NCBI GenBank assembly: GCA_037140955.1
Contig: JBAXDL010000005.1
Span: 12,334 to 76,333, forward strand
Length of the DNA: 64,000 bases
Source: a bacterium
Lineage (GTDB): Bacteria > Patescibacteriota > Minisyncoccia > Moranbacterales > GWC2-37-73
Direction of reading: 5' to 3'
Shown here: piece by piece, positions 1-64,000 of the stretch
Position numbering within the stretch: position 1 is the first letter of the stretch
Layout: every line of letters begins with the position of its first letter
Translations under genes and position numbers: made by a program
The notes under the pieces: generated by a model
What the model was told of the DNA's origin: nothing
The model's input: only the letters and a program-made list of their open reading frames with translations
Databases searched by the model: none

Positions 1-423
1 GAGGATGTGGTGGTGGCTGGAATTTTGCATGACACCATCGAAGACAGCATTTCAGAAAAAAAAGTTACTGTCGAAATGCTAAGTGAAAGATTTGGGCAGG
101 ATGTTTCAATTTTGGTTTTGAGTGTCACCGAGCAGGACAAAAAACTTTCTTGGGATGAAAGAAAAGCTCAAGCAATTGAACATATCAAACATTTCTCAAA
201 TGATTCAGTACTCATAAAATCAGCAGACGTTATTAGTAATGTTTCTGAATTGATTGATGATTATGCTAGGGAAGGTGAGGAAGTTTTTTCTCGTTTCAGT
301 GCCAGTCGTGAAAAAACAATCAACAATCAGCTGAATGTTATGGCTGCAATTTTGAAAAAATGGCCAGAAAGTCCTTTGGCCGAGGACCTTGCTTATTTCA
401 AGGAGAAATTACAAAACATTTAG
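1..423 (+). CDS. HD-domain (RelA/SpoT-like ppGpp-hydrolase type) protein, 5'-truncated at window edge
   Basis: ORF in frame from base 1; 'GILHDTIEDS' HD motif typical of the RelA/SpoT hydrolase domain; the N-terminus lies upstream of the window. Confidence 0.6.
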   Translation, partial: EDVVVAGILHDTIEDSISEKKVTVEMLSERFGQDVSILVLSVTEQDKKLSWDERKAQAIEHIKHFSNDSVLIKSADVISNVSELIDDYAREGEEVFSRFSASREKTINNQLNVMAAILKKWPESPLAEDLAYFKEKLQNI

Positions 424-539
424 TATTATCTTTTGGGTCATTTTTCTATTGACAGAAAGTCTATTTTATTTTATGCTGTTTTAATCGACAAAATGTCGAT
501 TAGGCACAAAGTAACTTAAAAAAAGGGGAGGGATAGCAC

Positions 540-1193
540 ATGACAATCGGGAATAAGAGAGGAATGGAGCTCTTCAAAAGAGCTGGGGCGCTGCTTGAGG
601 GTCATTTCAGGCTCCAAAGCGGCAAAGATGGCATTCATTACATCGCCAAGGATCTTCTTTGGCAAAATGATTATGCCGCAATGGGAGAAATTTGTGACAG
701 TATTGCTACGGATTTTTTCCCAGAAGATATCGATGCTGTTGTTGGTCCGGAAAGTGGTGCAGTGAAATATGCTCAGTTTGTCGCTGAGGCACTGTCGCTT
801 ATGGACAGGCAACTGGTGTATGCAGTCAAGGCAAAGAAATGCCTGATTGGAGAAAAAAAGTTTTTCATTGAAAAGGATGATCTGGATTTGATTGTTGGAA
901 AAAGAGTTCTTATTGTTGAAGATGTCCTGACTACCGGCGAAAGTGTTGCCAAGGTCGTTTCTTTAGTTTCAAAACTTGGTGGAGTTGTTATTGGAGTTGG
1001 GGCCGTTTGGAATCGGGGAGGAGTCACTGCCAGAGACTTGGGAGTGCCACTTCTTATCTCGCAAATAACAGAACAATTTCCAACCTTTGATCCAGGGATT
1101 ACATGTCCTGGATGCTGTGCAGAAATTCCATATGATCTGAAATGGGGTCATGGAAAAAATATTGTCTATACTGAAATGATACTACCAGAATGA
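540..1193 (+). CDS. pyrE: orotate phosphoribosyltransferase-like type I PRTase
   Basis: N-terminal 'GHFRLQSGKDGIHYI' and PRPP-binding 'VLIVEDVLTTGES' motif; unusual Cys-rich C-terminus (CPGCC). Confidence 0.65.
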   Translation: MTIGNKRGMELFKRAGALLEGHFRLQSGKDGIHYIAKDLLWQNDYAAMGEICDSIATDFFPEDIDAVVGPESGAVKYAQFVAEALSLMDRQLVYAVKAKKCLIGEKKFFIEKDDLDLIVGKRVLIVEDVLTTGESVAKVVSLVSKLGGVVIGVGAVWNRGGVTARDLGVPLLISQITEQFPTFDPGITCPGCCAEIPYDLKWGHGKNIVYTEMILPE

Positions 1194-1210
1194 AATTCTG
1201 AGTTGTTAAT

Positions 1211-1249
1211 AAGAGCGTTTGTCAAAATGACAGGCGCTCTTTCTTATTT
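1211..1249 (+). terminator. rho-independent terminator after pyrE-like gene
   Basis: stem aagagcg/cgctctt with inner tgtca/tgaca pairing, followed by tcttattt. Confidence 0.5.
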
Positions 1250-1259
1250 AGCAAAACAC

Positions 1260-1288
1260 TTGACATTTATTAAATATTAGCGTATAGT
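1260..1288 (+). promoter_or_regulatory. sigma70-type promoter (TTGACA-17-TATAGT)
   Basis: near-consensus -35 and -10 boxes with 17-nt spacer, about 135 nt upstream of the 1425 ORF. Confidence 0.5.
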
Positions 1289-1424
1289 TTAAAATCACTA
1301 TGCGTGAAAGTTTTTTAACAAAAAAAGGTGGTGGTGCGATGAAAGATGCTTGATTGTTGCCTAAAAAGAAGGGAAATGTTGAAATTTAAAAAATTAAATT
1401 GCAATCAAAAAAGGAGTGTAAAAA

Positions 1425-1883
1425 ATGAAAAATGAAAAATTTTTCCCTGGCATCTTTTCTTCAAATGAGAAATCGTTTGAATCTATTAACCTCAAATCAA
1501 CCAAACTCTTTTTTCCTGAACTTTGTCCTGAGACGGAAGTCTTGGGCGAAATGTCAGAATTTGAGAAAAAAGCTCTTATCATGATCAACAACTTGCAGTC
1601 AATGAGTGCGAGGCATATGATCAGTAAAAACTTTATCGAGGACATTGAAACTTTCGAAAAAGAACTCGAGGAAGTGAACAGGAAAAATCAAGAGCTGCTC
1701 GACATGGTCGCAAGATCACTCTCGGAAAGATTTTCTGATTGCCATTTTGGCTTTCGGGATGACGGCTTGATTGTGCGTGAAGGTAGTTCCTATTTTGTTG
1801 GCAGAAAAAGAAATAAGGCCATTGAGGCAGTAAAGAATATGCTCGAGAATGAACCTATGCACGTACTGGAAGCAGCAGTTTAG
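1425..1883 (+). CDS. hypothetical protein
   Basis: 152-aa ORF preceded by aaaaggag RBS. Confidence 0.5.
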   Translation: MKNEKFFPGIFSSNEKSFESINLKSTKLFFPELCPETEVLGEMSEFEKKALIMINNLQSMSARHMISKNFIEDIETFEKELEEVNRKNQELLDMVARSLSERFSDCHFGFRDDGLIVREGSSYFVGRKRNKAIEAVKNMLENEPMHVLEAAV

Positions 1884-1949
1884 TCTTTCAAATAATAAGG
1901 CCAGGAAAAACTTCCTGGCCTTAAATTTCTTTAAAAAAGGAGAAGGCCG

Positions 1950-2282
1950 ATGAAAAAGGAAACAAAGTTTATTGTTGTTGCTAAGGGCTCATTCATTAAT
2001 TCATCATTTGGCGAATTTTTGAACACTTTCTATCGCACACAGGGCGAAGAGGCTCATTTCATGTTTGGCAGTGTGCCAAAGGATGGATTTTATGTCTCGC
2101 ATGGAACGATCACTAAAATCAAAAGTACTTTTTTGGAGTGGAAGGAATCGTTCGAATTTTATTCTCAAGAAGGTGATGGTCAAATCAGAAAGTATTCCAT
2201 TCCAAGCAGAAAAAAAACTGCTGAGGAAAAAAGAGTTCAGCTGCAGCTTATGGAGTTGGCAAACAAGAAGAATGATAAGTAA
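1950..2282 (+). CDS. hypothetical protein
   Basis: 110-aa ORF with aaaaaggagaagg RBS. Confidence 0.5.
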   Translation: MKKETKFIVVAKGSFINSSFGEFLNTFYRTQGEEAHFMFGSVPKDGFYVSHGTITKIKSTFLEWKESFEFYSQEGDGQIRKYSIPSRKKTAEEKRVQLQLMELANKKNDK

Positions 2283-2405
2283 GTTCTATCAAAAAATATA
2301 AGACGAGTTGGATATTATTCCTGCTCGTTTTTTTGTACAAAAAAGTTGAATAATCCCATAATTTAAGCTAATATTATGATATTAATAAAAAATACAAAAT
2401 AAAAT

Positions 2406-4277
2406 ATGATTAGATTGCAAACAAAAAAAATTCAATTTATAAAATCGGATAAGTTTTTGTTGGGGTCGCTCTTTGTTGTGCTTGTTTTGCACTATGGAAA
2501 ACTTGTTTCTGCCTCAATTGATTTTTCATTGTTGGCTTTTTTTGCAAGTATTGCAACATTGCCTGTTTTGTATAGTGCCTATGAATCTCTTAGAAAAAAG
2601 AAGATCAATGTGGATTTGCTGGCTGGTGTGGCTCTGACTGTTTCACTGCTCAATCAGCAGTGGGCATCGGCTGTTTTTATTAATCTGATGCTAACTTCTG
2701 CCAGAATTTTTGATTTATATACACAAGACAGTGCACGCGATGCCATCAAGAGTTTGCTCAAACTTCGTCCGGATAGCGTGAAAATAAAAAAGGGAAATGA
2801 AATTGTTGAAGAATTGATTGCCAATATCAAAAAAGATGACCTGATTGTTGTTGAACTTGGCGAACGAATTGCAGTTGATGGTATTGTTGTTAGCGGGCAA
2901 GCCCAAATTGATCAATCATCACTCACTGGAGAGTCATTGCTCGTTGAGAAAAATGTTGGCGATACTGTTTTGAGTTCAACCATGAACATGTCTGGCTCTC
3001 TGATTGTGCGGGCTGAAAAAGTCGGAGAGGACACCACTTTTGAAAAAATGGTCAAATTGGTTGATCAATCACAAAAGGACAAGGCTGGAATTCAAACAAT
3101 AGCTGACAAGTTTACCGCTTGGTACATCACACTAACTTTTTTGGGTGCAATTTTGGTGTATGCTTTTTCAAGAGATTTGAATGTTGTTTTGTCTGTACTT
3201 CTGGTTACTTGCGCCGATGATATTGCGGTTGCTATTCCAATGGCTTTTTCTGCTGGAATGGCAAGTGCTGCCAGAAAAGGGATTATCATCAAGGGCGGTT
3301 CATTTTTGGAAGGCTTGATGCAGGTCAAGACAATTGTGGTTGACAAGACTGGCACATTGACTCGTGGAATGTTAAAAGTTGGTAGCGTGAAAGCATTTGG
3401 CGATAAAAAAGAGGAAGAAATTGTTTCTTTTGCAGCAAGTGCTGATTTTTTTTCGCAGCATCCTGTGGCGCGGGCTATAATTTCATATGCAAACAATAAC
3501 AACATTGAATTTGAAAAAACAGAAGAATTTGAGGAGCATTCAGGACAGGGGAGTCATGCAGTTTTGGGTGGAAAGAAAATTGTTTGTGGTAAACTTGCTT
3601 TTTTGCAAAATGAAGGTGTGAAAATTACTTTGCCTCAGCAGAAAATAATCGACAAAATCAAGAAAGATGGAGTCAGTAGTATGCTTTTGGTTGCCTACGA
3701 GAACAAGCTTGTGGGTCTTATTTTATTAGAGGATGAAGTGCGACCTGAAGCCAAAGAAACAATTAAAAGGTTGTATAAGCTTGGCATTGAAAATATTGTT
3801 ATGCTGACAGGTGATAATAGGAATGTTGCCAAAAATGTTGCAAATGAGCTTGGAATCAAAACCTTCCATGCCAATTTGTTGCCAGAGGATAAAATTAAAT
3901 ATATTAGGAAATATTTGAACAAGAAAAGCAAAGTCGCCATGATCGGGGATGGTGTCAATGATGCTGCTGCTTTGGCTTTGGCTGACATTGGAATCGCAAT
4001 GGGCGCGCTTGGCACAGATGTTGCAATTGAAGCTGCTGATGTGGCTCTCATGAAAGATGATTTTTCCAAGGTGGCTGAGGCAATTGAAATGGGTAGAGCG
4101 GTGGAAAAAATTTCTAGACAGGATTTTTGGTACTGGGGAATTGCAAATTCAATTGGTTTGGTGTTAGTTTTTACGAAAACAATAGGGCCGGAGGGGGCTG
4201 CTGCTTATAACTTTATTACTGATTTTTTCCCACTGCTAAATTCAATGAGAATGTTTGGCTTTAAGTTTAGAAAATAA
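2406..4277 (+). CDS. P1B-type (heavy-metal-like) P-type ATPase lacking an N-terminal metal-binding domain; non-canonical TM6 motif
   Basis: DKTGTLT phosphorylation site, GDGVNDAAAL hinge motif, SQHP motif (P1B hallmark); TM6 aligns to CopA but CPC is replaced by C-A-D (TCADD). Confidence 0.8.
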   Translation: MIRLQTKKIQFIKSDKFLLGSLFVVLVLHYGKLVSASIDFSLLAFFASIATLPVLYSAYESLRKKKINVDLLAGVALTVSLLNQQWASAVFINLMLTSARIFDLYTQDSARDAIKSLLKLRPDSVKIKKGNEIVEELIANIKKDDLIVVELGERIAVDGIVVSGQAQIDQSSLTGESLLVEKNVGDTVLSSTMNMSGSLIVRAEKVGEDTTFEKMVKLVDQSQKDKAGIQTIADKFTAWYITLTFLGAILVYAFSRDLNVVLSVLLVTCADDIAVAIPMAFSAGMASAARKGIIIKGGSFLEGLMQVKTIVVDKTGTLTRGMLKVGSVKAFGDKKEEEIVSFAASADFFSQHPVARAIISYANNNNIEFEKTEEFEEHSGQGSHAVLGGKKIVCGKLAFLQNEGVKITLPQQKIIDKIKKDGVSSMLLVAYENKLVGLILLEDEVRPEAKETIKRLYKLGIENIVMLTGDNRNVAKNVANELGIKTFHANLLPEDKIKYIRKYLNKKSKVAMIGDGVNDAAALALADIGIAMGALGTDVAIEAADVALMKDDFSKVAEAIEMGRAVEKISRQDFWYWGIANSIGLVLVFTKTIGPEGAAAYNFITDFFPLLNSMRMFGFKFRK

Positions 4278-4386
4278 TCATATTGATTAACGCTGACGGA
4301 TATGATACGATGAAATGGTTCAAATGGAAAAAGTAACCTTTAAATAAAAAGTATTAAATAAAATAGTTTAATATTTCAATAAAAAT

Positions 4387-4788
4387 ATGCAAAAAAATAA
4401 AAAGTACATTTTGTTGGCGGCAGCAATGTTGATAATCCTGGGATTGAGTTTTATGTATAAAAACAGAAATTCTGCAAGCAATGCTGATGTTGTTAGTAGC
4501 GTTGATGATGGTGGAATTGTTCTTTTCTTTGGTGACACTTGTCCTCATTGCAAAGAGCTTGCAAAAACACTGGAAGAAAAAAAGATGGCGGAAAAGGTGA
4601 AATTTTCAGAAAAAGAGGTGTATAGGAATGCTGGCAATGCCAAGCTTTTGATGGAAAAGGCCAAAAAATGTGGCTTCAAGGAAAGTGAAGTTGGTGTTCC
4701 GTTTTTGGTGGCTGAAGATGGAAAATGCTATGTGGGAAATCCTGATGTAATTAAATTTTTTGATGATAAAGTAAATGAAAATAAATAA
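4387..4788 (+). CDS. membrane-anchored thioredoxin-fold protein (CPHC active site)
   Basis: N-terminal TM helix then Trx-like 'FFGDTCPHCKEL' motif. Confidence 0.65.
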   Translation: MQKNKKYILLAAAMLIILGLSFMYKNRNSASNADVVSSVDDGGIVLFFGDTCPHCKELAKTLEEKKMAEKVKFSEKEVYRNAGNAKLLMEKAKKCGFKESEVGVPFLVAEDGKCYVGNPDVIKFFDDKVNENK

Positions 4789-5287
4789 AAAACTCATATC
4801 ATTTCTTGCGGTTGTTTCTTCATTTTTGATGGCTTCATCAGCCAAGGCGGTTTGTCCAATTTGCACAGTTGCTGTTGGCGCGGGGGTTGGATTTTCTCGT
4901 TATTTGGGAATTGATGACACAATTGCAGGACTTTGGATTGGCGGCCTGACCGTTTCAATGATCACTTGGACAATTGACTGGATGAATCGAAAAAATATTC
5001 GTTTCAAAATGAGAAAAATAGTAGTTGTTTTGGGGTATTATTTGATGATTGTTCCTCCGTTGTATTGGATGGGGATTATGGGACATCCTTTCAATAAAAT
5101 GCTTGGCATGGACAAGTTGCTGCTTGGGATAATTTTTGGGACAATTGCTTTTTCGATTGGTGCTATTTGGTATTATCAAATCAAGAAGAAAAACAATGGG
5201 CACAGTTATTTTCCTTTTCAAAAGGTTGTCATGCCGGTGTCCCCGTTGATTGTTTTGAGTGTGATATTTTATTTTTTAACTAAATAG
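4775..5287 (+). CDS. polytopic membrane protein with post-signal CPIC motif
   Basis: signal-peptide-like N-terminus, 'AVCPICTV', 3-4 hydrophobic helices; overlaps the previous gene by 14 nt, so probably co-translated. Confidence 0.5.
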   Translation: MKINKKLISFLAVVSSFLMASSAKAVCPICTVAVGAGVGFSRYLGIDDTIAGLWIGGLTVSMITWTIDWMNRKNIRFKMRKIVVVLGYYLMIVPPLYWMGIMGHPFNKMLGMDKLLLGIIFGTIAFSIGAIWYYQIKKKNNGHSYFPFQKVVMPVSPLIVLSVIFYFLTK

Positions 5288-5291
5288 CGAT

Positions 5292-5822
5292 ATGGAAAAT
5301 AAGATTAAAAGTTTGAGCGAATTTGTTGACAAGATTGATCAGATGAAAAAACAGGACAAAATGGATTTGTCTTCTGATCAGGATTTGAGCATTGCAATAA
5401 TGAATTTGATCAGCATTGAAGAACATTTCTTTTTTACTTCTCAAAAAACTGGAAAAGATGGCTATATTGACTTGTTGCAAGAGGTTCGAAAAATGCGAGG
5501 TGATTTGCTGCGAAAAATTATTACAGAATATGAAGGTGAGGTTTGGTGCATTTCTAAGCATCTTTTGGCAGCTTCAATGCGTTTGATGGAAGTTGGCACC
5601 AAGCAAAACGGCATGGGTAAGAAAGAAGAAGCAAAAGAAATGTTCACCAAAGCTTATGATTTGTATGGTATGTTTTGGGGGCTTAATATGAAACTTATTC
5701 CTGTTGATGAAATCAAGAAAATTGATGACAACGCTTTGAATGTGCATGACACCAAGGCAGAGGGTTTTTCTGGTAAGTTGAGAGACTTGGTAAAAAAAGC
5801 TATTGATTGTTGCATCGAATAG
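5292..5822 (+). CDS. hypothetical protein
   Basis: 176-aa ORF. Confidence 0.45.
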   Translation: MENKIKSLSEFVDKIDQMKKQDKMDLSSDQDLSIAIMNLISIEEHFFFTSQKTGKDGYIDLLQEVRKMRGDLLRKIITEYEGEVWCISKHLLAASMRLMEVGTKQNGMGKKEEAKEMFTKAYDLYGMFWGLNMKLIPVDEIKKIDDNALNVHDTKAEGFSGKLRDLVKKAIDCCIE

Positions 5823-5835
5823 GAATATATTTTTC

Positions 5836-6408
5836 AAAATGGAAATTATTAAAAAAAATCTTGGATTGATTGTCTTCACATTTTTTGTGATTGTTTTTGC
5901 GCTTGGATATGTGCAATATGTTTTGCTGCATGGAGGATTGGAATATGTGAAAAATAGATCACTTTTGGGAAAATTCGGAAAATCACTTGGCACGTTTGGT
6001 TTTTTTGCTTTGGCTGTGGTTTATCTTCGCAGTGCACTGAAAATTATGATTCGCAGTGATGAATTTTGGAGCAGGTTAAAGCCTCTTGGTGTAGATGAAT
6101 TTTTGGATTTGAAAAAATGGTCAGTAAAAATTTTTATCATCCTGAACAAAACCCATGCTTATTTTGGAGTGCTGGCAATTGTTAGTATTTTTTTGCATTG
6201 TTATTTGACTGGTAGTTATCGGGACAATTTTTTGTTGCAAGTTGTGCTTGGCTTAATGCTTTTTGAGGGAATTTCTGGTTTTATTATGAGGTTTAAATAT
6301 TCTCCGGTTGAATTGAAAAAGAACGCACTTTTGATTCATCGTCAATTCGTGGTGGCAATACTGCTGCTTGTTTTTGGTGCTTTTGGGCACTTGCTGCTGG
6401 GAGACTGA
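5836..6408 (+). CDS. hypothetical integral membrane protein
   Basis: multiple hydrophobic helices; start chosen at internal ATG (MEIIKK); the longer ORF begins at 5803. Confidence 0.45.
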   Translation, partial: KMEIIKKNLGLIVFTFFVIVFALGYVQYVLLHGGLEYVKNRSLLGKFGKSLGTFGFFALAVVYLRSALKIMIRSDEFWSRLKPLGVDEFLDLKKWSVKIFIILNKTHAYFGVLAIVSIFLHCYLTGSYRDNFLLQVVLGLMLFEGISGFIMRFKYSPVELKKNALLIHRQFVVAILLLVFGAFGHLLLGD

Positions 6409-6485
6409 TTCTTTTGATTTGAGCTTTACTGATAATATGGCTGTGATATACTAAAGATACTAATAAAAAGCTTATTTTTGGTTAT

Positions 6486-7427
6486 ATGAAAAAAATCTCA
6501 ATCATCATTCCTGCTTACAATGAAGAGAAAAATATTCCTTTGGCATATCTTGAATTGCAAAAAGTTTTTGCCAAAGTTTTAGAAAATTATTCTTTTGAGA
6601 TCATTTTTATTAATGATGGAAGTCGCGACAAGACAATTGTTGAAATTGAAAAATTGGCAAAAGAGCATGAAGATGTTAAATTTCTTGATTTTTCGAGAAA
6701 TTTTGGCAAGGAACTTGCGACTTCTGCTGGACTTAATCATTGCCAGGGTGATGCTTGCATCATGCTGGACGCTGATTTGCAACACCCAATAGAGTTGATT
6801 CCAGAATTTATTGCCAAATGGGAGGCTGGCGCAGAGGTCGTTATTGGCATTAGGAATAAAAACAAAAGCACGGGAATATTCAAGAAAATAGGCTCAAGTC
6901 TTTTTTATAAGATAATCAACAAAATAGCAGAAATTGAAGTTACTCCAAATGCTACAGATTTCAGGTTGTTGGACAGGAAGGTTATTGATGAGTTCAACAA
7001 ATTTCATGAGGCAAATCGAATGACTAGGGCCTTGATTGATTGGCTTGGTTTTCATCGCGAGTATATTCATTTTGAAGCCAATGAACGAATTCATGGTGAA
7101 GCGAGTTATAGCTTTTGGAAACTTTTTAAATTAGCTATGAATAGCTTTATTTCGCTTAGTTTGCTTCCCTTGAAATTGGCTGGATATCTTGGGATGAGCA
7201 TCACGCTTGTTTCTGGCTTGGCTGGTTTTTATATTTTGCTTGGAAAATATTTCTATCGAACACCGTTTGCTTCAACCTTCTCTGACTCTGAAAATTTGGC
7301 AATCTTGTTGGTATTTTTGGTTGGAATTATTTTAACTTCCATTGGTTTGATTGCTCTTTATATTGCCAACATTCACAGTGAGGTCATCAATAGGCCGATG
7401 TATGTTGTGCGAAAGAAGAATATTTAA
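6486..7427 (+). CDS. family 2 glycosyltransferase (DPM1/GtrB-like) with C-terminal TM helices
   Basis: 'IIIPAYNEEKNI', 'DADLQHP' GT2 motifs; hydrophobic C-terminal tail. Confidence 0.85.
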   Translation: MKKISIIIPAYNEEKNIPLAYLELQKVFAKVLENYSFEIIFINDGSRDKTIVEIEKLAKEHEDVKFLDFSRNFGKELATSAGLNHCQGDACIMLDADLQHPIELIPEFIAKWEAGAEVVIGIRNKNKSTGIFKKIGSSLFYKIINKIAEIEVTPNATDFRLLDRKVIDEFNKFHEANRMTRALIDWLGFHREYIHFEANERIHGEASYSFWKLFKLAMNSFISLSLLPLKLAGYLGMSITLVSGLAGFYILLGKYFYRTPFASTFSDSENLAILLVFLVGIILTSIGLIALYIANIHSEVINRPMYVVRKKNI

Positions 7428-7440
7428 ATAAGTTTTTTGT

Positions 7441-8553
7441 ATGAAAAAAATTATGCTATTTGGTTTGATGTTTTTAACCCTGCTACTGTTGTTTTTGATG
7501 TCTCATTGGTTTGTGTATTTTTCTTTGGTTAAGTTTTTTGGCGTCAAAACTGTTTTGACGAAAAATGTCATAGCTGGAATTTTGATTGTTTTGGGTGGAA
7601 GTTTTTTTGTTTCAACTTTTTTGTCTCACGTTAGGGATAATGTTTTTTCTCGTGGCTATTATTTTTCTGCTGGCGTGTGGGTTGGGATGCTGGTCAATCT
7701 CTTGTTGTTTTTCGCTATAACCTGGGGGATTTTGTTTGTTGGCTCTAAGATTAATTTTGTTCCAAACAAAATGTTTTTGGCAATTTTGGCTATTATTGCT
7801 GCTGTGATATATTCAGCATATGGTGTTTTTAATGCTTTTAATCCAAAGGTTACAAGTTTGAATGTTGCAATTGATGGTTTGCCAAAAGCCTGGATTGGGA
7901 AAAAAATTGTCCAAATTTCGGATGTGCATCTCGGACATGTGTATAGGGCTGATTATTTGACTCAAGTTGTCAACAAAATTAATGCTCTGAATCCCGAGGT
8001 TGTTGTTATTACCGGTGATCTTTTCGATGGCACAGATGGAAATATTGATTCTTTTTTGGCCCCGATCAACAAGATAAATGCTCCGATATTTTTTTCAATG
8101 GGAAATCATGAGACATATCTTGGACTTGATAATGTGTATGCTGCAATTGGTAAAACAAAAATAACACCACTTCGTGATAGCCTTCAGGTTATTGATGGGT
8201 TGCAATTTATTGGTATTGATTATCCATTGCGAGGGGAGGCTCGTGATATTACGAAAATTATTCCAAAAATGGAAAACTGGGATCAGTTTTCTCCCAGCAT
8301 TCTTTTGATGCATGAACCGCTTCAGATTGAAAATGCAAAAAAAGTTGGTATTTCCTTGCAACTTTCAGGACACACTCACAAGGGGCAATTGTTTCCTTTT
8401 GGTTTGATCACTTCGCTTATTTTTGGTGGCTATGACTATGGTTTCAAGAGAGAGGGTTCATATGCGATTTACACTTCTAGTGGTCTTGGCGGGTGGGGTC
8501 CTCCAATGAGAACAGAGCATGGAAGCGAGATAGTTGAAATAACACTGAGGTAG
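7441..8553 (+). CDS. membrane-anchored calcineurin-like metallophosphoesterase
   Basis: N-terminal TM helices; 'DVHLGH', 'GDLFDG', 'GNHE', 'GHTH' phosphoesterase motifs. Confidence 0.8.
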   Translation: MKKIMLFGLMFLTLLLLFLMSHWFVYFSLVKFFGVKTVLTKNVIAGILIVLGGSFFVSTFLSHVRDNVFSRGYYFSAGVWVGMLVNLLLFFAITWGILFVGSKINFVPNKMFLAILAIIAAVIYSAYGVFNAFNPKVTSLNVAIDGLPKAWIGKKIVQISDVHLGHVYRADYLTQVVNKINALNPEVVVITGDLFDGTDGNIDSFLAPINKINAPIFFSMGNHETYLGLDNVYAAIGKTKITPLRDSLQVIDGLQFIGIDYPLRGEARDITKIIPKMENWDQFSPSILLMHEPLQIENAKKVGISLQLSGHTHKGQLFPFGLITSLIFGGYDYGFKREGSYAIYTSSGLGGWGPPMRTEHGSEIVEITLR

Positions 8554-8578
8554 ATTCTAACAAAAAAGGAGAGTTGTT

Positions 8579-8734
8579 ATGAATGACCGAGTTAGTACTT
8601 TCAAAAGATGTGTAAGTTTGTTTTTGGTGCCGTTTATTTGGGTTGCTTTTATTGGTGGACTGTTGCTTGTTGCTATTGTCGATGTGGTTTCAATGAAACT
8701 ACAAAAATCAGGAAGAGTTGCTTTTGGGCGGTGA
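8579..8734 (+). CDS. small single-TM protein (51 aa), hypothetical
   Basis: strong RBS aaaaaggagag upstream of ATG; hydrophobic core; followed by the 8752-8790 hairpin terminator; not in the ORF track because it is shorter than 60 aa. Confidence 0.35.
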   Translation: MNDRVSTFKRCVSLFLVPFIWVAFIGGLLLVAIVDVVSMKLQKSGRVAFGR

Positions 8735-8751
8735 TTTCAAAAAGTTTCCAG

Positions 8752-8790
8752 TAGGGTTATTCTTTATTTAGAATAACCCTTTTTATTTTT
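8752..8790 (+). terminator. rho-independent terminator
   Basis: gggttattct/agaataaccc stem followed by a T-run. Confidence 0.55.
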
Positions 8791-8854
8791 AAAATATTTA
8801 TAATTCTTGATTGTATTAAATGAGGATTGAATTTTTAATAAGCGCAAAAAATAT

Positions 8855-9637
8855 ATGTTAGTTTTTTCTGCAATCATGCCACATCCACCCATGAGTATTG
8901 CCGGTATTGGCAGTGCTCAAGATTTTAATTTGCTGTCACAAACAATGAAGTCTTTTGAAAAATTGCGCAGTTGCCTGGAAAAGTCTGATCCAGACACTAT
9001 TGTTGTCATTTCTCCTCACGCACATTTGGAGAAATATGCTTTTGTTGTCAATTCAAGTGAAGATCTGATTGGTAGCTTAAATAATTTTGGGCTTGATGGA
9101 AAACATGTTTTCAAAAATAATCTTGAAATTGTGGACATGCTTGATTATGCTTGTATGGCTAATGAAATGCCCTGCTTGCTTTGCGAGGAAGAACTTGATC
9201 ATGGGGCACTTGTTCCTCTTTTGCATCTTACCAAAAATATTAAGCCAAAAATTGTCCATCTGTCCTTTTCCTTGATGGACTACAAAAATCATTATCTTTA
9301 TGGTCAAATAATTCAAGGAGTTTTAGATTTGAGTGGAGCTGGTCGCGTTGCGGTTATTGCTAGTGGTGATCTTTCGCATAAATTGTCCAAAAATTCTCCC
9401 GCTGGCTATTCTTCAATTGCTAAGGATTTTGACAGAGATGTGCTTCACTTTTTGGGGTCTGGCGACTTGGTCAGTTTGATGGGGATGGAAAATGAAACAA
9501 TCAAAAAAGCAGCAGAATGTGGTCTGCGCTCGATCATTATTTTGCTTGGAATTTTGCATGAAAAAAAATATAAATTTGAACTGCTAAGTTATGAAGCACC
9601 ATTTGGAATTGGATATTTGACTGCAAAATTGCTCTGA
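8855..9637 (+). CDS. LigB-family (class III extradiol dioxygenase / Memo-like) protein
   Basis: 'MPHPP', 'ISPHAH', 'LDHGALVPL', 'ASGDLSH' motifs match the YgiD/LigB family. Confidence 0.6.
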   Translation: MLVFSAIMPHPPMSIAGIGSAQDFNLLSQTMKSFEKLRSCLEKSDPDTIVVISPHAHLEKYAFVVNSSEDLIGSLNNFGLDGKHVFKNNLEIVDMLDYACMANEMPCLLCEEELDHGALVPLLHLTKNIKPKIVHLSFSLMDYKNHYLYGQIIQGVLDLSGAGRVAVIASGDLSHKLSKNSPAGYSSIAKDFDRDVLHFLGSGDLVSLMGMENETIKKAAECGLRSIIILLGILHEKKYKFELLSYEAPFGIGYLTAKLL

Positions 9638-9673
9638 TTTTTGTTCTTTCGGTTTGATATAGTTGCATATAAT

Positions 9674-9708
9674 AAAAAAAGTTCTCAGATTGCTCTGAAA
9701 ACTTTTTT
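9674..9708. terminator. hairpin terminator flanked by A-run and T-run
   Basis: aaaaaaagttctcagattgctctgaaaactttttt. Confidence 0.4.
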
Positions 9709-9831
9709 AATATGGTTTGGCACCATTTTTATATTATACTCTTTTTTTGAAAAAAAGTCAAGTATAAAAAAGGGCCAAATTAAGTTATAATTAAATCAAT
9801 AAATTTAACTTTTTTTAAATATATTTTTTAA

Positions 9832-12561
9832 ATGGAAAAACAAATATACAATTTAACAGTAGAAGAAATTTTGCAGAAGTTTGAGGTTAGCGCAAAGGGA
9901 TTGTCTTCAGCTGAAGCGCAAAAGAGATTGAAAGAATATGGCAAAAATGCAGTAGAGAAAAAACAATCATGGAGTTGGTTTTCTCTGCTATTAAATCAGT
10001 TTAATGATGCTTTGGTGTGGATTTTGCTGGTGGCAGCAACACTTGCTTTTTTCTTTGGCGAGTTTCGTGACACGACGATTATTTTGTTGATTGTTTTTAT
10101 TAATGCTGCAATTGGTTTTTTTCAGGAATATAAAGCAGAAAGGACACTTGAGAATATAAAGCGCTTGGCATCTGATCGGGCTGTTGTTTTGCGCGATGGT
10201 CAACGGGTTGAAATCGATGCTGCTTTCTTGGTTCCTGGTGATGTCATTATTCTCGCTTCGGGTGACACGGTGGCGGCAGATGCATATTTGCTTGAGAGTT
10301 ATGATGTATATGCCAATGAATTTATTTTTACTGGAGAGTCAAAATCTAGCAAAAAACAAATCGGAGCAATTGAGGCAGCATCACTGGTGTTGGCTGATAT
10401 GGATAATATGATTTTCATGGGAACATCTTTGACAAGAGGAAGTGCAACTGCGCTTGTGACTGGGACTGGCATGAAAACGCAACTTGGACAGATTGCACAT
10501 ATGGTCACGGAGGTCAAAGATGAAGACACACCACTGCAAAAACAAATGCGAACACTTGGGCGCGATGTTTCCGTGTTGGCAGTTCTGATTGGAACACTTG
10601 TTATGATCGCTGGATATTATAGTAAGATCTCAATGTATGAAAATTTTCTCTTTGCGCTTGCACTTTCTGTTTCGGTTGTGCCAGAAGGTCTTCCAGCAGC
10701 AATCTCAGTGGCGCTTTCATTGGGCATGAAAAAACTTTTGAAATATAATGTGCTGGCAAAAAAATTAAACGCGGTGGAAACTTTGGCCTCTGTTTCTGTG
10801 ATTTGCTCGGATAAAACAGGAACGATTACTCGAAATGAATTGATGGTTACTGACATTGTTGTTGGCGACGATGAAATCACTGTTGATGGACAAGGTTATC
10901 AGGAAGATGGCGATTTCTTTTCTTTTGGACGCAAAATAAACATTGCAAATTATCCTCAATTGGAAAAATTATTTCGTATTGGAGTGATTTGTAATGATAG
11001 TGCGATAACAAAAAAGGATAGTAATATTGCAATTTCTGGTGATCCAACGGAAGGCGCATTGCTGGTGGTGGCAAGAAAATTTCAAAAAAAGAAAGATTAT
11101 TTTCAACTTGATTGGAATAAAATAAATGAAAATCCTTTTTCTTCTGATCGCATGAGAATGAGTGTGATTTGCAAAAACAAAAATTCCAATGAGGTGATGT
11201 CATTTGTGAAGGGCTCTCCTGATGTACTGATTGATCTTTGCTCTTTCAAGCAAGTTGGTGATCAGTTGATTGAGTTTGGTGAGCAAGAAAAGCAAAAAGC
11301 CAAAAATATTTATAATGCAATGTCAAAAAAGGCTTTGCGAGTTTTGGCATTCGCACAAAAGGATCTAAGTCATGTCGAACAAAGCAGTGTCTTGGAAGAG
11401 GCTGAGAATAATTTGATTTGGGTTGGCATGATGGGAATGATTGATCCTCCACGCACTGATGTGCACATGGCAATTGATGAATGCATCAAGTCTGGCATAA
11501 AAGTTATTATGATAACGGGGGACTATGAAATTACAGCCGAGGCTATTGCCAAAAAAGTTGGTCTTTTGAAGTCATCAAATTCGCAAGTTATCAATGGAAA
11601 AACTCTGGACACTCTTTCTGACAAAGAGTTGATTGCAATAATCTTGGAAAAAGAAGTTGCTTTTGCGCGCATTGCGCCTGAACAAAAATTGCGTATTGCA
11701 ACATTGCTCAAAAAAAGTGGTGCGGTGATTGCCATGACTGGAGATGGCGTGAATGATGCGCCAGCACTCAAGCGTGCTGACATTGGCGTGGCAATGGGTG
11801 TCATTGGCACTGATGTTGCCAAGGAAGCTGCTGACATGATTTTGTTGGATGATAATTTTGCTTCTATTGTCAGAGCCATCAAGCAGGGTAGAACGATTTA
11901 TCAAAATTTAAAGAAATTTGTATATTACGTTTTCACTTCAAATGTCAGTGAATTTTTCACCGTTATTATTGGTGTGCTGCTTCAGATTCCAGCTCCAATA
12001 ACCGCTGTGCAAATTTTGGCGATTGACCTTGGAACTGATATTTTTCCGTCATTTTCACTGGGAATGGAAAAGTCTGAGCCAAATATTATGGATAGAAAAC
12101 CCTTTAGTATTAAGGAAAAAGTTATCGATAGTGGTGGTGTTTGGCGTTTGCTGCGAGTTGGGCTAATTATGGCGCTTGGGGCAATAGTGGCCTTTATTTT
12201 GTCTATGAAAAGGGGTGGCTGGGACTTTGGGAATAAAATTGACGTTAGTAGCGTATTATACATTAGGTCCACTTCAGCAGCCTATGCGGTTCTTTCCATG
12301 ACTCAAATGGCAAATTTGATGCAAGCACGCAGTGAGACACTTTCTGTTTTTGCGATTGGTTTTTTCAAAAACATGTATGCGATTGGCGCTATTGTGATTT
12401 CTGTTGGAATGTTGCTAATGTTTATGTACGTTCCATTTTTGCAGAAATATTTGCATATGCTGCCGATTACCTGGAAAGATTGGATTGCTGTTTTGGTTGC
12501 AACTATTGTAGTGTTTGTTTTTGAAGAGGGAAGGAAATCTGAAAAATTGAAAAAAGTATAA
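9832..12561 (+). CDS. P2-type cation-transporting ATPase (Ca2+/Mg2+ family)
   Basis: DKTGTIT, PEGLPA (type II hallmark), GDGVNDAPALKRADIGVAMG; 909 aa with N- and C-terminal TM bundles. Confidence 0.9.
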   Translation: MEKQIYNLTVEEILQKFEVSAKGLSSAEAQKRLKEYGKNAVEKKQSWSWFSLLLNQFNDALVWILLVAATLAFFFGEFRDTTIILLIVFINAAIGFFQEYKAERTLENIKRLASDRAVVLRDGQRVEIDAAFLVPGDVIILASGDTVAADAYLLESYDVYANEFIFTGESKSSKKQIGAIEAASLVLADMDNMIFMGTSLTRGSATALVTGTGMKTQLGQIAHMVTEVKDEDTPLQKQMRTLGRDVSVLAVLIGTLVMIAGYYSKISMYENFLFALALSVSVVPEGLPAAISVALSLGMKKLLKYNVLAKKLNAVETLASVSVICSDKTGTITRNELMVTDIVVGDDEITVDGQGYQEDGDFFSFGRKINIANYPQLEKLFRIGVICNDSAITKKDSNIAISGDPTEGALLVVARKFQKKKDYFQLDWNKINENPFSSDRMRMSVICKNKNSNEVMSFVKGSPDVLIDLCSFKQVGDQLIEFGEQEKQKAKNIYNAMSKKALRVLAFAQKDLSHVEQSSVLEEAENNLIWVGMMGMIDPPRTDVHMAIDECIKSGIKVIMITGDYEITAEAIAKKVGLLKSSNSQVINGKTLDTLSDKELIAIILEKEVAFARIAPEQKLRIATLLKKSGAVIAMTGDGVNDAPALKRADIGVAMGVIGTDVAKEAADMILLDDNFASIVRAIKQGRTIYQNLKKFVYYVFTSNVSEFFTVIIGVLLQIPAPITAVQILAIDLGTDIFPSFSLGMEKSEPNIMDRKPFSIKEKVIDSGGVWRLLRVGLIMALGAIVAFILSMKRGGWDFGNKIDVSSVLYIRSTSAAYAVLSMTQMANLMQARSETLSVFAIGFFKNMYAIGAIVISVGMLLMFMYVPFLQKYLHMLPITWKDWIAVLVATIVVFVFEEGRKSEKLKKV

Positions 12562-12596
12562 GTGTGAAAATTGTTAAATATTTAATTTGATAAATT

Positions 12597-13529
12597 ATGA
12601 TTAAAATGCAAGAAAATGTTTCCCTGTCCACACTGACGTCATTTCGTATTGGTGGAAATGCAAAATTTTATGTTGAAGTTTCAACAATTGAAGAGTTGAA
12701 AGAAGCAGTTGCTTTTGCTAAAGAAAAGGCAATTGATTTTTATGTTTTGGCTGGAGGCACAAATTTGTTGGTTAGTGATGATGGCTATGACGGTCTTATT
12801 GTTCGAATGAAAATGAATGCAGTGATCGTCAATGGCGAGGAATTGGAAGCGCAAGCTGGCGCAGCACTCATTAAGGCGATAAACACGGCCGCTCAAGCTG
12901 GTCTTACTGGTATGGAAAAAATGGCCGGAATTCCCGGAACAGTTGGTGGTGCTATTAGGGGAAATGCTGGTGCCTTTGGAACAGAAGTAAAATCTTGCAT
13001 CAAGAGCGTCACCGCTTTTGATTGTGAAAAAATGGAAACAAAAAGTTTTGATCTTGCGGAGTGTGATTTTAAATATAGAGAAAGTATTTTCAAGCACAAC
13101 ACAAATTTGATTGTCGTTTCTGCTATTATTGATTTGAAAAAATCAGATGCAACAGAAGTTCAGAAATTAACCCAAGAAACAATTGCCATGCGCGCAAGCA
13201 AGGGATTACATGGGGTCAGAAGTGCTGGATCATATTTCATGAATCCTGTTACTGAAAATGAAAAACTTTTAACTGATTTTGAAAAAGAAAAAGGTGTCCC
13301 TGCCAGAAACAATACTCTTCCGGCTGGTTGGGTGATTGAGCAGGCTGGACTTGCTGGCAAAAAAATGGGTGGTGCAGCAATAAGTGAACTGCATGCTAAT
13401 TATATTGTCAATGACACTGGAGATGCTAAAGCAGCTGATGTTATTATGCTAGTAGGTTATATCAAGCAACAGGTTAGGGATCAGTTTGGAATTCAACTGA
13501 ATGAAGAGGTGAACTATCTTGGATTTTAA
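12597..13529 (+). CDS. murB: UDP-N-acetylenolpyruvoylglucosamine reductase
   Basis: FAD-binding 'FRIGGNAKFY', 'GGTNLL'; type II MurB length. Confidence 0.85.
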   Translation: MIKMQENVSLSTLTSFRIGGNAKFYVEVSTIEELKEAVAFAKEKAIDFYVLAGGTNLLVSDDGYDGLIVRMKMNAVIVNGEELEAQAGAALIKAINTAAQAGLTGMEKMAGIPGTVGGAIRGNAGAFGTEVKSCIKSVTAFDCEKMETKSFDLAECDFKYRESIFKHNTNLIVVSAIIDLKKSDATEVQKLTQETIAMRASKGLHGVRSAGSYFMNPVTENEKLLTDFEKEKGVPARNNTLPAGWVIEQAGLAGKKMGGAAISELHANYIVNDTGDAKAADVIMLVGYIKQQVRDQFGIQLNEEVNYLGF

Positions 13530-13581
13530 TAATCTGATATAATTCATTTGGTTTCGACTAATTTCTTAAATACAAAAACAT

Positions 13582-13950
13582 ATGACAAGCACGACTGAAA
13601 ATGTAAGATTTTTGTTTAAAGGGGTTGAGGTGGAAAAGAAAACCAGGTATTATATTGAAAAACACTTGAGCAGTTTGGACAACAAGTTCATGGAGGATGT
13701 TACTTTGACTGAAGTTGAAATAGACATCGACAAGAAGGGAAAATTTCGAGCAGAGATCATGATTAAAACACCAAGAAATCTTTTCCGTGCAGAAAACACG
13801 ACTGAAAGTATTGAGGCTTCGGTTGATCTTTGCATCAAGGAATTGCAAGAGCAAATAACTCACCAGAAAGATAGAGTCCGAACAATTAGAAAAAGAGGAG
13901 CACTTTCACTGAAAAAGAAAACTGTGGTTGCAAAAGAAGCTCGCTTCTAA
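13582..13950 (+). CDS. hpf: ribosome hibernation promoting factor / RaiA family
   Basis: YfiA/HPF fold signature 'VEIDIDKKGKFRAEIMIK...'. Confidence 0.75.
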   Translation: MTSTTENVRFLFKGVEVEKKTRYYIEKHLSSLDNKFMEDVTLTEVEIDIDKKGKFRAEIMIKTPRNLFRAENTTESIEASVDLCIKELQEQITHQKDRVRTIRKRGALSLKKKTVVAKEARF

Positions 13951-13974
13951 TTGGCAGAAAAATATAAATCAAAA

Positions 13975-14004
13975 AAAGAAGATATTAACGTGTCTTCTTT
14001 TTTA
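13975..14004 (+). terminator. rho-independent terminator after hpf
   Basis: agaaga/tcttct stem followed by a T-run. Confidence 0.55.
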
Positions 14005-14044
14005 ATTATGAAATAAATATGGTATAATTGCATGGTAATTAATT

Positions 14045-14632
14045 TTGAAAATAAAAATGGATAAAACAATAAAAATAGGACTTATCGCGGTTGTTGTTTT
14101 GGGTCTTGTCAGTGGAGCATTCTTGTTTTTTGGTAGAAAAAAAGCACCAGCGCCTCTGCCAGCAAAAAAAGTGCAAGCAACAGCTCCAATAAATAGTTCA
14201 AGTCTGACACCGGCTGAGCAAAAACCAACAACCTTGCCATCTCAAGCTGCAAATGCAGGCACTCCAACACCAAGCACCACTGCTCCAGTTGCAAAGCCAG
14301 CTGTGAGTAAAGCACCTGTTGCTGCATCTAAAGATGATGCAAGGAAAAAAATAGTTACTAGTCAATGGGCACAATGTGCTGGAAAAACAATGCCAGCAAC
14401 AACAAATTTGATTTGGAGTATTAAAATTCTTGAAGGTATTCCTGTTGGTGGAACATATGCCAAAGGAACTCTTAATGGTGATGCAGGCTTTCCCGTGCAA
14501 ATTACAATAAAAAAGACCAGCACCATTGTTGATAAAATAAAAGCCATGCTTGTTACTGACAAAATGGCATTTCTGCGTGGAACATGTGGTGGTTTTTCTG
14601 CTAGCGGAGCTGTGATGTTGGAAGTTTTTTAA
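14045..14632 (+). CDS. secreted/anchored Ala-Pro-Thr-rich protein, hypothetical
   Basis: N-terminal TM/signal, low-complexity APT linker, globular C-terminus. Confidence 0.5.
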   Translation: MKIKMDKTIKIGLIAVVVLGLVSGAFLFFGRKKAPAPLPAKKVQATAPINSSSLTPAEQKPTTLPSQAANAGTPTPSTTAPVAKPAVSKAPVAASKDDARKKIVTSQWAQCAGKTMPATTNLIWSIKILEGIPVGGTYAKGTLNGDAGFPVQITIKKTSTIVDKIKAMLVTDKMAFLRGTCGGFSASGAVMLEVF

Positions 14633-14670
14633 TTGGATAAAAAATAAGATTTGATTTTCTTGAGATAGAT

Positions 14671-14708
14671 AAAGAGGCGGTCCGTTTGGATCGCCTCTTG
14701 TTTTTTTG
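14671..14708 (+). terminator. rho-independent terminator
   Basis: agaggcg/cgcctct stem followed by a T-run. Confidence 0.6.
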
Positions 14709-14725
14709 GTTAAATAATTTCTGAC

Positions 14726-15196
14726 CTATTTTTTATCACCTCCTTTTTTGTGATAGTGCACAACAATTGCTGTGGTGCACTTACTGAAAACTCGTCCGCT
14801 GCCTGGCATTATTTTTTCGATAGCGAATGAGGGAGTTAAATACTCCTTTCTGTCTACTACCACATCAGGGGACTTCATGAGTAGTTCATCAATCTTGTTT
14901 TCAAGTTCCCAATAATAACATCTATCTGTTTCGTTGGTTTTTGTGAATACGACGGTTTTGTCGTTATCACGCTCTCTAGCAGTAGCAACTGCTTTCTGAT
15001 ATGCAGCCACTTCCTCCCTGGAAAGCTCCTTTTTTATGGGAGTCTTTACCGGTGCACCATTCTGTGGCAGCGTTGTTGCAAAATTCTCACTACAGCTTTG
15101 TCCAGCTGGGCATGGCTCAGTTGCTAAGACAAAACTTGCGCCCAATATTATAAAAAACACAGCCATCACAAGTACCACCAAAATATTTTTTTTCAT
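14726..15196 (-). CDS. secreted hypothetical protein
   Basis: signal peptide; RBS aaaaggagaag upstream on the minus strand. Confidence 0.55.
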   Translation of the reverse strand: MKKNILVVLVMAVFFIILGASFVLATEPCPAGQSCSENFATTLPQNGAPVKTPIKKELSREEVAAYQKAVATARERDNDKTVVFTKTNETDRCYYWELENKIDELLMKSPDVVVDRKEYLTPSFAIEKIMPGSGRVFSKCTTAIVVHYHKKGGDKK

Positions 15197-15420
15197 GAAC
15201 TTCTCCTTTTTTGTGCCTCATTTGAGGCTAGAATATGTTATATTGCTATAACTTTTTATTATACTCTTTTTTTGTTATTTTGTCAACCATATTGTTTGTT
15301 AAAATTTTCGCTTTACGCTGCGTTTTTTTTGGTGTAGAATGAACAAAGAAATAAAGTTTCAAATTGAATTGAACTCTGCACAATTACTCGACCATTTTCC
15401 TTTTTTGGAAGAAGAAGTAT

Positions 15421-15503
15421 GTGTCATTCCGGGCTTGACCCGGAATCTAGTTTGAATTATTAATTAAAGTGTAACATAGATTCCCGCTTTCGCGGGAATG
15501 ACA
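15421..15503. repeat. nested palindromic element: two 8-bp-stem hairpins (ATTCCGGG..CCCGGAAT and ATTCCCGC..GCGGGAAT) that are themselves inverted copies
   Basis: tgtcattccgggcttgacccggaatctag [26 nt] tagattcccgctttcgcgggaatgaca; followed by ttattttttttg. Confidence 0.5.
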
Positions 15504-15577
15504 ATAGCTATTATTTTTTTTGAACATTTGAATTTGTTTAGAAATTAAAAATTAGAAATTAAAAATTTTATACCATT

Positions 15578-18223
15578 ATGACACTATTTAGCAAAATATT
15601 TGGTTCAAATGAAAGAGAAGTGAATAAGCTCAGGCCAATCGTGGAAACCATTAATTCGCTTGAAGAAAAAATGATTCCACTTTCAGATGAGGAGTTGAGA
15701 GATAAGGCCAAGGAATTCAGGCAAAGAGTTGAAAAAGGAGAAACTTTGGATCAAATTTTGCCAGAAGCCTTTGCTGTTGTTCGTGAAGTTGCCAAGCGAG
15801 TTAATAATACTCGTCATTTTGATGTGCAGATGTTGGGAGGAATCGCATTGCATCATGGAAAAATAACCGAAATGAAAACTGGAGAAGGAAAGACTCTGAC
15901 TTCAACACTTCCGATTTATTTGAATGCAATTGAAAACAAGGGTGTGCATGTGGTGACTGTTAATGATTATTTGGCAAAGCGAGATTGCAACTGGATGGGT
16001 TCAATTTATCATGCGCTGGGGCTTTCCACTGCTTGCATCATGCATGATGTTTCATATATTTATGAACCACAAGTTTTTGACACTGATGAAGTTAGTGTTG
16101 AAATGGAAAACCTTTCCGAGATCAGCAGAAAAGAAGCTTATGCTGCTGATATTACCTATGGAACAAATAATGAATTTGGTTTTGATTATCTGCGAGACAA
16201 CATGGTACAAAATCATGAACAAATGTCACAACGAGAACTAAATTATGCAATTGTTGATGAAGTTGATTCTATTTTGATTGATGAGGCTCGTACTCCACTG
16301 ATTATTTCTGCACCTGACAGTGAGTCAACCAAATTGTATCAACGTTTTGCACAATTGGTTCCTCGTCTTTTGGAAAAAGAAGACTACGAGGTTGATGAGA
16401 AAATGAAAGCAGTGACTTTGACTGAAAATGGAATTGCAAAAGTGGAAAGAGATTTAGGCGTTGGAAATATCTATGAACTTGGGAAGATAAACTACGTTCA
16501 TCACCTGGAGCAATCTCTTCGCGCTGAAGCTTTGTTCAAGTTGGACAAGGATTATGTGGTCAAAGATGGTCAGGTTATTATTGTGGATGATTTTACTGGA
16601 CGTCTTATGGAAGGACGTCGCTATAGTGATGGTTTGCATCAAGCAATTGAAGCAAAAGAAGGGGTTGAGGTTCAAAAAGAATCTCGCACTTTGGCCACCA
16701 TCACCTTTCAAAATTATTTTCGCATGTACAAAAATTTGGCCGGAATGACAGGAACAGCCTCAACTAGCGCCGAGGAATTTTCAAAGGTGTACAAAATTGA
16801 TGTGATGGAAATTCCAACGAACAAAGTTTTGATTCGTAAAGATTTGCCTGATGTCGTTTATAAAACAGAAAAAGGAAAATTTGATGCAATTGTGCAAACA
16901 ATCAAGGAGGCACATTCAGTTGGGCAACCATTTTTGGTTGGAACAATTGCTATTGAGAAATCGGAATATTTGAGCGCACTTCTTTCTCGTGAGGGAATTG
17001 CTCATGAAGTTTTGAATGCAAAGCATCACGAAAGAGAAGCTGCGATTATTGCTGGAGCTGGTCAAAAAGGTGCGGTGACAATTGCCACAAACATGGCTGG
17101 GCGAGGAACTGACATTAAACTCGGAGAAGGGGTGAGAGAAGTTGGTGGGTTGTATATTATTGGCACTGAACGACATGAAGCCAGGCGAATTGACAATCAA
17201 CTTCGAGGAAGAGCTGGACGTCAAGGTGATCCAGGTGCTACTCAGTTTTATGTTTCACTAGAGGATGAATTGATGCGAAGATTTGGAGGTGACAGGTTGA
17301 AAAACATGATGGACACGCTTGGTCTTCCTGAGGATCAACCTATTCAAAATGCAATAATCTCACGCACAATTGAAAGTGCCCAGTCAAAAATTGAAGGGTA
17401 TAATTTTGATATTCGAAAACATGTGCTTGATTATGATGATGTGATGAACAAGCAACGAGAGGTTGTGTACAAAAAACGCAAAGAAATTTTGGCATCGAGT
17501 GATATGAAAGCGGAGGTGATGCAATATGTTGAAGAGGAAATAGAGAGAACTATTTCTGTGCATTGCACTGGCGAGGAATATCAATGGAACATTGAGATGA
17601 TTGCAACTGAATTGCAAAATATCTTTGCATTCAACGAGCAAGACAAAAAGAAGCTTGAACAAGTTCGCGATGACAAGTCAAAAAACACAGTTGAAAAAAT
17701 TTCTCTCATGATGGACTATGTCATGGGCAGATCAAAAGAAGCTTATATTCAAAAAGAAAAAGAAATAGGCGTGGATGTTTTGAGGCAAATCGAAAAAGCG
17801 ATCGTTTTGCAAACAATCGACACCCTTTGGATGAATCATTTGGATGAAATTGATTATTTGCGACAAGGCATCGGGCTTCGTGGTTATGGTCAGCGTGATC
17901 CATTGATTGAATACAAGCGAGAGGCTTTTCATATGTTTTCAAATTTGATGGAAAACATGAGATCGACAACTGTGCGCACTATTTTCAAAGTTTCTGTTAT
18001 GTCTGCTGCTCCTTCGGCCGCAGCTTCTGTTGCGCCAAAAAATATTCAATTTCATGGAGCCCAGGATAATGTTTCTGCCATTGGAGAGGTTAGTGAGGGT
18101 GGCGCTCAAGCAAATGAAAGTCACACTGCTCAAAAACCAATCATAAACAGAGAGAGTGTTGGAAGAAATGACAAATGTCCTTGTGGTAGTGGAAAAAAAT
18201 TCAAGAATTGCTGCGGAAAATAA
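15578..18223 (+). CDS. secA: preprotein translocase ATPase SecA
   Basis: DEAD-like motor motifs and a C-terminal Zn finger 'CPCGSGKKFKNCCG'. Confidence 0.95.
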   Translation: MTLFSKIFGSNEREVNKLRPIVETINSLEEKMIPLSDEELRDKAKEFRQRVEKGETLDQILPEAFAVVREVAKRVNNTRHFDVQMLGGIALHHGKITEMKTGEGKTLTSTLPIYLNAIENKGVHVVTVNDYLAKRDCNWMGSIYHALGLSTACIMHDVSYIYEPQVFDTDEVSVEMENLSEISRKEAYAADITYGTNNEFGFDYLRDNMVQNHEQMSQRELNYAIVDEVDSILIDEARTPLIISAPDSESTKLYQRFAQLVPRLLEKEDYEVDEKMKAVTLTENGIAKVERDLGVGNIYELGKINYVHHLEQSLRAEALFKLDKDYVVKDGQVIIVDDFTGRLMEGRRYSDGLHQAIEAKEGVEVQKESRTLATITFQNYFRMYKNLAGMTGTASTSAEEFSKVYKIDVMEIPTNKVLIRKDLPDVVYKTEKGKFDAIVQTIKEAHSVGQPFLVGTIAIEKSEYLSALLSREGIAHEVLNAKHHEREAAIIAGAGQKGAVTIATNMAGRGTDIKLGEGVREVGGLYIIGTERHEARRIDNQLRGRAGRQGDPGATQFYVSLEDELMRRFGGDRLKNMMDTLGLPEDQPIQNAIISRTIESAQSKIEGYNFDIRKHVLDYDDVMNKQREVVYKKRKEILASSDMKAEVMQYVEEEIERTISVHCTGEEYQWNIEMIATELQNIFAFNEQDKKKLEQVRDDKSKNTVEKISLMMDYVMGRSKEAYIQKEKEIGVDVLRQIEKAIVLQTIDTLWMNHLDEIDYLRQGIGLRGYGQRDPLIEYKREAFHMFSNLMENMRSTTVRTIFKVSVMSAAPSAAASVAPKNIQFHGAQDNVSAIGEVSEGGAQANESHTAQKPIINRESVGRNDKCPCGSGKKFKNCCGK

Positions 18224-18338
18224 GAATATCAAAATAAGAACACTATTTCTTATAGGCATCTACTGAATTAAAGTTGGTTACTTGGAAAGCTCACAATGAA
18301 AGTTTGTGAAGCTTTTCTTTTTTATGTATAATTGAGAT

Positions 18339-18797
18339 ATGAAATATTTATCATTTGAAAAATCCGTTGGCGCGGTTGTTTATCGAAAAGTTGGAAATGA
18401 GATCTTGTTTCTTTTGTTGCAATATCGTTCTTGGCAATGGGATTTTCCAAAGGGGCATGTGGAAAAAAATGAAAATGAAAAGCAAACTCTTTGCAGGGAA
18501 GTTTTGGAGGAAACCGGCATTGATGATCTTGTAATTTTGCCAAAGCCTCGAGTTTCTGTGCATTATTTTTATCGTGCTAAGGGAAATGAAAAAAATGAAA
18601 GAATTTTAAATAAAAGAGGTGTATATATTTTCAAGAATGCTGTTTATTATGCTGCGCAAACAAATACTGAAAATGTTTCAATTGATTTCGAAAACAAAGC
18701 CTACGCCTGGCTTAACTTTGATCAGATTTGCAAAAAACTCACGAATAATGGCTCAAAAAAGGTAATAAATGAAGTTTATGCAGCGTTAAAGGAATAA
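18339..18797 (+). CDS. NUDIX hydrolase
   Basis: Nudix box 'GHVEKNENEKQTLCREVLEETGI'. Confidence 0.8.
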   Translation: MKYLSFEKSVGAVVYRKVGNEILFLLLQYRSWQWDFPKGHVEKNENEKQTLCREVLEETGIDDLVILPKPRVSVHYFYRAKGNEKNERILNKRGVYIFKNAVYYAAQTNTENVSIDFENKAYAWLNFDQICKKLTNNGSKKVINEVYAALKE

Positions 18798-18906
18798 TTT
18801 CCCCGGAAGTGGTTCAATGGTTATTTGTCAAAACATATTTTTTGCTTTACTCTTGAATTAAAGTAGTTCTTGAAAATACAATAAAACGAACAAGGGGGGG
18901 GTAATA

Positions 18907-19248
18907 ATGTTAAATTCTACTATCAAGAAGAAGGAGAAGCATTTCGTTAGTATTTTTGCTCATACAAATCTTGCAAAAGATGTTTGTGAAAATGTAATAA
19001 TTGATTGCCTGAAAGACCTTGATCATCAAAAAATCTCTGTCGCTGTCCATGTTGAGCAGGACACTGGATTAAAGCTTCGCAGTGGTGCTTGTATTACACA
19101 TTTGTTTGTGGTTGGGGATACTGATGGTCGCGGATGGGTCAATAGTGGCATGCGTGATCTTTGTGCCTGTCTTGAGAGAAGTGGGTATTACATTCAAACA
19201 ATGAATTCTTCTCATTCTTTTATTTCTAGAGCTGAAGATGAAGAGTAG
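18907..19248 (+). CDS. hypothetical protein
   Basis: 113-aa ORF with RBS 'gggggggtaataATG'. Confidence 0.45.
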   Translation: MLNSTIKKKEKHFVSIFAHTNLAKDVCENVIIDCLKDLDHQKISVAVHVEQDTGLKLRSGACITHLFVVGDTDGRGWVNSGMRDLCACLERSGYYIQTMNSSHSFISRAEDEE

Positions 19249-19262
19249 AAAATGTTTTTACT

Positions 19263-19293
19263 ATGGGCTCACGATGTGCGCCCATTTTTTTGT
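19263..19293 (+). terminator. rho-independent terminator
   Basis: atgggc...gcccat stem followed by tttttttg. Confidence 0.5.
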
Positions 19294-19335
19294 AGATATT
19301 GCATGTTTGGTTTTTTTGATATAAAATTAAATTTA

Positions 19336-19471
19336 TGAATCCGGTAGTGAAAATTCAAAAGAAGGGAATATCGGATTGTTTCTGGAATGTTTTTAATCCA
19401 ATATGTAGCATTTTTATATAATTAAGAATTTTTTGAGCAAAGCTCATTTGAATTTCTACTACCGGATGAAT
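19336..19471. repeat. about 22-bp imperfect inverted repeat bracketing the secD 5' leader and start codon
   Basis: atgaatccggtagtgaaaattc ... gaatttctactaccggatgaat; the right arm contains the secD ATG. Confidence 0.5.
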
Positions 19472-21142
19472 ATAAAGAAAAAATTACAATTAAAATTTGG
19501 TGGGATTATTGTTTTGGCTTTAATGTGCGGCTTGTTTTCATATCCTCAAATTGTTAGCAAGGCTCCTCCTGTCTATGATTTTTTCAACAAGTTCAAGCTC
19601 AATCTCGGTCTTGATTTGCAAGGGGGATTTCATTTGGAATATAAGGCTGATGTTTCTAATATTGATTCAACAAAAGTTGCCGAGGCTATGCAAGGTGCGC
19701 AGACCGTCATCGAAAGACGAGTTAACGCTTTTGGTGTTGGCGAGCCATTGGTTCAAACAGCAAAAAGTGGACAAGAGAATCGTATTATTGTTGAATTGCC
19801 AGGAATAAAGGATATAGAAGAGGCAAAAACAAAAATCAAAGATGCTCCATTGTTGGAATTTAAAGAAGAAGGTCCGGTTGATGCTCAAGTTCAGCAAATG
19901 TTTGATCAAGCAAATCAGCAGGCAAAAGAAAAGGCTGCAAAAATTCTTGATGAGGTGAAAAATGGTGGTGATTTTGCGCAACTTGCAAAAGACAATAGTG
20001 AGGATCCAGGCTCAAAAGACAAAGGTGGTGATTTGGACTTTGTGAAAAAAGGAGCCTTTGTTCCTGAATTTGATAAAGTTTTGTTTGATTCAAATTTGAA
20101 GAATGGGGATATTTATCCTGATTTGGTTGAATCAACTTATGGATGGCATATTATCAAATTCATTGAATCTCGCGGTGAGGGTGCTGATTTGGAAGTTCAT
20201 GCTCAGCATATTCTTTTTTTGAAAAAAGATCCTTCTCAATATGATCAGTTCAAATATCAAACAACAGGATTGACTGGAAAAAATTTGAAAAGTGCTACTG
20301 CGCAATACTCTCAAGGACAAGGCCTTGGTGAGCCAGAGGTTGCTTTGCAATTTGATGAAGAAGGAACAAATCTTTTTGCTGAGTTGACCAAGAAAAACCT
20401 TGGCAAAAAAATAGCCATCTTTCTTGATGGAGAGTTGCAAATAGCTCCAACTGTTCAGGTTGAAATTACTAATGGTCAAGCGGTTATTACCGGAAATTAT
20501 ACTTTCAAAGAAGCAAAGGATATTTCTGACAGATTGAATCAAGGAGCGCTTCCAGTTCCTTTGACCTTGGTTGGACAACAGAGTGTTGAGGCAACTCTTG
20601 GGGCTGATTCGCTGCGAAGCATTTTGATTGCTGGTGCAATTGGACTTGGTGCAGTGATTGTCTTCATGCTTATCTTCTATCGCTTCTTGGGATTGGTAGC
20701 CTCACTGGCTTTGCTTATTTATACTGTTGCAATGATTACGCTTTTCAAGATGACTGGAATTACTTTGACACTTTCTGGTATTGCAGGGTTTGTGCTTTCA
20801 ATTGGAATGGCGGTGGACGCAAATATTTTGATTTTTGAAAGAACAAAAGAAGAAATTAGAGGTGGTCGCTCAATTGCAAACTCATTGGAAGAAGGATTCA
20901 AGCGTGCTTGGACTTCAATTCGTGATGGAAATGTTTCTTCATTGCTCACTTCTGGAATTTTGTACTTGATGGGAACTGGATTTGTGAAAGGATTTGCGGC
21001 TGCACTTTTCATTGGAGTAGTGGTTTCCATGTTTACTGCGGTGGTGATTACTCGTACAATGCTTAAGTTTATTATTAGTGATTGGATTCATGGAAGAACA
21101 TGGATGGTTGGAGTTAGAAAAAAGGATATTAAAAATGGATAA
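19466..21142 (+). CDS. secD: protein-export membrane protein SecD with an embedded parvulin (PpiC/PrsA-type) PPIase domain
   Basis: SecD P1 start 'GLDLQGGFH', C-terminal TM bundle 'GMAVDANILIFER'; internal segment 'NGGDFAQLAKDNSEDPGSKDKGGDLDFV...STYGWHIIK' matches the parvulin fold; the track ORF starts at an alternative TTG (19433). Confidence 0.85.
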   Translation: MNIKKKLQLKFGGIIVLALMCGLFSYPQIVSKAPPVYDFFNKFKLNLGLDLQGGFHLEYKADVSNIDSTKVAEAMQGAQTVIERRVNAFGVGEPLVQTAKSGQENRIIVELPGIKDIEEAKTKIKDAPLLEFKEEGPVDAQVQQMFDQANQQAKEKAAKILDEVKNGGDFAQLAKDNSEDPGSKDKGGDLDFVKKGAFVPEFDKVLFDSNLKNGDIYPDLVESTYGWHIIKFIESRGEGADLEVHAQHILFLKKDPSQYDQFKYQTTGLTGKNLKSATAQYSQGQGLGEPEVALQFDEEGTNLFAELTKKNLGKKIAIFLDGELQIAPTVQVEITNGQAVITGNYTFKEAKDISDRLNQGALPVPLTLVGQQSVEATLGADSLRSILIAGAIGLGAVIVFMLIFYRFLGLVASLALLIYTVAMITLFKMTGITLTLSGIAGFVLSIGMAVDANILIFERTKEEIRGGRSIANSLEEGFKRAWTSIRDGNVSSLLTSGILYLMGTGFVKGFAAALFIGVVVSMFTAVVITRTMLKFIISDWIHGRTWMVGVRKKDIKNG

Positions 21143-21171
21143 TTAAAAACTTCAAATTTCAAATCAAAAAA

Positions 21172-22074
21172 ATGTTTAATATAATTTCAAAAACTAAATA
21201 CGCATATATTTTTTCTGGCATTGTTTCTATTGCCAGCATTTTGAGTCTTCTTGTTTGGGGATTGAAATATGACATTGATTTTACTGGTGGAACTCGCATG
21301 GTTGTCAAATTTGCGCAAGAAACTCCGGCCAAGGATGAGGTGATTGATGCTTTGAAGGGTTTTGATTTGAAAAGTTTGACCCTGCAAGGCATCGAAGGAA
21401 ATTCAATGGTGATTCGTTATGCCTCAGAGGATGACAAATTGAATTCTGATGTTTGGCAGGCAGTGGTGACAAAATATCCCGAAGCTACTCAATCAAGTGT
21501 TGATTTTTTCAATTCTTCTGTTTCAGGGGAGCTTAAATCAAAATCCGTTAATGCTCTCATCTTGGCAATTTTGGCTATTATGGCATATATTGCATGGGCT
21601 TTTCGCAAAGTGTCACATCCGGTTGAATCATGGAAATATGGCGCTGGAGCTGTGATTGCCTTGGTGCATGATGTTTTGATTACAACTGGATTTTTTTCCT
21701 TTCTGGGTCATTTTTATGGCGTAGAAATTGGAATTCCATTTATTGCGGCATTGCTTACCATCTTGGGTTTTTCAGTACATGACACTATTGTGGTGTATGA
21801 CAGAACTAGGGAAAACTTGCTGCGAAGTTCACACAAAACTCCTTTTCCTGAGGTTGTGAATCAAAGTTTGAATGAAACATTGGTTCGCTCAATAAACACC
21901 TCGCTTACTGTAATCATAACCTTGTTGGCAATCTATCTTTTTGGGGGAGTTGCGATTAAGTATTTTGCCTTGGCGCTGCTTGTTGGTGTTACCTTTGGAA
22001 CATATTCCTCAATTTTTATTGCGACTGCTTTATTGGTGACAAGTTATGAGTTGACGATAAAATATAAAAAATAA
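21172..22074 (+). CDS. secF: protein-export membrane protein SecF
   Basis: 'GIDFTGGT', 'VVYDRTREN' SecF motifs. Confidence 0.9.
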   Translation: MFNIISKTKYAYIFSGIVSIASILSLLVWGLKYDIDFTGGTRMVVKFAQETPAKDEVIDALKGFDLKSLTLQGIEGNSMVIRYASEDDKLNSDVWQAVVTKYPEATQSSVDFFNSSVSGELKSKSVNALILAILAIMAYIAWAFRKVSHPVESWKYGAGAVIALVHDVLITTGFFSFLGHFYGVEIGIPFIAALLTILGFSVHDTIVVYDRTRENLLRSSHKTPFPEVVNQSLNETLVRSINTSLTVIITLLAIYLFGGVAIKYFALALLVGVTFGTYSSIFIATALLVTSYELTIKYKK

Positions 22075-22215
22075 TTTAAATATAAATAATTTCGAAGTCT
22101 GAATTTTGAATTTTGAATCAAATCTGAATGATATAATGTTTTAAATATTAAAAATTAAATCATTGGAAATTAATTCAAAATTCAAAATTAGAAATTCAAA
22201 ATTAATAAAATCTAT

Positions 22216-22494
22216 ATGGGAATTTTAGATGTATTTGGCAAAAAAGATGACAAGAAAAAAAGTGCAAATCCGCTTGATCCTGAGAACATGGGATTCATGC
22301 AAAAAATGGCCATGAAAAAGTTGGAAAAAATGAGTCCAGCTGAAAGAGAGGCTTTGATGCGAAAAGTTATGACTCCTGAAAATATTCAAAAAAATAAGGA
22401 TGATATTCTCAAAACTCTTGAACAAATGAAAAAATCAGGACAGATGAATGATCATCAAATTTTTGAAGCAAAAAAGAGATTGGGAATTTTGTAG
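22216..22494 (+). CDS. small Lys/Met-rich hypothetical protein
   Basis: 92-aa ORF immediately after secDF. Confidence 0.45.
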   Translation: MGILDVFGKKDDKKKSANPLDPENMGFMQKMAMKKLEKMSPAEREALMRKVMTPENIQKNKDDILKTLEQMKKSGQMNDHQIFEAKKRLGIL

Positions 22495-22512
22495 AAAATT
22501 TTGTGAGAAATT

Positions 22513-22549
22513 TAAAACCCAACAGATTTTTGTCTGTTGGGTTTTTTTA
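22513..22549. terminator. bidirectional rho-independent terminator
   Basis: aacccaacaga/tctgttgggtt stem with flanking A-run and T-run between convergent genes. Confidence 0.65.
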
Positions 22550-23368
22550 CTTGCCATTTTTGGCATGATACATTTTTTTGTCAGCAATAGCAATTTCTTC
22601 TGATATGTCATTATCTTCGTTGAAGAGATGAATTCCAATGGAGATTGAAAGTGGAATTTCTTTTTGTTCATAAAAGAATCTAACACTTTTGACAGAATTG
22701 CTTATTCTGTTTGTCAGTTCTGTTACCTTTTTCGTGCCAGCTTCGTTGACTTTCTTTTCCTTGTTGAATGTCATTGGCTTTACTGGAATTACCAAGAAAA
22801 ACTCATCTCCTCCAATTCTGAAAAGTCTGTCCTCACTTCGTACATGCTCAGAAATGATCTTTGTAATTGTTGTGATAGCAGCATCGCCCGCATTATGTCC
22901 AAAAACATCATTGATGTGCTTTAACTTATCAATATCGAAGAATAAAAAATATAAGTCCTCTTGATGTCTCTTGGCTCTTGCGGATGATTGTCTGATGGTG
23001 TCGTGCAACAAAACTCTATTATATGCACCCGTCATTGAATCTTTGATTGAAAGCTCTTCTAGCTTTATCTGCAATTCCTCCAGTTGAATATTTTTCTCCC
23101 TTAATTCAATGTTTACTCTTTCAAACTCAAAGTAATCCTGCATTACGATTGTTGACTGCTGAGAAATTTTCATAAACAAAACAAGAGAAAAAATGCCGGT
23201 ACAGAAAAGTTTTGATTGCCAATTTTGTAATTGAGTCATGATATAAAAATGACCATGAAACACTGAAAAACCAATAATTAGGGATAGTGCAATTTGAATA
23301 GCAAGCCTATTCCTGTTTGAAAGTGAAAGTACCCACCAACGGCTAAGTGACAGTAGAATTCTATTCAT
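22547..23368 (-). CDS. membrane-anchored diguanylate cyclase (GGDEF domain with RxxD I-site)
   Basis: N-terminal TM helices, coiled coil, 'RSEDRLFRIGGDEFF'. Confidence 0.85.
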   Translation of the reverse strand: MNRILLSLSRWWVLSLSNRNRLAIQIALSLIIGFSVFHGHFYIMTQLQNWQSKLFCTGIFSLVLFMKISQQSTIVMQDYFEFERVNIELREKNIQLEELQIKLEELSIKDSMTGAYNRVLLHDTIRQSSARAKRHQEDLYFLFFDIDKLKHINDVFGHNAGDAAITTITKIISEHVRSEDRLFRIGGDEFFLVIPVKPMTFNKEKKVNEAGTKKVTELTNRISNSVKSVRFFYEQKEIPLSISIGIHLFNEDNDISEEIAIADKKMYHAKNGK

Positions 23369-23532
23369 GGCTCAATGGCCCTCCTTTTTTAAATAACTCA
23401 TAATAAGTGATATCTAAATATAGTAATTTTTCTTCGTCTTGTCAATAAGCAATGATTAATTGTTTTTGACTTTTTGCCTTGTTGGCCTTAGAATAAGGTT
23501 ATTGATAAGGTAATGTTAAATAAAAAATACCT

Positions 23533-24564
23533 ATGTTTAAGGAAAAAATTGAAGCAATAAAAAATGAGGCATTGGATGAAATTTCAAAAACAGCTGATGA
23601 AGTTGTTTTGGTTGAGCTAAGGGTTAAATTTTTGGGCAGAAAAAGTGATTTTATTGGTATCTTGAAAAGCTTGAAGGACATGTCAGAGCAAGAAAAAAAA
23701 GAAGTTGGTCAATTGGCAAATCTTGCTAAATCAGAAATTGAGAATTCTTTTTTGCAAAAAGAACAAGAGCTTAAAAATAAAAGTTTTGATTTTGCTGCTG
23801 AAAAAATAGATGTTTCCATGCCGGCCAAAAAAATTCAAAGTGGTCACATGCATCCACTCAGTTTGATTCAATATGAAATAGAGGATATTTTCACTGCTAT
23901 GGGATTTGAAGTGGCTGATGGTCCAGAAGTTGAAACTGAATTTTATAATTTTGATGCTCTTAATATCCCTAAGGATCATCCTGCTCGCGACATGCAAGAC
24001 ACTTTTTGGGTGAAGTCTGAAAATCCAGAGGAAAAAGTTGTGATGCGCACGCAAACATCTGATGTGCAAATTCGCTATATGGAAAAACACACTCCGCCAT
24101 TTCGCATCATTGCGCCAGGCAGGGTTTTTCGTCGCGAATCAACCGATACTACTCATGATCACACCTTTCATCAGTTTGAAGCCTTGATGGTGGGGCAGGA
24201 TATTACAGTGGGAAATCTGAAATTTGTGGCTGAGCAGTTTTTTTCAAGCTTTTTCAAGACCAAAGTTGAAATCAGATTGCGTCCAAGTTTTTTTCCATTC
24301 ACTGAGCCAAGTTTTGAATTTGACATCAACTGCGTTGTTTGTTCTGGGAAAGGTTGTTCTTCATGCAAGTGGGCTGGTTGGTTGGAATTGGGCGGGGCTG
24401 GCATCGTGAATCAAAATGTTTTTGAAGCAGTGGGATATCCAAGAGGAAAATATCAAGGTTTTGCCTGGGGATTTGGATTGGAAAGATTAGCCATGATGAA
24501 ATACAAAATAGATGACGTTAGACTTTTCCATGGTGGAGACCTTAGATTTATTCGTCAATTTTAG
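23533..24564 (+). CDS. pheS: phenylalanine--tRNA ligase alpha subunit
   Basis: class II aaRS motifs; 'FRPSFFPFTEPS', 'GWLELGGAG'. Confidence 0.95.
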   Translation: MFKEKIEAIKNEALDEISKTADEVVLVELRVKFLGRKSDFIGILKSLKDMSEQEKKEVGQLANLAKSEIENSFLQKEQELKNKSFDFAAEKIDVSMPAKKIQSGHMHPLSLIQYEIEDIFTAMGFEVADGPEVETEFYNFDALNIPKDHPARDMQDTFWVKSENPEEKVVMRTQTSDVQIRYMEKHTPPFRIIAPGRVFRRESTDTTHDHTFHQFEALMVGQDITVGNLKFVAEQFFSSFFKTKVEIRLRPSFFPFTEPSFEFDINCVVCSGKGCSSCKWAGWLELGGAGIVNQNVFEAVGYPRGKYQGFAWGFGLERLAMMKYKIDDVRLFHGGDLRFIRQF

Positions 24565-24623
24565 ATTGAAGAATTTAAAATTTAGAACTTTGGATTTGAT
24601 TTAAAATTTAAAATTTAGAATTT

Positions 24624-27032
24624 ATGAAGTATAGCTATAATTGGCTCAAGGAACTCTCTGAAACAAAAAAAACAGCCACGCAGGTTGCTGATCTCATAAC
24701 AAAGCATTCTTTTGAAGTTGAATCGGTGGAAAAAATCGGATCTGATTTTGCTGGAATTGTGGTTGGAAAAATTTTGGAAATTTCCAAGCATCCCAATGCG
24801 GACAAACTGCAACTGACAAAGGTTGAGATTGGACAGGAATCTCCTTTGGACATTGTCTGTGGCGCTCACAACATTAGCGTGGGCGATCATGTTCCTGTTG
24901 CGACTGTTGGCACTAAATTGCCAAATGGAATTGAAATCAGAGAGGCTGAAATCAGAGGAATGAAATCTTTTGGAATGCTTTGCGCTGAAGATGAAATTGG
25001 TCTTGGAAAAAGTCACGCTGGAATTTTGATATTAGACAAGGAAATAGGAATAGGCACACCTTTGTCAGAAGTTTTTGCTAATAATGATGAAATTTTGGAT
25101 ATTAAGGTTTTGCCAGACAGAGCACATGATGCTGTTTCGCATGTTGCCATGGCCAGAGAAATTGTGGCACTTGAAGGTGGGCAGTTGGACTATGACTATG
25201 ACGGTCTGATTTTGGAGGGCAATGGAGAGGCAAATCTTGAAATTAAAATTGAAAATAGTGATCTTTGTCCCAGGTATATTGGAGCAAGACTTTCTGGTGT
25301 TACGGTTAAAAAATCTCCTGATTGGATGATTGCACGCTTGGAAGCTTGTGGTCTTAATGCAATCAACAACATCGTTGATGCGACGAATTATGTCATGCTA
25401 GAGCTCGGACAACCATTGCATGCTTTTGATGCTGATGTGGTTGGTAGTACCATTGTCACCAGACTTGCTAAGGATGAGGAAGAAATTGTCTTGCTGGATG
25501 GCAATGTTAAAAAACTTGCCTCAAGTGATATTGTTATTGCAAACAATGAGAAAGTTTTAGCTTTGGCTGGAATTATGGGCGGAAAGGATTCTGGAATTTC
25601 AGATCAAACAGAAAATATAATTCTGGAGGCAGCAAATTTTAAGGCAATTTCAATTAGAAGAACTCGCTCAAGATTGAACATGCTTAGTGATGCCTCCATG
25701 CGCTTTGAAAAAGAGCTTGATCCAAATCTAGCTGAAAAGGCTATGGTCAGGGTTATTGAAATTCTTGAACACACCGCCAATGCATCCTTTGAAGGATTTG
25801 TGGATGTGTATCCTGAAAAAGTGTCGCCGTGGAAAATAGAATTGGAAAAAGAATATATCGACAAATTGTTGGGGACCACCGTTCCTGCTGGTGTGAGTGA
25901 GAAAATTTTGAGTTCACTTGGCATTGAAATTGAAAGCAAGGATGAAAAAGTCTTAATAGTAACAATTCCAACATATAGAATTGATTTGAAATCACAAGAG
26001 GATTTGATTGAGGAAATAGGGAGAATTTATGGTTATGAAAAAATTCAAAATGTGGCACCACTTGTGCCAGTCACTGCTGCCAAACAAAACGAAGCAAGAA
26101 TTTTCGAGCGTAATGTGAAGAAACTTTTGATTGCCAGTGGTTTTTCTGAGGTTTTGAATTATTCTTTTTATTCTTTGCAAGATCAGAAAAATTCTCATTT
26201 TGAGCACATAAAACACTATGAGCTTGAAACACCGATGAATCCTGATCAAAACTTGCTACGCGTGAGCTTGCTTCCTAATATTTTCAAAAAAATTAGAGAA
26301 AATCTCAAAAATTATGGCGAGTTTAGTATTTTTGAAATAGGAAAGGTTTATTTGCCAAGCACGGAGCAATTGCCGCAAGAAAAATCAATGCTGGTTGGCG
26401 CAATGGTCTTTCCGAAAAAAGTCGCAAAAAAAGAAAAGCAAGATTTGCGTTTGGAATCAAACTTCTTTGAGTCAAAGTCTTTTATTAATAATCTTTTGCT
26501 TCAAATTGGAATCAGTGATCAATATTATGACAATTTTGACATTGATAATGGTGAAAATTCAAAACTTCTCTGGCATCAAGGAAGAAGTGCTGAAATAAAA
26601 ATAACAGGAAGTGGCAAATCATTGGGTCTTGTTGGTGAAATAAGTCCAAATGTTTTGAGAAAATATGACATTTCAAATAGGGTTGTTGTTTTTGAATTTG
26701 AAATGGAAAAAATGCTAGAAATTTCACGCAGCGAAAGGGAATATGCTCCAATTGGAAAATATCCAGTGGTGACTAGAGATATTTCACTGCTAGCACAAAA
26801 AAATGTGCGCATTGATGAAATTTTGATGATTATTCAGCGTGCAGGAGGAGATTTGGTGCTTGATGTTGATCTTTTCGATGCAATAGATTTTTCTGATGAC
26901 TCTTCGAGTTTTGCTTTTCACATTATTTTGGGAGCAAGTGAGCGAACATTGAATGGAAAAGAGGTTGATGAACTCATGAATGCGATTGTTGAAAAATTGG
27001 AAAGTGAATTGCAAGTCAAACTTCGCAGATAA
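24624..27032 (+). CDS. pheT: phenylalanine--tRNA ligase beta subunit
   Basis: tRNA-binding N-domain, B3/4 and B5 domains, FDX-ACB C-terminus. Confidence 0.95.
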   Translation: MKYSYNWLKELSETKKTATQVADLITKHSFEVESVEKIGSDFAGIVVGKILEISKHPNADKLQLTKVEIGQESPLDIVCGAHNISVGDHVPVATVGTKLPNGIEIREAEIRGMKSFGMLCAEDEIGLGKSHAGILILDKEIGIGTPLSEVFANNDEILDIKVLPDRAHDAVSHVAMAREIVALEGGQLDYDYDGLILEGNGEANLEIKIENSDLCPRYIGARLSGVTVKKSPDWMIARLEACGLNAINNIVDATNYVMLELGQPLHAFDADVVGSTIVTRLAKDEEEIVLLDGNVKKLASSDIVIANNEKVLALAGIMGGKDSGISDQTENIILEAANFKAISIRRTRSRLNMLSDASMRFEKELDPNLAEKAMVRVIEILEHTANASFEGFVDVYPEKVSPWKIELEKEYIDKLLGTTVPAGVSEKILSSLGIEIESKDEKVLIVTIPTYRIDLKSQEDLIEEIGRIYGYEKIQNVAPLVPVTAAKQNEARIFERNVKKLLIASGFSEVLNYSFYSLQDQKNSHFEHIKHYELETPMNPDQNLLRVSLLPNIFKKIRENLKNYGEFSIFEIGKVYLPSTEQLPQEKSMLVGAMVFPKKVAKKEKQDLRLESNFFESKSFINNLLLQIGISDQYYDNFDIDNGENSKLLWHQGRSAEIKITGSGKSLGLVGEISPNVLRKYDISNRVVVFEFEMEKMLEISRSEREYAPIGKYPVVTRDISLLAQKNVRIDEILMIIQRAGGDLVLDVDLFDAIDFSDDSSSFAFHIILGASERTLNGKEVDELMNAIVEKLESELQVKLRR

Positions 27033-27226
27033 AAGAAAAAAAGGATATTTTTTCATCCCAAAACAGTCAGAACTTTCAAGTCCGGCTGTTTTTTTGTCAG
27101 CTATTGACAAAAAAATAATATGTGTTAATATAATTTGAAATCAAGAGAGATTAATTTTGGCTCTAAATTTATGAAAACAAGCTGTTTCTGCCGGAGGGGA
27201 GATGCAAACTTTGTTTATACTGACAA

Positions 27227-28291
27227 ATGGAAAAAATAACAGATAAAAACAGCCAAGCAGTTGAGTCTGAAAAGGCGATATTTTCAGATGCACTGAAAAG
27301 TACCGTGAAAGATTTTTCACAAAGAAGTCAGGAGATAATTTTTTCTCGCTGGGGGGTTTTCAGTTCTCATTCTTTGACTTTGGAAGAGATTGGAAAAAAA
27401 TATCAAATTACTCGTGAGAGAGTTAGGCAAGTTATTCGCGAGGTTTTGAAAAAAGTTAAAGAAAAAAAGGATCAAACTGTTTTTCGTGAAATAGAAGAAA
27501 AAATTATTTTGGCGCTTAGAAATAATGGTGGTATAATGGAGGAGCAAAAACTTTTGTCTGTGCTTGTGGGAAAGCAAAAAAGTGAGCAAGCAGCAGTTTC
27601 ATTTTTTCTGGAATGTTTTGATAGTATTTGCAAAAATCAAATCAAGGGAGAACTTAAAGTTGCATATTCTTTGCCAAGTTTTGAAATTGAAAAATGGCGA
27701 AATGTGAAAAATGATTTGATTTTGGTTTTGAAACAACAGGCAAAACCTCTTTCAGTTGAAAAACTTTTTGAACTGACAAAAGCAAAGTCTGGTGAATTTG
27801 ATTTGAACATTGAAACATTCACACAATATCTTGAAATTTCAGAAGAGATCAAACAAAACACTTTTGGAAAATGGGGAATTGCAAAATGGAAAGAAATTTC
27901 TCCAAAAGGAACGCGTGAAAAGGCTTATCTTGTTTTGAAAGAGGTAGCCAAGCCTTTGCATTTTCGGGATATTGCCAAAAAGATTGATCAATATCATTTG
28001 AACAAAAAGAAAACTCATGCTCAAACAGTGCACAATGAATTGATCAAGGACAAAAATTTCGTGTTGGTGGGAAGGGGGATCTACGCGCTGGTTGAATGGG
28101 GATATCGCAGTGGAACAGTCAAGGATGTGATTGAAGAGATTTTGAAAAAAAATAAGGCTCCACTCAGCAAGGAAGAAGTACTAGAAATGGTTTTAAAAAT
28201 CAGACGTGTGAAAAAATCGACTATTGTGATAAACTTGAATAACTACTTTGCCAAATCAAAAACAGGCACATATTCAATTAAAAAATCTTAA
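27227..28291 (+). CDS. DNA-binding protein with N-terminal sigma-70 region-4 HTH and C-terminal HARE-HTH domain
   Basis: 'LTLEEIGKKYQITRERVRQVIREVLKK' (sigma r4-like); C-terminal 'FVLVGRGIYALVEWGY' matches the HARE-HTH motif (RpoE-delta N-domain type). Confidence 0.6.
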   Translation: MEKITDKNSQAVESEKAIFSDALKSTVKDFSQRSQEIIFSRWGVFSSHSLTLEEIGKKYQITRERVRQVIREVLKKVKEKKDQTVFREIEEKIILALRNNGGIMEEQKLLSVLVGKQKSEQAAVSFFLECFDSICKNQIKGELKVAYSLPSFEIEKWRNVKNDLILVLKQQAKPLSVEKLFELTKAKSGEFDLNIETFTQYLEISEEIKQNTFGKWGIAKWKEISPKGTREKAYLVLKEVAKPLHFRDIAKKIDQYHLNKKKTHAQTVHNELIKDKNFVLVGRGIYALVEWGYRSGTVKDVIEEILKKNKAPLSKEEVLEMVLKIRRVKKSTIVINLNNYFAKSKTGTYSIKKS

Positions 28292-28311
28292 AGTCACTCA
28301 AAAACAAAAAA

Positions 28312-29589
28312 ATGGACATTCTTCTAACTTCACTAGCTCAAATACCTGAAGATTTAAAAATGGTGTCGCAAGTAATAAATCACACTTGGTTTATTATTTT
28401 GCCACCACTTTTTTATTTTATCTTTAAAATTTTTTGGATTACACATATTCAAAATGCTTATTGGGCCTCTGCTAGTTGGGTTTTGTTGGAGCTTATTCCT
28501 CCAAAAAATATTGAAAAAAGCCCTAAGCCAATGGAGGCACTTTTTGTTGGCTTTGCAGGTGTGGAAAAAGGTTTTGACGTGGCTGAAACATATATCAGTG
28601 GAATGTTTGCTGATTCAATGAGTTTGGAGATGGTTAGTGATCAAGGGACAGTGCATTTTTACATCCGCAGCATGAAAAAATATCGCCATTTGGTGGAGGC
28701 TTCGCTCTATGCTCAATATCCCGATGTCGAAATCATTGAAGTTCCTGATTATGTTAATGATGTTCCCAAGGTTATTCCTAATGAAAAATGGGATTTGTGG
28801 GGAGCTGACATTGCATTTCAAAGTGATCCAGCTTATCCAATCAAAACGTATAAAGCTTTTGAAGAAGAAATTTCTGGCACCATGATTGACCCTTTGTCGA
28901 GTTTGTTGGAAGTTATGGGTAAATTGGGTCCAGGACAGCAGATGTGGCTACAGTGGGTGATTTCTCCAACATCTCCAGCTTGGGCTGGAAAAGAAGGGAA
29001 AAAATTGACTGACAAATTGAAGGGAAAAGAAAAGAAAGTCGTTTCTGTTCCGGAAAGATTGGTTAAGGATTTTTTGGATGTTGTCACAAACCTTTTCAAC
29101 GCCTTGCTAGGGCCGGTTGAATTTGCTGCAGAAAAGAAAAAAGAAGAAGCAGCATTGGACACAAGACTTTCTCCGGGAGAAAGAGATGTGCTCAAGGCCG
29201 TGGAGGATAATCTTGGAAAATTGCAATTTTACACCAAGGGAAGATTTATATATCTAGGTCGACGAGAAAATTATGACAAAGCGCTTGGAATTTCATCTTT
29301 TTGGGGAAGTCTCAAGCAATTTAATGACAACAATCTTAACAGCATGAAGCCTGATGGTGATTCAAAAACTTTTGCAAATTATTTCAACCAACGAAGTCGT
29401 TTGCGTTATCGTCAACGAAAAATATTAAGACGCTATCGCACTAGAAACAGGGATGGTGCAACATTGGTCTTTAGTACTGAAGAATTGGCCACACTTTTTC
29501 ATTTCCCTGATATGAACGTGATGGCTCCATCATTCACGCGCGTGGAAGCGAAGCGTGGTGGTGCTCCTTCAAATTTGCCGATTGAATAA
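28312..29589 (+). CDS. membrane-anchored hypothetical protein (two N-terminal TM helices), partner of the downstream ATPase
   Basis: 425-aa ORF 20 nt after the previous gene and 40 nt before the next; no recognisable catalytic motif. Confidence 0.55.
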   Translation: MDILLTSLAQIPEDLKMVSQVINHTWFIILPPLFYFIFKIFWITHIQNAYWASASWVLLELIPPKNIEKSPKPMEALFVGFAGVEKGFDVAETYISGMFADSMSLEMVSDQGTVHFYIRSMKKYRHLVEASLYAQYPDVEIIEVPDYVNDVPKVIPNEKWDLWGADIAFQSDPAYPIKTYKAFEEEISGTMIDPLSSLLEVMGKLGPGQQMWLQWVISPTSPAWAGKEGKKLTDKLKGKEKKVVSVPERLVKDFLDVVTNLFNALLGPVEFAAEKKKEEAALDTRLSPGERDVLKAVEDNLGKLQFYTKGRFIYLGRRENYDKALGISSFWGSLKQFNDNNLNSMKPDGDSKTFANYFNQRSRLRYRQRKILRRYRTRNRDGATLVFSTEELATLFHFPDMNVMAPSFTRVEAKRGGAPSNLPIE

Positions 29590-29629
29590 AGAGATAAATT
29601 AAAAATTAACTACAACGCTAGTTAACCAT

Positions 29630-31726
29630 ATGGCTCAAAAAAACGAAATTGCATTTTTTGCAAAAACAAATTTTAGAAATCAAGAAAGAGTTTTCGGCAT
29701 CAAAACTGATGATCGCACTCGACACATGTATATCATTGGAAAGACCGGTATGGGAAAAACAAACCTGCTGGAAAATTTGGTGGTGCAGGACATTAGAAAC
29801 GGTCATGGTATTTGTTATATTGATCCACATGGTGACACGGCTGAAAAATTGCTTAGAGCGATTCCCGCTGAACGCATTAATGATGTTATTTATTTGAATC
29901 CTTCTGATCAAAATTATCCTTTGGCTTTCAACGTGATGGAATCGGTTGATCCTGACTATCGTCACTTGGTGGCATCGGGCTTGATTGGTGTTTTCAAAAA
30001 AATCTGGGCTGATTCCTGGGGACCACGCTTGGAGTATATTTTGCGTAATGCAATTTTGGCACTTTTGGAATATCCTGGGAGCACCTTGCTGGGTGTGACC
30101 AGGATTTTGGTGGACAAGAAATATCGCGAAAGAGTGGTTGAAAAGGTGACTGATCCGGTGATTAGGCAATTTTGGGTGGATGAATTTCCAAAATGGAGTG
30201 ACAAGGTTTTGCAAGAAGTTGTTTCTCCGATTCAAAACAAGGTTGGACAATTCTTGTCATCTTCTTTGATTCGAAACATTGTTGGTCAAACAAAATCTTC
30301 TTTTGACATTCGAAATGCAATGGACACGCAAAAGATTTTGATCATCAATCTTTCCAAAGGAAGAATTGGTGAAGACAATGGTGCGCTTTTGGGAGCCATG
30401 ATGATCACCAAGATTCAATTGGCAGCCATGGGACGCGTGGACATAGCGGAGGCTGATCGTAAAGATTTTTATTTATATGTTGATGAGTTTCAAAATTTTG
30501 CCACAGAATCTTTTGCCAACATTTTGTCTGAAGCTCGAAAATATCGCTTGAATTTGATTTTGGCAAATCAATATATCACTCAAATTGATGAAAAAGTTCG
30601 TGATGCTATTTTTGGTAATGCTGGCACGATCATTTCTTTTCGTGTGGGTGCGATGGATGCTGAATTTTTGGAAAAAGAATTTATGCCAGTTTTTGTGCAA
30701 AATGACATCGTGAATTTGCCAAAATATAACATATATTTGAAGCTCATGATTGATGGAATTGCAGGTGATGCTTTTTCTGCTACTGTTTTGCCACCTGTTT
30801 ACATCGGTGACACGGCTGAAAATGAGGAAAAGATTATTGCAGCTTCGCGTGAGCGTTATGCTTCTAGTAAGGAAGAAGTTGAAGACAAAATTTCACGTTG
30901 GGCTGGTGTGATGCCTGCAGCAGGCTTTACTACTGTCAACAAGGCTCCTGAGCAAGTTGCTCAAAATCCAAATAATATTAAATATGTTCATCCGGTGAGC
31001 AGCCCTCAGCAAAGATCAAATTCAATACAGAATTTTGCTCCAAAAGCAGTTGCTGCCCCAGTTGCACTAAAAGCTCAGCAACCAGTGCGAAATGTTGCCT
31101 CAAGCGCTCCTGTAAGCGCTCCAGTGCCTATTGCTGCTCCTTTGTCTCAAAAATCAGTGCAGCGGCCAGTTGAAGAACAAAAAAAGCCCTATGTGCAGGA
31201 TGATTTGGGGGAATATAATGAAATTCCAAAAAATGAGGCTGTACAATCAATTGCAGCTGAGCCAGAAGAAAATCATGACTATTATGTGAAGCCAATTGAT
31301 GATCGGCCAAAATTTGATGCTGTTTGCGACATGTGCGCGGACAATATTCAAATTCCTTTTGCTCCAGATGGAAAAAGACCAACTTTTTGCAAGGATTGCT
31401 TGAAAGAATATCAACGCATGAATGCTAAGGAGAAATTGAAGCAGGAAGAGAAAATAAAGCGACAGCAAGAAGAAGCGCAGGTTCAAGAGGTGCCAACTGC
31501 TTCGCCAGCAAAAACATATCCAAAAAAGTTTGAAAGCAAGTCTGCTACAAATCAAGCGCCAAGACAAGAAAGAAAAACCGAACACAAGGCTTTTGTTTCT
31601 AAGGATAGGCCCATGTCACTTTCGCAAATGCAGCATATTGCACCCAAGCAATTCAAGCCAACTCGCGTCCGTCCACAAATAAACTTGAGTGAAGTGAGAG
31701 AAATGATTAATAAAAACAAAGAATAG
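29630..31726 (+). CDS. FtsK/HerA-superfamily P-loop ATPase (T4 coupling-protein / DUF87-like) with low-complexity linker and C-terminal C4 zinc ribbon
   Basis: 'RHMYIIGKTGMGKT' Walker A in T4CP-like context, 'IDPHGD', Walker B 'YVDEFQNF', 'RKYRLNLILANQ'; C-terminal 'CDMCADN...FCKDC'. Confidence 0.7.
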   Translation: MAQKNEIAFFAKTNFRNQERVFGIKTDDRTRHMYIIGKTGMGKTNLLENLVVQDIRNGHGICYIDPHGDTAEKLLRAIPAERINDVIYLNPSDQNYPLAFNVMESVDPDYRHLVASGLIGVFKKIWADSWGPRLEYILRNAILALLEYPGSTLLGVTRILVDKKYRERVVEKVTDPVIRQFWVDEFPKWSDKVLQEVVSPIQNKVGQFLSSSLIRNIVGQTKSSFDIRNAMDTQKILIINLSKGRIGEDNGALLGAMMITKIQLAAMGRVDIAEADRKDFYLYVDEFQNFATESFANILSEARKYRLNLILANQYITQIDEKVRDAIFGNAGTIISFRVGAMDAEFLEKEFMPVFVQNDIVNLPKYNIYLKLMIDGIAGDAFSATVLPPVYIGDTAENEEKIIAASRERYASSKEEVEDKISRWAGVMPAAGFTTVNKAPEQVAQNPNNIKYVHPVSSPQQRSNSIQNFAPKAVAAPVALKAQQPVRNVASSAPVSAPVPIAAPLSQKSVQRPVEEQKKPYVQDDLGEYNEIPKNEAVQSIAAEPEENHDYYVKPIDDRPKFDAVCDMCADNIQIPFAPDGKRPTFCKDCLKEYQRMNAKEKLKQEEKIKRQQEEAQVQEVPTASPAKTYPKKFESKSATNQAPRQERKTEHKAFVSKDRPMSLSQMQHIAPKQFKPTRVRPQINLSEVREMINKNKE

Positions 31727-31735
31727 TACTAGTTT

Positions 31736-31767
31736 AAAAAACAACCATCTTATGGTTGTTTTTTTTA
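31736..31767 (+). terminator. strong rho-independent terminator closing the 27227-31726 operon
   Basis: aaacaaccat/atggttgttt stem followed by a T8 run. Confidence 0.7.
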
Positions 31768-31772
31768 AACTA

Positions 31773-31801
31773 TTGACACAATATCAGCATTAATCTATAT
31801 T
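31773..31801 (+). promoter_or_regulatory. sigma70-type promoter (TTGACA-17-TATATT)
   Basis: consensus -35 box, 17-nt spacer, -10 TATATT upstream of the 31914 gene. Confidence 0.45.
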
Positions 31802-31913
31802 GTATTATTGGTTGCAATGATGCAATGCAATGTCCCTTGTTCTTTGATATTTTCGCTGTTATCTGTCAACCCTAAACTGAAGTTGCCCTGCCAAGCAGGG
31901 AAAGGAATTTACC

Positions 31914-32435
31914 ATGAGTATTGTAAATTGGATTGCGTTTGTTGGCCTCTTTTTTGTTATTTTTGCTGGAAATGTTTGGATTGATAAATCAATCATGAAA
32001 AAATGGGTGTTAAAAAGAGGAATAGGTTCGTTTTTCCTCTATGCAGCGTTTGCATTCCTACTTTCCAATTTTTCTGATATTGGTTCATATCTGCACGTTG
32101 AAAAAAATGTGCCATTTGAATGGAAAGAGAATATTTTGGCAAAACAAAGCATCGAAGAAGTTTCTATGAGCAAAGAGAGAGAAGGACATTTATTTTTGGG
32201 TTGTGGAAGTTTTCGTGAACGTGAAACGTTTCGCTACACGGCCAATAATGAAGATGGCTCATATCATCGCGACAAGGTGTACACTTCTGAGTGTGTGGTC
32301 CTGAAGGCTGAAGATGAGAATAGCCAACGGATTGAAAAGGTGCAGGTGGTGCGAGAATACAAGAATAAATCTGACAAGAGTTGGTTCGGGACCAAGATGG
32401 ACAAGAAGGATTCGTTCTATAGGATATATCTATAG
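31914..32435 (+). CDS. hypothetical membrane protein
   Basis: 173-aa ORF with two N-terminal hydrophobic helices. Confidence 0.45.
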   Translation: MSIVNWIAFVGLFFVIFAGNVWIDKSIMKKWVLKRGIGSFFLYAAFAFLLSNFSDIGSYLHVEKNVPFEWKENILAKQSIEEVSMSKEREGHLFLGCGSFRERETFRYTANNEDGSYHRDKVYTSECVVLKAEDENSQRIEKVQVVREYKNKSDKSWFGTKMDKKDSFYRIYL

Positions 32436-32530
32436 GACAAAAAAGTGTAAGTAAATCGAGAGAGATTGAGTTTTAAGTGTGAGTGTTAGTAAATACAAGC
32501 ACTGAGCGTTAGATTAAGCAGCAGGGACCT

Positions 32531-32562
32531 AGAGGCATTGAAAATTCAATGCCTCTTTTTTA
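32531..32562 (+). terminator. rho-independent terminator
   Basis: agaggcattgaa/ttcaatgcctct stem followed by a T-run. Confidence 0.65.
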
Positions 32563-32607
32563 TAAAAATATTTTACAAATGGTGGCATTTCAAGGTAGCA
32601 TTAACAT

Positions 32608-33924
32608 ATGAAACAAAAAACAGCACTCGAAATTTTGAAAATGGGACATAATGTTTTTTTGACTGGTCCAGCCGGTTCTGGCAAAACATTTTTGCTAAAT
32701 GAGTATATTGATTATCTCAAGAAAAATGGCATTGGCGTGGCAGTGACTGCTTCCACTGGGATTGCAGCGACACACATGAATGGTCAAACAATTCATTCAT
32801 GGTCAGGCATGGGGATCAGTGATGTTTTCTTGGAGGATGATTTTGCTAAACTAAAAAAAAGATATTATCATTGCGAACGCTTTAGGCACACCAAAGTGCT
32901 TATTATTGATGAAGTTTCAATGCTTCACGCTCATCAGTTGGACATTGTGAACAATATTTGCAAAAACTTTAAAAACCCAAAACTTCCTTTTGGTGGCTTG
33001 CAGGTTATTTTGTGTGGAGATTTTTTTCAATTGCCGCCGGTTGTGCGAAACGGAAAAAAGGCGCAATTTGTGATTGAATCTGAGGCTTGGATTGAAATGG
33101 ATCCAAAAATTTGTTACTTGGAAGAGCAGCACAGGCAAGAGGATTCTGCTATGTTGAAAATTTTGGCTGATATTCGAGGTAGAGCTTGCGACGAAGAGAC
33201 TATTGATCTTATTTGTTCCCGCCAAAACAAAAATATTAAAAATGGTATTACACCAACAAAGCTGTACACTCATAATGCTAACGTTGATGGTATTAATAAT
33301 TTGGAGCTTAAAAAAATAAATGAAGAACCTAAAATTTTTCAAATGACAACTGCTGGCATTGAACAATTGGCGGCGGTGGTGAAGAAGGGTTGTCTTGCTC
33401 CTGAAACATTGACGTTGAAAAAAGGAGCTGTGGTGATGTTTGTGAAAAACAATTTTGAAAAAGGTTATGTTAATGGAACTCTTGGAAAAATTAAGGATTT
33501 TGATCAAAGCGGGATGCCAATCGTGAAAACCTTTGCCGGCAAAGACATTGTGGCTCTGGCAGAAAAATGGTCAATTGAGGAGGATGGTGAGATGTTGGCA
33601 TCGGTTAGTCAAATTCCGCTGCGCTTGGCCTGGGCGATTACTGTGCACAAAAGTCAGGGAATGACGCTTGATGCTGTTGAAATGGATCTGGGACGTTCTT
33701 TTGAATATGGCATGGGATATGTTGCTCTTTCGCGAGTGAGGACACTTGATGGTATAAAATTGCTAGGAATAAATGATATTGCTTTGGAGGTCAATCCAAT
33801 AGTATTTGAACTGGACAAGGTGCTCAAGGAATTGTCGAATGCGAATTCAAAAGCGACCTTGAAAATGAAAATTAGTGAAAAAAAATCTTTGCAAAAAAAG
33901 TTTTTAGAAAAATGCATAAACTAG
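32608..33924 (+). CDS. Pif1/RecD-like SF1B DNA helicase (AAA_30 + UvrD_C_2 architecture)
   Basis: Walker A 'GPAGSGKTF', 'VLIIDEVSML', 'ILCGDFFQLPPV', 'AITVHKSQGMTLD'. Confidence 0.8.
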   Translation: MKQKTALEILKMGHNVFLTGPAGSGKTFLLNEYIDYLKKNGIGVAVTASTGIAATHMNGQTIHSWSGMGISDVFLEDDFAKLKKRYYHCERFRHTKVLIIDEVSMLHAHQLDIVNNICKNFKNPKLPFGGLQVILCGDFFQLPPVVRNGKKAQFVIESEAWIEMDPKICYLEEQHRQEDSAMLKILADIRGRACDEETIDLICSRQNKNIKNGITPTKLYTHNANVDGINNLELKKINEEPKIFQMTTAGIEQLAAVVKKGCLAPETLTLKKGAVVMFVKNNFEKGYVNGTLGKIKDFDQSGMPIVKTFAGKDIVALAEKWSIEEDGEMLASVSQIPLRLAWAITVHKSQGMTLDAVEMDLGRSFEYGMGYVALSRVRTLDGIKLLGINDIALEVNPIVFELDKVLKELSNANSKATLKMKISEKKSLQKKFLEKCIN

Positions 33925-34020
33925 GCATGAATAATGGTTGATATTATAGTAATTTTTTCTATTGTTGTTTTTTGAAAAATTTGTTATAATAAAAATATCA
34001 AAAAACTTTTAAACAAAAAT

Positions 34021-34530
34021 ATGAAAATAAAAAAACAAGCACCAAAGAAAACAAAAACTGTTCCAAAGAAAAAAGTTGTTTCCAAAGTTCGCACAGTAAC
34101 TTTGACAAAAAAAGTTGTCAAAAAAACAAAGACTGCTCCAGTAGCAAAAGCTGCCCTCAAAAAACACAAAACAATTGCAGCAATAAGAATTGATAGTAGA
34201 AAAGAGGTTACTAGTGTTTTTTCAACTAGTGAAAAAAGAGAACTTAGACATTCCTTGAAACGTTGGACGTATATGGTTCTTGCTTTGACTGTTGGAATTT
34301 TGTCTGCTGGCTTCGTGACTGGTATTTTGGAAAAAATTTATATTGAAAATAATCTTAGAATGGGGCATGAATTGCTGACACATCAATTTTTGGGAATGAG
34401 CATGTTTCTTCTGCCGGTGGCATATATAGTAATCTTTGGAATTGGAATTTGTTTTGGAATCTGGCTTGGCTTTTGGGGTTGGCGGGTGGTATATATCGAA
34501 CACAACCATCGTATTTTTCGCAAAAAATAA
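34021..34530 (+). CDS. protein with histone-H1-like Lys-rich N-terminus and C-terminal TM helices
   Basis: 'KKQAPKKTKTVPKKKVVSK...KKVVKKTKTAP' followed by two hydrophobic helices. Confidence 0.5.
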   Translation: MKIKKQAPKKTKTVPKKKVVSKVRTVTLTKKVVKKTKTAPVAKAALKKHKTIAAIRIDSRKEVTSVFSTSEKRELRHSLKRWTYMVLALTVGILSAGFVTGILEKIYIENNLRMGHELLTHQFLGMSMFLLPVAYIVIFGIGICFGIWLGFWGWRVVYIEHNHRIFRKK

Positions 34531-34650
34531 GTTCTTATAAAGCAGTCTCAAGAAAAAGAGGCTGCTTTTGTTTTGTAAGAAAAATTGATATACTGTTGAC
34601 AAAATCATTAAAACAAGGTATAAATCTCAATACCAGCTAAACTAAACACA

Positions 34651-34740
34651 GAAAGGGGGAAGATGAGTTGTAACTTAAAAAAAGGGGGAGGATGCATTGA
34701 AATTGGCGCTGTCAAAAAAGAAAGGGGAGGTTATGATTAA
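34651..34740 (+). promoter_or_regulatory. leader with three tandem strong SD sequences and a 25-codon uORF that overlaps the main start
   Basis: aaagggggaagATG (34663), aaagggggaggATGcatTGA (34692), aaaggggaggttATG (34733); the uORF stop TAA at 34738-34740 overlaps the main ATG. Confidence 0.45.
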
Positions 34741-35770
34741 CATTGATTTGGATATGGGCATTCACACCATGCGAATGCCACATGGAATCAAGAAGCTTTT
34801 TTTGGATATGATCCAATCATTGGACATTACCCAGGGAAATTTTAAGATTCACTTGGGCAAGAACATTCGAGGAGTTAGTCAGAAGGGTATAAAATTCATT
34901 AAGGTTCTGCCACAGTATTGCGCCATTTGGGTCAAGGCGCAGCCTTCCGGCAAGGAAGGCCGTCATGAATGCACGGTATATTTTCCAGATATTTATAAGA
35001 ATGATCTTGGAAAGTTTGGCGAGCTTCTGCAGTCAAAAGTTGGTCAGGAAGATTGGGCTGATGAAGAGGTTATTCCTGAAGAGGAAATTGCTACAACTAT
35101 GGATGATGTTAAAGCTACCATAATTGATGTTGAACATGTTGAGAATGCTATTATTAGACAGCAACAATATCAAGCTGAAGCATTAATCTTGAGTGCGGAA
35201 ATGCTATCTCTCATTGTCGGTGATATTTTTGAAAAAAAAGGCACTGGCTGGATTTTCAAGAGTGCATTGTTCAAGATTTTGAATAATTTGAAACTGCAAT
35301 ACGCTACTAATAAGTTGATTGGAAGACTTTTCCATTTGGGATATCTTGAAAGAGATCCTGAGAATCTTGAAAAAAGAAGTCGACTGACTCAATCGGCATG
35401 TCTGCTTATCAATGCTCCGATCCCGCTTGACACTGGACACAAGATTGTCATTGGAAGTAGTGAAGATGACTTGAAAGTTTATAATGCTGTAGATTTTCTT
35501 CGAAGGTCGAACGCAATTTATAAAAAGCTTTTAATTAATCAGTCAAAGGCTTTTGATGAACTCGAAAAGCTTAAGTGTGCCGATGAGAAATTGCAAAAAA
35601 GAATCTCACGTCTTGCGGAATTGATGGAAGTGAAGATGCAGGAAAATCTGGTCATGATTAATGAAAAAAGTCTTGAGATAGAAAAAATTTCACAAGGCAT
35701 AACGCCTCGCTTGATTGAGGCATCAAAAAGATTTGAGATTATTATGGCAGATGATCTGCCTCCAGAATAA
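34733..35770 (+). CDS. hypothetical protein
   Basis: 345 aa from an ATG with ideal RBS aaaggggagg; the track ORF begins at an alternative TTG (34697). Confidence 0.55.
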   Translation: MINIDLDMGIHTMRMPHGIKKLFLDMIQSLDITQGNFKIHLGKNIRGVSQKGIKFIKVLPQYCAIWVKAQPSGKEGRHECTVYFPDIYKNDLGKFGELLQSKVGQEDWADEEVIPEEEIATTMDDVKATIIDVEHVENAIIRQQQYQAEALILSAEMLSLIVGDIFEKKGTGWIFKSALFKILNNLKLQYATNKLIGRLFHLGYLERDPENLEKRSRLTQSACLLINAPIPLDTGHKIVIGSSEDDLKVYNAVDFLRRSNAIYKKLLINQSKAFDELEKLKCADEKLQKRISRLAELMEVKMQENLVMINEKSLEIEKISQGITPRLIEASKRFEIIMADDLPPE

Positions 35771-35792
35771 ATTTGTTTAATGTTTATTGTTA

Positions 35793-35827
35793 TAAGCGCA
35801 ACTAAAAAGTTGCGCTTATTTTTTTTG
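35793..35827 (+). terminator. rho-independent terminator
   Basis: taagcgcaact/agttgcgctta stem followed by a T9 run. Confidence 0.7.
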
Positions 35828-35869
35828 AAAAAATTGGTGTTTTCTTGTTTTTAATCGTATGATTGTGGA

Positions 35870-36376
35870 ATGAAAAAGAAAATTATTGTCGTTAATGACA
35901 AAATGCAAAAAAATTATAGTTACGAACTTTCGCAGCCTATGGGGAAAAATTTTGATCCTCTTTTTGCGCCAGAGTTGACACCAAGGCAAATGCTGGAACT
36001 CGGTGTTTTTGGTGGAAAATACATGACAGATTGTCAAAATGAATTTCCGCATGATTGGTTTTCTTTTGCCAAATTGAGCAGCAAAAAACGCGATAAAAAT
36101 CTAAATTTTTTTGGAGTTAATGCTAGTCAGTCTTTGAAGGAATGGCGCCGCAATGGCTGGATTGAGGTTAATGATCCACGCGGGTGGTTTCAATGGTATT
36201 GTAGATATTATATGGGAAGGCGCTGCGGCGATGATATGCGGCAGATAAAGCGCTGGAGGGCTTTTATTAGGCACTATAGTGCGGTTAAGAATAATTGCTT
36301 TGCTTTTGATTTTTCTTGTCGAACTCGTCAACGTCAGGCACTTTTGCATTGGGCCTATGACAGTCGAAAAATATGA
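35870..36376 (+). CDS. conserved hypothetical protein with Trp/Arg/Tyr-rich C-terminal motif
   Basis: 168 aa; 'RGWFQWYCRYYMGRR...RQIKRWRAF'; family not recognised. Confidence 0.5.
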   Translation: MKKKIIVVNDKMQKNYSYELSQPMGKNFDPLFAPELTPRQMLELGVFGGKYMTDCQNEFPHDWFSFAKLSSKKRDKNLNFFGVNASQSLKEWRRNGWIEVNDPRGWFQWYCRYYMGRRCGDDMRQIKRWRAFIRHYSAVKNNCFAFDFSCRTRQRQALLHWAYDSRKI

Positions 36377-36410
36377 TTTTTTGCCTTAGTGTGGCCAAGA
36401 TATGTTGTTA

Positions 36411-36439
36411 TTGACAATTTTACTAAAAAATGTTACTAT
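36411..36439 (+). promoter_or_regulatory. sigma70-type promoter (TTGACA-17-TACTAT)
   Basis: consensus boxes about 70 nt upstream of the M16 peptidase start. Confidence 0.5.
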
Positions 36440-36480
36440 TAAACGTCCTAAAAAGGATTGTTAACTTAAAAACCCAAAGT

Positions 36481-36501
36481 CCACGGACTATAAAAAGGAG
36501 G
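36481..36501 (+). promoter_or_regulatory. conserved 5'-UTR motif (CCACGGACTATAAAAAGGAGG), copy 1
   Basis: 17/17 identity to the core ACGGACTATAAAAAGGA at 37923-37942 upstream of the next peptidase gene. Confidence 0.5.
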
Positions 36502-36507
36502 TTTCAC

Positions 36508-37782
36508 ATGCAAACAGGACTCGAAGGAACACATCGGTTGCACGACACTGCCAGGTTTGCAAGATGTCGGCTAAGTAATGGGATTACAGTTTGGCTGCAA
36601 AAGACGGATATCATGGTTGACCATGAAGGATATTTGTCGATGTTTTTCAAGAACGTTGGATCAGCTAATGATCCGAGAGGCTTGGATGGTCTGGCTCATT
36701 TTTTGGAGCACATGCTATTCAGGAAAAGCTTCACCCATGACAGCGAAACAGCATTGAAAGATTTTGTTGTAAGCAATGGGGGAGAAATTAATGCTCGCAC
36801 CAATGCAGAATTCACTGAGTATTATGTCATGTTGGACACTGCTCATTTTTCAGAGGCCTTGCAATCATTGCATTCCTTGGTTTGTGAGCCAGTTTTCGAT
36901 CTCCAGGATGTTGTCTTGGAATCAAAAATTATTTTACAAGAATTTTTGAAATCAAAGGCTCGTAGCAGCTTCCTTGTAGGTGAGCACATCAGAAGATTCT
37001 TGTTGGCTAAAAACGATCCATTTAATCATGCTGTGCTTGGAAATCCCGCAACGATCAAGAGGATTTCTCAGCAGGATATTTATGATTTTTATCATAAATA
37101 TTATCACACCGGAAATGCAAATATCATTTGCGGTGGGAGCTTTGCTAGAATTCCAAATGTCTTGGAGGAGCTCGAAATGGCATTTGGCATGATGTGCAAA
37201 GGTAAGACATGTGAACCAGTTTTTTATGCTGGCAGTGCAATCAAGAGTGGAAATCATCGCTTTTTGGATAAGCGATATCCAAATGAAAATTTGAGTATAC
37301 AATATTGTTTGCCAGTACTTACCTATGAAGAAAGAATTCCACTCATGCTTTTGCTGGAATCATTAGCAGGCAGGACAGGTGCACCATTTGACACTGAAGT
37401 AAGGATTATGCGCGGTTTGACCTATCATATTGATGCGGAAGTCATCACCAACCATTTTGAGTCATTGATTGACGTCGAATGCGAACTTGATTCAAACAAT
37501 TTTGAATTGGTGAATGAAATATTCCTGGAAAAACTAGCAACCCTTTCAGAGGAATGTATTTTGAAATATGTTAAGTCAATTCAGCAGGAGAGGCTTATTA
37601 AATTTCAGCATCCCATTAGTGCATGTAAAAGTGTTGTTTCGGAAATAGTTTATTTTGGTAAGTCAATCTCTTGTCGCGAGCATGAAAGGCTCATTGACGA
37701 GACAGATATTACTGACATCTTTGCCTGGAAAAATGAACTCCAATCAACAAGGCAGAGAGTCTTGGAATTAAGAATAAAATAG
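36508..37782 (+). CDS. M16-family (pitrilysin/insulinase-like) zinc peptidase
   Basis: inverted zinc motif 'HFLEHMLF' (HxxEH) plus downstream 'NARTNAEFTEYY'; start placed at the ATG with GGAGG RBS (the longer ORF begins at 36430). Confidence 0.8.
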   Translation: MQTGLEGTHRLHDTARFARCRLSNGITVWLQKTDIMVDHEGYLSMFFKNVGSANDPRGLDGLAHFLEHMLFRKSFTHDSETALKDFVVSNGGEINARTNAEFTEYYVMLDTAHFSEALQSLHSLVCEPVFDLQDVVLESKIILQEFLKSKARSSFLVGEHIRRFLLAKNDPFNHAVLGNPATIKRISQQDIYDFYHKYYHTGNANIICGGSFARIPNVLEELEMAFGMMCKGKTCEPVFYAGSAIKSGNHRFLDKRYPNENLSIQYCLPVLTYEERIPLMLLLESLAGRTGAPFDTEVRIMRGLTYHIDAEVITNHFESLIDVECELDSNNFELVNEIFLEKLATLSEECILKYVKSIQQERLIKFQHPISACKSVVSEIVYFGKSISCREHERLIDETDITDIFAWKNELQSTRQRVLELRIK

Positions 37783-37794
37783 TTTTTTGTGCAT

Positions 37795-37829
37795 GGACCG
37801 CTTCGAATTTTCGAAGCGGTCCATTTTTT
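37795..37829 (+). terminator. rho-independent terminator
   Basis: ggaccgcttcgaa/tcgaagcggtcc perfect stem followed by attttttg. Confidence 0.75.
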
Positions 37830-37830
37830 G

Positions 37831-37859
37831 TTGACATATCAAAAAAAATAAGGCATAAT
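37831..37859 (+). promoter_or_regulatory. sigma70-type promoter (TTGACA-17-CATAAT)
   Basis: consensus -35 box directly after the terminator. Confidence 0.45.
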
Positions 37860-37922
37860 TTAAAATCAAAAAGAAAAATAGTCTAACGATTGTCTTTTAA
37901 ATGGTACTTTAAAAATCTAGAG

Positions 37923-37942
37923 TCTACGGACTATAAAAAGGA
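37923..37942 (+). promoter_or_regulatory. conserved 5'-UTR motif (TCTACGGACTATAAAAAGGA), copy 2
   Basis: see copy 1 at 36481. Confidence 0.5.
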
Positions 37943-37943
37943 A

Positions 37944-38627
37944 ATGGAGGGGATTATGAGGAAAAGAGATGGAATGTCGCTATGGAAGCTGATAGAATAT
38001 ACTCTTCAAATGTCTAATGTTTTAATTCATGAAAATGTTAGTCAGGAAAAACTCTCTAAAATAAGGGATCATTTTAACAGAAGGGAGTATGAAAAAGTTA
38101 TTATTGGACTAATGGAAACCATAGACTTGGAAACAAAAATACAGCTTGATTTTATGCCTGATAATTTTATTTTGGATGAATTGAAGAAGATGTCTGGCTA
38201 TGAATGGGCTTTGAAGTCAGCATCCATGATGGGCCTATCGTTTTCTGTTTTTTCCTACAAAAAACCGGCCTATGTTTTGGTTGGCGATGAGATGCCATGC
38301 TTTCGATCAAGAATTTTTCAAGAGCACGTCACACAAATGAGAATTGGCGAATCTGTAAAGTTTGAGTCCTTTGAAAGTTTTGTCACAATTGTCATGCACG
38401 AACTTATGCATATAGTTTTGTTTTCTCGTCAGCATCCACTGCGAAGAAATGAGCTGGCGACAGACATTGGCATTTTGCTGGCTGGATATGGAGATATTGC
38501 AAAGCTTGGAAGAATAGGGCAAAGTGCTAGATTTGGATATTTAAATTGTAAAGAATTTGCATTTGTTCATCGTCTGGTTGAATTGATTAAATTTTTTAAG
38601 CGCAAAAAAAAGATTAAAAATAACTAA
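37944..38627 (+). CDS. putative HExxH zinc metallopeptidase
   Basis: 'VMHELMHIV' HExxH motif; the start may instead be 37956. Confidence 0.55.
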   Translation: MEGIMRKRDGMSLWKLIEYTLQMSNVLIHENVSQEKLSKIRDHFNRREYEKVIIGLMETIDLETKIQLDFMPDNFILDELKKMSGYEWALKSASMMGLSFSVFSYKKPAYVLVGDEMPCFRSRIFQEHVTQMRIGESVKFESFESFVTIVMHELMHIVLFSRQHPLRRNELATDIGILLAGYGDIAKLGRIGQSARFGYLNCKEFAFVHRLVELIKFFKRKKKIKNN

Positions 38628-38636
38628 TAAAAAAAC

Positions 38637-38680
38637 AAAGGACTTATCTAAATAGATAAGTCCTTTTTGCTTTTTTAAAG
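38637..38680. terminator. bidirectional terminator between convergent genes
   Basis: aaaggacttatcta/tagataagtccttt perfect stem followed by ttgctttttt. Confidence 0.7.
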
Positions 38681-39100
38681 CTAGCTCAATCGCATGGAAA
38701 TGAGCCTTACTGGTCTTGTTTGATGAGTTGAATTGCCATAAAACTTGTGTTGAAAAATGAAATCTTCCCAGAAATCTGTTCCTTGCACATTTTTTTTGAT
38801 CAAATAACCGCCATTCTTGTCTCTGTATGTTGTTACGTTTATGTTCTCTATGATCTTAAAGTCTCCTCTTGTTGTTGTGCCTTCGGCATAGACAAGGCCT
38901 TCAATGCTAGTGTCATACTTCAGTGGAGTTTCTTCTGGAGCAAGAAAAGCAAAATAGAAAGGGAATTTCATGTCTTCATATTTTCCAAACACAATCACTT
39001 TCATACCTTTTTTGACATCTTGCACGCTCGGAAAGCCATTATTTTTTTTAATGTGCATGTTTTTCTCCTCCATGATTTGAGTTATGGCAATTTTTGCCAC
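38681..39100 (-). CDS. hypothetical protein
   Basis: 139-aa ORF. Confidence 0.45.
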   Translation of the reverse strand: MAKIAITQIMEEKNMHIKKNNGFPSVQDVKKGMKVIVFGKYEDMKFPFYFAFLAPEETPLKYDTSIEGLVYAEGTTTRGDFKIIENINVTTYRDKNGGYLIKKNVQGTDFWEDFIFQHKFYGNSTHQTRPVRLISMRLS

Positions 39101-39245
39101 TTGTTTGCTTGCATTATAATGTTTTTGTTTTTCAAAGTCAATTCTGGCTGATATTGCTTGAGTAATACAAAAAAGAAGCGTAGAATGTTAACATGTATTG
39201 GTATATTACATTAGATATTAAAATCTTAAACTAAAAAATATAAAC

Positions 39246-39809
39246 ATGAAAACACTTATTATTCTGGCTCATCCAAGCAAATATGGTTTTTCGCGGAGAA
39301 TAGCCAATGAATATGCTAAGGGCGCCAAAGAAAAAGGCATGGAGGTTGAAATTTTGGATTTATATCAAGATGAAAATAAGCAAGATTTTTTGATTTTTGA
39401 TGATATCAAAAGCGTGCCACCTGATCCAAGTGTCACAAGGATGCAAGAGAAAATAACAGCTGCAGATGAATTGGTTTTTGCTTTTCCTCTTTGGTGGTTT
39501 GCTGAGCCTGCAGTTTTAAAAAATTTTTGGGACAAAAACATGACAACTCATTATGCTTATCAATATGTTTCAGGCAAACCAGTCGGATTGCTTTTGGGAA
39601 AAACTGCCAGAGTTTTTGTTACTTCTGATGGATCAAAGATGATTCACTGGTTGCTTTTAAATCCAGTAAAAACAATTTGGTGGTTGGCCAGGTTGAGATT
39701 TTGCGGTATTCAGATGAAGTCTTTTGTACTTTTTGATGACATGTTCAAAAGAAGCGAAGCAAATAAGAGCAATCAGCTCAAGAAGGTTTTTGAGATTGCA
39801 AAAAATTAA
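39246..39809 (+). CDS. flavodoxin-like fold NAD(P)H-dependent oxidoreductase (FMN reductase / NQO-like)
   Basis: 'MKTLIILAHPSKYGFSRRIANEY' and 'FAFPLWWF' typical of the Flavodoxin_2 family. Confidence 0.75.
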   Translation: MKTLIILAHPSKYGFSRRIANEYAKGAKEKGMEVEILDLYQDENKQDFLIFDDIKSVPPDPSVTRMQEKITAADELVFAFPLWWFAEPAVLKNFWDKNMTTHYAYQYVSGKPVGLLLGKTARVFVTSDGSKMIHWLLLNPVKTIWWLARLRFCGIQMKSFVLFDDMFKRSEANKSNQLKKVFEIAKN

Positions 39810-39863
39810 TTAATTTTTTTTGATGATGATAGTTTGACTTATTGTTGCGAATTTTTAAAATAT

Positions 39864-39941
39864 TTATGCGGATATTGTTTTTTTGCGGCTTCCGTGTGAA
39901 CAAAGTGAACGAAAGGCAAGTAAAAAAACAATATCTGCATA
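39864..39941 (+). repeat. intergenic structured repeat element, copy 1 (terminal inverted repeats and conserved core)
   Basis: ttatgcggatattgttttttt | gcggcttccgtgtgaacaaagtgaacgaaaggcaagt | aaaaaaacaatatctgcataa. Confidence 0.8.
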
Positions 39942-39973
39942 AAATGAAGTTGTATAATTGATAAAATTTTAGT

Positions 39974-40573
39974 ATGGATTCAAAAATAAAAAAGATTTTA
40001 GTGAAAATTGATGAGCTTAATGACGCATTGAAAAAGGAACATCTGCGCGTGGCTGAAAAATATGGCTTTTTTGTTAAAAAGAAAAAAGTTATTTTTTTGG
40101 AGAAAATTCGTAAACAAAACAAACGTTTTCGCATGCCAGCCTGGAAATATGCTGTTCCAAAAAGCATCAGACATATTGCTTCAATGCCTTTTATATATTC
40201 CATGTTGATCCCTGCTGTTATTTTGGATGTTTTCATTACGATATATCAGTTTTTTGCTTTCCCTTTATATGGAATTCCAAAAGTAAAAAGATCAGAATAC
40301 TTTGTCTATGATCGAAGATTTCTTGATTATTTGAATGTTATTCAAAAAGTTCACTGCGTGTATTGCACCTATGTGAATGGGCTTTTTGCTTATGCTGTGG
40401 AAATTGGAGCTAGAACTGAGAGGTATTGGTGTCCAATCAAAGCTGCTAGCAAACCAAAGGCATATCATGGTTGGTACAAAGAATTTGCTGACTATGGTGA
40501 TCCAGAAGAATGGACTTGCAAATTCAACGATCATGAGGCTTTTGCTGATACTGTTAAGAAAAAGGTAAAATAA
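39974..40573 (+). CDS. hypothetical membrane protein with CxxC...CP motifs
   Basis: 199 aa with a central hydrophobic segment; 'HCVYCTY...YWCPIK'. Confidence 0.45.
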   Translation: MDSKIKKILVKIDELNDALKKEHLRVAEKYGFFVKKKKVIFLEKIRKQNKRFRMPAWKYAVPKSIRHIASMPFIYSMLIPAVILDVFITIYQFFAFPLYGIPKVKRSEYFVYDRRFLDYLNVIQKVHCVYCTYVNGLFAYAVEIGARTERYWCPIKAASKPKAYHGWYKEFADYGDPEEWTCKFNDHEAFADTVKKKVK

Positions 40574-40580
40574 ACAAACA

Positions 40581-42098
40581 ATGAATCAACTTGTTATTAG
40601 AAAATTAAAAGAGTGGCGCGCGCAGATTGCAAGTCGAGATAATCTTGAGCTTTTTCGTGTTATTCCAAACAAAACAATTGATGATCTTGGTGAACTTTTG
40701 CCAATCAACAAAGAAGAACTCCTTGCAATTAAGGGCATTAAGGATAAAAAATTTGAAAAATATGGCAGACAGATTCTGGCTATCATTAATGAAACAATTG
40801 CCAATGAAAATGCGCCAATTGTGCCGGCTGTGGAGGTTGAAGATGGAAACAAGAGAAATGAAAAAATATATTCAGTTAGTTCATATTTAGATAGGATTAA
40901 TGATGATATTGCAAGAATCAGTGCTGGAATTTGTGGTGAGGTTTCAAGTGTGAGCTTCAAGGGGCATTTGTATTTTTCTTTGAAGGACAAAAATGATGGA
41001 AGCGTGCTGTCATGTTTTATGTGGGCAAGGGATTATGAAAACAGTGGCATCGAGATGCGCGAAGGCGAGGAGCTTATTATTCATGGTTTTCCTGAGATCT
41101 ATAAGCCAAATGGAAAATTCACGTTTAGAACCAGTGCCATTGAGTTGGTTGGTGAGGGAGCGCTCAAAAATGCTTATGAAGAATTGAAAAGAAAATTGTC
41201 AGCAGAAGGATTGTTTGATGAAGCAGTAAAAAAGCCAATGCCTGATTTTCCTTCGCGCATCGGCTTGATAACCTCCAGAGATGGCGCAGTTACTAATGAT
41301 TTTTTGAACAATATTGGCAGGTTTGGATATCAAATAAAATTCGTTAATTCTAGGGTTGAAGGTGCTATGGCTGTTGGCGACTTGATTGGTGCGGTGGAAT
41401 ATTTCAAAGACAAGGACATTGATTTGTTGGTTATTATTCGAGGAGGTGGCAGTTTGGAGAGCCTGCAGGCTTTTAATAATGAAATTTTGGTTCGCAAAAT
41501 TGCAGATTTGGACGTGCCCGTGATTTGTGGCATTGGACATGACAAGGATGTTCCGCTTTTGTCTTATGTTGCAGATTTAGCAGTTTCAACACCATCGATT
41601 GTAGCCAAGGAGCTTAATCGCAGTTGGGAAAAGGCTGTCGACAGACTTGATTATCACGAATTGAATATTCTAAATACTTTTGATGCAGTCCTTAAAAAAT
41701 CAGAGCGAAAATTGGAAAACAGTGTGATTGAAATTAAAGATTTTTATCAAGCTATCTTTCGAAAATTTGATTTTTATCATCAGGCGCTTGTAAATATTAT
41801 TGGCAATGTTAGTTATCTTATTAAAAAAGATCTTGAAATGGTGGAAAAAATTCCTCAGAAATTGCTGGTTGATTTTGGTAGATTGATTTTTTCGACCAAC
41901 AAATCACTTGATAATTATGAAAAGTCTTTAAGGCAGAATAATCCAGAACGCCAACTTGCCTTGGGATATAGTATTATCAGTGTTGATGGTAAAATTGTGA
42001 AATCAATCAGTGAAATTTCTGTTGGCTGTGAAATTGTCAACAAAATGAGCGATGGTCAAATAATTTCAATTGTAAAAAAGGTGGATAAAAAGAATTAA
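40581..42098 (+). CDS. xseA: exodeoxyribonuclease VII large subunit with N-terminal HhH-type extension
   Basis: OB-fold, then 'IIRGGGSLESLQAFNNE', 'CGIGHDKDVPL'. Confidence 0.85.
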   Translation: MNQLVIRKLKEWRAQIASRDNLELFRVIPNKTIDDLGELLPINKEELLAIKGIKDKKFEKYGRQILAIINETIANENAPIVPAVEVEDGNKRNEKIYSVSSYLDRINDDIARISAGICGEVSSVSFKGHLYFSLKDKNDGSVLSCFMWARDYENSGIEMREGEELIIHGFPEIYKPNGKFTFRTSAIELVGEGALKNAYEELKRKLSAEGLFDEAVKKPMPDFPSRIGLITSRDGAVTNDFLNNIGRFGYQIKFVNSRVEGAMAVGDLIGAVEYFKDKDIDLLVIIRGGGSLESLQAFNNEILVRKIADLDVPVICGIGHDKDVPLLSYVADLAVSTPSIVAKELNRSWEKAVDRLDYHELNILNTFDAVLKKSERKLENSVIEIKDFYQAIFRKFDFYHQALVNIIGNVSYLIKKDLEMVEKIPQKLLVDFGRLIFSTNKSLDNYEKSLRQNNPERQLALGYSIISVDGKIVKSISEISVGCEIVNKMSDGQIISIVKKVDKKN

Positions 42099-42124
42099 AA
42101 AAGTGAGAATATGTTGTTGCTAAA

Positions 42125-42208
42125 TTTTCATACTGATATTGTTTTTTTGTGGCTTCCGTATGAGCGCAGTGAATGAAAGGCAAGTAAAAAATAATATCAG
42201 TATGAAAA
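42125..42208 (+). repeat. intergenic structured repeat element, copy 2 (between xseA and xseB)
   Basis: ttttcatactgatattgttttttt | gtggcttccgtatgagcgcagtgaatgaaaggcaagt | aaaaaataatatcagtatgaaaa. Confidence 0.8.
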
Positions 42209-42243
42209 TTAAAAAATTAAATTCATAAGCTCTAAAAAAATAT

Positions 42244-42450
42244 ATGGAAAGTTCAAATTTGTCAGAATCATTAAAAAAATTGGAAGAAATTACTCAATGG
42301 TTTTCAAATCAACAAGATGTTGATGTGGAACAGGGACTTGAAAAGGTCAAGGAAGGAGTCAGGCTTGTCAAAGAAAGTCGTGCCAGATTGCAAGAGGTTG
42401 AAAATGAGTTCCAAGATGTGAAAAAAGACCTTGAAGCTGGCCTGGAATAG
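42244..42450 (+). CDS. xseB: exodeoxyribonuclease VII small subunit
   Basis: 68-aa helical protein 'LEEITQWFSNQQDVDVEQGLEKVKEGVRL' matches XseB. Confidence 0.8.
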   Translation: MESSNLSESLKKLEEITQWFSNQQDVDVEQGLEKVKEGVRLVKESRARLQEVENEFQDVKKDLEAGLE

Positions 42451-42503
42451 CTTTTATTTTGCATGTTTACAAGGCTTGCTAGCAATGCTATTATTTAGTG
42501 ACT

Positions 42504-43601
42504 ATGAGCACCAATAAGCCAAAAAAACGGGTAATTGTGGGCATGAGTGCCGGAGTTGATTCTTCTGTGGCTGCAGCACTATTGAAAGAACAAGGATATG
42601 ATGTCGTTGGTGTTTTTCTGCATTTTTGGAAAGAACCAGGTCAGAGTTCATTGATTGAAAACAAATGTTGCTCAATTGAGTCTCAGCAAGATGCCAGAAA
42701 AATTGCTCAAATTTTAGATATTCCACTCTATACAGTCAATGCTGCAAAGGAATTTAAGAAGGAAATTGTGGATTATTTTCTGGAAGAAATCAAGGCCGGA
42801 AGAACTCCAAATCCATGTGTGGTTTGTAATGAAAAGATTAAATTCAATTTTTTGTTTAAAAAAATGCTAGAAATGGATGCTGATTTTGTGGCAACTGGTC
42901 ATTATGCTAAATTGCAAAAAGTTGGAGATAAATTTCATTTGTACATTCCAACTGACAAAGAAAAAGATCAGACATATTTTTTGCACACGCTTGGTGAAAA
43001 ACAGCTTGCAAGAATCTTGTTTCCTCTGGGCGAGCTCAAAAAACCCGATGTCCGCAGAATGGCTGAAAAATTGAAATTGCCTGTTTTTGATAAGGAAGAT
43101 TCGCAAGGTCTTTGTTTTACTTCCGAAAAAACTCCTAATGAATTTTTGAAGCGTAATTTGAAATTGTCTGCTGGTGACATTGTTACAACTGAAGGTAAAA
43201 AAATTGGCACGCATTCTGGTTTGGAGCTGTATACTATTGGGCAGCGAAAAGGCGTGAACATTGGTGGTGATGGGCCATATTTTGTGGTTCAGCGAGATTT
43301 TGGCAATAATGTTTTGGTGGTCACGAACGACACTGTAAATGAAAAGATTTTCAAGAAAAATATGTCAGTGCAAATAAAGAATTGGTTGGGAGCTGAAATT
43401 GTTACTCCCTTGGAGCTTAATATTAAAATACGTTATAGACATCAAGCTGTGCGTGGTATAATCAAAAGTAGCAAGAAGAATAATGAAGGTTTGCTGATTG
43501 AGGTTGATTTTATTGAAGCGCAAAAAGCTGTTACCCCTGGCCAATCTGCAGTTTTTTATTCAGACAGTGAAGAGCTTTTGGGTGGTGGAGTTATTATCTA
43601 G
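42504..43601 (+). CDS. mnmA: tRNA-specific 2-thiouridylase
   Basis: PP-loop 'VGMSAGVDSSVAA', catalytic cysteines, 'YFLHTL'. Confidence 0.9.
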   Translation: MSTNKPKKRVIVGMSAGVDSSVAAALLKEQGYDVVGVFLHFWKEPGQSSLIENKCCSIESQQDARKIAQILDIPLYTVNAAKEFKKEIVDYFLEEIKAGRTPNPCVVCNEKIKFNFLFKKMLEMDADFVATGHYAKLQKVGDKFHLYIPTDKEKDQTYFLHTLGEKQLARILFPLGELKKPDVRRMAEKLKLPVFDKEDSQGLCFTSEKTPNEFLKRNLKLSAGDIVTTEGKKIGTHSGLELYTIGQRKGVNIGGDGPYFVVQRDFGNNVLVVTNDTVNEKIFKKNMSVQIKNWLGAEIVTPLELNIKIRYRHQAVRGIIKSSKKNNEGLLIEVDFIEAQKAVTPGQSAVFYSDSEELLGGGVII

Positions 43602-43764
43602 CGTAACGAGTGAAATGATTTGTCAGCAGACAAGCATTTCCGAGTGAGCGACGATACTAAAAGGTTTAATGCCCCGAGGCTTGCCTCGAAGACCCAATGG
43701 GTTCAGGGCTTGCCCTGGGGTATATGCCTTTTATTGTTTAATAAATTTTTTAAAATAAAAAAAT
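43602..43764 (+). other. GC-rich structured intergenic segment: candidate compound terminator or small RNA
   Basis: three short hairpins (cgagg-cttg-cctcg, accc-aat-gggt, caggg-cttg-ccctg) closed by atgccc/gggtat, then gccttttatt. Confidence 0.3.
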
Positions 43765-44022
43765 ATGGATGTTGATCACACGCTTGAACTTCGAAAAAGA
43801 CATATGCAAAATGAATTGATCTTGAAAGATTCCGACAATAGAAAAAATGAACGTGACATGCAGACAGCCGAGCTTGGAATAAAGGATGTTAAGCACAAGA
43901 TTCTACAGTTGCAAAATGATTTGGTGGTCAAGGAACTTGCTATGAAAAAATTAGGTGAAAAGAAAATTCAACTTCAGGCAGAAATGATTAAGCTTAAACA
44001 TCAAATTGCAAATCCTAATTAA
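43765..44022 (+). CDS. small coiled-coil hypothetical protein
   Basis: 85-aa ORF with heptad-like Leu spacing. Confidence 0.45.
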   Translation: MDVDHTLELRKRHMQNELILKDSDNRKNERDMQTAELGIKDVKHKILQLQNDLVVKELAMKKLGEKKIQLQAEMIKLKHQIANPN

Positions 44023-44048
44023 GTTTTTGAATATATTTTTCTGGTTTC

Positions 44049-44120
44049 ATGTAGATATTGTTTTTGCGGTTTACATGTGAACGCAGTGAGTGAAAGGTAA
44101 GCAAAAAAATAATTTAGCAT
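44049..44120 (+). repeat. intergenic structured repeat element, copy 3 (degenerate arms)
   Basis: atgtagatattgttttt | gcggtttacatgtgaacgcagtgagtgaaaggtaagc | aaaaaaataatttagcat. Confidence 0.65.
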
Positions 44121-44163
44121 AAAAAAGTTAATTTTATACGCTTTATAATTTATAAATAAATTT

Positions 44164-45993
44164 ATGACAGCAAACGAACTGCGCACAAAATATTTGGATT
44201 TTTTTCGCTCAAAGGGTCACACTATAATTCCGTCAGCATCTTTGCTTCCTCGCGAAACAGATGCTTCAACATTGTTTACCACTGCTGGTATGCATCCATT
44301 GGTACCATATCTTCTGGGTGAGCAACATCCTGGTGGTAAGCGTGTGGCAAATGTGCAAAAGTGTGTGCGCACTGGTGACATTGATGATGTGGGCGACAAT
44401 CGTCATTGCACTTTTTTTGAAATGATGGGGAACTGGAGTTTTGGGGATTATTTTAAAAAAGAAGCTATTGCTTGGAGTTTTGAATTTTTGACTGACCCAA
44501 AATGGCTAGGACTTGATCCAAAGAGATTGTATGTCACTGTTTTTAAAGGTGAAGATGGAATTCCGCGCGACCAGGAAGCTATTGAGTTTTGGAAAAAAAC
44601 TTTTCATGATGCGCATATTTATGCTGGAATTGCAGGTGAAGACGAAATGGTTGCAGATGAGATCAGAATAGTCCCGCTTGGAAAAGATGATAATTTTTGG
44701 ATTGCTGGTGCAACTGGTCCTTGTGGGGGAGATACTGAGATTTTTTATGACATGCGTCCGGAGGAGGGAGAGTTGAATGGAAAATTTGGCGACCTGGTTG
44801 ATAGTTTTAGGATTATGGAGGTTTGGAATAATGTTTTCATGGAATTTAACAAAACTGCTAAAGGAAAATATGAAAAATTGCCAAAGCCAAATGTTGACAC
44901 CGGCATGGGTGTGGAGCGAACACTGGCTGTGCTTGCTGGTGAATATACAATTTTTGAAACTGAATTGTTTGCTCAAATTTTTGAAAAAATAACAGAAATT
45001 TCAGATTGCGGATATCGTGACAATCTGGAAACAGAAAAAGCTTTCCGCATCATTGCCGATCATGTTCGCGCGAGTGTTTTCATGTTGGCTGATGGGGTGA
45101 CACCAATAAACACTGGTGCGGGATATGTTTTGAGGCGCTTGATTCGTCGCGCAGTGCGCTATGGAAAATTGATTGGTTTGGAAAAAGATTTTACTGTTGC
45201 TGTTGCGGAGGTTGTGATTCAAAAATTTGGTGATTTTTATCCTGAATTAAAAAAGAAACGCGAAAATATTTTTGCTGAACTGAAAAAGGAGGAGGAGAAA
45301 TTTCGAAAAACCCTGGAAAATGGACTCAGACAATTCAACAAGCTTTCTGTCGCAACAATCTCAGGAAAAGATGCTTTTGATTTGTATCAAACTTATGGAT
45401 TTCCATTAGAGCTTACTGTTGAGCTTGCCAAGGAAAAGGGCGTGGTTGTTGACCAGCAGGAAGCTGACAAGGAAATGAAAAAGCATCAAGAACTTTCTCG
45501 TACGGCATCGGCTGGCATGTTCAAGGGTGGCCTTGCTGATTCTGGCCAGGAAACGGCCAGATTGCACACAGCAGCTCATCTTTTGCTTGCTTCACTTCGT
45601 CAAGTTTTGGGAAATGAGGTTTTTCAAAAAGGTTCCAACATCACACCAGAGCGATTGAGGCTTGATTTTTCGTATGGACAAAAAATGACGCCAGAACAAT
45701 TGGTTAAAGTTGAAAGTCTTGTTAATGCCGCTATAGAGGCCAATTTGGATGTTGCAAATGAAGAAATGACTCTCGAAAGAGCGAGAGAAATTAATGCCAT
45801 GGGTGTTTTTGAGGCTAAGTATGGGGAAAAAGTCACAGTTTACTCTATCGTTAATGATGGAGGTGAGATTGTCAGTCGTGAGATTTGTGGTGGTCCACAC
45901 GCCAAAAATACGGCTGAATTGGGACATCTTAAGATCGCAAAAGAAGAAGCTTCTTCAGCTGGAGTGAGAAGAATAAAGGCAATTCTTGAATAA
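44164..45993 (+). CDS. alaS: alanine--tRNA ligase, short form lacking the C-Ala/DHHA1 domain
   Basis: class II catalytic core, 'HTAAHLL' and 'CGGPH' editing motifs; ends after the editing domain at 609 aa. Confidence 0.9.
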   Translation: MTANELRTKYLDFFRSKGHTIIPSASLLPRETDASTLFTTAGMHPLVPYLLGEQHPGGKRVANVQKCVRTGDIDDVGDNRHCTFFEMMGNWSFGDYFKKEAIAWSFEFLTDPKWLGLDPKRLYVTVFKGEDGIPRDQEAIEFWKKTFHDAHIYAGIAGEDEMVADEIRIVPLGKDDNFWIAGATGPCGGDTEIFYDMRPEEGELNGKFGDLVDSFRIMEVWNNVFMEFNKTAKGKYEKLPKPNVDTGMGVERTLAVLAGEYTIFETELFAQIFEKITEISDCGYRDNLETEKAFRIIADHVRASVFMLADGVTPINTGAGYVLRRLIRRAVRYGKLIGLEKDFTVAVAEVVIQKFGDFYPELKKKRENIFAELKKEEEKFRKTLENGLRQFNKLSVATISGKDAFDLYQTYGFPLELTVELAKEKGVVVDQQEADKEMKKHQELSRTASAGMFKGGLADSGQETARLHTAAHLLLASLRQVLGNEVFQKGSNITPERLRLDFSYGQKMTPEQLVKVESLVNAAIEANLDVANEEMTLERAREINAMGVFEAKYGEKVTVYSIVNDGGEIVSREICGGPHAKNTAELGHLKIAKEEASSAGVRRIKAILE

Positions 45994-46055
45994 TCATTGA
46001 CATTTTTCCTTTGTTTGGGTATACTTATTTAGTAACAATTATCTTATATACGATC

Positions 46056-46364
46056 ATGTTGGCAATTATTAAAACAGGTGGAAAGCAATACAAAGTGGCT
46101 GTTGGAGACAAAATCAAGATTGAAAAGCTTGAAGGAGAGGCTGGATCAGTTATTTCTTTTGATGAAGTGCTTTTTATTGGTGATGAAAAGGATGCAAAAA
46201 TTGGAACTCCTTTTATTGCTGGTGCTAAAGTTGAAGGAACATTGATTGAACAAGGACGTCACAAAAAAGTTTGGGGAATCAAGCACAAAGCAAAAAAGCG
46301 CTATAAAGTAAAATTTGGTCACAAGCAACTTTATACTGAAGTTGAAATCACAAAAATTGCCTAA
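46056..46364 (+). CDS. rplU: 50S ribosomal protein L21
   Basis: 'MLAIIKTGGKQYKV' canonical L21 N-terminus; start moved to the internal ATG (track ORF begins at 46011). Confidence 0.85.
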   Translation: MLAIIKTGGKQYKVAVGDKIKIEKLEGEAGSVISFDEVLFIGDEKDAKIGTPFIAGAKVEGTLIEQGRHKKVWGIKHKAKKRYKVKFGHKQLYTEVEITKIA

Positions 46365-46379
46365 TCTGAAATCCTTTAA

Positions 46380-46409
46380 AAACACTCAGAGAAATCTGAG
46401 TGTTTTTTT
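46380..46409 (+). terminator. rho-independent terminator after rplU
   Basis: aacactcaga/tctgagtgtt stem followed by a T7 run. Confidence 0.7.
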
Positions 46410-46414
46410 GATAT

Positions 46415-46460
46415 TTTTTATAAAAATAAAGCTGCCTATTGAATTTTCAATAGGCAGCTT
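46415..46460 (-). terminator. rho-independent terminator for the minus-strand block
   Basis: aagctgcctattgaa/ttcaataggcagctt stem followed on the minus strand by tatttttat. Confidence 0.6.
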
Positions 46461-46469
46461 GAGTGTCTT

Positions 46470-46910
46470 TTAGGGAATAGATAATCCTTGAAAGCTTAAT
46501 TCTGCAATCATTGTTCCATCTGATTTTTTTATGTCAGATTCGAAAAAATAAAACCCTCTTTTATGATTGATAAGTTTTGTAAATGCTACTACTGTGTCGC
46601 CATTGTGAACTGATTTTTTCATTTTGAATTCAACCCGTGACATGAATGGGCGTCCCGTGATTTTCATGTCATAGGCAATGATAAATCCAAGTTGTTGTGC
46701 CATTTCAATAAGCATTACGCCAGGAAAAGCATGTGGATGCCACTGCATGAAAGGATTACTGTCGCTAATATGCATTGTTGCACTTGCACTTGGTTTGCCG
46801 AGATGATTTAGTAGGAAAACCTCTCTGAGCATCAAAAACGGACCGGAATATGTTTTTGACATAATGTTGGCAACCTGCGATTGATTGAGCGATCTCATTT
46901 CTCTGTGCAT
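46470..46910 (-). CDS. FabZ/FabA-like hotdog-fold dehydratase
   Basis: 'HFPGVMLIEMAQQLG' matches the FabZ catalytic region. Confidence 0.65.
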   Translation of the reverse strand: MHREMRSLNQSQVANIMSKTYSGPFLMLREVFLLNHLGKPSASATMHISDSNPFMQWHPHAFPGVMLIEMAQQLGFIIAYDMKITGRPFMSRVEFKMKKSVHNGDTVVAFTKLINHKRGFYFFESDIKKSDGTMIAELSFQGLSIP

Positions 46911-46960
46911 GGGTGATACCTCCTTTTGGTTGGGCTAATTTTATTGTCAAAGAAATGTTA

Positions 46961-47548
46961 TTATAGCAAGACCTTCCTGTTTGTCAATGCCTCAGAAAGG
47001 GTCAACTCATCAGCGTATTCAAGGTCTGCCCCAGTTGAAAGTCCGCGCCCAAGGCGAGTTATTTTGATGTTTAAAGGTTGAATTTTTCTTTTTAAATATA
47101 GTGCAGTCGCATCTCCTTCAGTGGTTGGGTTGGTAGCTAAAATAACTTCAGTGATTTGTTCGTTTTCAATGCGGCTAATAAGTTCAGGAATTCGCAATTC
47201 TGCTCCTGGATTTCCAACTTGAATGACACCACCAAGAACGTGGTACAATCCAGTATATATCTTTGTTCTTTCGAGTGAAATAATGTCGAGTGGCTCCTCA
47301 ACAACACAGACTGAATGTTGGTCGCGAGTATGATCTTTGCAATATTGGCATAATTCACTTTCTGCAATATTAAAACACTTCTTGCAAACTTTCATGTTTT
47401 TTATTTCCAAAAGGTTTTCTGCAAAGTCACGAATTTTTTCAATATCTTGCTTAAAAAGAAATAGCACAAGACGTTCGGCCATTTTTGGCCCAACTGAAGG
47501 GAGAGAAGAGAGGTTTTTTATTAATTTTTGGAATGCTTTTGGATACAT
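46961..47548 (-). CDS. recR: recombination protein RecR
   Basis: HhH 'LPSVGPKMAERL', C4 zinc finger, Toprim domain. Confidence 0.9.
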   Translation of the reverse strand: MYPKAFQKLIKNLSSLPSVGPKMAERLVLFLFKQDIEKIRDFAENLLEIKNMKVCKKCFNIAESELCQYCKDHTRDQHSVCVVEEPLDIISLERTKIYTGLYHVLGGVIQVGNPGAELRIPELISRIENEQITEVILATNPTTEGDATALYLKRKIQPLNIKITRLGRGLSTGADLEYADELTLSEALTNRKVLL

Positions 47549-47636
47549 AAGGATAGTCTATAAAGTCAAAAGTCTATCAAGTCCATCAAGTTTTTTTAAA
47601 TGGGTGCTTTATGGACTTTTAGCTTTTTGCTTTTAG

Positions 47637-49034
47637 CTATTGCGGTTGTTGGTGTATTTTTTCAAGTGATCGGAAAGATGCAGAATTTTCCTGGAAGAAG
47701 GCGTTTACTTCACCAACAGGCCCATTACGATGCTTGGCAATGATTATTTTTACAATACCTTTGTTTGGTGTGTCAGGCTTTTCACGATCTTCGCGATATA
47801 GGAAAAGAACAACATCAGCATCCTGCTCAATAGAACCGGATTCTCGAAGATCAGAAAGTTTTGGAATTTGTGGGGAACGAGCTTCAACGGCTCGGGAAAG
47901 CTGTGAGAGGGCAATGATGGGAATGTTTAATTCTCGTGCTAGATTTTTGAGACCGCGAGAAATCTCGGAAATTTCTTGTACGCGATTGTCTCCGCCGCGA
48001 CCTTCCATAAGTTGCAAATAGTCGATCACGATTAGTCCCAGGTTATTGTCAGCCTGAAGGCGACGTGCCATGGTGCGCATTTCCATAATGTTAGCACTAG
48101 CTGTATCATCAATAAAAATCTTGGCTTCAGAAAGAATTCCCATAGCCTCACCAATTCTTTGAAAATCATTGTTCTCGCCTTCGCTTTGCATGCGTCCTGT
48201 TCGCAGGCGCCACAAATCAACATTAGCCTCAGCTGCTAACATACGATCGACAAGCTGATCGGCACCCATTTCCAATGAAAACATTGCTACTGCTGTGTTT
48301 TCTCGCACCGCCACATGGCGTGCGATGTCCAAGGCAAGCGAAGTTTTTCCAACTGATGGTCTGGCTGCCAAAATAATAAGATCTGATTTTTGAAGTCCGG
48401 CCAGAATGTTATCAAGATCAATAAAGCCGGTTGGAATTCCTCGAAATTTGTTGCCGTCGCGATGCAGTTCATCAATACGATTGAAAGCAGCTTCCAAAAT
48501 TGATTTGATTGGCAGAAAATCTTGTTTGATATATTTTTGAGAAACAGCAAAAAGTTTTTGTTCAGCTTCATCAAGAATTTTTTCCACATCATCTCCTTCA
48601 CGAAAACCAGCCTCAATGATTTCACTGGCTGCCATGATCAACCTGCGCAAAAGTGCCTTTTTTTGCACAACTTTTGCATAATGCACGATGTGAGAAGCTG
48701 ATGGAACACTGCCAACCAAAGATGCAAGATAGCTGGAGCCACCAATTTGTTCTAGTTGTTTTTTTTCATCAAGCTTATTTGAAATGCTAAGCACATCCAA
48801 TGGTTCTCGTTGTTCATAGAGCTCAAGCATTGATTCATATATTTGGTTGTGGATGTCCTTATAAAAATCTCCAACCTTAAGAAGATCCGCAATCTTGATG
48901 ACAGCATCCTTTTCCAGCATCAAAGAACCAAGGATGGACATTTCAGCCTCATTGTTGTGTGGAGGTGTGCGAAGAGGGTCAAAATTGTTGACCAGTGGTG
49001 TTTTTGGTTTGTATTCTTTGTATTCTCGAGCCAT
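47637..49034 (-). CDS. dnaB: replicative DNA helicase DnaB
   Basis: 'NNEAEMSILGSLM', Walker A 'ARPSVGKTSLAL', RecA-like C-domain. Confidence 0.95.
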   Translation of the reverse strand: MAREYKEYKPKTPLVNNFDPLRTPPHNNEAEMSILGSLMLEKDAVIKIADLLKVGDFYKDIHNQIYESMLELYEQREPLDVLSISNKLDEKKQLEQIGGSSYLASLVGSVPSASHIVHYAKVVQKKALLRRLIMAASEIIEAGFREGDDVEKILDEAEQKLFAVSQKYIKQDFLPIKSILEAAFNRIDELHRDGNKFRGIPTGFIDLDNILAGLQKSDLIILAARPSVGKTSLALDIARHVAVRENTAVAMFSLEMGADQLVDRMLAAEANVDLWRLRTGRMQSEGENNDFQRIGEAMGILSEAKIFIDDTASANIMEMRTMARRLQADNNLGLIVIDYLQLMEGRGGDNRVQEISEISRGLKNLARELNIPIIALSQLSRAVEARSPQIPKLSDLRESGSIEQDADVVLFLYREDREKPDTPNKGIVKIIIAKHRNGPVGEVNAFFQENSASFRSLEKIHQQPQ

Positions 49035-49240
49035 TTTCAGAAAGTATGATTTATATTATGTGAAAGTTTTTGTTTAGCGTTTCTTTATTATAGCAACTTT
49101 GCAACTAAAATCAACAGCATAATATGCTATTTTTGTGGGTAAGAAGTGTGTAATTTTTTCATTTGACTGATTTGTTTTAGTATGGTGAAAAAAAATAAAA
49201 AGAGGACTGCGCAGTGCAGTCCTCTTTTTGCTTGTGGGTT

Positions 49241-50671
49241 TTAATTTGCTGGTCTTATTCTTTGTCCGTCTTTGGTGTCTTCCAAAATGAAACCATGTTC
49301 TTCAATAAGAAGTCGCAGTTTGTCAGATTTTTCAAAATCTTTGGCATTTCTAGCTTCTTCGCGCTCTTTGACCAAGTTTAATATTTCTTCTGGGATTATT
49401 GCCTGGCCTTGCAAAACAAATCCGAAAACTGAGTTTATTTTTTTCCACAAAGTTAGAATTTTTTTGGCATCAACTGAGGACAGTGAATTTTCTGAGATTT
49501 TTTTGTTGATGTTGCCAATAAGCTCATAGGTTGTGCTTAGTGCAAGGGGAGTGTTTAAGTCATCATCCATGGCAAGTTCAAAATTTTCTTTGAAATCACT
49601 GGCATTGAAAAAATCATCACAAGAAATGTTTTGAGTCGCAATTATTTCCAAATTCAAAACAAAATCATTAATTTTTTGTAGATTTTTGTGTGCTTGTTCG
49701 ATGGCATCCCAAGAAAAATCCATCTGTGATCGATAACTTGAAGATAGTAGTAATAAGCGTAAATCCATTGCGCTAAAACCTTTTTCTTTGATGTCTTCCA
49801 GTGTGAAAAGATTTCCTTTTGATTTGCTCATCTTTTTTCCTTCAAACAAAAGATGGCGAGTGTGTAGCCAATAGCGAACATATTGTTTTCCACTGTAACA
49901 CTCGGTTTGTGCTATCTCAGCTTCATGATGGGGGAAGATGTTGTCCTCGCCGCCGGTGTGAATGTCAATCGTGTTGCCGAGGTATTCAGTGCTCATGGCA
50001 GAGCATTCAATGTGCCAGCCGGGATAGCCAACTGACCAAGGAGATTCCCATTTCATGATGTGTCCTTCTGGTGCCTTGATCCAAAGCGCAAAATCCCAAG
50101 CATTGATTTTGTCAGGATGCTCCTCTATTCTTGCTCCTATTTTCAGATTATTAAGTGTATTGCCAGAAAGTTTTCCATAGTCTCCAAATTTTGTGACATC
50201 AAAAAAAACATTGCCATTTTTCTCATAGGCAAAACCTTTTTCAAGTAAACCTTCAATAATTTTGATCATTTGTGGCACGTGCGCAGTGGCGCGTGGAAAA
50301 AAATGAGCAGGAAGAATGTTTAATTCTTTTTCTACTTGGCGAAAATATTCTTCATAAAATCTGGCAATTTCTTCTGGACTCTTTTTTTCTTTGGCAGCAG
50401 CTTTGATCATCTTGTCTTCTCCTGAATCTCCCTGGGCAACATCATCTTCACTAAGATGTCCAACATCAGTGATGTTTTTGATGAGGCGGACTTCAAAACC
50501 AATATATTCAAGATAGCGTCTTGTTAAATCTGAAAGAAGGTACGCTCGCATGTTGCCAATGTGCACGCGTCCATAAGCCGTTGGACCACAAGTATACATG
50601 CCAACCTTTCCTGGGTTGAGTGAGACAAATTCTTGTTTGCTTTTAGTGAGCGTGTTGTATAGATTAAGCAT
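49241..50671 (-). CDS. cysS: cysteine--tRNA ligase
   Basis: 'CGPTAYGRVHIGN' (HIGH) and 'KMSKSKGN'. Confidence 0.95.
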   Translation of the reverse strand: MLNLYNTLTKSKQEFVSLNPGKVGMYTCGPTAYGRVHIGNMRAYLLSDLTRRYLEYIGFEVRLIKNITDVGHLSEDDVAQGDSGEDKMIKAAAKEKKSPEEIARFYEEYFRQVEKELNILPAHFFPRATAHVPQMIKIIEGLLEKGFAYEKNGNVFFDVTKFGDYGKLSGNTLNNLKIGARIEEHPDKINAWDFALWIKAPEGHIMKWESPWSVGYPGWHIECSAMSTEYLGNTIDIHTGGEDNIFPHHEAEIAQTECYSGKQYVRYWLHTRHLLFEGKKMSKSKGNLFTLEDIKEKGFSAMDLRLLLLSSSYRSQMDFSWDAIEQAHKNLQKINDFVLNLEIIATQNISCDDFFNASDFKENFELAMDDDLNTPLALSTTYELIGNINKKISENSLSSVDAKKILTLWKKINSVFGFVLQGQAIIPEEILNLVKEREEARNAKDFEKSDKLRLLIEEHGFILEDTKDGQRIRPAN

Positions 50672-50767
50672 GACGGTTTTTAAATTTAAACTAACCCAAA
50701 TTAATCATAGTTATTTATAATATATGGGATTTGTGCAAAATACAAGATGAGTTTTGGGTGGAGATTT

Positions 50768-51676
50768 TTATAGCCATTTTTTGACCCAAAAAAGAATGAT
50801 TGTGAAGATTGAGATTATGAGCATTATGGCAGTATGAATCCAGAATCCTTCGTTGTTGTGACTCAGTGGAATGTTGGTGCTCATGCTCATGACATTGGAG
50901 TATAGTGTCATTGGCAAAAAGATGGCGGAGAAAATCGTAAGAACTTTCATGGTCAGGTCAAGTTTATTTGAAAGCAGGGAGTTGTTTGTTTCCTCCATAG
51001 ATTCAATTGTTTCCTTGTTGCTTTCCAATGCATTCCAAAGGCGAATATTGGTTCCTGTCAGGTCCTGAAAATAGGCAGAAAGTTCAGGTGCAATCAATGG
51101 TGACTTCATTTGTGCAAGAGATTCAATGATGTGACGCTGAGGTTTGAGTGTTCTTCGAAAATTCAAGATGTCGCGCTTTACCACGGAAATTTCAAAAACC
51201 ATCTCCTTTTCTTTGTTGTTGAAGACTTGTTCCTCAATGTTTTCTAGCTTTTCGTGGATATGATCAATGCGTGGAAAACAAGATTCCAAAAGGAGTTCCA
51301 GGATGTTGTACAAAAGATGGGCGGGTGTTTTGTTCATGTATAATCTTCTCTTGCCTTCACTATTTTGCAATTGTGCAAAAAAATCTTCTAGTTGGAAAAT
51401 TTCTTTGTTGTGGCCAGTGATCAAGTGGTCTTTGGTGATGACGATGTCCAATTCTCCTGGATATGTTGTTCTGGCTTTGGTGTCAAAAAGTGGAATATGA
51501 ATGGTCAAAAAAATACAATTGTCATATTGAGTTGCCTTTGGACGATAGGTTGGCGTGACAAATTCTTCAATGGTAAGTGGGTGAATGTCAAAGTTTTCTT
51601 GCAGATACAAGACATCATCAGCACTTGGATCTGAAAAATCAATCCAGGTTATGTTTTTGAATGCGACAGTTTTCAT
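50768..51676 (-). CDS. CorA-like divalent cation transporter with variant pore motif
   Basis: CorA-like length and two C-terminal TM helices; canonical YGMN replaced by 'VMSMSTNIP'. Confidence 0.6.
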   Translation of the reverse strand: MKTVAFKNITWIDFSDPSADDVLYLQENFDIHPLTIEEFVTPTYRPKATQYDNCIFLTIHIPLFDTKARTTYPGELDIVITKDHLITGHNKEIFQLEDFFAQLQNSEGKRRLYMNKTPAHLLYNILELLLESCFPRIDHIHEKLENIEEQVFNNKEKEMVFEISVVKRDILNFRRTLKPQRHIIESLAQMKSPLIAPELSAYFQDLTGTNIRLWNALESNKETIESMEETNNSLLSNKLDLTMKVLTIFSAIFLPMTLYSNVMSMSTNIPLSHNNEGFWIHTAIMLIISIFTIILFWVKKWL

Positions 51677-51762
51677 TTTTGTTTTTTGAGAAGTTATGCT
51701 TGATAAATTAATTATACCTTAAAATGACAAATTGACAAAGTGTTTGCAAATGCCTATCGTGA

Positions 51763-52008
51763 GTGTATATGAAAAAAGTTTTATTGCTTGTTATTAAGAT
51801 TTATCAAAAGATTTTCTCACTTGATCATGGAATTCCATCATATTTTTTTGGTGGAAGAATTTGTCGTTTTCATCCTTCTTGCAGTCATTATACCTATCAG
51901 GCTGTGGAAAAATTCGGTGTTTTGCGCGGATCTATGCTTGGCGTTAAGCGCTTTTTGCGTTGTCATCCTTGGAATGATGGTGGCTATGATCCAGTGCCGA
52001 AGAAATAG
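51763..52008 (+). CDS. yidD: membrane protein insertion efficiency factor
   Basis: '[25 protein letters not shown]' is the YidD signature. Confidence 0.85.
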
Positions 52009-52144
52009 TTGGTGATTTTTTTAAACGTATCAATTAAATTTGATACTCTTTACATAATTTGAAAAAACTGTATAATATTTAAATTGATATAGTGGTTGTT
52101 TTAAAAATAAATAGGGGACACATCCCCAAAAAAAGGAGGTAGTT

Positions 52145-52366
52145 ATGTCACAAACAGAAAGAGAAAAGGGGTATGACAAATTCATTGAAAAGCTGCATCA
52201 AGGTTGCTCAAGTAATTTTAGTATCATTGAGTGTTCACATTCTGGAGAAGTTGAAATGTCAAAAAGGGATAATCCATTTCGACCTGACAACTTGACTGAT
52301 CACTTGAATTCATTTGCAAAAAGAAATGGTCTCAAGAGTTTTAGTGTAAGCAGTACGTCACAATAA
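52145..52366 (+). CDS. small hypothetical protein
   Basis: 73 aa; strong RBS aaaaaggaggtag. Confidence 0.45.
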   Translation: MSQTEREKGYDKFIEKLHQGCSSNFSIIECSHSGEVEMSKRDNPFRPDNLTDHLNSFAKRNGLKSFSVSSTSQ

Positions 52367-52442
52367 AAAGGAGGTGGAACAGTTTTTATGCACATTGGCG
52401 CTGGATATTATTTTTCTTTTTAAAATGAAAAAGGAGAAAAAC

Positions 52443-52769
52443 ATGAAAAAAGTTATCGTGAAAGGTTCCATTTCTGAATTGCTTGCCGTTGTGGCCAAAG
52501 ATGGTTGCAATGGGAACGTGAGAGATCTTTGCAAGGCATTGCCTGAAAAAGTCTATTGTCATCACATGAAACAATCAATTCCACTTTCTATTGCACCAGC
52601 ATTGACACCTCATCACAGCAAGCATCTTGATTTTTCGCAGCATCTTGTGTGTGAGGTTGACTGTGGTCGCTCTTGTCAATCCTATAACATCAAGGGAATG
52701 ACAGTTAGTGAAATGGTCAAAATGGATCACTTTCCGCTTGAAAATCATAACTCCGACATTTTTGCTTAA
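52443..52769 (+). CDS. small Cys-rich hypothetical protein
   Basis: 108 aa from the ATG with aaaaggagaaaaac RBS; 7 Cys and several His. Confidence 0.45.
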   Translation: MKKVIVKGSISELLAVVAKDGCNGNVRDLCKALPEKVYCHHMKQSIPLSIAPALTPHHSKHLDFSQHLVCEVDCGRSCQSYNIKGMTVSEMVKMDHFPLENHNSDIFA

Positions 52770-52789
52770 AAGCAATTTTAAGCAAACAA

Positions 52790-52828
52790 AAAGGTCTTTA
52801 CATAGCATTGTGAAGACCTTTTTTCTTT
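52790..52828 (+). terminator. rho-independent terminator
   Basis: aaggtcttta/tgaagacctt stem followed by ttttcttttg. Confidence 0.55.
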
Positions 52829-52852
52829 TGAAAGAGCCATTTTTTGATAATA

Positions 52853-52879
52853 TTAGCACTCGGACTTGACGACTGCTAA
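52853..52879 (+). promoter_or_regulatory. CIRCE operator (HrcA binding site) upstream of hrcA
   Basis: TTAGCACTC-N9-GACTGCTAA (one mismatch in right arm); overlaps the -35 box and precedes TATAAT at 52889. Confidence 0.8.
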
Positions 52880-53001
52880 TCGATGTAATATAATACAGAT
52901 ACTAAGAGTCCATAAAGCTGAAAGTCGAAAGCAAAAAGCATATTAAGAAGTATTTCTTGCTTTAAGGACCTTATAGACTTTTAGCTTTAGACTATTTTTT
53001 T

Positions 53002-53748
53002 ATGAACGAACGCCAAGAAAAAATTTTATCAACCATCATTGAAGAATACACCAAAACAGCTATTCCTGTTGGTAGTGGAGTTTTGGTTGGTAAATATAAA
53101 TTCAAGGTTAGCACTGCCACCATTCGAAATGACATGATGGTTTTGGAAAATGATGGATATTTGTATCAGCCACATATTAGTGCAGGAAGAATTCCAACAG
53201 ACAAGGGTTATCGATATTTTGTGGAAGAGGTGATGAAGGATAAGGTTCTCTCGAAAGAACAGCAACAAGAAATGCAGCGTGAGTTTTTGAAGCTAAAAGC
53301 TCAAAACACACGTTTGACCAGAACAACTGCAAAATTACTTTCTAATATTAGTGGAAATTTTGCAATTAGCGGCTTGATTGATAATGACGAATTTTCTGAT
53401 TTTGGAATGAGGGAATTGATGGAAGAGCCAGAATTTAAGGAATTGGATGAGATGTGTCGCTTGGTTGAAATGCTTGACTATGTTGATGAGAAATTTGATC
53501 AGCTCACTAAAGACATTAAGGATGGCGAGACAAAAATCTTTATTGGCAAGGAGAATCCCATAGATGGAACGGCAAATTGCTCTATGATCGTGTCGCCATA
53601 TCGCTTGAGCTCTGGCGAAAAAGGAATTTTGGCACTAATTGGACCAAAGCGTATGGAATATGCAAAAAACAAATCAATGATTGAATATGTGAAAAAATTA
53701 TTAGGAGCAAGCATGGTGATTATAATTATGATAAATATTTATTTATAA
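53002..53748 (+). CDS. hrcA: heat-inducible transcription repressor HrcA (short, 248 aa)
   Basis: N-terminal wHTH 'ILSTIIEEYTKTAIPVGSGVL' and the CIRCE context. Confidence 0.85.
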   Translation: MNERQEKILSTIIEEYTKTAIPVGSGVLVGKYKFKVSTATIRNDMMVLENDGYLYQPHISAGRIPTDKGYRYFVEEVMKDKVLSKEQQQEMQREFLKLKAQNTRLTRTTAKLLSNISGNFAISGLIDNDEFSDFGMRELMEEPEFKELDEMCRLVEMLDYVDEKFDQLTKDIKDGETKIFIGKENPIDGTANCSMIVSPYRLSSGEKGILALIGPKRMEYAKNKSMIEYVKKLLGASMVIIIMINIYL

Positions 53749-53761
53749 AATTTAAAAATTT

Positions 53762-54322
53762 TTGAAAATTATGTCAAAAGAACACAAAAAAAAGAAAGAA
53801 GAAGTAATTGAATCAGAAGAAGAAATTGTTGATGCAAATTCTCAAACTATTGACGAGGCAACTGATGAGTTTGAAGAGCTGAGAAAAAAAGCTGCTGAAA
53901 ATTTGGAGGGATGGCAACGTCTGCAAGCTGAATTTGAAAATTACAAAAAAAGAACAGCAGAGTCACAAAAGGACATGATAAAATATGCGACCCAAAACAT
54001 TGTTCTTGAGATTCTACCGGTGATTGATAATTTTCACGCCTCAACCGATCACATTCCAGAAGATCAAAAGGAAAATCCTTGGGTAACCGGGATCATGTAT
54101 ATTCAAAAGCAGCTTGAAAACGTGCTGACGGAAAATGGAGTGGAGGAGATTGTTGCCAATGTTGGAGATAATTTTGATCCAATATATCACGAGGCAATTG
54201 AAGACAAGGAGTGCGAAGATTGCAAAAATGAAAAATATGTAAACAAGATTAAGAAAGTTTTGACAAAGGGGTATAAGATTAGTGATAGAGTTATTCGTGC
54301 GGCAAGAGTGGTAGTTGAATAG
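53762..54322 (+). CDS. grpE: nucleotide exchange factor GrpE
   Basis: 'LQAEFENYKKR' and C-terminal beta-domain. Confidence 0.9.
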   Translation: MKIMSKEHKKKKEEVIESEEEIVDANSQTIDEATDEFEELRKKAAENLEGWQRLQAEFENYKKRTAESQKDMIKYATQNIVLEILPVIDNFHASTDHIPEDQKENPWVTGIMYIQKQLENVLTENGVEEIVANVGDNFDPIYHEAIEDKECEDCKNEKYVNKIKKVLTKGYKISDRVIRAARVVVE

Positions 54323-54584
54323 ATTGGAATGCGCATTGTTTGTGACAAAGAAAAAAGCCCAGATGGGCATAAGTTAAATATCCCATTGGGCAAAGCAGGC
54401 AAACATTGTGCCAAACTCTATGGTCAGTATACAGCATTTAACACGCAAAAGACAATAGGTGATCACACAACAATCAATAAGTAATTGGATTTAATAATAA
54501 GATAATAATTAAGTTAAAAAATAAGTAATAAAATAATAACAATTTGCAAATAACTAATGTGCAAATTGATTATTGAAAAAATAT

Positions 54585-56501
54585 ATGAGTAAAATACTCG
54601 GAATCGATTTGGGAACAACAAATAGTGCTATGGCCATCGTTAGCGGTGGAAAGCCTGAAATTTTGGAAAACAAGGAGGGGAACCGCACCACACCTTCAAT
54701 GGTTGCAATTTCAAAAACAGGTGAGCGCCTTGCAGGACTCTTGGCCAAGCGTCAATCAGTAACAAATCCGGCCAATACTTTGTATTCTATTAAGCGATTA
54801 ATTGGACGAGCATATCATGATGCGGAAGTTCAACGTGATGAAAAATTGATGCCATATAAGATTGTCCATGCTGGTGAGAATGTCAAAGTTACTATGGGTG
54901 ATAAGGATTATTCTCCGCAAGAAATCTCTGCTATGATTTTGGGAAAACTCAAAGCTGACGCAGAAGAAAAACTTGGTGAAAAAATCACTGACGCTGTGAT
55001 CACTGTCCCAGCATATTTTGATGATGCCCAAAGAAAAGCAACCAAGGAAGCTGGAGAAATTGCAGGTTTCAATGTTCGTCGCGTGATCAATGAACCAACA
55101 GCTGCGGCTTTGGCGTATGGTTTTGACAAGAAAGCTGATGAAAAAATTGCAGTATATGATTTGGGCGGAGGAACTTTCGATATTTCAATTTTGGAAGTTG
55201 GTGGAGACACGGTTGAAGTGAAATCTACTAATGGTGACACTCATCTTGGTGGTGATGACTTTGATCAGATCATCATTCAATGGATTATTGATGAATTCAA
55301 AAAACAAGAAGGAATTGATCTTTCCAAGGATCCGCTTTCATTGCAAAGAATCAAGGAAGCTGCCGAAAAAGCTAAGATTGAGCTTTCAACTGCTGCTGAA
55401 ACCGAAATCAACCAACCATTCATCACTTCTGATGCCTCAGGTCCTAAGCATTTGGTGATGAAAATGAGTCGCGCAAAATTGGAAGAATTGGTTGGCGAGC
55501 TTGTGCAGAAAACTTTAGAGCCATTAAAGAAGGCACTAAGTGATGCAAAATTGACCGTTGGTGAGATTAATGAAGTTGTGATGGTTGGAGGAATGACTCG
55601 CATGCCGTTGGTTTTGCAAACAGTTGAAAAATTCTTTGGCAAAAAACCAAACATTACAGTTAATCCTGATGAAGTTGTGGCGCTTGGTGCAGCAATTCAA
55701 GGGGGAGTTTTGGAGGGAAGCGTGAAGGATGTGCTTTTGTTGGATGTGACACCTTTGACTTTGGGAATTGAAACAATGGGTGGAATTTCAACTCCATTGA
55801 TTGATCGAAACACCACAGTGCCAACTTCAAAGACTCAAACATTTTCAACTGCTGCTGACAATCAGCCTGGTGTGGAAATTCATGTGCTGCAAGGGGAGCG
55901 AGAGGTTGCTTCTGGCAACAAAACTCTTGGAAAGTTCTTGCTTGATGGAATCCCACCAGCACCGCGTGGAGTGCCACAAATTGAAGTTGAGTTTGACATT
56001 GATGCTAATGGAATTTTGAATGTGACTGCTAAAGACAAGGCAACTGGAAAATCACAATCAATCAAAATTGAAGCATCAAGTGGTCTTTCAAAAGAAGAAA
56101 TTGAAAAAATGAAAAAAGATGCTGAAATGCATGCCGAAGAGGACAAGCAAAAGAAAGAATTGGTTGAGGCTCGCAACATGGCTGATACACTTGTTTATAC
56201 AACTGAAAAAGCTATTAAGGATGCTGGTGAGAAAATAACTGAAGAGGAAATAAAACCAGTCAAAGAAGCAATTGAAGAATTGAACAAGGTGAAAAACGGT
56301 GATGACTTGAATGAGATCAAGGCCAAAACTGAAACACTTTCGCAAGCTGCGCAAAAAATTGGTGAAAAATTGTATGCTGCTGCTGAGCAAGCAAAGAAGG
56401 ATGAAACTGAATCCAATGCTGGAGCTGAGGGCGAAACAGTGAAAGAGGCTGAGGTTGAAGGTGAAAAAACAGAAGAGAAAAAAGACGAAGAAAAGAAATA
56501 A
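54585..56501 (+). CDS. dnaK: molecular chaperone DnaK (Hsp70)
   Basis: '[14 protein letters not shown]', 'DLGGGTFD'; start moved to the MSKI ATG (track ORF begins at 54573). Confidence 0.97.
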
Positions 56502-56526
56502 TTTTTCTTCAAAATGCAAAATGAAA

Positions 56527-56560
56527 AAGGCGGGGACATTTTTGTCCTCGCCTTTTTTTG
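56527..56560. terminator. bidirectional terminator
   Basis: aaaggcggggac/gtcctcgccttt stem followed by a T-run. Confidence 0.65.
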
Positions 56561-56563
56561 CCT

Positions 56564-56914
56564 TTATACTGTCATTAATACTTTTTCATGAATCTCGTTG
56601 AGATGCTTGATGATTTTCATGCGCAGATGCTTTTTGACTGGAATTGCACTGAGTTTTTTTTCAAAATCTTTTACGGTGACACGGAGAAACAATTCCATAC
56701 ATTTGCCAATCTTCTCCTTTTCCAAATCTTCCTTGACGCAGTTTGCGATGCTAATAAGATTTCCAATAGAAACCTTATCTCGCTCGCTTGACTCTCTGTA
56801 GTGTTGGTTACTTGTGCCTTGGATAAGTTCTTCCAGGGCATGTTGAATTTCAACACAGTTCTTTTTGATTTTTTCAATTACTTCAAAAATCCTAAGTCTG
56901 TCTCTGTTGTCCAT
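56564..56914 (-). CDS. hypothetical protein
   Basis: start placed at the internal ATG with aaaggag RBS (MDNRDRL...); the longer ORF runs to 57001. Confidence 0.45.
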   Translation of the reverse strand: MDNRDRLRIFEVIEKIKKNCVEIQHALEELIQGTSNQHYRESSERDKVSIGNLISIANCVKEDLEKEKIGKCMELFLRVTVKDFEKKLSAIPVKKHLRMKIIKHLNEIHEKVLMTV

Positions 56915-57080
56915 TTCTTTCTCCTTTTCTGTTGGTAATGTGCCTGGCGTGGTGCTTGGTTGCTGATTAAGCATTGAAACATACAATATGATTGCTGTCA
57001 ATGTTAAGCTTTACTAGCACGCAAAGGAAAATAGGAATATAATTCAAATATCAAATTCATTGCTTGTAAGTAAAAAATAA

Positions 57081-57875
57081 ATGCAAAGATTGTTAAAAAT
57101 TATTAAAATAATTTCGCTTATTATTTTTTTGACGGGTGTTATTTTTGGTTTGGAATTTTTTTGGCAAAAAAAGTCAAAAAATGCTGAAATAGTTGTGCCA
57201 AAGACTGAACAAGTTGAGTTAATTGCTGAGTCAGAAGTTGCAATCAAAAATATTGAGCCTGAAATCAAAAAAGAATCTTTGCCGCAAGAATTTTTGATTC
57301 AAGTTCCATTTTCTTCGCAGGCGCCAACTGGAAATTGGAAAAAGCAGCTATTTCAGGATGGTTGCGAAGAAGCCTCAGTTGTCATGGCTATAGCATGGAC
57401 TAAAAATAAAAAATTAACACCGGCGGGAGTTGAAAAGGAAATTATTGGGATTTCAAATTGGGAAAAGAGAATTTTTGGTTATGCTGTGGATGCCTCGTTG
57501 GTTGATGTGACAAGGATTGTTAATGAGTTCTATGGATATAAAAATGTTAAAATTATTTCAGGTGAAAATGCGCAAAATATCAAAGAGGAATTGGCAAAAA
57601 AATGTGTTTTGCTGGTGCCAGTTGACGGAAAAATTTTGGCAAACCCGCATTATACTTTTCCTGGTCCTGAGCAGCATATGCTTGTCCTGAAAGGTTTTGA
57701 TGACGAGCAAAAACAATTTATTGCAAATGACCCGGGAACAAAATTTGGCGAAAATTATGTCTATGATTATGACAAATTTGTTGCCGCTATTTGGAGTTAT
57801 CCATCTGGAAAAGAACATGCAAAATATCCAACCAATGGTAAAGTTGAGAAAAATATCATTTCAATTTGTAAATAA
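57081..57875 (+). CDS. secreted papain-like (C39_2-type) cysteine peptidase, putative
   Basis: N-terminal TM/signal; 'SSQAPTGNWKKQLFQDGCEEASVVMAI' (Q/C pattern), downstream His in 'PEQHMLVLKG'. Confidence 0.5.
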   Translation: MQRLLKIIKIISLIIFLTGVIFGLEFFWQKKSKNAEIVVPKTEQVELIAESEVAIKNIEPEIKKESLPQEFLIQVPFSSQAPTGNWKKQLFQDGCEEASVVMAIAWTKNKKLTPAGVEKEIIGISNWEKRIFGYAVDASLVDVTRIVNEFYGYKNVKIISGENAQNIKEELAKKCVLLVPVDGKILANPHYTFPGPEQHMLVLKGFDDEQKQFIANDPGTKFGENYVYDYDKFVAAIWSYPSGKEHAKYPTNGKVEKNIISICK

Positions 57876-57900
57876 TATTTTGTCTGACTTAAGTTTAATG

Positions 57901-57980
57901 CTCCTGCTGATATTGTTTTTTTGCTTGCCTTTTATTCGCTTCGCTCATACGGAAGCCGCAAAAAACAACATCAGTAGGAG
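57901..57980 (-). repeat. intergenic structured repeat element, copy 4 (inverted orientation)
   Basis: ctcctgctgatattgttttttt | gcttgccttttattcgcttcgctcatacggaagccgc | aaaaaacaacatcagtaggag; the core is the reverse complement of copies 1-3. Confidence 0.8.
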
Positions 57981-58057
57981 TATGTGCCAAAGATTGATTA
58001 TAAAAATATTTCTCAAAAGTGTGATATAATGGAAGAAATTAATCTTAATAATAAATT

Positions 58058-59113
58058 ATGAAACGCGATATAATTGAAATTGCCATTGGATCAGTGACTG
58101 TTATTTTTGCTTTTTGTTTTTGGCTGTTTGTGAAAAATGCCATTGTTGTTTCAACTGCAAGCACCTGGCTTGGACCAATTGTGGTGGCTTCATTTTTTTT
58201 GGTTTTTCTTTGTCTTAGCATCTTGCTTTTTCGTAGAATGATTTTTTTGGAAATTGTTTTGCTGCTCTCCTTGGCAACAAGTGCCTTTTTTGCTTTCAAT
58301 TGGTTGCAATTCGTCGTCATTGCCTTGGGTCACATCTTCATGTTTATTGCTGCTCGAAAAATCAGAAATGATATGGAACTTAATATTAAAATATCCCCAG
58401 TAAAATCTTTGCAAGCTGGAAAGACCTATCTTATTTTTGCAATATCGATCGTTGTGTGTATGCAGTATTTTTTGATTATTCGAGGATTTGAAGGTGAGAA
58501 AAAAGTGCCATATTTTGATGCTGGATTTGTTACTAAAAAAATTGCCATTCCTTTTTTGTCTTCGGTCAGTCCACAATTCAAGGCTTTGGAGAATGAGAAG
58601 TTGACTGTGGATGAGTTTGTTTTGCAATCGCAAAGTCAAATGGCAAAGGATGGTTTGACACAGGAAGAAGAAAAAATGCTGGATGAGCAATTGCCTGAAA
58701 AAATGACAGTTGCACAAAAAGAAATAATCAAAAAACAGGCCAGGGAAAATTTTTCAAACACTCAAGCTCAGATTACAGAAAAAAATAAAGTTTTGATTCT
58801 TGAAGCTGGCAGGAGACAATTTTCTGACATGGTCGGCACAAAAGTGACTGGCAATGAAAAGATTGGTGATGTTTTCACTGGACTTATAAACAATAGAGTT
58901 AATGGATATTTCAATCCAAAGGTTGGCGATGGCCAGAGCAATTCAACTCTTCCAATGATTTTGGCGATTGTTTTGTTTTTGATCGTCTTTCCTTTGGCTG
59001 TCTTGCTGTGCACTTTTTTGTTTTGGATTACTGGTTTTGTTTTGTATGTTCTGATCAAGTCAAAAGTTTTAGAGGTGAAATCCGTGATGATTTCCAAGGA
59101 AGTTTTGCAGTAA
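58058..59113 (+). CDS. hypothetical polytopic membrane protein
   Basis: 351 aa with TM helices at both ends. Confidence 0.5.
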   Translation: MKRDIIEIAIGSVTVIFAFCFWLFVKNAIVVSTASTWLGPIVVASFFLVFLCLSILLFRRMIFLEIVLLLSLATSAFFAFNWLQFVVIALGHIFMFIAARKIRNDMELNIKISPVKSLQAGKTYLIFAISIVVCMQYFLIIRGFEGEKKVPYFDAGFVTKKIAIPFLSSVSPQFKALENEKLTVDEFVLQSQSQMAKDGLTQEEEKMLDEQLPEKMTVAQKEIIKKQARENFSNTQAQITEKNKVLILEAGRRQFSDMVGTKVTGNEKIGDVFTGLINNRVNGYFNPKVGDGQSNSTLPMILAIVLFLIVFPLAVLLCTFLFWITGFVLYVLIKSKVLEVKSVMISKEVLQ

Positions 59114-59135
59114 AAACGGCTCTTTTTTGAAAAAA

Positions 59136-59162
59136 TTAGCACTCAGTCATGGGGATTGCTAA
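59136..59162 (+). promoter_or_regulatory. CIRCE operator upstream of dnaJ
   Basis: TTAGCACTC-N9-GATTGCTAA, followed by a TATAAT -10 box. Confidence 0.75.
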
Positions 59163-59217
59163 TTTTTTATTTTTGCTTTATAATAAATTGGTAATAAAAT
59201 TTAGTAAATTTATATAT

Positions 59218-60300
59218 ATGGCAAAGGATTATTATGATATTTTAGGGGTAAATAAAAACTCTACTGATGATGAAATAAAAAAGGCCTATCGAAAATTGGC
59301 ACACAAATATCATCCTGACAAGGCTGGTGGTGACAATGAGAAATTCAAGGAGATAAATTCGGCCTATCAGGTTCTTTCTGACAAGTCAAAGCGTCAACAA
59401 TATGACCAATTTGGCTCTGGTTTTGAACAGCGAGGTGGTGGATTTAGCGGAGGAGGCTTTAGCGGATTTTCATCGGCTGGTGGGCAAGATTTTGATTTTG
59501 GAGAGGGATTTGAGGACATTTTTTCTAATATTTTTGGCGGTGGAGGAGGTTCGCGAAATGCTGACATGCGCAGAGCTGGCAACGATATTCAGGTTGACAC
59601 TGAAATCACTTTTGAGGAAATGGTTGCTGGTGCTGTTCGGGAAATAAAATTATATCAAAAATTTCTTTGCGACTCTTGTCACGGTTCTGGCGGAGAGGCT
59701 GGATCAAAAGAGGAAGCTTGTCCAACTTGTCATGGTTCTGGTCAGGTGCACAAAAGTGTGAGCAGTTTTTTTGGCTCATTTTCACAGGCCTATGTTTGTC
59801 CAACTTGCCAAGGTATGGGAAAAACTTTTTCTCAAAAATGTCGCAAATGTCATGGAGATGGAAGGGTCAAACAGGAACGTAAGATTTCAGTGAAGATCCC
59901 TGCTGGAATTTCAAATGGACAAACAATTTCAATGCAAGGAGAGGGAGAGGCTGGTGAGCGCGGAGCAAAAAATGGAAATTTGTTTATTGTTGTGCATGTT
60001 ATTGCTCATGATTTGTTCACTCGCGAAGGAAATAATATTCTTTCAATTGAGCATATTCCATTTTCAAAAGCAGCGCTTGGTGACAAGATTGATGTGAAAA
60101 CCATAGATGAAACAGTGAAAATGAAAATTCCAGCTGGAACTCAGTCGGGAGAATTGTTTCGCATTAAGGGCAAAGGCGTGCCAAGTTTGGGGCGAGATTC
60201 TCGTGGTGATCATTTGGTAAAAATCGTTGTTGATGTTCCAAGAAACACTTCAAGAGAGCAAAAAAGAGTAATTGAGCAATTGCAGCAAGCAGGTTTGTAG
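59218..60300 (+). CDS. dnaJ: molecular chaperone DnaJ
   Basis: J-domain 'DYYDILGV...HPD', G/F region, four CxxCxGxG zinc motifs; start at MAKDYY. Confidence 0.95.
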
Positions 60301-60366
60301 TATAAATATTTTGTTTTTGTGAAAAGCTTCATCCTAAGGGGTGGGCTTTTTTTATTTATTATTATC

Positions 60367-60470
60367 GCATCAAGACTATTTGTTTTTGGGCACGTCACTG
60401 GTCGAAATCTATGACCACTGACTCTTGATTACTTTCATAATCAACGGCCCAAAAACAAATAGTCTTGATG
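60367..60470. repeat. perfect 25-bp inverted repeat enclosing two internal hairpins (104 nt)
   Basis: gcatcaagactatttgtttttgggc ... gcccaaaaacaaatagtcttgatgc; inner cactggtc/gaccactg and ttgatta/taatcaa stems. Confidence 0.75.
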
Positions 60471-60596
60471 CTAATGTGTGGTGTAATCTTGCTGTGTTTA
60501 TCATACATCACTATAACTATAAAAAAGAAGACAAAAAAACATAAAAGCGGTATAATTAAAAAGTAAATTGCAAAAAATAAAACTAAAATTAAAAAT

Positions 60597-62654
60597 ATGT
60601 TGAATAATCTTTTTGCTCCAAAATCAATCGCCATTGTTGGTGCTTCAAGCAAAAAAGGGAAAATAGGAACAGTGCTGGTTGATAATATTGCAAAGCTGGG
60701 ATATAAGGGCACGGTTTTCTATGTTAATCCGTCTTATAAGATTCTGAAGTTAAAGCGCTGCTACAGCGAATTGCATGATATTGAAAAACATGTTGACTTG
60801 GCAATAATTGCCGTGCCAGCCAAATTTGTGAATGATGTTATTGAAAAAAGCGCACATAAAATAAAAAATTTTGTGGTCATTTCTGCTGGCTTTTCAGAGA
60901 CAAATGCTGATGGGGTCAAAAGGGAACAAGCACTTTTGAAATTGGCAAAAAAACATGATTTGAATATTTTGGGTCCAAATTGTTTGGGCTTTATTTCAAC
61001 GGCAATAAAATTGAATGCTTCTTTTGCCGGTGGGATGCCTAATGCTGGAAATATTGCTTTTGTTTCTCAATCAGGGGCTTTGGCAGTGGCACTTATGGAC
61101 AGGGCGCAACAAGAACATATTGGTTTTTCTAATGTTATTTCTGTTGGAAACAAAATGCAACTTGATGAATCGCTATTGCTTGAATATCTTGCCAAGGATA
61201 AACAAACTAAGGTGATTGGAATGTATCTTGAAGGCATTGCTGATGGACAGAGGTTTATTGAAACAGCCAGGAGAATATCAAAAATAAAACCAATTGTAAT
61301 TCTAAAGGCCGGAAAAACAGAGAAGGCGCAAAAGGCTATTTCTTCTCACACTGGTGCCTTGGCTGGAAGTGATGATATTGTTGAGATTGCCTTTGAAAAA
61401 GCAGGTGTCATTAGGTCTAATAATTTAGAAGAATTTTTCGACTTGCTAACTTTGATTTCATTCGAGGAACCACCCAAGAATCAAAAAGTGGCCGTGATCA
61501 CCAATGCCGGCGGGGCTGGTGTACTCACTACAGATGCTTTTTTGGGAAAAGAGCTAGTGTTGGAAGATTTTTCAAAAAAAATAAAAGAGCAAATGCAAAA
61601 ATTTTTGCCAGAGGAATCATCACTTGAAAATCCTGTTGATTTACTTGGCGACGCAGCGGAAGACAGGTACAAGAATATTCTGGATGTTTTGAGTTTGCAA
61701 AAAATAGGCACAATTGTTTCAGTGCTTACCCCGCAACAACAAACTCCAGTTGAGAAAATAACAGATGTTATAATTGAAAACAAAAAACAAAGCCCAGCTG
61801 TGGTTGCAACAATTTTCATCGGAGGAACAAGGGTTAACAAATCGATTGAAAAATTAAAGAAAAATTCAATTTTAAATTTTGCTAATCCCGACAGTGCAAT
61901 TTTGGCTCTGGATAAATATTACAAATGGAGTGTTTTCAAAAAAGAAAAAGAAAGTGATGATGTTTGGCAGGCAAATGTTGCTCGTCAAAAACAAGTTGCC
62001 AAAATTATCATCGATGCCAAAGCTGAAAAAAGAACAGCACTATTCTTCTCTGAAGCAAGTTTGGTGATGAAGAAATATGGAATTTTGTCAACTGAACATT
62101 TTGAAATTATTCCTGGTCAAAATTTGCCAGAAATTAAAAATTTTCCAGTTGTGCTGAAAGTTGATAGTGATAAAGTGTTGCACAAGTCAGATAGACAGGC
62201 ATTAATACTTAACATTAAAGACAAAAATTCACTTGAAATAGCTGTAAGCAAGTTGAGAATTGATTTTGCTGAGGAGCGTTTGCTTGTGCAAACAATGCAG
62301 GACAAGCAAGTAGAAATTATTTTAGGCATAAAACGCGATAGTATTTTTGGTCCAGTTGTGGTCTATGGACTTGGTGGTATTTATACTGAAATTTTCAAAA
62401 TGGTTAACTTTATGATTCCTCCAATGTCGCTGGATAGTATTAAAAAGCAAATATTGAAAAGTAAAATAAGCTTCTTGTTTTTAGGTGCGCGTGGTCAAAA
62501 ACCCTATGACCTTGACGAATTTTCAAATGTTATTTTTGGGCTGATGAATTTTGCGCTTGAAAATGATGATGTACTTGAGTTTGATATTAATCCATTGTTT
62601 ATATATAATGATAAAAGAAAATCATGTGGAGTTGATATTAAAATAGTTATTTAG
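60597..62654 (+). CDS. ADP-forming acetyl-CoA synthetase (fused CoA-binding and ATP-grasp domains)
   Basis: 'IAIVGASSKKGKIG', 'ILGPNCLG', 'VSQSGAL' (succinyl-CoA-synthetase-alpha-like) plus C-terminal ATP-grasp. Confidence 0.85.
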   Translation: MLNNLFAPKSIAIVGASSKKGKIGTVLVDNIAKLGYKGTVFYVNPSYKILKLKRCYSELHDIEKHVDLAIIAVPAKFVNDVIEKSAHKIKNFVVISAGFSETNADGVKREQALLKLAKKHDLNILGPNCLGFISTAIKLNASFAGGMPNAGNIAFVSQSGALAVALMDRAQQEHIGFSNVISVGNKMQLDESLLLEYLAKDKQTKVIGMYLEGIADGQRFIETARRISKIKPIVILKAGKTEKAQKAISSHTGALAGSDDIVEIAFEKAGVIRSNNLEEFFDLLTLISFEEPPKNQKVAVITNAGGAGVLTTDAFLGKELVLEDFSKKIKEQMQKFLPEESSLENPVDLLGDAAEDRYKNILDVLSLQKIGTIVSVLTPQQQTPVEKITDVIIENKKQSPAVVATIFIGGTRVNKSIEKLKKNSILNFANPDSAILALDKYYKWSVFKKEKESDDVWQANVARQKQVAKIIIDAKAEKRTALFFSEASLVMKKYGILSTEHFEIIPGQNLPEIKNFPVVLKVDSDKVLHKSDRQALILNIKDKNSLEIAVSKLRIDFAEERLLVQTMQDKQVEIILGIKRDSIFGPVVVYGLGGIYTEIFKMVNFMIPPMSLDSIKKQILKSKISFLFLGARGQKPYDLDEFSNVIFGLMNFALENDDVLEFDINPLFIYNDKRKSCGVDIKIVI

Positions 62655-62702
62655 AGATAACCGTAGGATTGAATAGGGGATAAAAATATAATATACAAAA
62701 TT

Positions 62703-64000
62703 GTGGCTAAATGGATTTTTAAGGAATTGAAAGAACTTCCAGAATCTTTTCCGACCGAATTGAAAACACTCGTTTCAAAAATTTTATTTTCCAGGGGATT
62801 TTCCAGCGAAAAGGAAATTTTGCAATTTATTAATCCTGACTATAAAACAGATTCTCTTTCGCCGTTTGCTTTTGTTGACATGGAAAAGGTGGTGGAAAGG
62901 ATTGGTAAGGCTCGAGATGAAAAAGAAAATGTTATTATTTTTGGAGATTATGATGCTGATGGTGTCACTTCTTCCGCTATCTTGAAAGAAACATTTGATC
63001 TTTTAGGTATCAAATCATCGGTATATATTCCAAATAAGCAAACTGAAGGTTACAGCTTGAGTGGCGATGCCATTGATGTTTTTGCCGGAGAAAAAGTGTC
63101 ACTTATTATTAGTGTTGATTGCGGAATAACAAGTATTGATGAAGTTGAAAAGGCAAATTCATTTGGAATTGATGTTATCATTACGGATCATCATCATGTG
63201 CCTGAAAAATTGCCGCCAGCTTTTGCAATAATAAATCCGCATCAGATTAATTGCGGATATCAATTTGAAAATTTGGCAGGAGTCGGGGTTGCTTTCAAAG
63301 TTGTGCAGGCTGTTTTTGAAAGATTGATGCCGGACAAAATTGAATTTTCAAAATGGATGCTTGATTTGGTGGCAATTGGAACTATTGCCGATTGTGTGCC
63401 ACTTGTTGGCGAAAATAGACTTTTTGTGAAGTATGGTTTGGTTGTTCTTTCAAAAACCAGAAGAACAGGACTTTTGGAAATGTTTAAGGTTGGAAATATT
63501 GTCATCAATGAACTTGAAATTCCTGACACAAAAAAAGTTTCTTTTTATATCGCACCTCGCATTAATGCTGCTGGCAGGGTTAATCATGCCAGCTTGTCCT
63601 ATAATCTTGTGATGGAGAAAAATCCAATTCTTGCTCGTGATTTTGCATTAGAATTGGAGGAAAGTAACACGCACAGGCAAAAAATCACAGAGGTTATTGT
63701 TGATGAGGTGAAAATCTTGGCGGAAAGCAAATTCAAGGACAAAAAGTTTATTTTTGCCGAAAGTGAGCATTTTCAAATTGGAATTGTGGGCTTGGTGGCT
63801 GGAAAAATAACTCAAAAATATAACAAACCAACTGCTATTTTTCAAAAAAATGAAAAAATAAGCAAAGGATCTTTCCGTAGTATTCCACAGATAAACATTA
63901 TTGAAACGATTGGTGAGTGTAGTGAATTGCTTGAAAGATTTGGTGGTCATTCTCAAGCTGCTGGCGTGAGTGTGGCTAATGAGAATTTGGAAAAGTTTTG
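62703..64000 (+). CDS. recJ: single-stranded-DNA-specific exonuclease RecJ, 3'-truncated at window edge
   Basis: DHH motifs 'IIFGDYDADGVTSSA', 'ITDHHH'; frame open to the end of the window; start uncertain (GTG 62703), so absent from the ORF track. Confidence 0.8.
   Translation, partial: MAKWIFKELKELPESFPTELKTLVSKILFSRGFSSEKEILQFINPDYKTDSLSPFAFVDMEKVVERIGKARDEKENVIIFGDYDADGVTSSAILKETFDLLGIKSSVYIPNKQTEGYSLSGDAIDVFAGEKVSLIISVDCGITSIDEVEKANSFGIDVIITDHHHVPEKLPPAFAIINPHQINCGYQFENLAGVGVAFKVVQAVFERLMPDKIEFSKWMLDLVAIGTIADCVPLVGENRLFVKYGLVVLSKTRRTGLLEMFKVGNIVINELEIPDTKKVSFYIAPRINAAGRVNHASLSYNLVMEKNPILARDFALELEESNTHRQKITEVIVDEVKILAESKFKDKKFIFAESEHFQIGIVGLVAGKITQKYNKPTAIFQKNEKISKGSFRSIPQINIIETIGECSELLERFGGHSQAAGVSVANENLEKF

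Follow-up and report, generated by a model that had tools for sequence, protein, structure and literature searches.

A multi-Shine-Dalgarno leader in an uncultured Moranbacterium as a candidate ribosome-loading platform

The locus and its transcription unit

The gene considered here encodes a hypothetical protein of 345 aa (34733-35770, plus strand) and lies in a 64-kb stretch of bacterial DNA with a G+C content of 36.9%; this whole stretch is called the window below, and all positions refer to it. The host is an uncultured Moranbacterium (CPR), as the PheT protein encoded in the window is nearest to those of Moranbacteria/Parcubacteria MAGs, with up to 70% identity. On the 5' side, the gene is preceded on the same strand by a gene for a 169-aa membrane protein, which ends in a predicted intrinsic terminator (34539-34568) consisting of an 11-bp stem and a T-run. 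This is followed by a sigma-70-type promoter, read as TTGACA (34596-34601), a spacer of 17 nt and TATAAA (34619-34624), and a second intrinsic terminator, with a 12-bp stem and T8, is predicted behind the 345-aa gene (35792-35819). A terminator scan found no terminator-like site between the promoter and the main ATG. Since the promoter is flanked by these two terminators, the 345-aa gene should be monocistronic, with a leader of about 100 nt. Thus, an independent transcription unit is predicted to begin after the terminator at 34539-34568, and the promoter match places the putative transcription start at about 34631.

The leader is 70% purine and contains three Shine-Dalgarno (SD)-like tracts, the distances between which are 29 and 40 nt. 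The 5'-proximal tract, SD1 (AGAAAGGGGGAAG, 34650-34662), is followed at a spacing of 3 nt by ATG 34663, which opens an upstream ORF (uORF) of 25 codons (34663-34740; peptide MSCNLKKGGGCIEIGAVKKERGGYD, beginning MSCNLKK) that spans the other two tracts and stops at TAA 34738-34740. SD2 (AAAAAAAGGGGGAGG, 34677-34691) stands at spacing 0 from ATG 34692 and at spacing 5 from TTG 34697; the former opens a mini-ORF of two codons, ATG-CAT-TGA (34692-34700). SD3 (AGAAAGGGGAGG, 34719-34730), the predicted ribosome-binding site (RBS) of the main gene, is followed by TT and then by ATG 34733, so that the gap between GGAGG and the start codon is unusually short, namely 2 nt. The uORF and the main ORF overlap by 8 nt (ATGATTAA), and the uORF stop lies 5 nt past the A of the main ATG. 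In addition, two blocks stand out in the alignment of orthologous leaders described below: an A/U-rich block, GTAACTTAAAAAAA (34670-34683), which is the best-conserved motif inside the leader and keeps a TTAAAAA core, and the block GGCGCTGTCAAA (34705-34716), which reads GCGCAGTCAAA in most orthologues.

Most of this anatomy had been described in a first-pass annotation of the window, and the three strong tracts before ATG codons, the 25-codon uORF encoding SD2 and SD3, the two-codon mini-ORF and the 345-aa hypothetical gene with its start at ATG 34733 were all recovered in our analysis. Two details needed correction. The tracts had been described as near-identical copies of AAAGGGGGARG; all three are present, but SD3 has four Gs before AGG instead of five. 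Likewise, the TAA of the uORF had been placed on the main ATG; the uORF does overlap the main ORF, but its stop codon misses the ATG.

SD strength was calculated as the energy of the predicted duplex with the canonical anti-SD sequence CCUCCUUUCU, a tail that is assumed and may not be that of the host. The resulting values are -13.6 kcal/mol for SD1, -10.9 kcal/mol for SD2 and -11.8 kcal/mol for SD3. Sites at or below -10.9 kcal/mol number 26 in 128 kb (both strands of the window), and three of them lie within 70 nt here. Under random placement such a triple cluster has P ~0.004, and no cluster of this kind arose when the window was dinucleotide-shuffled 40 times; the clustering of SDs therefore exceeds chance. 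The same is not true of the uORF: an ATG uORF overlapping the main start occurs in 40% of dinucleotide shuffles of the window's leader, and the 25-codon uORF across the main start is thus a chance-level feature. Fusion of the uORF to the main frame by frameshifting or slippage at the A7G5 run was rejected, since the open stretch of the main frame begins only at 34679 and the orthologues have stops ahead of that point and no comparable run.

The leader is predicted to be poorly structured. Its shuffled versions have a mean minimum free energy of -19.8 kcal/mol, compared with -16 kcal/mol for the leader itself (z = +1.38), and folding is as good or better in 183 of 200 of them. RNAalifold found no consensus pairs in the seven orthologous leaders. 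A search of the whole window against Rfam 15 at gathering thresholds gave no match, and when the search was extended to E 10, only chance-level matches were obtained, none of them within the leader. Because there is no predicted structure, either singly or by consensus, and no Rfam match, an attenuator, a thermometer and a riboswitch are all unsupported: the first two were rejected for lack of predicted structure in the single leader and in the alignment, and a riboswitch or other known RNA element for lack of an Rfam match. The alternative structures sequestering SD3 that the first-pass annotation had envisaged did not appear in these predictions, nor did the leader show the alternative SD-sequestering or terminator structures of translation-attenuation leaders of the erm, cat or trp-leader type.

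The 345-aa product has an alpha/beta domain at its N-terminus, a winged-helix-like domain and, at the C-terminus, a long coiled coil. It has no family match in Pfam, NCBIfam, PADLOC or PDB sequences, and its fold matches indicate a winged helix with long helices and nothing further. Single-sequence and profile searches of 5.8 billion proteins yielded five distinct homologous proteins beyond the query's own cluster, a metagenome scan added one further orthologous locus, and the genome and viral collections contained no additional homologues. As every homologue begins with MI(N/D) or MVN, the start is set at ATG 34733. Public start calls differ on this point: ENA and JGI use TTG 34697 (357 aa), which lies 5 nt after SD2 in frame with the main ORF, and NCBI uses ATG 34733 (345 aa, MEI7890997.1). 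The N-terminal extension from TTG 34697 was rejected because it disagrees with the orthologue starts and in-frame upstream starts are not conserved.

Orthologous leaders

Seven leaders were compared, namely those of the window and of the loci L001, L002, L003, L005 (identical to L004), L006 and L087. They represent five independent lineages, with L002 and L003 near-identical. The identity of the encoded proteins is 36-54%, and the leaders, aside from the conserved sites, have a mean identity of 67% per alignment column. L002 and L003 have the same neighbours upstream as the window, namely genes for a Pif1-like helicase and for a small protein without annotation, and downstream neighbours, for example the tRNA methyltransferase and AlaRS genes, are common to L005 and L087. 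Note that codon 51 of the L006 orthologue (metagenome contig Ga0172380_10000184, 3001-4029) is an in-frame stop, inserted as an additional codon compared with the other orthologues; this reflects a pseudogene, an assembly error or read-through.

The promoter and the spatial arrangement of the leader are well conserved. The -35 element TTGACAAA is invariant in all seven leaders and is followed after 17 nt by a -10-like hexamer (TAAAAA, TATAAA, CACAAT or CAAAGT), and the length of the leader is constant at 100-106 nt. Every leader has a strong site equivalent to SD1, located 82-91 nt 5' of the main ATG (82 nt in the window) and approximately at +16 to +22 from the promoter-inferred start (about +20 in the window). 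The predicted energies of these sites are -12.3 to -15.6 kcal/mol for 10-mers and -10.6 to -14.5 kcal/mol for 9-mers. In a 9-mer scan with 500 dinucleotide shuffles of each leader, the strongest site was at the same place in every one of the seven, and sites of SD1 strength arose in just 0-30 of the 500 shuffles (0-6%) per leader. A second strong SD is found at the real RBS, again in all seven leaders, and in the orthologues it lies 5-10 nt 5' of the ATG. Between the two, the order after SD1 is an A/U-rich block (GTAACTTAAAAAA), a purine tract and the GCGCAGTCAAA block.

SD2 is strong in the window only. In the orthologues its place is taken by a weak tract (AGGAAGAAG, AGGAAAAAG or AAGAGG) or by none; this middle purine tract is missing in L005 and is without GGA in L087. 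SD1 and SD2 form a 22-nt repeat with 82% identity and a period of 29, which might indicate a tandem duplication. This candidate was rejected, however, because SD2 aligns with the ancestral AGGAAGAAG/AGGAAAAAG tract; given this position, sharpening of the tract by A-to-G changes is more likely than duplication.

The ORF that follows SD1 varies from leader to leader. Its length is 25 codons in the window, 6 in L006 (MSSNLKI), 4 in L002 and L003 (MEVV) and 3 in L087 (MVF), and L001 and L005 have no start codon after SD1 at all. These peptides bear no relation to one another, and they are read in different frames with respect to the conserved DNA motif. The check for conservation of the uORF and its codons, as proposed with the first-pass annotation, thus came out negative (lengths 25/6/4/4/3/0), and the conserved peptide or regulatory codons expected of an attenuation leader are lacking. 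The uORF as a genuine small protein was also rejected, as it is not conserved in the orthologues. In four orthologues (L002, L003, L006 and L087) the SD1 uORF ends 55-67 nt before the main ATG, and the overlap of its stop with the main start, which would be a conserved trait of translationally coupled uORFs, is present in the window only. Other out-of-frame uORFs do run across the main start in L005, L006 and L087; such overlaps arise in 18-40% of shuffled leaders when only ATG is allowed and in 47-73% when any start codon is allowed, and the observed frequency is 3-4 of 6.

Where a start codon is present, in five of the seven leaders, it is an ATG 1-7 nt after SD1, and in four of these five the spacing is 1-4 nt, which would often be too short for efficient initiation. 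With no start codon in two of the seven leaders, and with unrelated peptides and often short spacing in the others, it appears to be SD1 itself that is conserved, and not its coding content; the ATG common to orthologous leaders after SD1 may be mere inheritance. Judged from this comparison, the conserved entity is a two-SD leader, that is, a 5' orphan SD and a real RBS about 70 nt further downstream, and SD2 and the 25-codon uORF are recent additions specific to the lineage of the window. Neither the 25-codon uORF nor the triple repeat, which had been taken as the features to look for in orthologues, was found in them, but the two-SD core was. Accordingly, the idea that the leader is a regulatory architecture stands insofar as the multi-SD arrangement is non-random and seems partly under selection; a coupling or attenuation device, as originally suggested, is not what is conserved.

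SD usage and similar leaders in the window

The use of SDs is bimodal among 49 genes of the window: 10 have an SD energy at or below -8.8 kcal/mol, 36 are above -4 kcal/mol, and no gene falls between -8.8 and -5.8 kcal/mol. All the recognisable housekeeping genes of the window, namely those for SecA, SecDF, DnaK, DnaJ, DnaB, PheT, AlaRS, CysRS and MurB, are SD-less, and the SD-led genes are accessory or hypothetical. The latter have near-consensus TTGACA-17-TATAAT promoters and leaders of 48-136 nt, as read by eye in three cases. The neighbouring genes of the orthologues are similarly SD-poor. Some of the SD-less genes resemble leaderless genes in that just 6-9 nt separate a -10-like hexamer from the ATG (18339, 5839, 42504, 27227 and 35870).

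Two further genes of the window have leaders of a comparable layout. The hypothetical gene 1425 has a TTGACA-17-TATAGT promoter followed by AAAAAAGGTGGTGGTG, which includes a 5' SD-like tract (1321-1336), and by a mini-ORF of four codons, ATG-AAA-GAT-GCT-TGA (1339-1353). Further downstream, AAGAAGGGAAATG opens a 19-codon uORF (1376-1435) across the main ATG at 1425, and the gene's own SD is at 1408-1416. In a 90%-identical relative, L088, the promoter, the first SD and the ATG are present as well, and so is a mini-ORF of four codons, the codons of which differ; the central part of the L088 leader can no longer be aligned with that of gene 1425, and a uORF overlapping the main start is again found. 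The other case is gene 52443, which has an orphan perfect SD, AAAAGGAGGTGG, 77 nt upstream, directly after the stop of gene 52145-52366. Its uORF (52388-52423; 11 codons, MHIGAGYYFSF) ends in a TAA just 5' of the gene's SD, and its leader (region 52366-52445) has the 10-mer ATTGGCGCTG in common with 34702-34711. In genes 540, 15196 (minus strand) and 52145, by comparison, a predicted hairpin lies in the leader just 5' of the SD instead.

A profile of the seven leaders found no copy outside the family when it was run with nhmmer against 446 kb, and paralogous copies of the whole leader were therefore rejected. In a screen of the same 446 kb for dual strong SDs, the pattern occurred only in the 345-aa gene family and in gene 52443. 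The leaders at 1425 and 52443 thus look analogous, and not homologous, to the leader at 34733. Shorter elements are shared more widely. The motif TAACTTAAAAA has three exact copies in the window against 0.11 expected (511-528, 34670-34687 and 36462-36472), all on the plus strand and all in leaders of SD-led genes; besides the copy in the 34733 leader, they lie directly 5' of the SDs of genes 540 and 36508. The copy at 511-528, in the leader of a PRTase gene, is identical to 34670-34687 over 18 nt (GTAACTTAAAAAAAGGGG).

Two other leaders contain uORFs near the main start. On the minus strand, the leader of a GGDEF gene (23368-23400) contains ATGAGTTATTTAAAAAAGGAGGGCCATTGA, a uORF of 9 codons that spans the SD of the gene and ends 5 nt short of the main ATG; its DNA is similar to ATGAGTTGTAACTTAAAAAAAGGGGGAGG of the 34733 leader. 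In the sigma-like gene 27227, the leader (27104-27240) harbours a 22-codon uORF that starts at ATG 27171, contains GGAGGGGAGATG and extends across the main ATG, with TATACT, a second -10-like element, 6 nt ahead of this ATG.

Possible function of the leader

Our tentative proposal, to which we give a probability of roughly 0.42, is that the leader serves as a ribosome-loading platform that protects the 5' end of the mRNA in the manner of a STAB-SD, with SD2 and the long uORF as lineage-specific elements. According to this proposal, the unstructured, purine-rich leader of about 100 nt would load ribosomes onto the mRNA. SD1, at about 16-22 nt from the inferred 5' end and usually accompanied by a start codon and a mini-ORF of 3-6 codons, would bind ribosomes, and a 30S or 70S particle located there would cover the 5' end sterically and shield the transcript from 5'-end-dependent decay by RNase J. 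Ribosomes would also be kept concentrated on an mRNA that has to compete where most genes initiate without an SD. A start codon follows SD1 in five of the seven, so productive translation of the mini-ORF, and not mere binding, could be the important step. In the lineage of the window, the ancestral middle purine tract would have been sharpened into a third full SD (SD2), and loss of an early stop codon would have stretched the SD1 mini-ORF to 25 codons, so that the uORF now ends inside ATGATTAA. Ribosomes finishing the 25-codon uORF could then reinitiate at the main ATG, as a lineage-specific add-on. Coupling at ATGATTAA is plausible in the window genome, because SD3 is just 2 nt from the ATG, but it does not appear to be a conserved function.

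The STAB-SD of Bacillus thuringiensis cry3A was reportedly described by Agaisse and Lereclus in 1996. The word GAAAGGAGG, found in the orthologous leaders, is presumably the same as that of the cry3A element, and the latter presumably lies only a few nucleotides from the 5' end, with SD1 lying further away. In Bacilli, mRNA is stabilised by a strong 5'-proximal SD, which blocks RNase J1 and needs no start codon to do so (PMC4113751, PMC3997798), and 5'-terminal hairpins are the other classical type of 5' stabiliser (PMC4113751, PMC3997798, PMC5737220). Like the cry3A STAB-SD and the polypurine stabiliser of the phage SP82 (B. subtilis), each of the seven leaders has a 16S-complementary SD-like tract in the 5' UTR, far 5' of its own RBS. 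SD1 appears, moreover, to be conserved regardless of a start codon (two of seven are without), and RNase J is retained in the phylum, with rnj kept in at least 90% of CPR genomes (PMC12641178). The precedent in Bacilli, the occurrence of both 5' orphan SDs and leader hairpins here and the retention of RNase J in the phylum are the reasons why we favour a STAB-SD-like role. There are also differences: the host is a CPR bacterium instead of a Firmicute; the inferred 5' end near SD1 is a primary one, at a distance of about 16-22 nt, whereas that close to the STAB-SD of cryIIIA (cry3A) is processed (PMC4113751, PMC3997798); SD1 mostly has a start codon and a mini-ORF; the window genome has a third SD; and the stabilisation proposed here is putative.

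A strong 5' SD, here with a short leader ORF, is also seen in the RBS of the ermC/ermA leaders and in hbs and gsiB of B. subtilis, in which a ribosome at the SD protects the mRNA from 5'-to-3' decay (PMC3997798, PMC5737220). However, erm leaders encode conserved arrest peptides and form SD-sequestering hairpins, whereas the peptides of the 34733-family leaders are unrelated and no structure is predicted; in hbs and gsiB protection comes from the RBS of the gene itself, whereas SD1 is an orphan. In the same way, the uORF of the window, which ends in ATGATTAA, resembles coupled uORFs of the ATGA/TAATG type, which act by termination and reinitiation. Unlike in these, the overlap is absent as a conserved trait in the orthologues and occurs at the chance rate for the composition.

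This last comparison bears on the possibility that translation is controlled through the uORF, with the SD1-led uORF delivering ribosomes to the main start or gating it. An ATG follows SD1 within 1-7 nt in five of the seven leaders, the window uORF stops only 5 nt after the A of the main ATG, next to an SD3 at a suboptimal 2 nt, and out-of-frame uORFs across the main start recur in L005, L006, L087, gene 1425 and L088, all of which would suit such control. We nevertheless consider it rather unlikely as the general function, since the length of the uORF ranges from 0 to 25 codons with neither peptide nor frame conserved, the distance of 55-67 nt between its stop and the main ATG in four orthologues is judged too far for classical coupling, the overlap frequency of 3-4 of 6 equals the shuffle expectation, and a translating ribosome would find no predicted RNA structure to open. 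It is unlikely, too, that the leader acts purely as a standby site or enhancer, in which the SD-like tracts and the A/U-rich block (TAACTTAAAAAAA) would raise the local concentration of 30S without any effect on decay. The unstructured leader with its 70% purine content and the fact that the SD-led genes are a small minority competing for ribosomes are consistent with this, as is the recurrence of TAACTTAAAAA directly 5' of the SDs of genes 540 and 36508, given its resemblance to TTTAACTTTAAGAAGGAG of T7 gene 10. Yet SD1, at 82-91 nt from the start codon, is far away for a standby site, and what is conserved is how far it lies from the 5' end, a constraint not expected of a pure enhancer. The enhancer reading is otherwise compatible with the ribosome-protection explanation.

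The tracts may also be read without reference to the ribosome, or as having no dedicated function. CsrA-regulated leaders show several GGA motifs, and most of the leaders here contain at least three GGA purine tracts 20-70 nt apart, one of which overlaps the real SD, so that a CsrA-type or an Hfq-like (A-R-N repeat) regulator might bridge an upstream site and the SD. We regard this as highly improbable: no csrA or hfq (nor rnj) was found among the approximately 30 window proteins scanned, the hairpin loops in which CsrA sites typically reside are not predicted in the leader, the middle tract is missing in L005 and is without GGA in L087, and the extended match GAAAGGAGG pairs exactly with the canonical 16S tail. 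That the tracts arose harmlessly from the purine richness of the leader, or are left over from earlier starts, fits the recent, lineage-specific origin of SD2 and the long uORF, and purine richness does favour SD-like words, the strength of SD1 being reached in 17 of 500 shuffles for the leader of the window. It is very unlikely for SD1, the position of which is kept in five independent lineages at 36-54% protein identity, with a per-leader shuffle frequency of 0-6% and a leader length constant within 6 nt.

A broader version of the proposal would regard the orphan-SD/mini-ORF leaders at 34733, 1425 and 52443 as a separate class of SD-dependent accessory genes, that is, as an undescribed layer of control in CPR bacteria, in which the upstream SDs would be obligatory modules for ribosome capture and 5' protection. 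We consider the existence of such a class distinctly unlikely. With regard to 16S rRNA, an anti-SD motif was found in only 48% of the 16S genes of Parcubacteria (PMC9297842, Tsurumaki et al.). The Rfam scan found no rRNA in the 64-kb window. If the 16S tail were without CCUCC, the GAAAGGAGG words would have to be read by something other than a ribosomal anti-SD; a 16S 3' end of CCUCCUUUC together with rnj in the host genome would fit the ribosome-protection model.

CPR/Patescibacteria are almost all uncultured, and we found little published on their translation initiation or on the control of mRNA decay. What is new here is an orphan-SD leader, of a kind known from Firmicutes, in a CPR bacterium whose genes are mostly SD-independent. 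The locus offers a compact, conserved and testable example from the CPR, with an orphan 5' SD in a leader of 100 nt, and suggests that ribosome protection of the 5' end in the style of Firmicutes may operate where SDs are otherwise exceptional. If two initiation regimes do coexist in one small genome, this would bear on the selection of mRNAs by reduced ribosomes.

The A/U-rich region of the T7 gene 10 RBS acts as a translational enhancer. The block GTAACTTAAAAAAA immediately precedes SD2, as well as the SDs in the leaders of 540 and 36508, in a similar way to TTAACTTTA in the T7 gene 10 leader and to bS1-binding leaders, although in the orthologues it precedes a weak purine tract and not a functional RBS, and the likeness is one of sequence only. 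In particular, the T7 gene 10 RBS sequence is TTTAACTTTAAGAAGGAG (PMC3934309), and TAACTTAAAAA/GTAACTTAAAAAAAGGGG resembles the region TTAACTTTAAGAAGGAG of that RBS.

In practice, gene callers can be misled by multi-SD leaders, as the choice between TTG 34697 and ATG 34733 illustrates. Another start in the window may need revision: the M16 peptidase ORF is listed from ATG 36430, but a promoter (TTGACA-17-TACTAT, 36411-36439) lies inside this longer ORF, and the start is most likely ATG 36508, which has AAAAAGGAGG 6 nt upstream. Finally, a CIRCE-like half-site, TTAGCACTC, lies 5' of hrcA (53002) and dnaJ (59149), at 52851-52878 and 59120-59148, respectively, and a repeated TAGACTTTT-GCTTTAGACTAT-like motif abuts the ATGs of hrcA (52965-53001) and of gene 47548 on the minus strand (47549-47585).

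Follow-up and report, generated by a model that had tools for sequence, protein, structure and literature searches.

Two adjacent genes, encoding an M16 peptidase and a putative HExxH metallopeptidase, share an identical 17-nt string (ACGGACTATAAAAAGGA) in their leaders. We propose, with a probability of roughly 0.6, that this 17-mer is the core of a leader piece of about 41 nt that was doubled when one gene's leader was copied onto its neighbor. Most likely this is ordinary leader duplication rather than any novel form of regulation. A sister strain (L006) lacks the M16 gene exactly between the repeats, and this points toward duplication and recombination as the source of the similarity of the two leaders. 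The features concerned are listed in Table 1.

Table 1. Features of the two peptidase genes and their leaders, with positions in the window
Feature	Position	Strand	Remarks
Promoter P1 of M16 gene	36411..36439	+	TTGACA-17-TACTAT, TG-extended; promoter scan
5'-terminal leader hairpin GUCCU-AAAA-AGGAU	36445..36458	+	fold -4.2 kcal/mol, z -3.5
Repeat copy 1	36459..36499	+	41 nt: GTTAACTTAAAAA + mini-hairpin + TATAAAAAGGA
Mini-hairpin AGTC-CACG-GACT, copy 1	36478..36489	+	predicted in folds
17-mer copy 1, ACGGACTATAAAAAGGA	36483..36499	+	3' end is part of working SD (AAGGAGG, 36495-36501)
Segment missing from L006	36500..37942	+	1,443 bp: M16, terminator, P2 and repeat copy 2
M16 (pitrilysin-family) peptidase gene	36508..37782	+	424 aa, HFLEH; Pfam PF00675, PF05193
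Intrinsic terminator of M16	37793..37824	+	perfect 15-nt inverted-repeat arms; T-run
Promoter P2 of HExxH gene	37831..37859	+	TTGACA-17-CATAAT; promoter scan
Repeat copy 2	37902..37942	+	41 nt, same direct-repeat family as copy 1
Mini-hairpin AGTC-TACG-GACT (UACG tetraloop), copy 2	37921..37932	+	centroid structure
17-mer copy 2	37926..37942	+	not the working SD of the HExxH gene
Likely working SD GGAGGGG of HExxH gene	37946..37952	+	conserved in L006
HExxH (HELMH) putative gluzincin gene	37956..38627	+	223 aa, unnamed family

In the 64-kb window (the whole stretch of DNA that was analyzed), the 17-mer was exact in both leaders, as the first-pass annotation had reported, and no third copy was found even with up to 3 mismatches. 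At that tolerance the expected count is 0.21, and 0 of 100 shuffles reached 2. The conserved flanks reported alongside it proved longer than the core: the two copies match over 41 nt at 83% identity with a spacing of 1443, so that the 17-mer is the identical core of a direct repeat. All of the mismatches (7/7) fall inside the first 24 nt (hypergeometric p = 0.015, with the boundary set post hoc). A 17-nt exact repeat alone is not rare here, as the window holds 10 exact direct repeats of at least 17 nt; what distinguishes this pair is its position and its extension to 41 nt.

The sister strain is represented by a single 939-bp contig, and its arrangement is known at the assembly level only. On this contig the end of a 168-aa gene is followed by P1, the leader, a single repeat copy and the HExxH gene. 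By blastn, its positions 1-238 match window positions 36258-36496 (85.9%) and its positions 197-912 match 37899-38613 (80.2%), and the two alignments overlap in the one repeat copy. This copy is a hybrid, resembling copy 1 on its left and copy 2 on its right, and the breakpoint of the 1,443-bp segment is ambiguous within it. The two strains appear to carry a repeat-mediated deletion/duplication allele pair, with bounding direct repeats in one and a single hybrid copy in the other. A k=31 assembly chimera at the junction is unlikely, because the two window copies agree over no more than 17 consecutive nt, fewer than the k-mer of the assembler.

Loss of M16 from the sister strain is most likely a repeat-mediated deletion. 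P1 appears to be ancestrally the M16 promoter, and the L006 arrangement derived, because P1 and the hairpin at the 5' end of its leader are conserved with M16 orthologues; the direction of the change is thus read from promoter orthology, not from phylogeny. Conservation of P1 extends to L006 and, among distant M16 orthologues, to L002 and L004. The hairpin reads AUCCC-AAAA-GGGAU in L004, a compensatory change, and GUCC..GGAU in L002. The orthologues that share P1 and this hairpin (TATTAAAYGTCCT..GGAT) have only 45-48% protein identity. Between the window and L006, conservation of the P1 leader from the -35 box on is far above that of the ~30 nt just past the upstream stop codon. An equivalent of the M16 terminator, with a ttcgaattttcgaa core, follows the gene in L002 and L004.

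Each gene was said to have its own near-consensus promoter, with a perfect-stem terminator between the two, and this was borne out. P1 and P2 were both found by the scan and score 10-11/12 against the consensus, and the terminator, with its 15-nt complementary arms and T-run, is folded by the terminator scan as about 14 pairs around a 4-nt loop. Transcription of each gene from a sigma-70-type promoter of its own would place the repeat within both 5' UTRs. Other genes of the window share this layout of a TTGACA promoter and a 55-80-nt leader, and small hairpins occur at the predicted 5' ends of other leaders in the same genome. On the other hand, the weaker half-copies that had been reported in the two UTRs were not upheld: cgtcctaaaaagga is the separate 5'-terminal hairpin, and ctaacgattgtc shows a weak 8/10 resemblance that we discounted.

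The M16 product has matches to PF00675 (E = 3e-18) and PF05193 (E = 4.6e-10), the HxxEH motif is present as HFLEH, and NCBI names the protein 'pitrilysin family protein'. By these sequence features, the HxxEH motif together with an active and an inactive domain, it is a member of peptidase family M16. No homologues with between 48% and 100% identity were found in 5.8 billion proteins. The HExxH protein, unlike M16, has an 81% homologue, and its protein cluster contains nothing but this one gene under different start calls. At the sequence level it matched none of the Pfam, NCBIfam or PDB families. Single-sequence input gave an AF2 model with a pLDDT of 44, and a 51-sequence alignment was needed. 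With the HExxH motif and a downstream Glu ligand on a zincin fold, the protein is a putative gluzincin and belongs to an unnamed putative gluzincin family of ~220 aa. It is roughly double the size of the minigluzincins and M48-M56-like zincins (proabylysin, projannalysin, selecase), from which it also differs by an extra N-terminal helical half.

The start of the HExxH gene was called in four different ways by four pipelines. In the L006 orthologue an in-frame TAA lies 6 nt upstream of the ATG equivalent to 37956, and in the window the gene has its own GGAGGGG 3 nt (ATT) upstream of this ATG; for these reasons the conserved start is probably 37956, and the ATG at 37944 is probably not the true one. 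The first-pass annotation had placed the motif immediately before both start codons and had assigned the RBS of both genes to it. For M16 this agrees with the sequence: the start codon at 36508 is plausible, copy 1 ends 8 nt before it and the motif contributes to the working SD, AAGGAGG. For the HExxH gene neither statement is likely to stand: copy 2 ends 13 nt before the start and 3 nt upstream of the separate GGAGGGG.

The core is composed of three parts. The first, AACTTAAAAA, is a leader string found also before two unrelated genes of the window: GTAACTTAAAAAAAGGGG (18 nt, exact) is common to the leaders of the genes at 511 and 34670, and the 41-nt repeat opens with the same AACTTAAAAA. 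The second is a mini-hairpin, AGUC-YRCG-GACU, which in the window is private to the pair. The third, UAUAAAAAGGAGG, is the generic A-rich Shine-Dalgarno context of the genome; AAAAAGGAG(G) stands directly before the start codons of about ten other genes in the window, and the 3' 8-10 nt of the motif (AAAAAGGAGG) are likewise generic RBS context. Only the central ~14 nt (AGTCYACGGACTAT) are specific to the pair, and there the two copies match at 13/14. The suspicion that the motif is simply the genome's RBS context is thus correct for its 3' half, given the ten or so other genes, and fails for the private center.

The sequence of events that we favor can be outlined as follows. A piece of about 41 nt from the leader of one gene, in effect its translation-initiation region, would have been copied onto the neighbor, carrying with it the AACTTAAAAA leader string, the lineage-specific AGUC-YRCG-GACU hairpin with its UNCG-like tetraloop, and the UAUAAAAAGGAGG extended Shine-Dalgarno. 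It would supply the RBS for M16 and sit upstream of the separate GGAGGGG for the HExxH gene. The piece may act as a constitutive leader module, a small stable hairpin beside an unstructured A-rich region where ribosomes land, and may then affect mRNA stability or translation efficiency in a similar way for both genes. The direct repeats would have served as the recombination substrate for loss of the 1,443 bp in the sister strain, with the result that P1 would now drive the HExxH gene there.

The element is known from three copies, a paralogous pair in the window and an orthologous one in L006. Across these the stem of the mini-hairpin is invariant while the loop reads CACG, TACG or TGCG. Twenty-one positions (8 in the stem and 13 downstream) are invariant in 3/3 copies, only two loop positions vary within the hairpin and the stretch after it, and the flanks differ by 14-29%. 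These data support a shared leader that is real, homologous and constrained, with the proviso that three copies do not distinguish constraint from recent gene conversion.

The same conservation could point to a dedicated cis-regulatory element, formed by the mini-hairpin and the A-tract, that puts both zinc peptidases under one control. Such an element could be a site for an RNA-binding protein or an sRNA, or a palindromic DNA operator (AGTCC-N2-GGACT); common control at the post-transcriptional or operator level was the suggestion of the first-pass annotation. An invariant stem, a variable YRCG loop and the palindrome also fit a specific protein-binding site, and both products are metallopeptidases. 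We nevertheless consider this reading rather unlikely. The 3' end of the motif is generic RBS, AACTTAAAAA occurs in unrelated leaders, and within 64 kb there is no third copy at up to 3 mismatches. The element is missing from orthologous leaders: AGTCYACGGACTAT is not in the M16 leaders of L002, L004 and L005 or in the leader of a 40%-identical HExxH homologue (L072), the site is missing also from the M16 leader of L003, and the mini-hairpin was not found in any other CPR locus fetched. Upstream of orthologous genes, it is present only in the close strain L006. No recognizable regulator gene lies beside the pair, and M16 is dispensable in the sister strain. Duplication predicts both the adjacency of the copies and the boundaries of the indel, whereas a regulon predicts unlinked copies, as are seen for CIRCE in this window.

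A conserved RNA structure around the motif was likewise not supported. Compared to shuffles, the fold stability of the two window leaders and that of L006 was unremarkable (z -0.03, -0.46 and +1.85), and folding energies not below those of shuffles led us to reject a riboswitch- or attenuator-like structured leader. With gathering thresholds, nothing in the entire window matched Rfam 15; at E<=10, the region 36350-38000 gave only terminator-driven chance matches, far below gathering, and none on the motif. A putative closing helix of 4-5 bp, in which the bases after TTAAAAA pair with the last Gs of the SD, shows one possible compensatory change between the copies (AAACC/GGUUU vs AAUCU/GGAUU), which would favor co-regulation but is not statistically meaningful with 3 sequences. 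MAFFT cannot register the 3' strands of this helix, and 3 sequences preclude a formal covariation count.

Paired CsrA sites combine one GGA exposed in a hairpin loop with another that overlaps the SD, and the two GGA triplets 12 nt apart, one in the hairpin and one in the SD, loosely resemble them. However, the first GGA lies mostly in the stem (the last loop base and two stem bases) and not in the loop, the second is not the working SD in copy 2, and a crude signature scan, as distinct from an HMM search, found no CsrA-like small ORF in the 64-kb window. Several further candidates were rejected. The 4-bp stem followed by UAUAAAAA falls short of the G+C-rich stem of 5 bp or more and the U-run of an intrinsic terminator or attenuator and is not listed by the terminator scan, a preQ1-I-like pseudoknot is impossible with a 4-nt loop, and a shared coding peptide is contradicted by the different frames of the repeat relative to the ORF extensions at 36430 and 37890.

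It is also conceivable that the history ran in the opposite direction, with the L006 arrangement ancestral and the segment of M16, terminator, P2 and leader inserted at the leader, creating the direct repeats. Exactly this structure would result if a circular intermediate that shares leader homology were taken up by one crossover. Relatives differ in what lies between the 168-aa gene and mnmA, with only a PEMT gene in L066 and M16 directly before mnmA in L002. Different genes follow the 168-aa gene where it has close homologues. We find an insertion improbable, as P1 and the 5' hairpin are shared with distant M16 orthologues and not with L072 or the other window promoters, and the segment carries neither integrase nor transposase nor terminal inverted repeats. 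A transposable element or integron-like cassette was rejected for want of a recombinase or transposase gene and of terminal inverted repeats. The segment's gene content is M16 only, with a terminator and a promoter, and a 41-nt repeat is far longer than typical target-site duplications.

We gave little credence to the idea that the UNCG-like mini-hairpin, UAUAAAAA and SD together form a dedicated post-transcriptional or ribosome-recruitment element whose recurrence elsewhere reflects a widespread, undescribed translation-initiation signal. In collections from which the source contig was absent, AGTCYRCGGACTATAAAAA had 8 single matches in genome contigs, all in unrelated taxa and not above the about 17 expected by our own uniform-composition estimate (not a tool result), and GTCYRCGGACTATAAAAA had 51 single matches in metagenome contigs, in about 33 families. 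The same 18-23-nt string stood directly before an SD and ATG upstream of rpsD in a Bacilli MAG (L010) and upstream of genes in two metagenome organisms, two genes in the first (L029, L059) and four, including two neighbors, in the second (L042, L047, L054). This amounts to 3 of about 33 independent families vs a baseline of 4/97 for other TATAAAAA sites (hand-calculated binomial p about 0.08). We therefore treated the recurrence across organisms as chance together with local leader duplication. An S4/rpsD leader, suggested by L010, was rejected: it has no Rfam support and the window copies are not beside rpsD.

Could the repeat instead be a second, duplicated promoter, TTAAAA-17-TATAAA (spacer 18 in L006), producing very short leaders that start at or near the SD? 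It spans about -40 to +7, the hexamers and their spacing are kept in 3/3 copies, and in the unrelated contigs L042, L047 and L054 the same string comes directly after an upstream terminator, leaving little room for a promoter. This is highly improbable all the same. The scan does not list it, the -10 is without its final T and the -35 matches 4/6, while near-consensus promoters (10-11/12) are present 40-70 nt upstream. Orthologues retain P1, with the 5'-terminal hairpin where its transcript would begin, and other window genes use a TTGACA promoter with a 55-80-nt leader. Furthermore, an M16 transcript starting 6-8 nt after TATAAA would begin inside GGAGG and destroy the RBS. ECF-, sigma-B- and sigma-54-type promoters and a CtsR box were rejected by eye, as the -35 AAC, the GG/GC and the heptad repeats that they require are not kept in all three copies.

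Finally, the idea that two A-rich RBS regions resemble each other by chance or convergence, to which the ten exact direct repeats and the generic 3' half might lend color, has a negligible likelihood given the 13/14 match in the G+C-containing private half (AGTCYACGGACTAT), the 41-nt extension in the same orientation and leader position of adjacent genes, the expected count of 0.21 and a sister-strain junction that falls exactly in the repeat.

Leader duplication, our preferred reading, suggests that identical long strings in neighboring leaders of small, gene-dense CPR genomes can be products of copying, and that such leaders are built from a limited set of translation-initiation modules. The repeats may then serve as breakpoints for gene loss, as in the probable loss of M16 and capture of P1 by the HExxH gene. 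These observations caution against regulon calls from two adjacent copies. They also correct the probable HExxH start and place its protein in a family. If the minority regulatory reading were true, this would be a first leader-level regulatory element in an uncultured CPR bacterium.

The element invites comparison with several known systems. CIRCE, the operator of HrcA, is present in the same window at 52853-52879 before hrcA-grpE-dnaK and at 59136-59162 before dnaJ. Like CIRCE, the motif has dyad symmetry between the promoter and start codon of more than one gene. In contrast, CIRCE has 9-bp arms, occupies unlinked loci, is accompanied by the gene for its repressor and is conserved between phyla, whereas the motif has 4-5-bp arms, precedes two adjacent genes only, is lineage-specific and comes without an identifiable regulator. 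HrcA control of the pair was rejected, as the only two sites of the form TTAGCACTC-N9-GAGTGCTAA, at 52853 and 59136, lie away from the peptidase genes.

The 'epsilon' translational enhancer of T7 gene 10 consists of TTAACTTTA followed by AAGGAG. In the repeat, GTTAACTTAAAAA looks like epsilon with an SD after it, and so does the related GTAACTTAAAAAAAGGGGAGG from two other genes; the likeness goes no further, and the count of epsilon-like patterns in the window was not above that of shuffles (6 vs 3.6). 5'-UTR stabilizer modules are known from the E. coli ompA 5' hairpin, the B. subtilis aprE leader and the cryIIIA STAB-SD. The element has a similar predicted order of parts downstream of an ordinary sigma-70-type promoter: a short stable hairpin, then an A-rich tract without structure, then an extended SD. 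Here the hairpin is only 4 bp, has a YRCG loop and is internal rather than 5'-terminal, and the element is unrelated to the ompA, aprE and cryIIIA examples in sequence.

The history that we favor has a familiar counterpart as well. Deletion or duplication between short direct repeats takes place by RecA-independent slipped misalignment or short-homology recombination, and the lacI deletion hot spots are the classic case. Our example differs from those in that it is read from two natural strains that are 80-86% identical, with the direction taken from promoter orthology. It resembles them in that a 1.44-kb segment is flanked by direct repeats whose identical core measures 17 nt and the sister allele retains one hybrid copy.

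The 17-nt string ACGGACTATAAAAAGGA, which the first-pass annotation had reported on the leaders of two adjacent peptidase genes (M16 and HExxH), is present on both, and these are its only 2 matches in 64 kb even when three mismatches are allowed (0.21 expected). The conservation claimed for its flanks also holds: the similarity spans 41 nt at 83% identity. A scan recovered a near-consensus promoter for each gene (P1 and P2, respectively) and, between the genes, the terminator with perfect 15-nt arms. Our main reading, to which we give a probability of about 0.6, is that the 41-nt repeat is a duplicated, functionally constrained translation-initiation leader.

The repeat consists of a leader string, a mini-hairpin and an A-rich Shine-Dalgarno (SD) context. 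The first part, GTTAACTTAAAAA (GGTACTTTAAAAA in copy 2), recurs within GTAACTTAAAAAAAGGGG, an exact 18-nt string carried by two unrelated genes 34 kb apart, which suggests that the genome reuses a small set of translation-initiation modules. The second part, AGTC-YRCG-GACT, has a 4-bp stem and a UNCG-like tetraloop (CACG, UACG or, in the sister-strain contig L006, UGCG); the hairpin is predicted in folds, and the window and the related CPR loci examined contain no other copy. The third part is TATAAAAAGGA(GG). As AAAAAGGAG(G) directly precedes about 10 other start codons in the window, it is this genome's generic A-rich extended SD, and the 3' half of the 17-mer is thus generic. The suspicion that the motif might simply be generic RBS context was therefore half right, as about 14 nt are private to the pair. 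The duplicated leader would probably combine the genome's stock modules with this private mini-hairpin.

Positions of the features discussed (window coordinates, forward strand, unless a contig is named)
Feature	Position	Strand	Remark
Phosphoribosyltransferase gene	540-1193		GTAACTTAAAAAAAGGGG at 511-528, directly before its SD
SecD-like protein gene	19433-21142	+	PPIC-type peptidyl-prolyl isomerase (rotamase) domain inserted between P1 subdomains
357-aa coiled-coil-like protein gene	34697-35770		GTAACTTAAAAAAAGGGG at 34670-34687, directly before its SD
168-aa protein gene	35870-36376	+	Just upstream of M16/HExxH pair; no Pfam or NCBIfam family
Variable island	36377-42497		168-aa gene to mnmA
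P1	36411-36439		Promoter of M16 gene
Repeat copy 1	36459-36499		ACGGACTATAAAAAGGA at 36483-36499
M16 gene	36508-37782	+	
Terminator	37793-37824		
P2	37831-37859		Promoter of HExxH gene
Repeat copy 2	37902-37942		ACGGACTATAAAAAGGA at 37926-37942
HExxH gene	37956-38627	+	
Palindromic repeat, ~75 nt	~39866-39940, ~42131-42202, ~57905-57975		Three intergenic copies
xseA	40581-42098	+	Exonuclease VII large subunit; HRDC domain at N-terminus, residues 5-69
Unannotated ORF, ~70 codons	~42245-42450		Immediately before mnmA
mnmA	42498-43601		
CIRCE	52853-52879		Before hrcA-grpE-dnaK
CIRCE	59136-59162		Before dnaJ
(A)GTCTRCGGACTATAAAAA(A)GGAG	L010 1677-1709		Before rpsD, Bacilli MAG
(A)GTCTRCGGACTATAAAAA(A)GGAG	L029, L059		Two surface-protein genes, one organism
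(A)GTCTRCGGACTATAAAAA(A)GGAG	L042, L047, L054 (2719-2755, 3747-3781)		Four genes, another organism; two adjacent in L054

As annotated, the first gene encodes a standard single-chain M16 peptidase (HFLEH) and the second an HExxH protein (HELMH). A word-indexed search found 1 relative of the latter, versus 294 by an exhaustive HMMER search of 1.84 billion representative proteins. None of 51 aligned family sequences matched a Pfam peptidase family (one had a weak, unrelated USP7_C2 match), and H148, E149, H152, E166 and Y195 are conserved in this alignment. The protein belongs to an unnamed family of ~220 aa; its C-terminal half is predicted to take a minigluzincin/M48-like fold, but it differs from such proteins by its N-terminal half, which is helical and novel. 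Three starts have been given by annotation pipelines (245, 227 and 205 aa); we prefer a fourth, at 37956, giving 223 aa. The L006 ORF opens at the equivalent ATG; an in-frame TAA lies 6 nt before this codon, and GGAGGGG ahead of the start is kept there. The 205-aa start is disfavored because an N-terminal helix is confidently modelled from residue 9. Since the start at 37956 has its own GGAGGGG, which follows AAAAAGGA of copy 2 after 3 nt, that AAAAAGGA is not, as had been proposed, the working RBS. Shared ancestry of the two leaders accounts for this position more easily than does selection for an RBS.

L006, a 939-bp contig from a different sample, encodes an HExxH protein 81% identical to the window's. 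It begins in the last part of the 168-aa gene and continues through a promoter and leader of P1 type and a single repeat copy into the HExxH gene. In blastn, L006 1-238 aligned to window 36258-36496 (85.9%) and 197-912 to 37899-38613 (80.2%); the two alignments overlap by 42 nt, which is the repeat. At diagnostic positions this single copy is copy-1-like on its left side and copy-2-like on its right. The 1,443 bp comprising M16, its terminator and P2 therefore appear to be an indel bounded by direct repeats; in our main reading the leader copies also bound a repeat-mediated M16 indel. An assembly chimera is unlikely, since the longest identical run between the window copies is 17 nt.

The first-pass annotation took the shared motif as a sign of common control of both peptidase genes. 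A shared, constrained leader stands, whereas we consider a dedicated co-regulatory element unlikely. It is true that the stem and the next 13 bases are identical in 3/3 copies while the flanks diverge by 14-29% and the loop varies, that 7/7 paralogue mismatches lie in positions 1-24 of the 41 (p = 0.015 for a boundary chosen post hoc), and that a 4-5-bp helix, showing one compensatory change, could form between the bases after TTAAAAA and the final Gs of the working SD in each leader. However, no third motif copy was found in the 64-kb window, and the mini-hairpin is absent from the leaders of distant M16 orthologues (L002, L004 and L005) and of a 40% HExxH homologue (L072). An Rfam search gave no match, the leader folds no better than shuffles, and the neighboring genes include no recognizable regulator. 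Between the window and L006, moreover, conservation relative to the upstream spacer covers the entire promoter and leader, starting at the -35 box, and the motif is not singled out.

Outside the window, in two scanned collections, neither with the source contig, match counts were at or below a rough uniform-composition estimate (8 matches for a 19-nt pattern versus ~17 expected). The string (A)GTCTRCGGACTATAAAAA(A)GGAG, 18-23 nt, directly precedes the start codon in a few unrelated contigs; several of the genes behind it in L029/L059 and L042/L047/L054 encode signal-peptide/LRR surface proteins. Enrichment before SD+ATG was not significant (3 of ~33 independent families versus a baseline of 4 of 97 other TATAAAAA sites; p ~0.08, hand-calculated binomial). 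We read these recurrences as chance matches amplified per genome by leader-cassette copying, in which cassettes would be copied among neighboring or paralogous genes by the same process as in the window. The alternative built on them, a widespread dedicated translation-initiation or control element, has a low probability.

As for which way the indel arose, a TTGACA promoter precedes TATTAAAYGTCCT..GGAT in distant M16 orthologues (L002/L003, 48% identity; L004, 45%). This TATTAAAYGTCCT..GGAT is a small 5'-terminal hairpin with covariation (window GUCCU/AGGAU, L004 AUCCC/GGGAU); the same orthologues also carry a TTTAAAAA tract as well as TATAAAAAAGGAGG and a terminator similar to the window's. 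The common promoter and 5' hairpin therefore indicate that P1 is the ancestral M16 promoter. With P1 present and M16 absent, L006 is most simply a deletion derivative, and the opposite course, in which an M16 cassette was inserted, is improbable. In the protein collection, M16 has no homologue in the range from 48% to 100% identity, versus an 81% relative for HExxH, which is consistent with M16 deletion in L006. That the repeat is an internal promoter is very improbable.

The stretch from the 168-aa gene to mnmA forms a variable island among relatives. Here it comprises six genes (M16, HExxH, a 139-aa gene on the minus strand, a flavodoxin-like reductase, a 199-aa gene and xseA) and a further ORF. 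The equivalent interval in the related locus L066 (4961-5510) has a PEMT gene only, and in L002 (4500-6015) mnmA comes right after M16. A GIY-YIG gene precedes M16 in L002 and L004; in L004 (2431-3075) it is accompanied by a small Zincin_1 (PF06262) gene. M16 thus neighbors a small HExxH-type zincin in a second lineage too, although the zincin family differs. The 168-aa protein is extremely conserved, with >8,000 homologues at ~70% identity, of which at least one belongs to a Candidatus Pacebacteria MAG. The HRDC-XseA fusion is unusual. The first two copies of a palindromic repeat bracket the 199-aa gene and xseA; its arms are CTGATATTGTTTTTTTG / CAAAAAAACAATATCAG, with the center inverted in the third copy, and its fold is a hairpin of 17-21 bp (-31.1 kcal/mol and z -9.5, both for 39856-39940). 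The repeat had no match in Rfam and may be either MITE/REP-like or a large bidirectional terminator.

The window is chromosomal and comes from an uncultured bacterium, with 35-40% G+C, genes mainly on the plus strand and housekeeping genes including secA, pheT, alaS, cysS, dnaB, hrcA-grpE-dnaK-dnaJ and mnmA. It also encodes an ADP-forming acetyl-CoA synthetase type protein and a SecD-PPIase fusion, which we take to be consistent with a CPR/Patescibacteria host.

A real shared operator, CIRCE, provides a positive control in the window. Both elements read TTAGCACTC-N9-GAGTGCTAA with 1 mismatch each, and because they precede hrcA-grpE-dnaK and dnaJ, this CPR-type genome retains a classical HrcA regulon. 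Unlike the motif copies on adjacent peptidase genes, the CIRCE copies stand at unlinked loci, and the window also encodes their repressor. GTAACTTAAAAAAAGGGG and the SD of its two genes resemble the "epsilon"+SD arrangement of T7 gene 10. The repeat pair is a new instance of known phenomena.

Follow-up and report, generated by a model that had tools for sequence, protein, structure and literature searches.

The intergenic repeats of the window, by which we mean the whole analysed stretch of 64,000 nucleotides, are non-coding hairpins of approximately 90 nt that lie dispersed among the genes of a few genomes of Candidatus Moraniibacteriota, a lineage of the candidate phyla radiation (CPR). The family comprises 20 copies. 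Four lie in the window; pattern scans and covariance-model searches recovered the remaining 16 from MAGs and metagenome contigs of other Moraniibacteriota. We tentatively interpret them, with a probability of about 0.45, as a new family of non-coding interspersed hairpin elements that fold and are recognised as a single strand, the tip serving as the recognition module, and that reach new intergenic sites and then stay there.

Copies in the window

The initial annotation had described three copies of the module, and all three are present at the positions it gave, among genes that agree with its description (Flavodoxin_2, HRDC-xseA, xseB, mnmA and alaS); the window holds a fourth, on the minus strand, that had been missed. 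The first copy (c1; 39863-39943, plus strand, 93.7 bits) carries its apical module at 39885-39921 between arms at 39863-39884 and 39922-39943 (22 bp with one G.U), folds with a dG of -33.9 (z = -7.9) and lies between the Flavodoxin_2 gene, which ends at 39809, and the ORF at 39974, in sense orientation to both. The second (c2; 42123-42210, plus strand, 89.4 bits), found in sense orientation in the xseA-xseB spacer, has arms at 42123-42147 and 42186-42210 (25 bp with one G.U) around a module at 42149-42185, with a folding z of -5.5. In the gap between an 85-aa ORF and alaS, again in sense orientation, lies a decayed copy (c3; 44048-44124, plus strand, module at 44066-44102, 55.6 bits), whose module is 70-84% identical to those of the other copies and whose stem is mostly broken (z = -1.0). 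It shows what an unmaintained copy looks like, arms and core having both decayed. The fourth (c4; 57898-57983, minus strand, 86.8 bits) has arms at 57898-57921 and 57960-57983, a module at 57923-57959 and a folding z of -6.0; it is placed between a Peptidase_C39-like gene and an unknown ORF and is antisense to both of these plus-strand genes (57081-57875 and 58058-59113). The complementarity of the arms within each copy, as claimed earlier, thus holds for c1, c2 and c4 and fails for c3.

While c1 to c3 all lie inside 4.3 kb, homology among the window copies ends within approximately 3 nt of the hairpin, and longer element boundaries were rejected because homology stops there. The GC skew of the window is positive throughout, yet c4 is inverted with respect to the implied direction of replication, so that an orientation rule relative to replication was rejected as well.

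Architecture and covariation

The apical module, GCGGCTTCCGTRTGARCNNAGYGAAYGAAAGGCAAGY, measures 36-37 nt and is common to all copies, with a mean identity of approximately 89% between them. It consists of a short, three-pair helix (G4-C33, C5-G32, U6.G31), an asymmetric internal loop in which UCCG invariably faces AAA, and a mini-hairpin, P2, that is formed by R12-Y26, U13-A25, the tandem G14.A24 and A15.G23, R16-Y22 and C17-G21 and closed by an R-N-A triloop. P2 is exactly GCGAAGC in half of the copies, and many carry ACAAAGT or ACGAAGT, in which one G-C pair or the loop G.A is missing. Variant L003a has a symmetric deletion of 4 + 4 nt that shortens P2 by four stacked pairs, and a JAAXWW copy has another perfect hairpin, of 6 bp, in place of P2, with the joining sequences retained. 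Modules identical at 36/36 positions occur in four of the 16 copies outside the window; four JAAXWW copies combine identical modules with outer arms that are nearly unrelated.

The stem, P1, is 21-29 bp long, and 402 of 426 stem pairs (94%) are Watson-Crick. Identity between copies is approximately 46% in the left arm, compared with 89% in the module: the inner 12 nt of the arms are semi-conserved (0.69), arm positions 13-25 reach 47% against 38-39% for flanking DNA, and the stem base has only a weak TTTC/GAAA tendency. Outer arms are nevertheless common to copies at different loci and in different genomes, with agreement at 11 of 12 bases between c3 and L011 and at 77% between c2 and c4, and for this reason a small core inserted into pre-existing palindromes, or an inverted target duplication, was rejected. 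Different stem lineages are likewise common to several genomes at different loci (c1, L004 and L008; c3 and L011). The outer arms move together with the element, the whole hairpin being the unit.

Covariation of the arms, first noted between the window copies, holds over 17 copies. Of the cells, 89% are paired, a share that drops to 43-49% once the partners are shifted against each other; in 24 of 36 pairs both bases vary, and none of 500 pairing shuffles attained the values observed. Both P2 and the short helix were predicted independently by RNAalifold. There is also a strand asymmetry, since on the element strand G.U exceeds A.C by 16:5 in the stems (10:2 in the sense-oriented copies alone), and at the P2 pairs G.U intermediates occur and no A.C.

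Dispersal and site occupancy

The initial annotation had suggested a search for further copies, and the 16 found beyond the window come from several Moraniibacteriota genomes. Copies stand at unrelated loci and, like MITEs, are short, multi-copy, dispersed and polymorphic for presence and absence; they are solitary, spaced 2-14 kb apart and never tandem. All are intergenic, 3-55 nt 3' of a stop codon, and their orientation is independent of the neighbouring genes (approximately 10 sense and 8 antisense among 18 scorable copies), with no association with any gene class. Zero copies were present in approximately 290 kb scanned from eight or more related genomes, and the distribution is patchy among close relatives. 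Copy number looks low, from a handful to tens per genome, and the family has so far been seen only in Candidatus Moraniibacteriota.

Insertion polymorphism was assessed by comparing empty and filled sites between genomes whose spacers are too diverged for exact boundaries. The genes xseA and xseB are normally adjacent, as had been stated: the gap is empty in six relatives (9-31 nt) compared with 145 nt in the window, the closest xseA match among the protein and contig collections compared being 62% identical. The grpE-dnaK site is occupied in L010 and empty in the window, and the ssb-rpsR and efp-smpB spacers, filled in JAAXWW, are no longer than 29 and 26 nt in a relative whose EF-P is 87% identical. 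Elements are also retained in place. The site 3' of grpE is occupied in three lineages with GrpE proteins 81-83% identical; two adjacent stem pairs and R12-Y26 have been compensated between these lineages, and the flanking spacer is unalignable.

Searches for known families and signals

No known IS, MITE or Rfam family matched the element, and none of the outcomes that the initial annotation had named as refuting its proposal was observed. Rfam 15 gave 0 matches at the gathering threshold in the window and, at the other loci, nothing but tRNA and tmRNA at a distance from the elements; below the threshold the matches were generic miRNA-hairpin and RNA-OUT models only, and no ribozyme model scored. 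There was no tRNA or tmRNA at the elements. Phage and plasmid BLAST returned nothing matching, the core, the deletion variant and two arm sequences had 0 matches in 2.9 million viral contigs, and the window arms matched the rest of the window at chance level; a viral origin and a function of the arms as guides were rejected on these grounds. A Pfam scan of 30 window proteins, among them those of the flanking genes, gave no transposase or Nop-like match, and tblastn of 342 kb of partial genomes with two IS200/IS605 TnpA queries, which is a weak test, gave no match to a Y1 transposase and no RAYT. No trans-acting enzyme emerged from these scans. A parent insertion sequence was found neither in phages, plasmids and viral contigs nor among the 30 scanned proteins, and a literature search for a hairpin repeat described in the streamlined genomes of the CPR found none.

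At the hairpin bases of 18 copies there is no consistent direct repeat that would represent a target-site duplication (isolated ones measure 7 nt at L010 and 6 nt at L011) and no sharply conserved terminus, and the transposition chemistry can therefore not be named. Several structural candidates were rejected. An intrinsic terminator, a G+C-rich stem with a loop of 3-8 nt and a U-tract behind it, does not fit: the T-run of the element belongs to the 5' arm within the hairpin, and behind the stem there is no T-tract. A hammerhead ribozyme, with its CUGANGA...GAAA core, has only UGA-[hairpin]-GAA in common with the element, which is a two-way rod and not a three-way junction and misfits in register. 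A K-turn, which needs a 3-nt bulge beside tandem G.A pairs, misfits in register too, and the covariation of R12 and Y26 leaves the element no bulge. Ordinary terminators are present elsewhere in the window genome, for example at 31737-31766.

Discussion

According to the interpretation that we prefer, the element would act and be recognised as a folded single strand, of either RNA or DNA given the mixed orientation relative to transcription. A trans-acting protein would dock sequence-specifically on the apical module, and presenting this module would be the only role of the long stem, whose sequence drifts while the pairing is kept; the recognition determinant would thus be located at the tip, unlike in REPINs and MITEs, where it is found at the termini. 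A transcribed copy would, in either orientation, place a perfect stem of approximately 25 bp as dsRNA within an mRNA, plausibly a site for RNase III or for transcript stability, although probably as a side effect. The sequences themselves show repetition, dispersal, insertion polymorphism, retention in place, covariation, strand asymmetry and independence of orientation; it is the protein partner, the route of mobilisation and any effect on mRNA that we infer. The combination of identical modules with nearly unrelated outer arms in the four JAAXWW copies fits long purifying selection on each copy at least as well as recent copying, and both the retention at the grpE site and the replacement of P2 in JAAXWW resemble the evolution of a functional RNA. 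Perfect stems could moreover be maintained not by selection but by quasipalindrome template switching, in which one arm serves as the template for correcting the other.

In proteobacteria, interspersed hairpin repeats have been studied extensively. With MITEs and Correia elements (CREE), the latter with hairpins that are RNase III substrates, the family shares a length of approximately 90 nt, inverted-repeat arms of approximately 25 bp, intergenic location, mRNA hairpins arising by co-transcription, and decayed copies. In MITEs, however, the transposase reads the terminal inverted repeats, which for this reason are conserved from copy to copy, and target-site duplications accompany the insertions, whereas the outer arms here are 47% identical against a background of 38% and no duplication is seen. 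The earlier proposal of either a structured RNA or a MITE-like element that forms hairpins, as opposed to a decayed duplication, is supported by the further copies, by the covariation and by the lack of a match to a known family, but strict MITE membership fails, as conserved terminal repeats and target-site duplication are both absent. Integron attC sites likewise are imperfect palindromes recognised as folded single strands, with free but complementary arms and a strand-specific function. Their conservation resides at the stem base (RYYYAAC/GTTRRRY) and the apical loop is variable, while here the apex is conserved, the base carries the weak TTTC/GAAA in the wrong polarity, and neither a cassette array nor an integrase association exists. 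REPINs are REP doublets mobilised by RAYT (Y1/HUH) transposases. They are strictly extragenic hairpins in which compensatory changes on two sides are common and which persist by vertical inheritance (PMC3116915). The present elements are similarly short, non-coding, extragenic and dispersed, form a long hairpin in ssDNA or mRNA and show compensatory changes. In REPINs the ends (REP 16-mers) are invariant and the spacer is variable, in contrast to 89% identity in the centre and 46% in the arms here; a GTAG/GTGG-type REP head is missing, and REPINs number hundreds of copies, compared with apparently a handful to tens per genome in this family.

A serious possibility, although one that we consider less probable than a family of interspersed elements, is a structured RNA family in which each copy is under selection. 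In cis, the RNA might be a module for the processing, stability or insulation of operon transcripts; in trans, it might be a small RNA that RNase III frees by cutting the 25-bp stem. Its conserved internal loops and tandem-G.A hairpin would bind a host protein. The strong covariation, the excess of G.U over A.C, the conservation of the module far above that of flanking intergenic DNA and the retention at the grpE site in three lineages all argue for such an RNA, as do the symmetric helix-shortening deletion of L003a and the P2 exchange in JAAXWW, which is of the kind seen in variable helices of known RNAs. Yet in approximately 8 of the 18 scorable copies the conserved strand would lie outside the mRNA because these copies are antisense to the surrounding genes. 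Nor was a shared promoter found: -10-like boxes occur upstream on either strand alike (10 versus 11 of 18) at variable distances, so that a dedicated promoter was rejected, and no terminator follows. The patchy distribution, the lack of an association with a gene class and of an Rfam match also speak against it. The orientation of the copies, independent of transcription, would fit a host site at the DNA level, that is, a hairpin or cruciform, extruded or on ssDNA, that signals priming or initiation or binds a nucleoid protein. According to a review, GCGNAGC forms a DNA mini-hairpin of extraordinary stability with a Tm of 76.5 C, as against only 39 C for the RNA counterpart of the related GCGAAAGC, and the motif recurs at the phage G4 origin, the plasmid ssiA and the hairpin promoters of phage N4 (PMC13037366). 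The GCGAAGC of half of the P2 hairpins, likewise placed atop a larger hairpin, would be the key feature of such a site, and G.T is tolerated in DNA hairpins too. Here, however, the motif lies inside a 36-nt conserved module with tandem G.A, is chromosomal, occurs in both orientations, deviates in the many copies with ACAAAGT or ACGAAGT and was replaced altogether in JAAXWW. Given that the inverted c4 leaves no strand rule for a replication-linked site and that there are far too few copies for an architectural role across the genome, we regard a DNA-level site as unlikely.

Still less probable, in our view, is a new bacterial RNA or replicator in which a dedicated protein is drawn in by the constant apical module of 36 nt while specificity resides in the freely evolving perfect duplex of approximately 25 bp. 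It could be an shRNA-like precursor, processed by RNase III to duplexes of guide size, or a hairpin transposon recognised at its loop and not at its ends, and the stem lineages common to genomes at different loci could then represent conserved specificity. A guide-like or array-derived element, either a relative of CRISPR or TIGR or an shRNA-like precursor with target specificity in the variable 25-bp stem, was also considered, because the module has the length of many CRISPR repeats and of the 36-nt tigRNAs, because CPR bacteria contain TIGR stem arrays of hairpins whose loops bear motifs resembling box C/D (PMC12045711), and because the tandem G.A of P2 is reminiscent of box C/D. TIGR-Tas systems, however, are tandem arrays with variable spacers in the loops and an adjacent Nop-domain Tas gene, whereas our copies are solitary with constant loops. 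With no Nop-like gene among the scanned window proteins, no 3-nt bulge for a K-turn on our reading of the sequence, no match of the core or of two arm sequences in viral contigs, and window arms that match the rest of the window at chance level only, this origin is highly improbable. A chance similarity or a local, unconstrained and decaying duplication, to which the clustering of c1 to c3 and the decay of c3 might point, is already refuted by the further copies at unrelated loci in other genomes, four with fully identical modules, by the core pattern, which matched in 0 of 100 dinucleotide shuffles, by the covariation and by the end of homology at the hairpin.

The family inverts the usual arrangement of such repeats, as a conserved tip and free termini are the opposite of what is known from bacterial hairpin repeats. 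Whatever reads the element would read a 36-nt structured loop held on a stem, and the conserved tip offers a handle for finding the partner protein by phylogenetic profiling. Were the RNA reading correct, Moraniibacteriota would possess a structured RNA class that is both new and confined to them. The family furthermore allows one to ask how repeats persist in genomes of approximately 1 Mb with spacers of 10-30 nt, and which effect 25-bp dsRNA stems have when inserted into operons such as xseA-xseB.

Results

Copies, placement and family size

The three modules recognised in the initial annotation were found on the plus strand at 39863-39943 (c1), 42123-42210 (c2) and 44048-44124 (c3), but searching the entire window by pattern and profile recovered a fourth copy (c4, 57898-57983, minus strand) that had been missed. 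The core pattern had no match in 100 dinucleotide shuffles. Arms complementary within each copy had been described, which holds for c1, c2 and c4 with their long hairpins (-28 to -34 kcal/mol, z -5.5 to -7.9) but not for c3, where the core is mutated, the stem is broken and no long hairpin forms (z = -1.0). Homology among these copies extends no more than about 3 nt beyond the hairpin, and the unit is therefore approximately 88-92 nt long. Pfam identified the neighbouring genes as Flavodoxin_2, HRDC-fused xseA, xseB and alaS, in agreement with the earlier reading; mnmA was also confirmed, and a Peptidase_C39-like protein is encoded among the neighbours. The HRDC domain is N-terminal in xseA (40581-42098), and given that this fusion occurs in nearly all of the best 120 homologues, it is a feature of the clade and not a local fusion.

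All copies of the family are intergenic, 3-55 nt past a stop codon, with about 10 in sense and about 8 in antisense orientation to their neighbours. GC skew is positive throughout the window, so c4 is inverted relative to replication as well. Promoter-like boxes were not enriched on the element strand (10/18 versus 11/18 on the other side), no terminator follows the element and the copies share no target-site duplication. At 31737-31815 an intrinsic terminator of textbook form, bidirectional (AAAAAACAACCAT-CTT-ATGGTTGTTTTTTT), is followed by TTGACA-17-TATATT; the genome, unlike the element, therefore relies on ordinary terminators and on promoters of the sigma-70 type.

Scanning 185,579 species genomes and, separately, 241 million metagenome records with a permissive core pattern of 23 bases yielded five and eight loci, respectively, all titled as or consistent with Candidatus Moraniibacteriota, one of which carried a second copy. 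The covariance-model search that had been proposed added three copies, all at one orthologous site, bringing the family to 20 with the window included, a total in which diverged copies such as the grpE variant of the Moraniibacteriota genome JAAXWW are under-sampled because both large scans relied on one exact pattern. No copy was present in approximately 290 kb from at least eight related genomes. The closest match to the xseA of the window in the sequence collections searched was 62% identical.

Structure and conservation

The 36-37 nt centre is near-identical in every copy (36/36 among four JAAXWW copies and the locus L010), whereas the arms differ in sequence yet pair with each other. On average, two copies were 89% identical in the centre and 46% identical in the left arm, arm positions 13-25 reaching 47% compared to 38-39% in flanking DNA, taken as background; of 426 stem pairs, 402 were Watson-Crick. 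This establishes a strong sequence constraint on the tip and a constraint on pairing only in the stem.

Covariation of the arms, which the initial annotation had anticipated, was counted in 17 copies aligned with MAFFT, using the proposed hairpin. Both sides had changed in 24 of 36 pairs, and 89% of cells were paired as opposed to 43-49% with partners slid by 1-3 columns; none of 500 shuffles reached the observed values. RNAalifold independently gave the same inner helices: numbered within the apical module, a short helix (G4-C33, C5-G32, U6.G31) and a mini-hairpin (U11.G27, R12-Y26, U13-A25, R16-Y22, C17-G21) with an R-N-A triloop. R12-Y26 is G-C in 12 cases, A-U in 3 and G.U in 2, and R16-Y22 is G-C in 8, A-U in 7 and G.U in 1. 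G14/A24 and A15/G23 are probably placed so as to form tandem sheared G.A pairs. The copy L003a lacks TGAG and CGAA symmetrically, with exactly four stacked positions lost on each side of the mini-hairpin. Read on the element strand, the stems included 16 G.U and 5 A.C (one-sided binomial p = 0.013, with events partly non-independent, one G.U site recurring in several copies). Although both strands fold, this asymmetry points to one strand acting single-stranded.

A second hairpin, approximately 65 nt past dnaJ (60367-60471), has a similar architecture but unrelated sequence, a 25-bp perfect stem surrounding a 55-nt centre with two small hairpins (-56 kcal/mol, z = -14), and occurred only once across the window and the fetched loci. 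An A+T-rich imperfect palindrome with GAATTTT-like repeats (22074-22217; 68 nt per arm, 75% complementary) sits directly upstream of the 22216 ORF.

Gain, loss and retention

As noted in the initial annotation, c2 splits the normally adjacent xseA and xseB: their spacer measures 145 nt in the window versus 9-31 nt in six related genomes. The locus L018, though syntenic (sigma factor, TrwB-like protein, PIF1, xseAB, mnmA, alaS, L21, RecR, DnaB), has no element and spacers of 4-20 nt. An element fills the grpE-dnaK spacer of L010 but not that of the window. JAAXWW carries copies in ssb-rpsR and efp-smpB; in a relative with 87% identical EF-P these spacers measure 29 and 26 nt.

Between mnmA and an 85-aa ORF, 11 nt apart in L018, the window has a G+C-rich structured stretch (43640-43730, plus strand; -57 kcal/mol, z = -5.5; genome approximately 36% GC) with two similar hairpins, CGAGGC-TT-GCCTCG and CAGGGC-TT-GCCCTG, around ACCCA/TGGGT, and without an Rfam match even at E-value 10. 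The TrwB/TraG-like coupling protein (29630-30943; L018 1571-2884, Ga0485831_0000002) is 97% identical between the two at the protein level amid neighbours of approximately 60-75% (xseA 60%, PIF1 helicase 75%), which suggests recent exchange or unusual constraint. Given that a tyrosine recombinase (Phage_integrase) lies 1-2 genes after xseB in four relatives (L014, L016, L019, L022), with an intervening HEPN protein in L014 and L016, the stretch following xseAB resembles a hotspot of integration.

Three lineages with 81-83% identical GrpE, namely L010 with L030-L034 (identical across five samples), JAAXWW and L028, carry an element directly downstream of grpE, in each case antisense, and their flanking spacers are not alignable. 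Comparison of L030 with JAAXWW shows two neighbouring stem pairs in which both partners differ (CCTATAAG/CTTATAGG versus CCTGCAAG/C.AGCAGG), and R12-Y26 is A-U in L028 and G-C in L030. The JAAXWW copy retains GCGGCTTCCG and GAACGAAAGGCAAGT, has six non-Watson-Crick positions in its long stem, and its mini-hairpin is replaced by a different perfect 6-bp hairpin, TCCGCC-AGCC-GGCGGA. In this genome an HSP20 gene (L026 10731-11135), absent from the position in L030 and the window, lies between grpE with its element and dnaK.

The outer arms of c3 and of L011 from another metagenome agree at 11 of 12 bases at unrelated loci, and TGCAGATATT is common to c1, L004 and L008. Arms made from the target site are thereby ruled out; arm lineages move together with the element.

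Discussion

Our results demonstrate that these hairpins form a dispersed family, mobile on occasion and constrained in structure. In MITEs and Correia elements the terminal repeats are conserved and the target is duplicated, in contrast to the element with no shared target-site duplication, and in attC sites conservation lies at the base of the stem instead of the tip. REPINs resemble it in hairpin, compensatory changes and persistence, but their ends are invariant and their middle varies (PMC3116915), while TIGR stem arrays are tandem, adjoin a Tas gene and have variable loops (PMC12045711), unlike the near-constant loop here. Of the features that define these kinds, the element lacks each one that could be tested, and no match was found in Rfam 15 or among phages, plasmids or IMG/VR; we therefore class it with the interspersed hairpin repeats of bacteria, its conservation pattern being reversed. 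Our literature search found no interspersed hairpin repeat described for the Moraniibacteriota phylum.

Arm-to-arm template switching could also keep the stems perfect without selection, but leaves the conserved tip unexplained. The main rival is a true RNA function, with which retention in place, the helix replacement in JAAXWW and the G.U pattern agree; mixed orientation, absent expression signals and patchy distribution speak against it, and we consider it possible but rather doubtful. A DNA-level site seems improbable, although GCGAAGC is a classic ultra-stable DNA mini-hairpin that occurs at single-strand initiation sites (PMC13037366). With a probability of roughly 0.45, we tentatively favour a REPIN/MITE-like interspersed element that would be recognised as a folded single strand via its apical module, any effects on mRNA being a by-product.

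Follow-up and report, generated by a model that had tools for sequence, protein, structure and literature searches.

An inverted copy of a dispersed non-coding hairpin element in Candidatus Moraniibacteriota and its possible kinship with mobile palindromic repeats

The spacer between a C39-like peptidase gene and a membrane-protein gene, within the hrcA-grpE-dnaK...dnaJ region of the 64-kb stretch of DNA analysed here (the window), carries a hairpin element that lies antisense to both of its neighbours (copy 4; Table 1). A preliminary description had presented it as the fourth copy of an element, here called type A, inserted in the opposite orientation to the other three. This inverted copy is real: the core, the T7 and A6 runs and the arms are as described, and the covariance model R1, introduced below, scores it at 91.6 bits on the minus strand (E about 1e-18) against 27.9 bits on the plus strand. 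The 15-nt arms, said to be complementary with a single G-U pair, do pair and do contain that wobble (57906·57975) next to 13 Watson-Crick pairs, but an A·C mismatch (57912·57969) had been overlooked; on the opposite strand the G·U and the A·C exchange roles. Arm pairing continues for three further positions, which extends the element to 57898-57983. Read as its reverse complement, the core fits the degenerate family pattern with 0 mismatches, and it is identical to the inter-genome consensus at 33/37 positions and to copies 1, 2 and 3 at 30/37, 32/37 and 27/37, respectively. The preliminary description had raised the prospect that copy 4 might share nothing but its A/T runs with the others; this is not the case, because the similarity of the core reaches far beyond those runs. 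Core pair 12-26 is A-U in copy 4 and G-C in the consensus, a compensatory change. An independent Logan assembly (L020) is 100% identical across window positions 56165-60875, and the inversion is therefore no assembly artefact of one contig.

Table 1. Coordinates of the hairpin elements in the window and of the parts of copy 4.
Feature	Position	Strand	Remarks
Copy 1 (type A)	39863-39943	+	flavodoxin-like gene / 199-aa membrane-protein gene; R1 100 bits
Copy 2 (type A)	42123-42210	+	between xseA and xseB; R1 87.4 bits; 25-bp stem
Copy 3 (type A)	44044-44124	+	upstream of alaS; R1 59.7 bits
Copy 4, whole type-A hairpin element	57898-57983	- (core sense strand)	R1 match 57897-57984, 91.6 bits; arm alignment
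Copy 4, left arm	57901-57915		ctcctgctgatattg; pairs with 57966-57980; 13 Watson-Crick + 1 G·U + 1 A·C
Copy 4, T7 run	57916-57922		pairs with A6 run 57960-57965
Copy 4, conserved 37-nt core	57923-57959	-	GCGGCTTCCGTATGAGCGAAGCGAATAAAAGGCAAGC on minus strand, gcttgccttttattcgcttcgctcatacggaagccgc on plus strand
Copy 4, A6 run	57960-57965		
Copy 4, right arm	57966-57980		caacatcagtaggag
Type-B element	60367-60471		25-bp perfect stem, T-rich run, GGGC/GCCC clamp, 55-nt structured core

The degenerate pattern consists of the columns that are invariant among the four window copies. It matches the window at 39887, 42151 and 44068 on the plus strand and at 57924 on the minus strand, where 100 shuffles give an expectation of 0.00 matches. 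The covariance-model search that had been proposed beforehand was carried out with R1, which, like the underlying alignment (A1), was built from 19 copies; it finds exactly four copies in the window, with copy 4 on the minus strand, one further copy in about 220 kb of loci (L005:3954-4034), and none in about 184 kb of loci of relatives without the pattern (about 120 kb when near-duplicates are counted once). Outside the window the pattern was recovered from the Candidatus Moraniibacteriota MAGs JAAXWW01, DAOKZJ01 and JBBQCF01, from JGI metagenome contigs, especially Ga0194059, and from a Bdellovibrionales-binned contig that is identical to the older contig AMFJ01024284. Exact-pattern matches occur in at least five Moraniibacteriota MAGs or metagenome populations, and more than 15 copies lie outside the window in addition to the 4 inside it. 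Two further matches (L007 and L018), both without a hairpin, were discarded as chance.

Every genuine copy has the same anatomy, in which a variable outer stem of 15-29 bp leads through 4-9 T into the 37-nt core and back through 4-8 A into the complementary arm, giving a length of about 80-95 nt; several of the stems are perfect over 25-26 bp. Copy 1 has a 22-bp outer stem with one G·U and folds at -31.6 kcal/mol (z -6.7). Copy 3 is partly decayed, with a core at 27/37, a broken outer stem and a fold z-score of -0.3. The copy at L005 3954-4034, which lies between ssb and efp, is a variant with a core shorter by 8 nt at the apex (GCGGCTTCCGTGCGAAGCGAAAGGCAAGC) and an outer stem that in the MFE fold reaches about 30 bp and includes a perfect run of 19 bp; because it is well paired in the absence of the 8 apical nucleotides, the apical helix is dispensable for the persistence of the hairpin.

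Searches against known families gave no counterpart to type A. A search of the whole window against Rfam 15 gave nothing that reached a gathering threshold; with the limit relaxed to E<=10, the element drew generic miRNA-precursor hairpins, whose 12-30 bits compare with cut-offs of 56-211, and a Phe leader that stayed below threshold. Viral contig collections scanned with the pattern contain no type-A copy, BLAST against phage and plasmid collections gave no match, and a tRNA/tmRNA search of the window found none. Nothing relevant was found in the literature on repeats, MITEs or REP elements of CPR (candidate-phyla-radiation) bacteria, Patescibacteria or Moranbacteria.

The consensus fold is a single long irregular hairpin. 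Within it 90.1% of cells are paired, against 44-50% when the partners are slid by 1-3 columns, and double-change cells number 105, against 25-33 in the slid controls; none of 500 shuffles reaches the observed covariation. Inside the core, pair 16-22 is G-C in 10 copies and A-U in 8, and pair 12-26 exchanges G-C for A-U across copies. The core contains tandem G·A pairs beside a GAA-type triloop, an AAA bulge, and a C·C or bulged C. We read the tandem G·A pairs as part of a plain helix since pair 12-26 covaries; a K-turn, a hammerhead and group II domain V, compared by eye, misfit in register. Coding potential was rejected for the core on the ground that its variation is pairwise compensatory.

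Two invariant U·G wobbles in the core become A·C mismatches on the other strand, and the sense strand folds at -31.6, -30.9 and -24.1 kcal/mol where the antisense strand reaches -23.2, -24.8 and -18.3 kcal/mol. Together with the R1 scores (92 against 28 bits for copy 4), these differences assign the core fold to one strand, as RNA or as single-stranded DNA, and they do not bear out, for the core, the earlier suggestion of an RNA active from either strand. The outer duplex forms in both orientations; as a third sign of the strand difference, its arms hold 17 G·U against 7 A·C, although 8 of the 17 G·U are one inherited position adjoining the T run.

A common origin of the arms can be recognised across copies and genomes (...CATACTGATATTG, CATGTAGATATTG, CATGTAAATATCA, CCTGCAGATATT; TTTCATACTGATATTG, TTTCATGTAGATATTG, TTTCATGTAAATATCA, CTCATACGAATATTA, CCTGCAGATATTATCA, CTCCTGCTGATATTG); their divergence rises with distance from the core, and nearly all of it is compensated. 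In view of this homology, the copied unit is the whole hairpin and not the core alone, and the ancestral form can be given roughly as TTTCATGCAGATATTG-T7-(37-nt core)-A7-CAATATCTGCATGAAA. The insertion of a bare core into existing terminator loops was rejected on the same homology and on the absence of empty palindromes of this family from the window. Between genomes in which the DNA of orthologous genes is no more than 65-76% identical, the core keeps an identity of about 90%, a degree of conservation that is inflated in part by ascertainment, as the searches of the collections required a conserved core. The copies in the window resemble one another no more than they resemble foreign copies. 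These two observations argue for continuing selection on the core; the second in particular makes a recent burst less likely and favours purifying selection on the core over a long time, for which a purely selfish element offers no obvious explanation.

The genes next to about 20 copies are unrelated housekeeping genes, namely flavodoxin-like, xseA|xseB, mnmA, alaS, C39-like peptidase and membrane-protein genes in the window and ssb|efp|smpB, ybeY|dgkA, topA, gyrB, parA, UDG and grpE|dnaK in other genomes. The element is therefore no gene-specific regulatory site, in agreement with what the preliminary description had argued for copy 4, and the occurrence in both orientations on which that argument drew extends to the other genomes: about 9 copies are co-oriented with their flanking genes, 4 are antisense to both and about 6 stand in mixed (convergent or divergent) settings, with no significant bias. 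Orientation has no consistent relation to local strand composition. No transposase, integrase, HUH or reverse transcriptase gene adjoins any copy, the 1-21-kb loci examined hold no transposase at all, and no consistent direct repeat that could represent a target-site duplication flanks the 19 copies, one possible 7-nt repeat being confined to L015. The copies have no terminal sequence in common, and their outer ends vary in sequence and in length (15-29 bp). There is no U-tract 3' of the hairpin on either strand. Canonical terminators are present nearby in the window, with 13-15-bp stems, tiny loops and T tails, and a terminator scanner calls other sites and not the type-A copies.

Orthologous spacers provide a comparison of sites with and without the element. 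The xseA-xseB spacer measures 145 nt with copy 2 in the window and 9-31 nt in six relatives (L024, L026, L028, L029, L031 and L034; XseA about 60% identical), and the element, which lands between genes in either orientation, here splits an otherwise tightly coupled pair. One of these relatives, L028, is syntenic with the window over about 27-49 kb and is without copies 1-3; at the position of copy 3 it has a 77-aa ORF with spacers of 4 nt and 22 nt. The grpE-dnaK spacer holds the element in L015 and unrelated sequence in the window. This patchy presence among related genomes fits gain by insertion; differential loss may also have given rise to the empty sites, since the relatives that possess them are distant. 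The comparison of spacers in sister genomes, which had likewise been suggested, thus finds the element absent from orthologous positions at a distance too great to fix an exact boundary, and the collections hold no closer relatives from which one could be read (the best XseA match is 62% and the best C39 peptidase match 48% identical). The proposal that the element is mobile gains from these element-free spacers; mobility itself is something that we infer, as no exact boundary of an empty site, target duplication or mobilising enzyme was found.

The xseA-xseB neighbourhood of the relatives has a further feature of its own. In L024, L026, L031 and L034 a tyrosine-recombinase gene lies one or two genes downstream of xseA-xseB, the gene in between is a HEPN-domain gene where annotated, and phage-like genes are found nearby; the whole recombinase block is absent from the window.

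On balance, and by a modest measure, we consider it probable that copy 4 is one copy of an undescribed family of short, non-coding, palindromic interspersed repeats present in some Candidatus Moraniibacteriota, and that the family is non-autonomous and mobile. By analogy, its kin in kind would be the REP/REPIN, ERIC, Correia/NEMIS and other MITE-like repeats, and its lifestyle would come closest to those of Correia/NEMIS, REP/REPIN and ERIC. The copies would have arisen by insertion. The irregular GC-rich apical hairpin would probably serve as a sequence-specific handle, read in single-stranded form by a propagating or binding factor, which could be a mobilising enzyme or an RNA-binding protein, and the arms would need only to pair. 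Read-through RNA would, in either orientation, contain a duplex of at least 22 bp, on which RNase III would be expected to act and at which 3' exonucleases would be expected to stall; for this reason the element probably also punctuates or stabilises neighbouring mRNAs, like Correia and REP elements. Classical cut-and-paste MITE mechanics do not fit, because a target duplication, a conserved terminus and an adjoining transposase are all absent. As in MITEs, there are multiple dispersed non-coding copies that are present or absent at orthologous spacers (xseA-xseB, grpE-dnaK); conserved terminal inverted repeats and a target-site duplication for each copy are missing, and the inverted repeats of type A are its arms, with a conservation that falls outward.

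The named repeat families illustrate both sides of this kinship. Correia/NEMIS elements of Neisseria are MITE-like, and their inverted ends are co-transcribed and fold into an RNA hairpin that is cut by RNase III. They are non-coding intergenic repeats of about 100-150 nt that form a long RNA hairpin and lie in either orientation beside housekeeping genes, a pattern which type A resembles, and the type-A stems, at 20-29 bp, would be long enough for cutting of the same kind. However, the terminal inverted repeats of Correia/NEMIS elements, 26 bp in length, are conserved, the target duplication is TA, and an IHF site lies inside the element, whereas in type A the termini are the least conserved part and the apical 37 nt are conserved, there is no duplication, and there is no similarity in sequence. 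REP/REPIN elements are alike in being short intergenic palindromes without target duplications, found in both orientations and probably read as folded single strands; REP elements are thought to stabilise upstream mRNA. In REP elements the arms, with their 5' GTAG, are conserved while the loops vary; copies number in the hundreds, and a RAYT (Y1 HUH) gene is flanked by the repeats. Type A differs in its variable arms, conserved loop, lack of GTAG and density of about 1 copy per 16 kb in the window, and no RAYT gene is present among the neighbouring genes examined around type-A copies. The ERIC/IRU, BOX, RUP and bcr1 repeats are intergenic imperfect palindromes of about 100 nt that lie within mRNAs, are restricted to lineages and are conserved over their full length; type A is also an intergenic, lineage-restricted imperfect palindrome but has no sequence relationship to them, and we know of no family of this type described from candidate-phyla-radiation bacteria.

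The attC sites of integrons resemble type A in that a hairpin structure is kept while the arm sequence varies, in their position between genes and in their recognition as a folded single strand. They have conserved outer R''/R' boxes (RYYYAAC/GTTRRRY) around a variable centre and form promoterless cassette arrays beside an integrase; type A lacks these boxes, the genes between its copies are xseA, xseB, mnmA and similar ones, and there is no integrase in the window. TIGR arrays and stem arrays occur in candidate-phyla-radiation bacteria, with ~36-nt units and, in stem arrays, hairpins with conserved loop motifs, and TIGR units stand in tandem next to a Tas gene with a Nop domain, and their 9-nt spacers vary without covariation (PMC12045711). 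The CPR hosts and the unit size of about 36 nt recall the 37-nt type-A core, but type-A copies are dispersed singletons, about 2 kb or more apart, with an invariant loop and with variable arms that are complementary. An identity with TIGR-Tas was rejected on this misfit of architecture and on the absence of a Nop-domain protein near the copies. Since the defining features of each family are missing, and since the apex is conserved and the ends vary, we place the element outside every named repeat family.

A second family, type B, is represented in the window at 60367-60471, between the canonical dnaJ terminator and the next promoter. Its stem ends in a T-rich run, TTTGTTTTT, which is matched on the other arm by AAAAACAAA, and its 55-nt core contains two hairpins. 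A homologue in L011 (about 3178-3275) adjoins a type-A copy; there the core is conserved, the stem is different, and the inner hairpin has a compensatory change. Five matches to the type-B pattern in viral contigs lie in GC-rich coding DNA and were set aside as chance. A long hairpin in L015 (about 3010-3095) has T/A runs around a different GC-rich core (GTTTCTGCCTGATGCTTTTT ... AAAAAACATCGAGTAGAAAC) and may represent a third family of the same architecture. In view of type A, type B and the L015 hairpin, the design of a stalk, an A/T neck and a structured cargo is generic in these genomes.

Of the alternatives to a mobile repeat, a host-functional structured RNA module within mRNAs carries appreciable weight, although we think it unlikely. 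Such a module would be an intercistronic processing or stability element, a site for RNase III or a barrier to 3' exonucleases with a conserved apical loop that binds a host protein, and it would be selected locus by locus and not spread selfishly. The pattern of conservation is one typical of functional RNA, with an irregular apex that does not vary, helices that covary and, on one strand, U·G wobbles that are invariant. The compensatory pairs 12-26 and 16-22 inside the core, the divergence of copies within a genome, which equals that between genomes, and the position between co-directional genes, which is the commonest arrangement, point the same way, as do the signs of continuing selection on the core. 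However, of about 20 copies at least 4 run antisense to the genes on both sides and are equally conserved, the positions differ between genomes, the neighbours have no regulon-like coherence, and the type-B element, placed between a canonical terminator and the promoter that comes next, is outside any obvious mRNA.

The generic architecture of stalk, neck and cargo gives rise to a more speculative reading, which we regard as doubtful, namely that the elements are RNA cassettes in which the long duplex stalk excises or presents a 37-nt or 55-nt structured RNA that binds a dedicated protein. If true, the elements would not be inert selfish repeats but a new class of small-RNA modules in CPR bacteria, dispersed and mobile, with a cargo that acts on the genome or transcriptome of these reduced symbionts. 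A related version, in which each element is a stand-alone sRNA gene and the stem an RNase III processing stalk that releases a trans-acting cargo of 37 nt (type A) or 55 nt (type B), much as processing stems flank rRNAs, strikes us as improbable. It would account for two different conserved cargos within a common architecture of stalk, T/A runs and GC clamp, and for a stem of always at least two helical turns, and copies 1 and 4 are closely preceded, on the sense side, by promoter-like hexamers or -10 boxes. Yet -10-like boxes accompany 5 of the 19 copies on the sense side and 2 of 19 on the antisense side, a difference that in AT-rich DNA lacks significance, no terminator follows the hairpin, and the copy at L005:3954-4034 is well paired without 8 nt of the cargo apex.

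We would give still less credence to a signal in single-stranded DNA, be it a recombinase or nickase site (attC-like, or a substrate of a REP/IS200-type Y1 HUH enzyme) or a priming signal in replication or DNA uptake. The structure is strand-specific and yet independent of the direction of transcription, target-site duplications are lacking, as they are for HUH-mobilised elements, and the irregular, bulged apical hairpin is of the kind that such enzymes read; but there are no R'/R'' core sites of attC and no conserved GTAG, no integrase or Y1 transposase is near any copy, and orientation does not track local strand composition. Finally, chance similarity, an ordinary intrinsic terminator or a gene-specific leader, which the many T/A runs of AT-rich DNA and the position downstream of a gene might bring to mind, is very improbable given 4 matches where 0 were expected, the R1 E value of about 1e-18, T and A runs that lie inside the hairpin with nothing U-rich after it, the different appearance of genuine terminators in the window, and the unrelated neighbouring genes.

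CPR bacteria have genomes of about 1 Mb that are regarded as streamlined and repeat-poor, and to our knowledge almost nothing has been described of their non-coding RNA repertoire. A dispersed hairpin repeat that stands even between xseA and xseB, and whose apical module varies less from genus to genus than the proteins encoded around it (a contrast that is inflated by retrieval through the core), would mark either an active system of mobilisation in these bacteria or an RNA-protein interaction that they share. The covariance model is ready for use in annotation, where it would avoid confusion with terminators, leaders and microRNA-like hairpins, and the copies are natural insertion-polymorphism markers for strain tracking in metagenomes.

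The window contains several other structured or repeated sequences. A structured non-coding region of about 150 nt at 43596-43745 (+) recurs in L021 (3806-3960) and, in reverse, in L022 (975-1134); it is 80-89% identical between genomes with proteins about 50% identical, and its neighbours are different in each. It has two CUUG-capped hairpins and one hairpin with a GA-rich internal loop, matches nothing in Rfam, and probably represents a small RNA gene of an unknown kind. A kinship of this region to the type-A core through TTCCGAGTGAGCGA was rejected, the local match of 13/14 falling to chance level over the full core. Two CIRCE-type operators (TTAGCACTC-N9-GAnTGCTAA) lie upstream of hrcA (52853-52879) and of dnaJ (59136-59162), and this pair fits control by HrcA of the split hrcA-grpE-dnaK ... 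dnaJ region. At 22100-22189, AT-rich inverted repeats of AATTTTR heptamers (AATTTTGAATTTTGAAT ... ATTCAAAATTCAAAATT) surround a spacer that contains TATAAT; a similar repeat is found at L011 599-687 and related direct copies at 15525-15567 and 24588-24630, and these may be promoter-associated or protein-binding repeats. The intergenic region upstream of secA (15421-15510) has a pair of hairpins, GTCATTCCGGGCTTGACCCGGAATCTAG ... ATAGATTCCCGCTTTCGCGGGAATGAC, the outer parts of which are mutually complementary. Just upstream of a secD-like gene, at 19334-19472, there is a 29-nt inverted repeat that is 83% complementary, with an 81-nt spacer that carries a TATATAAT motif.
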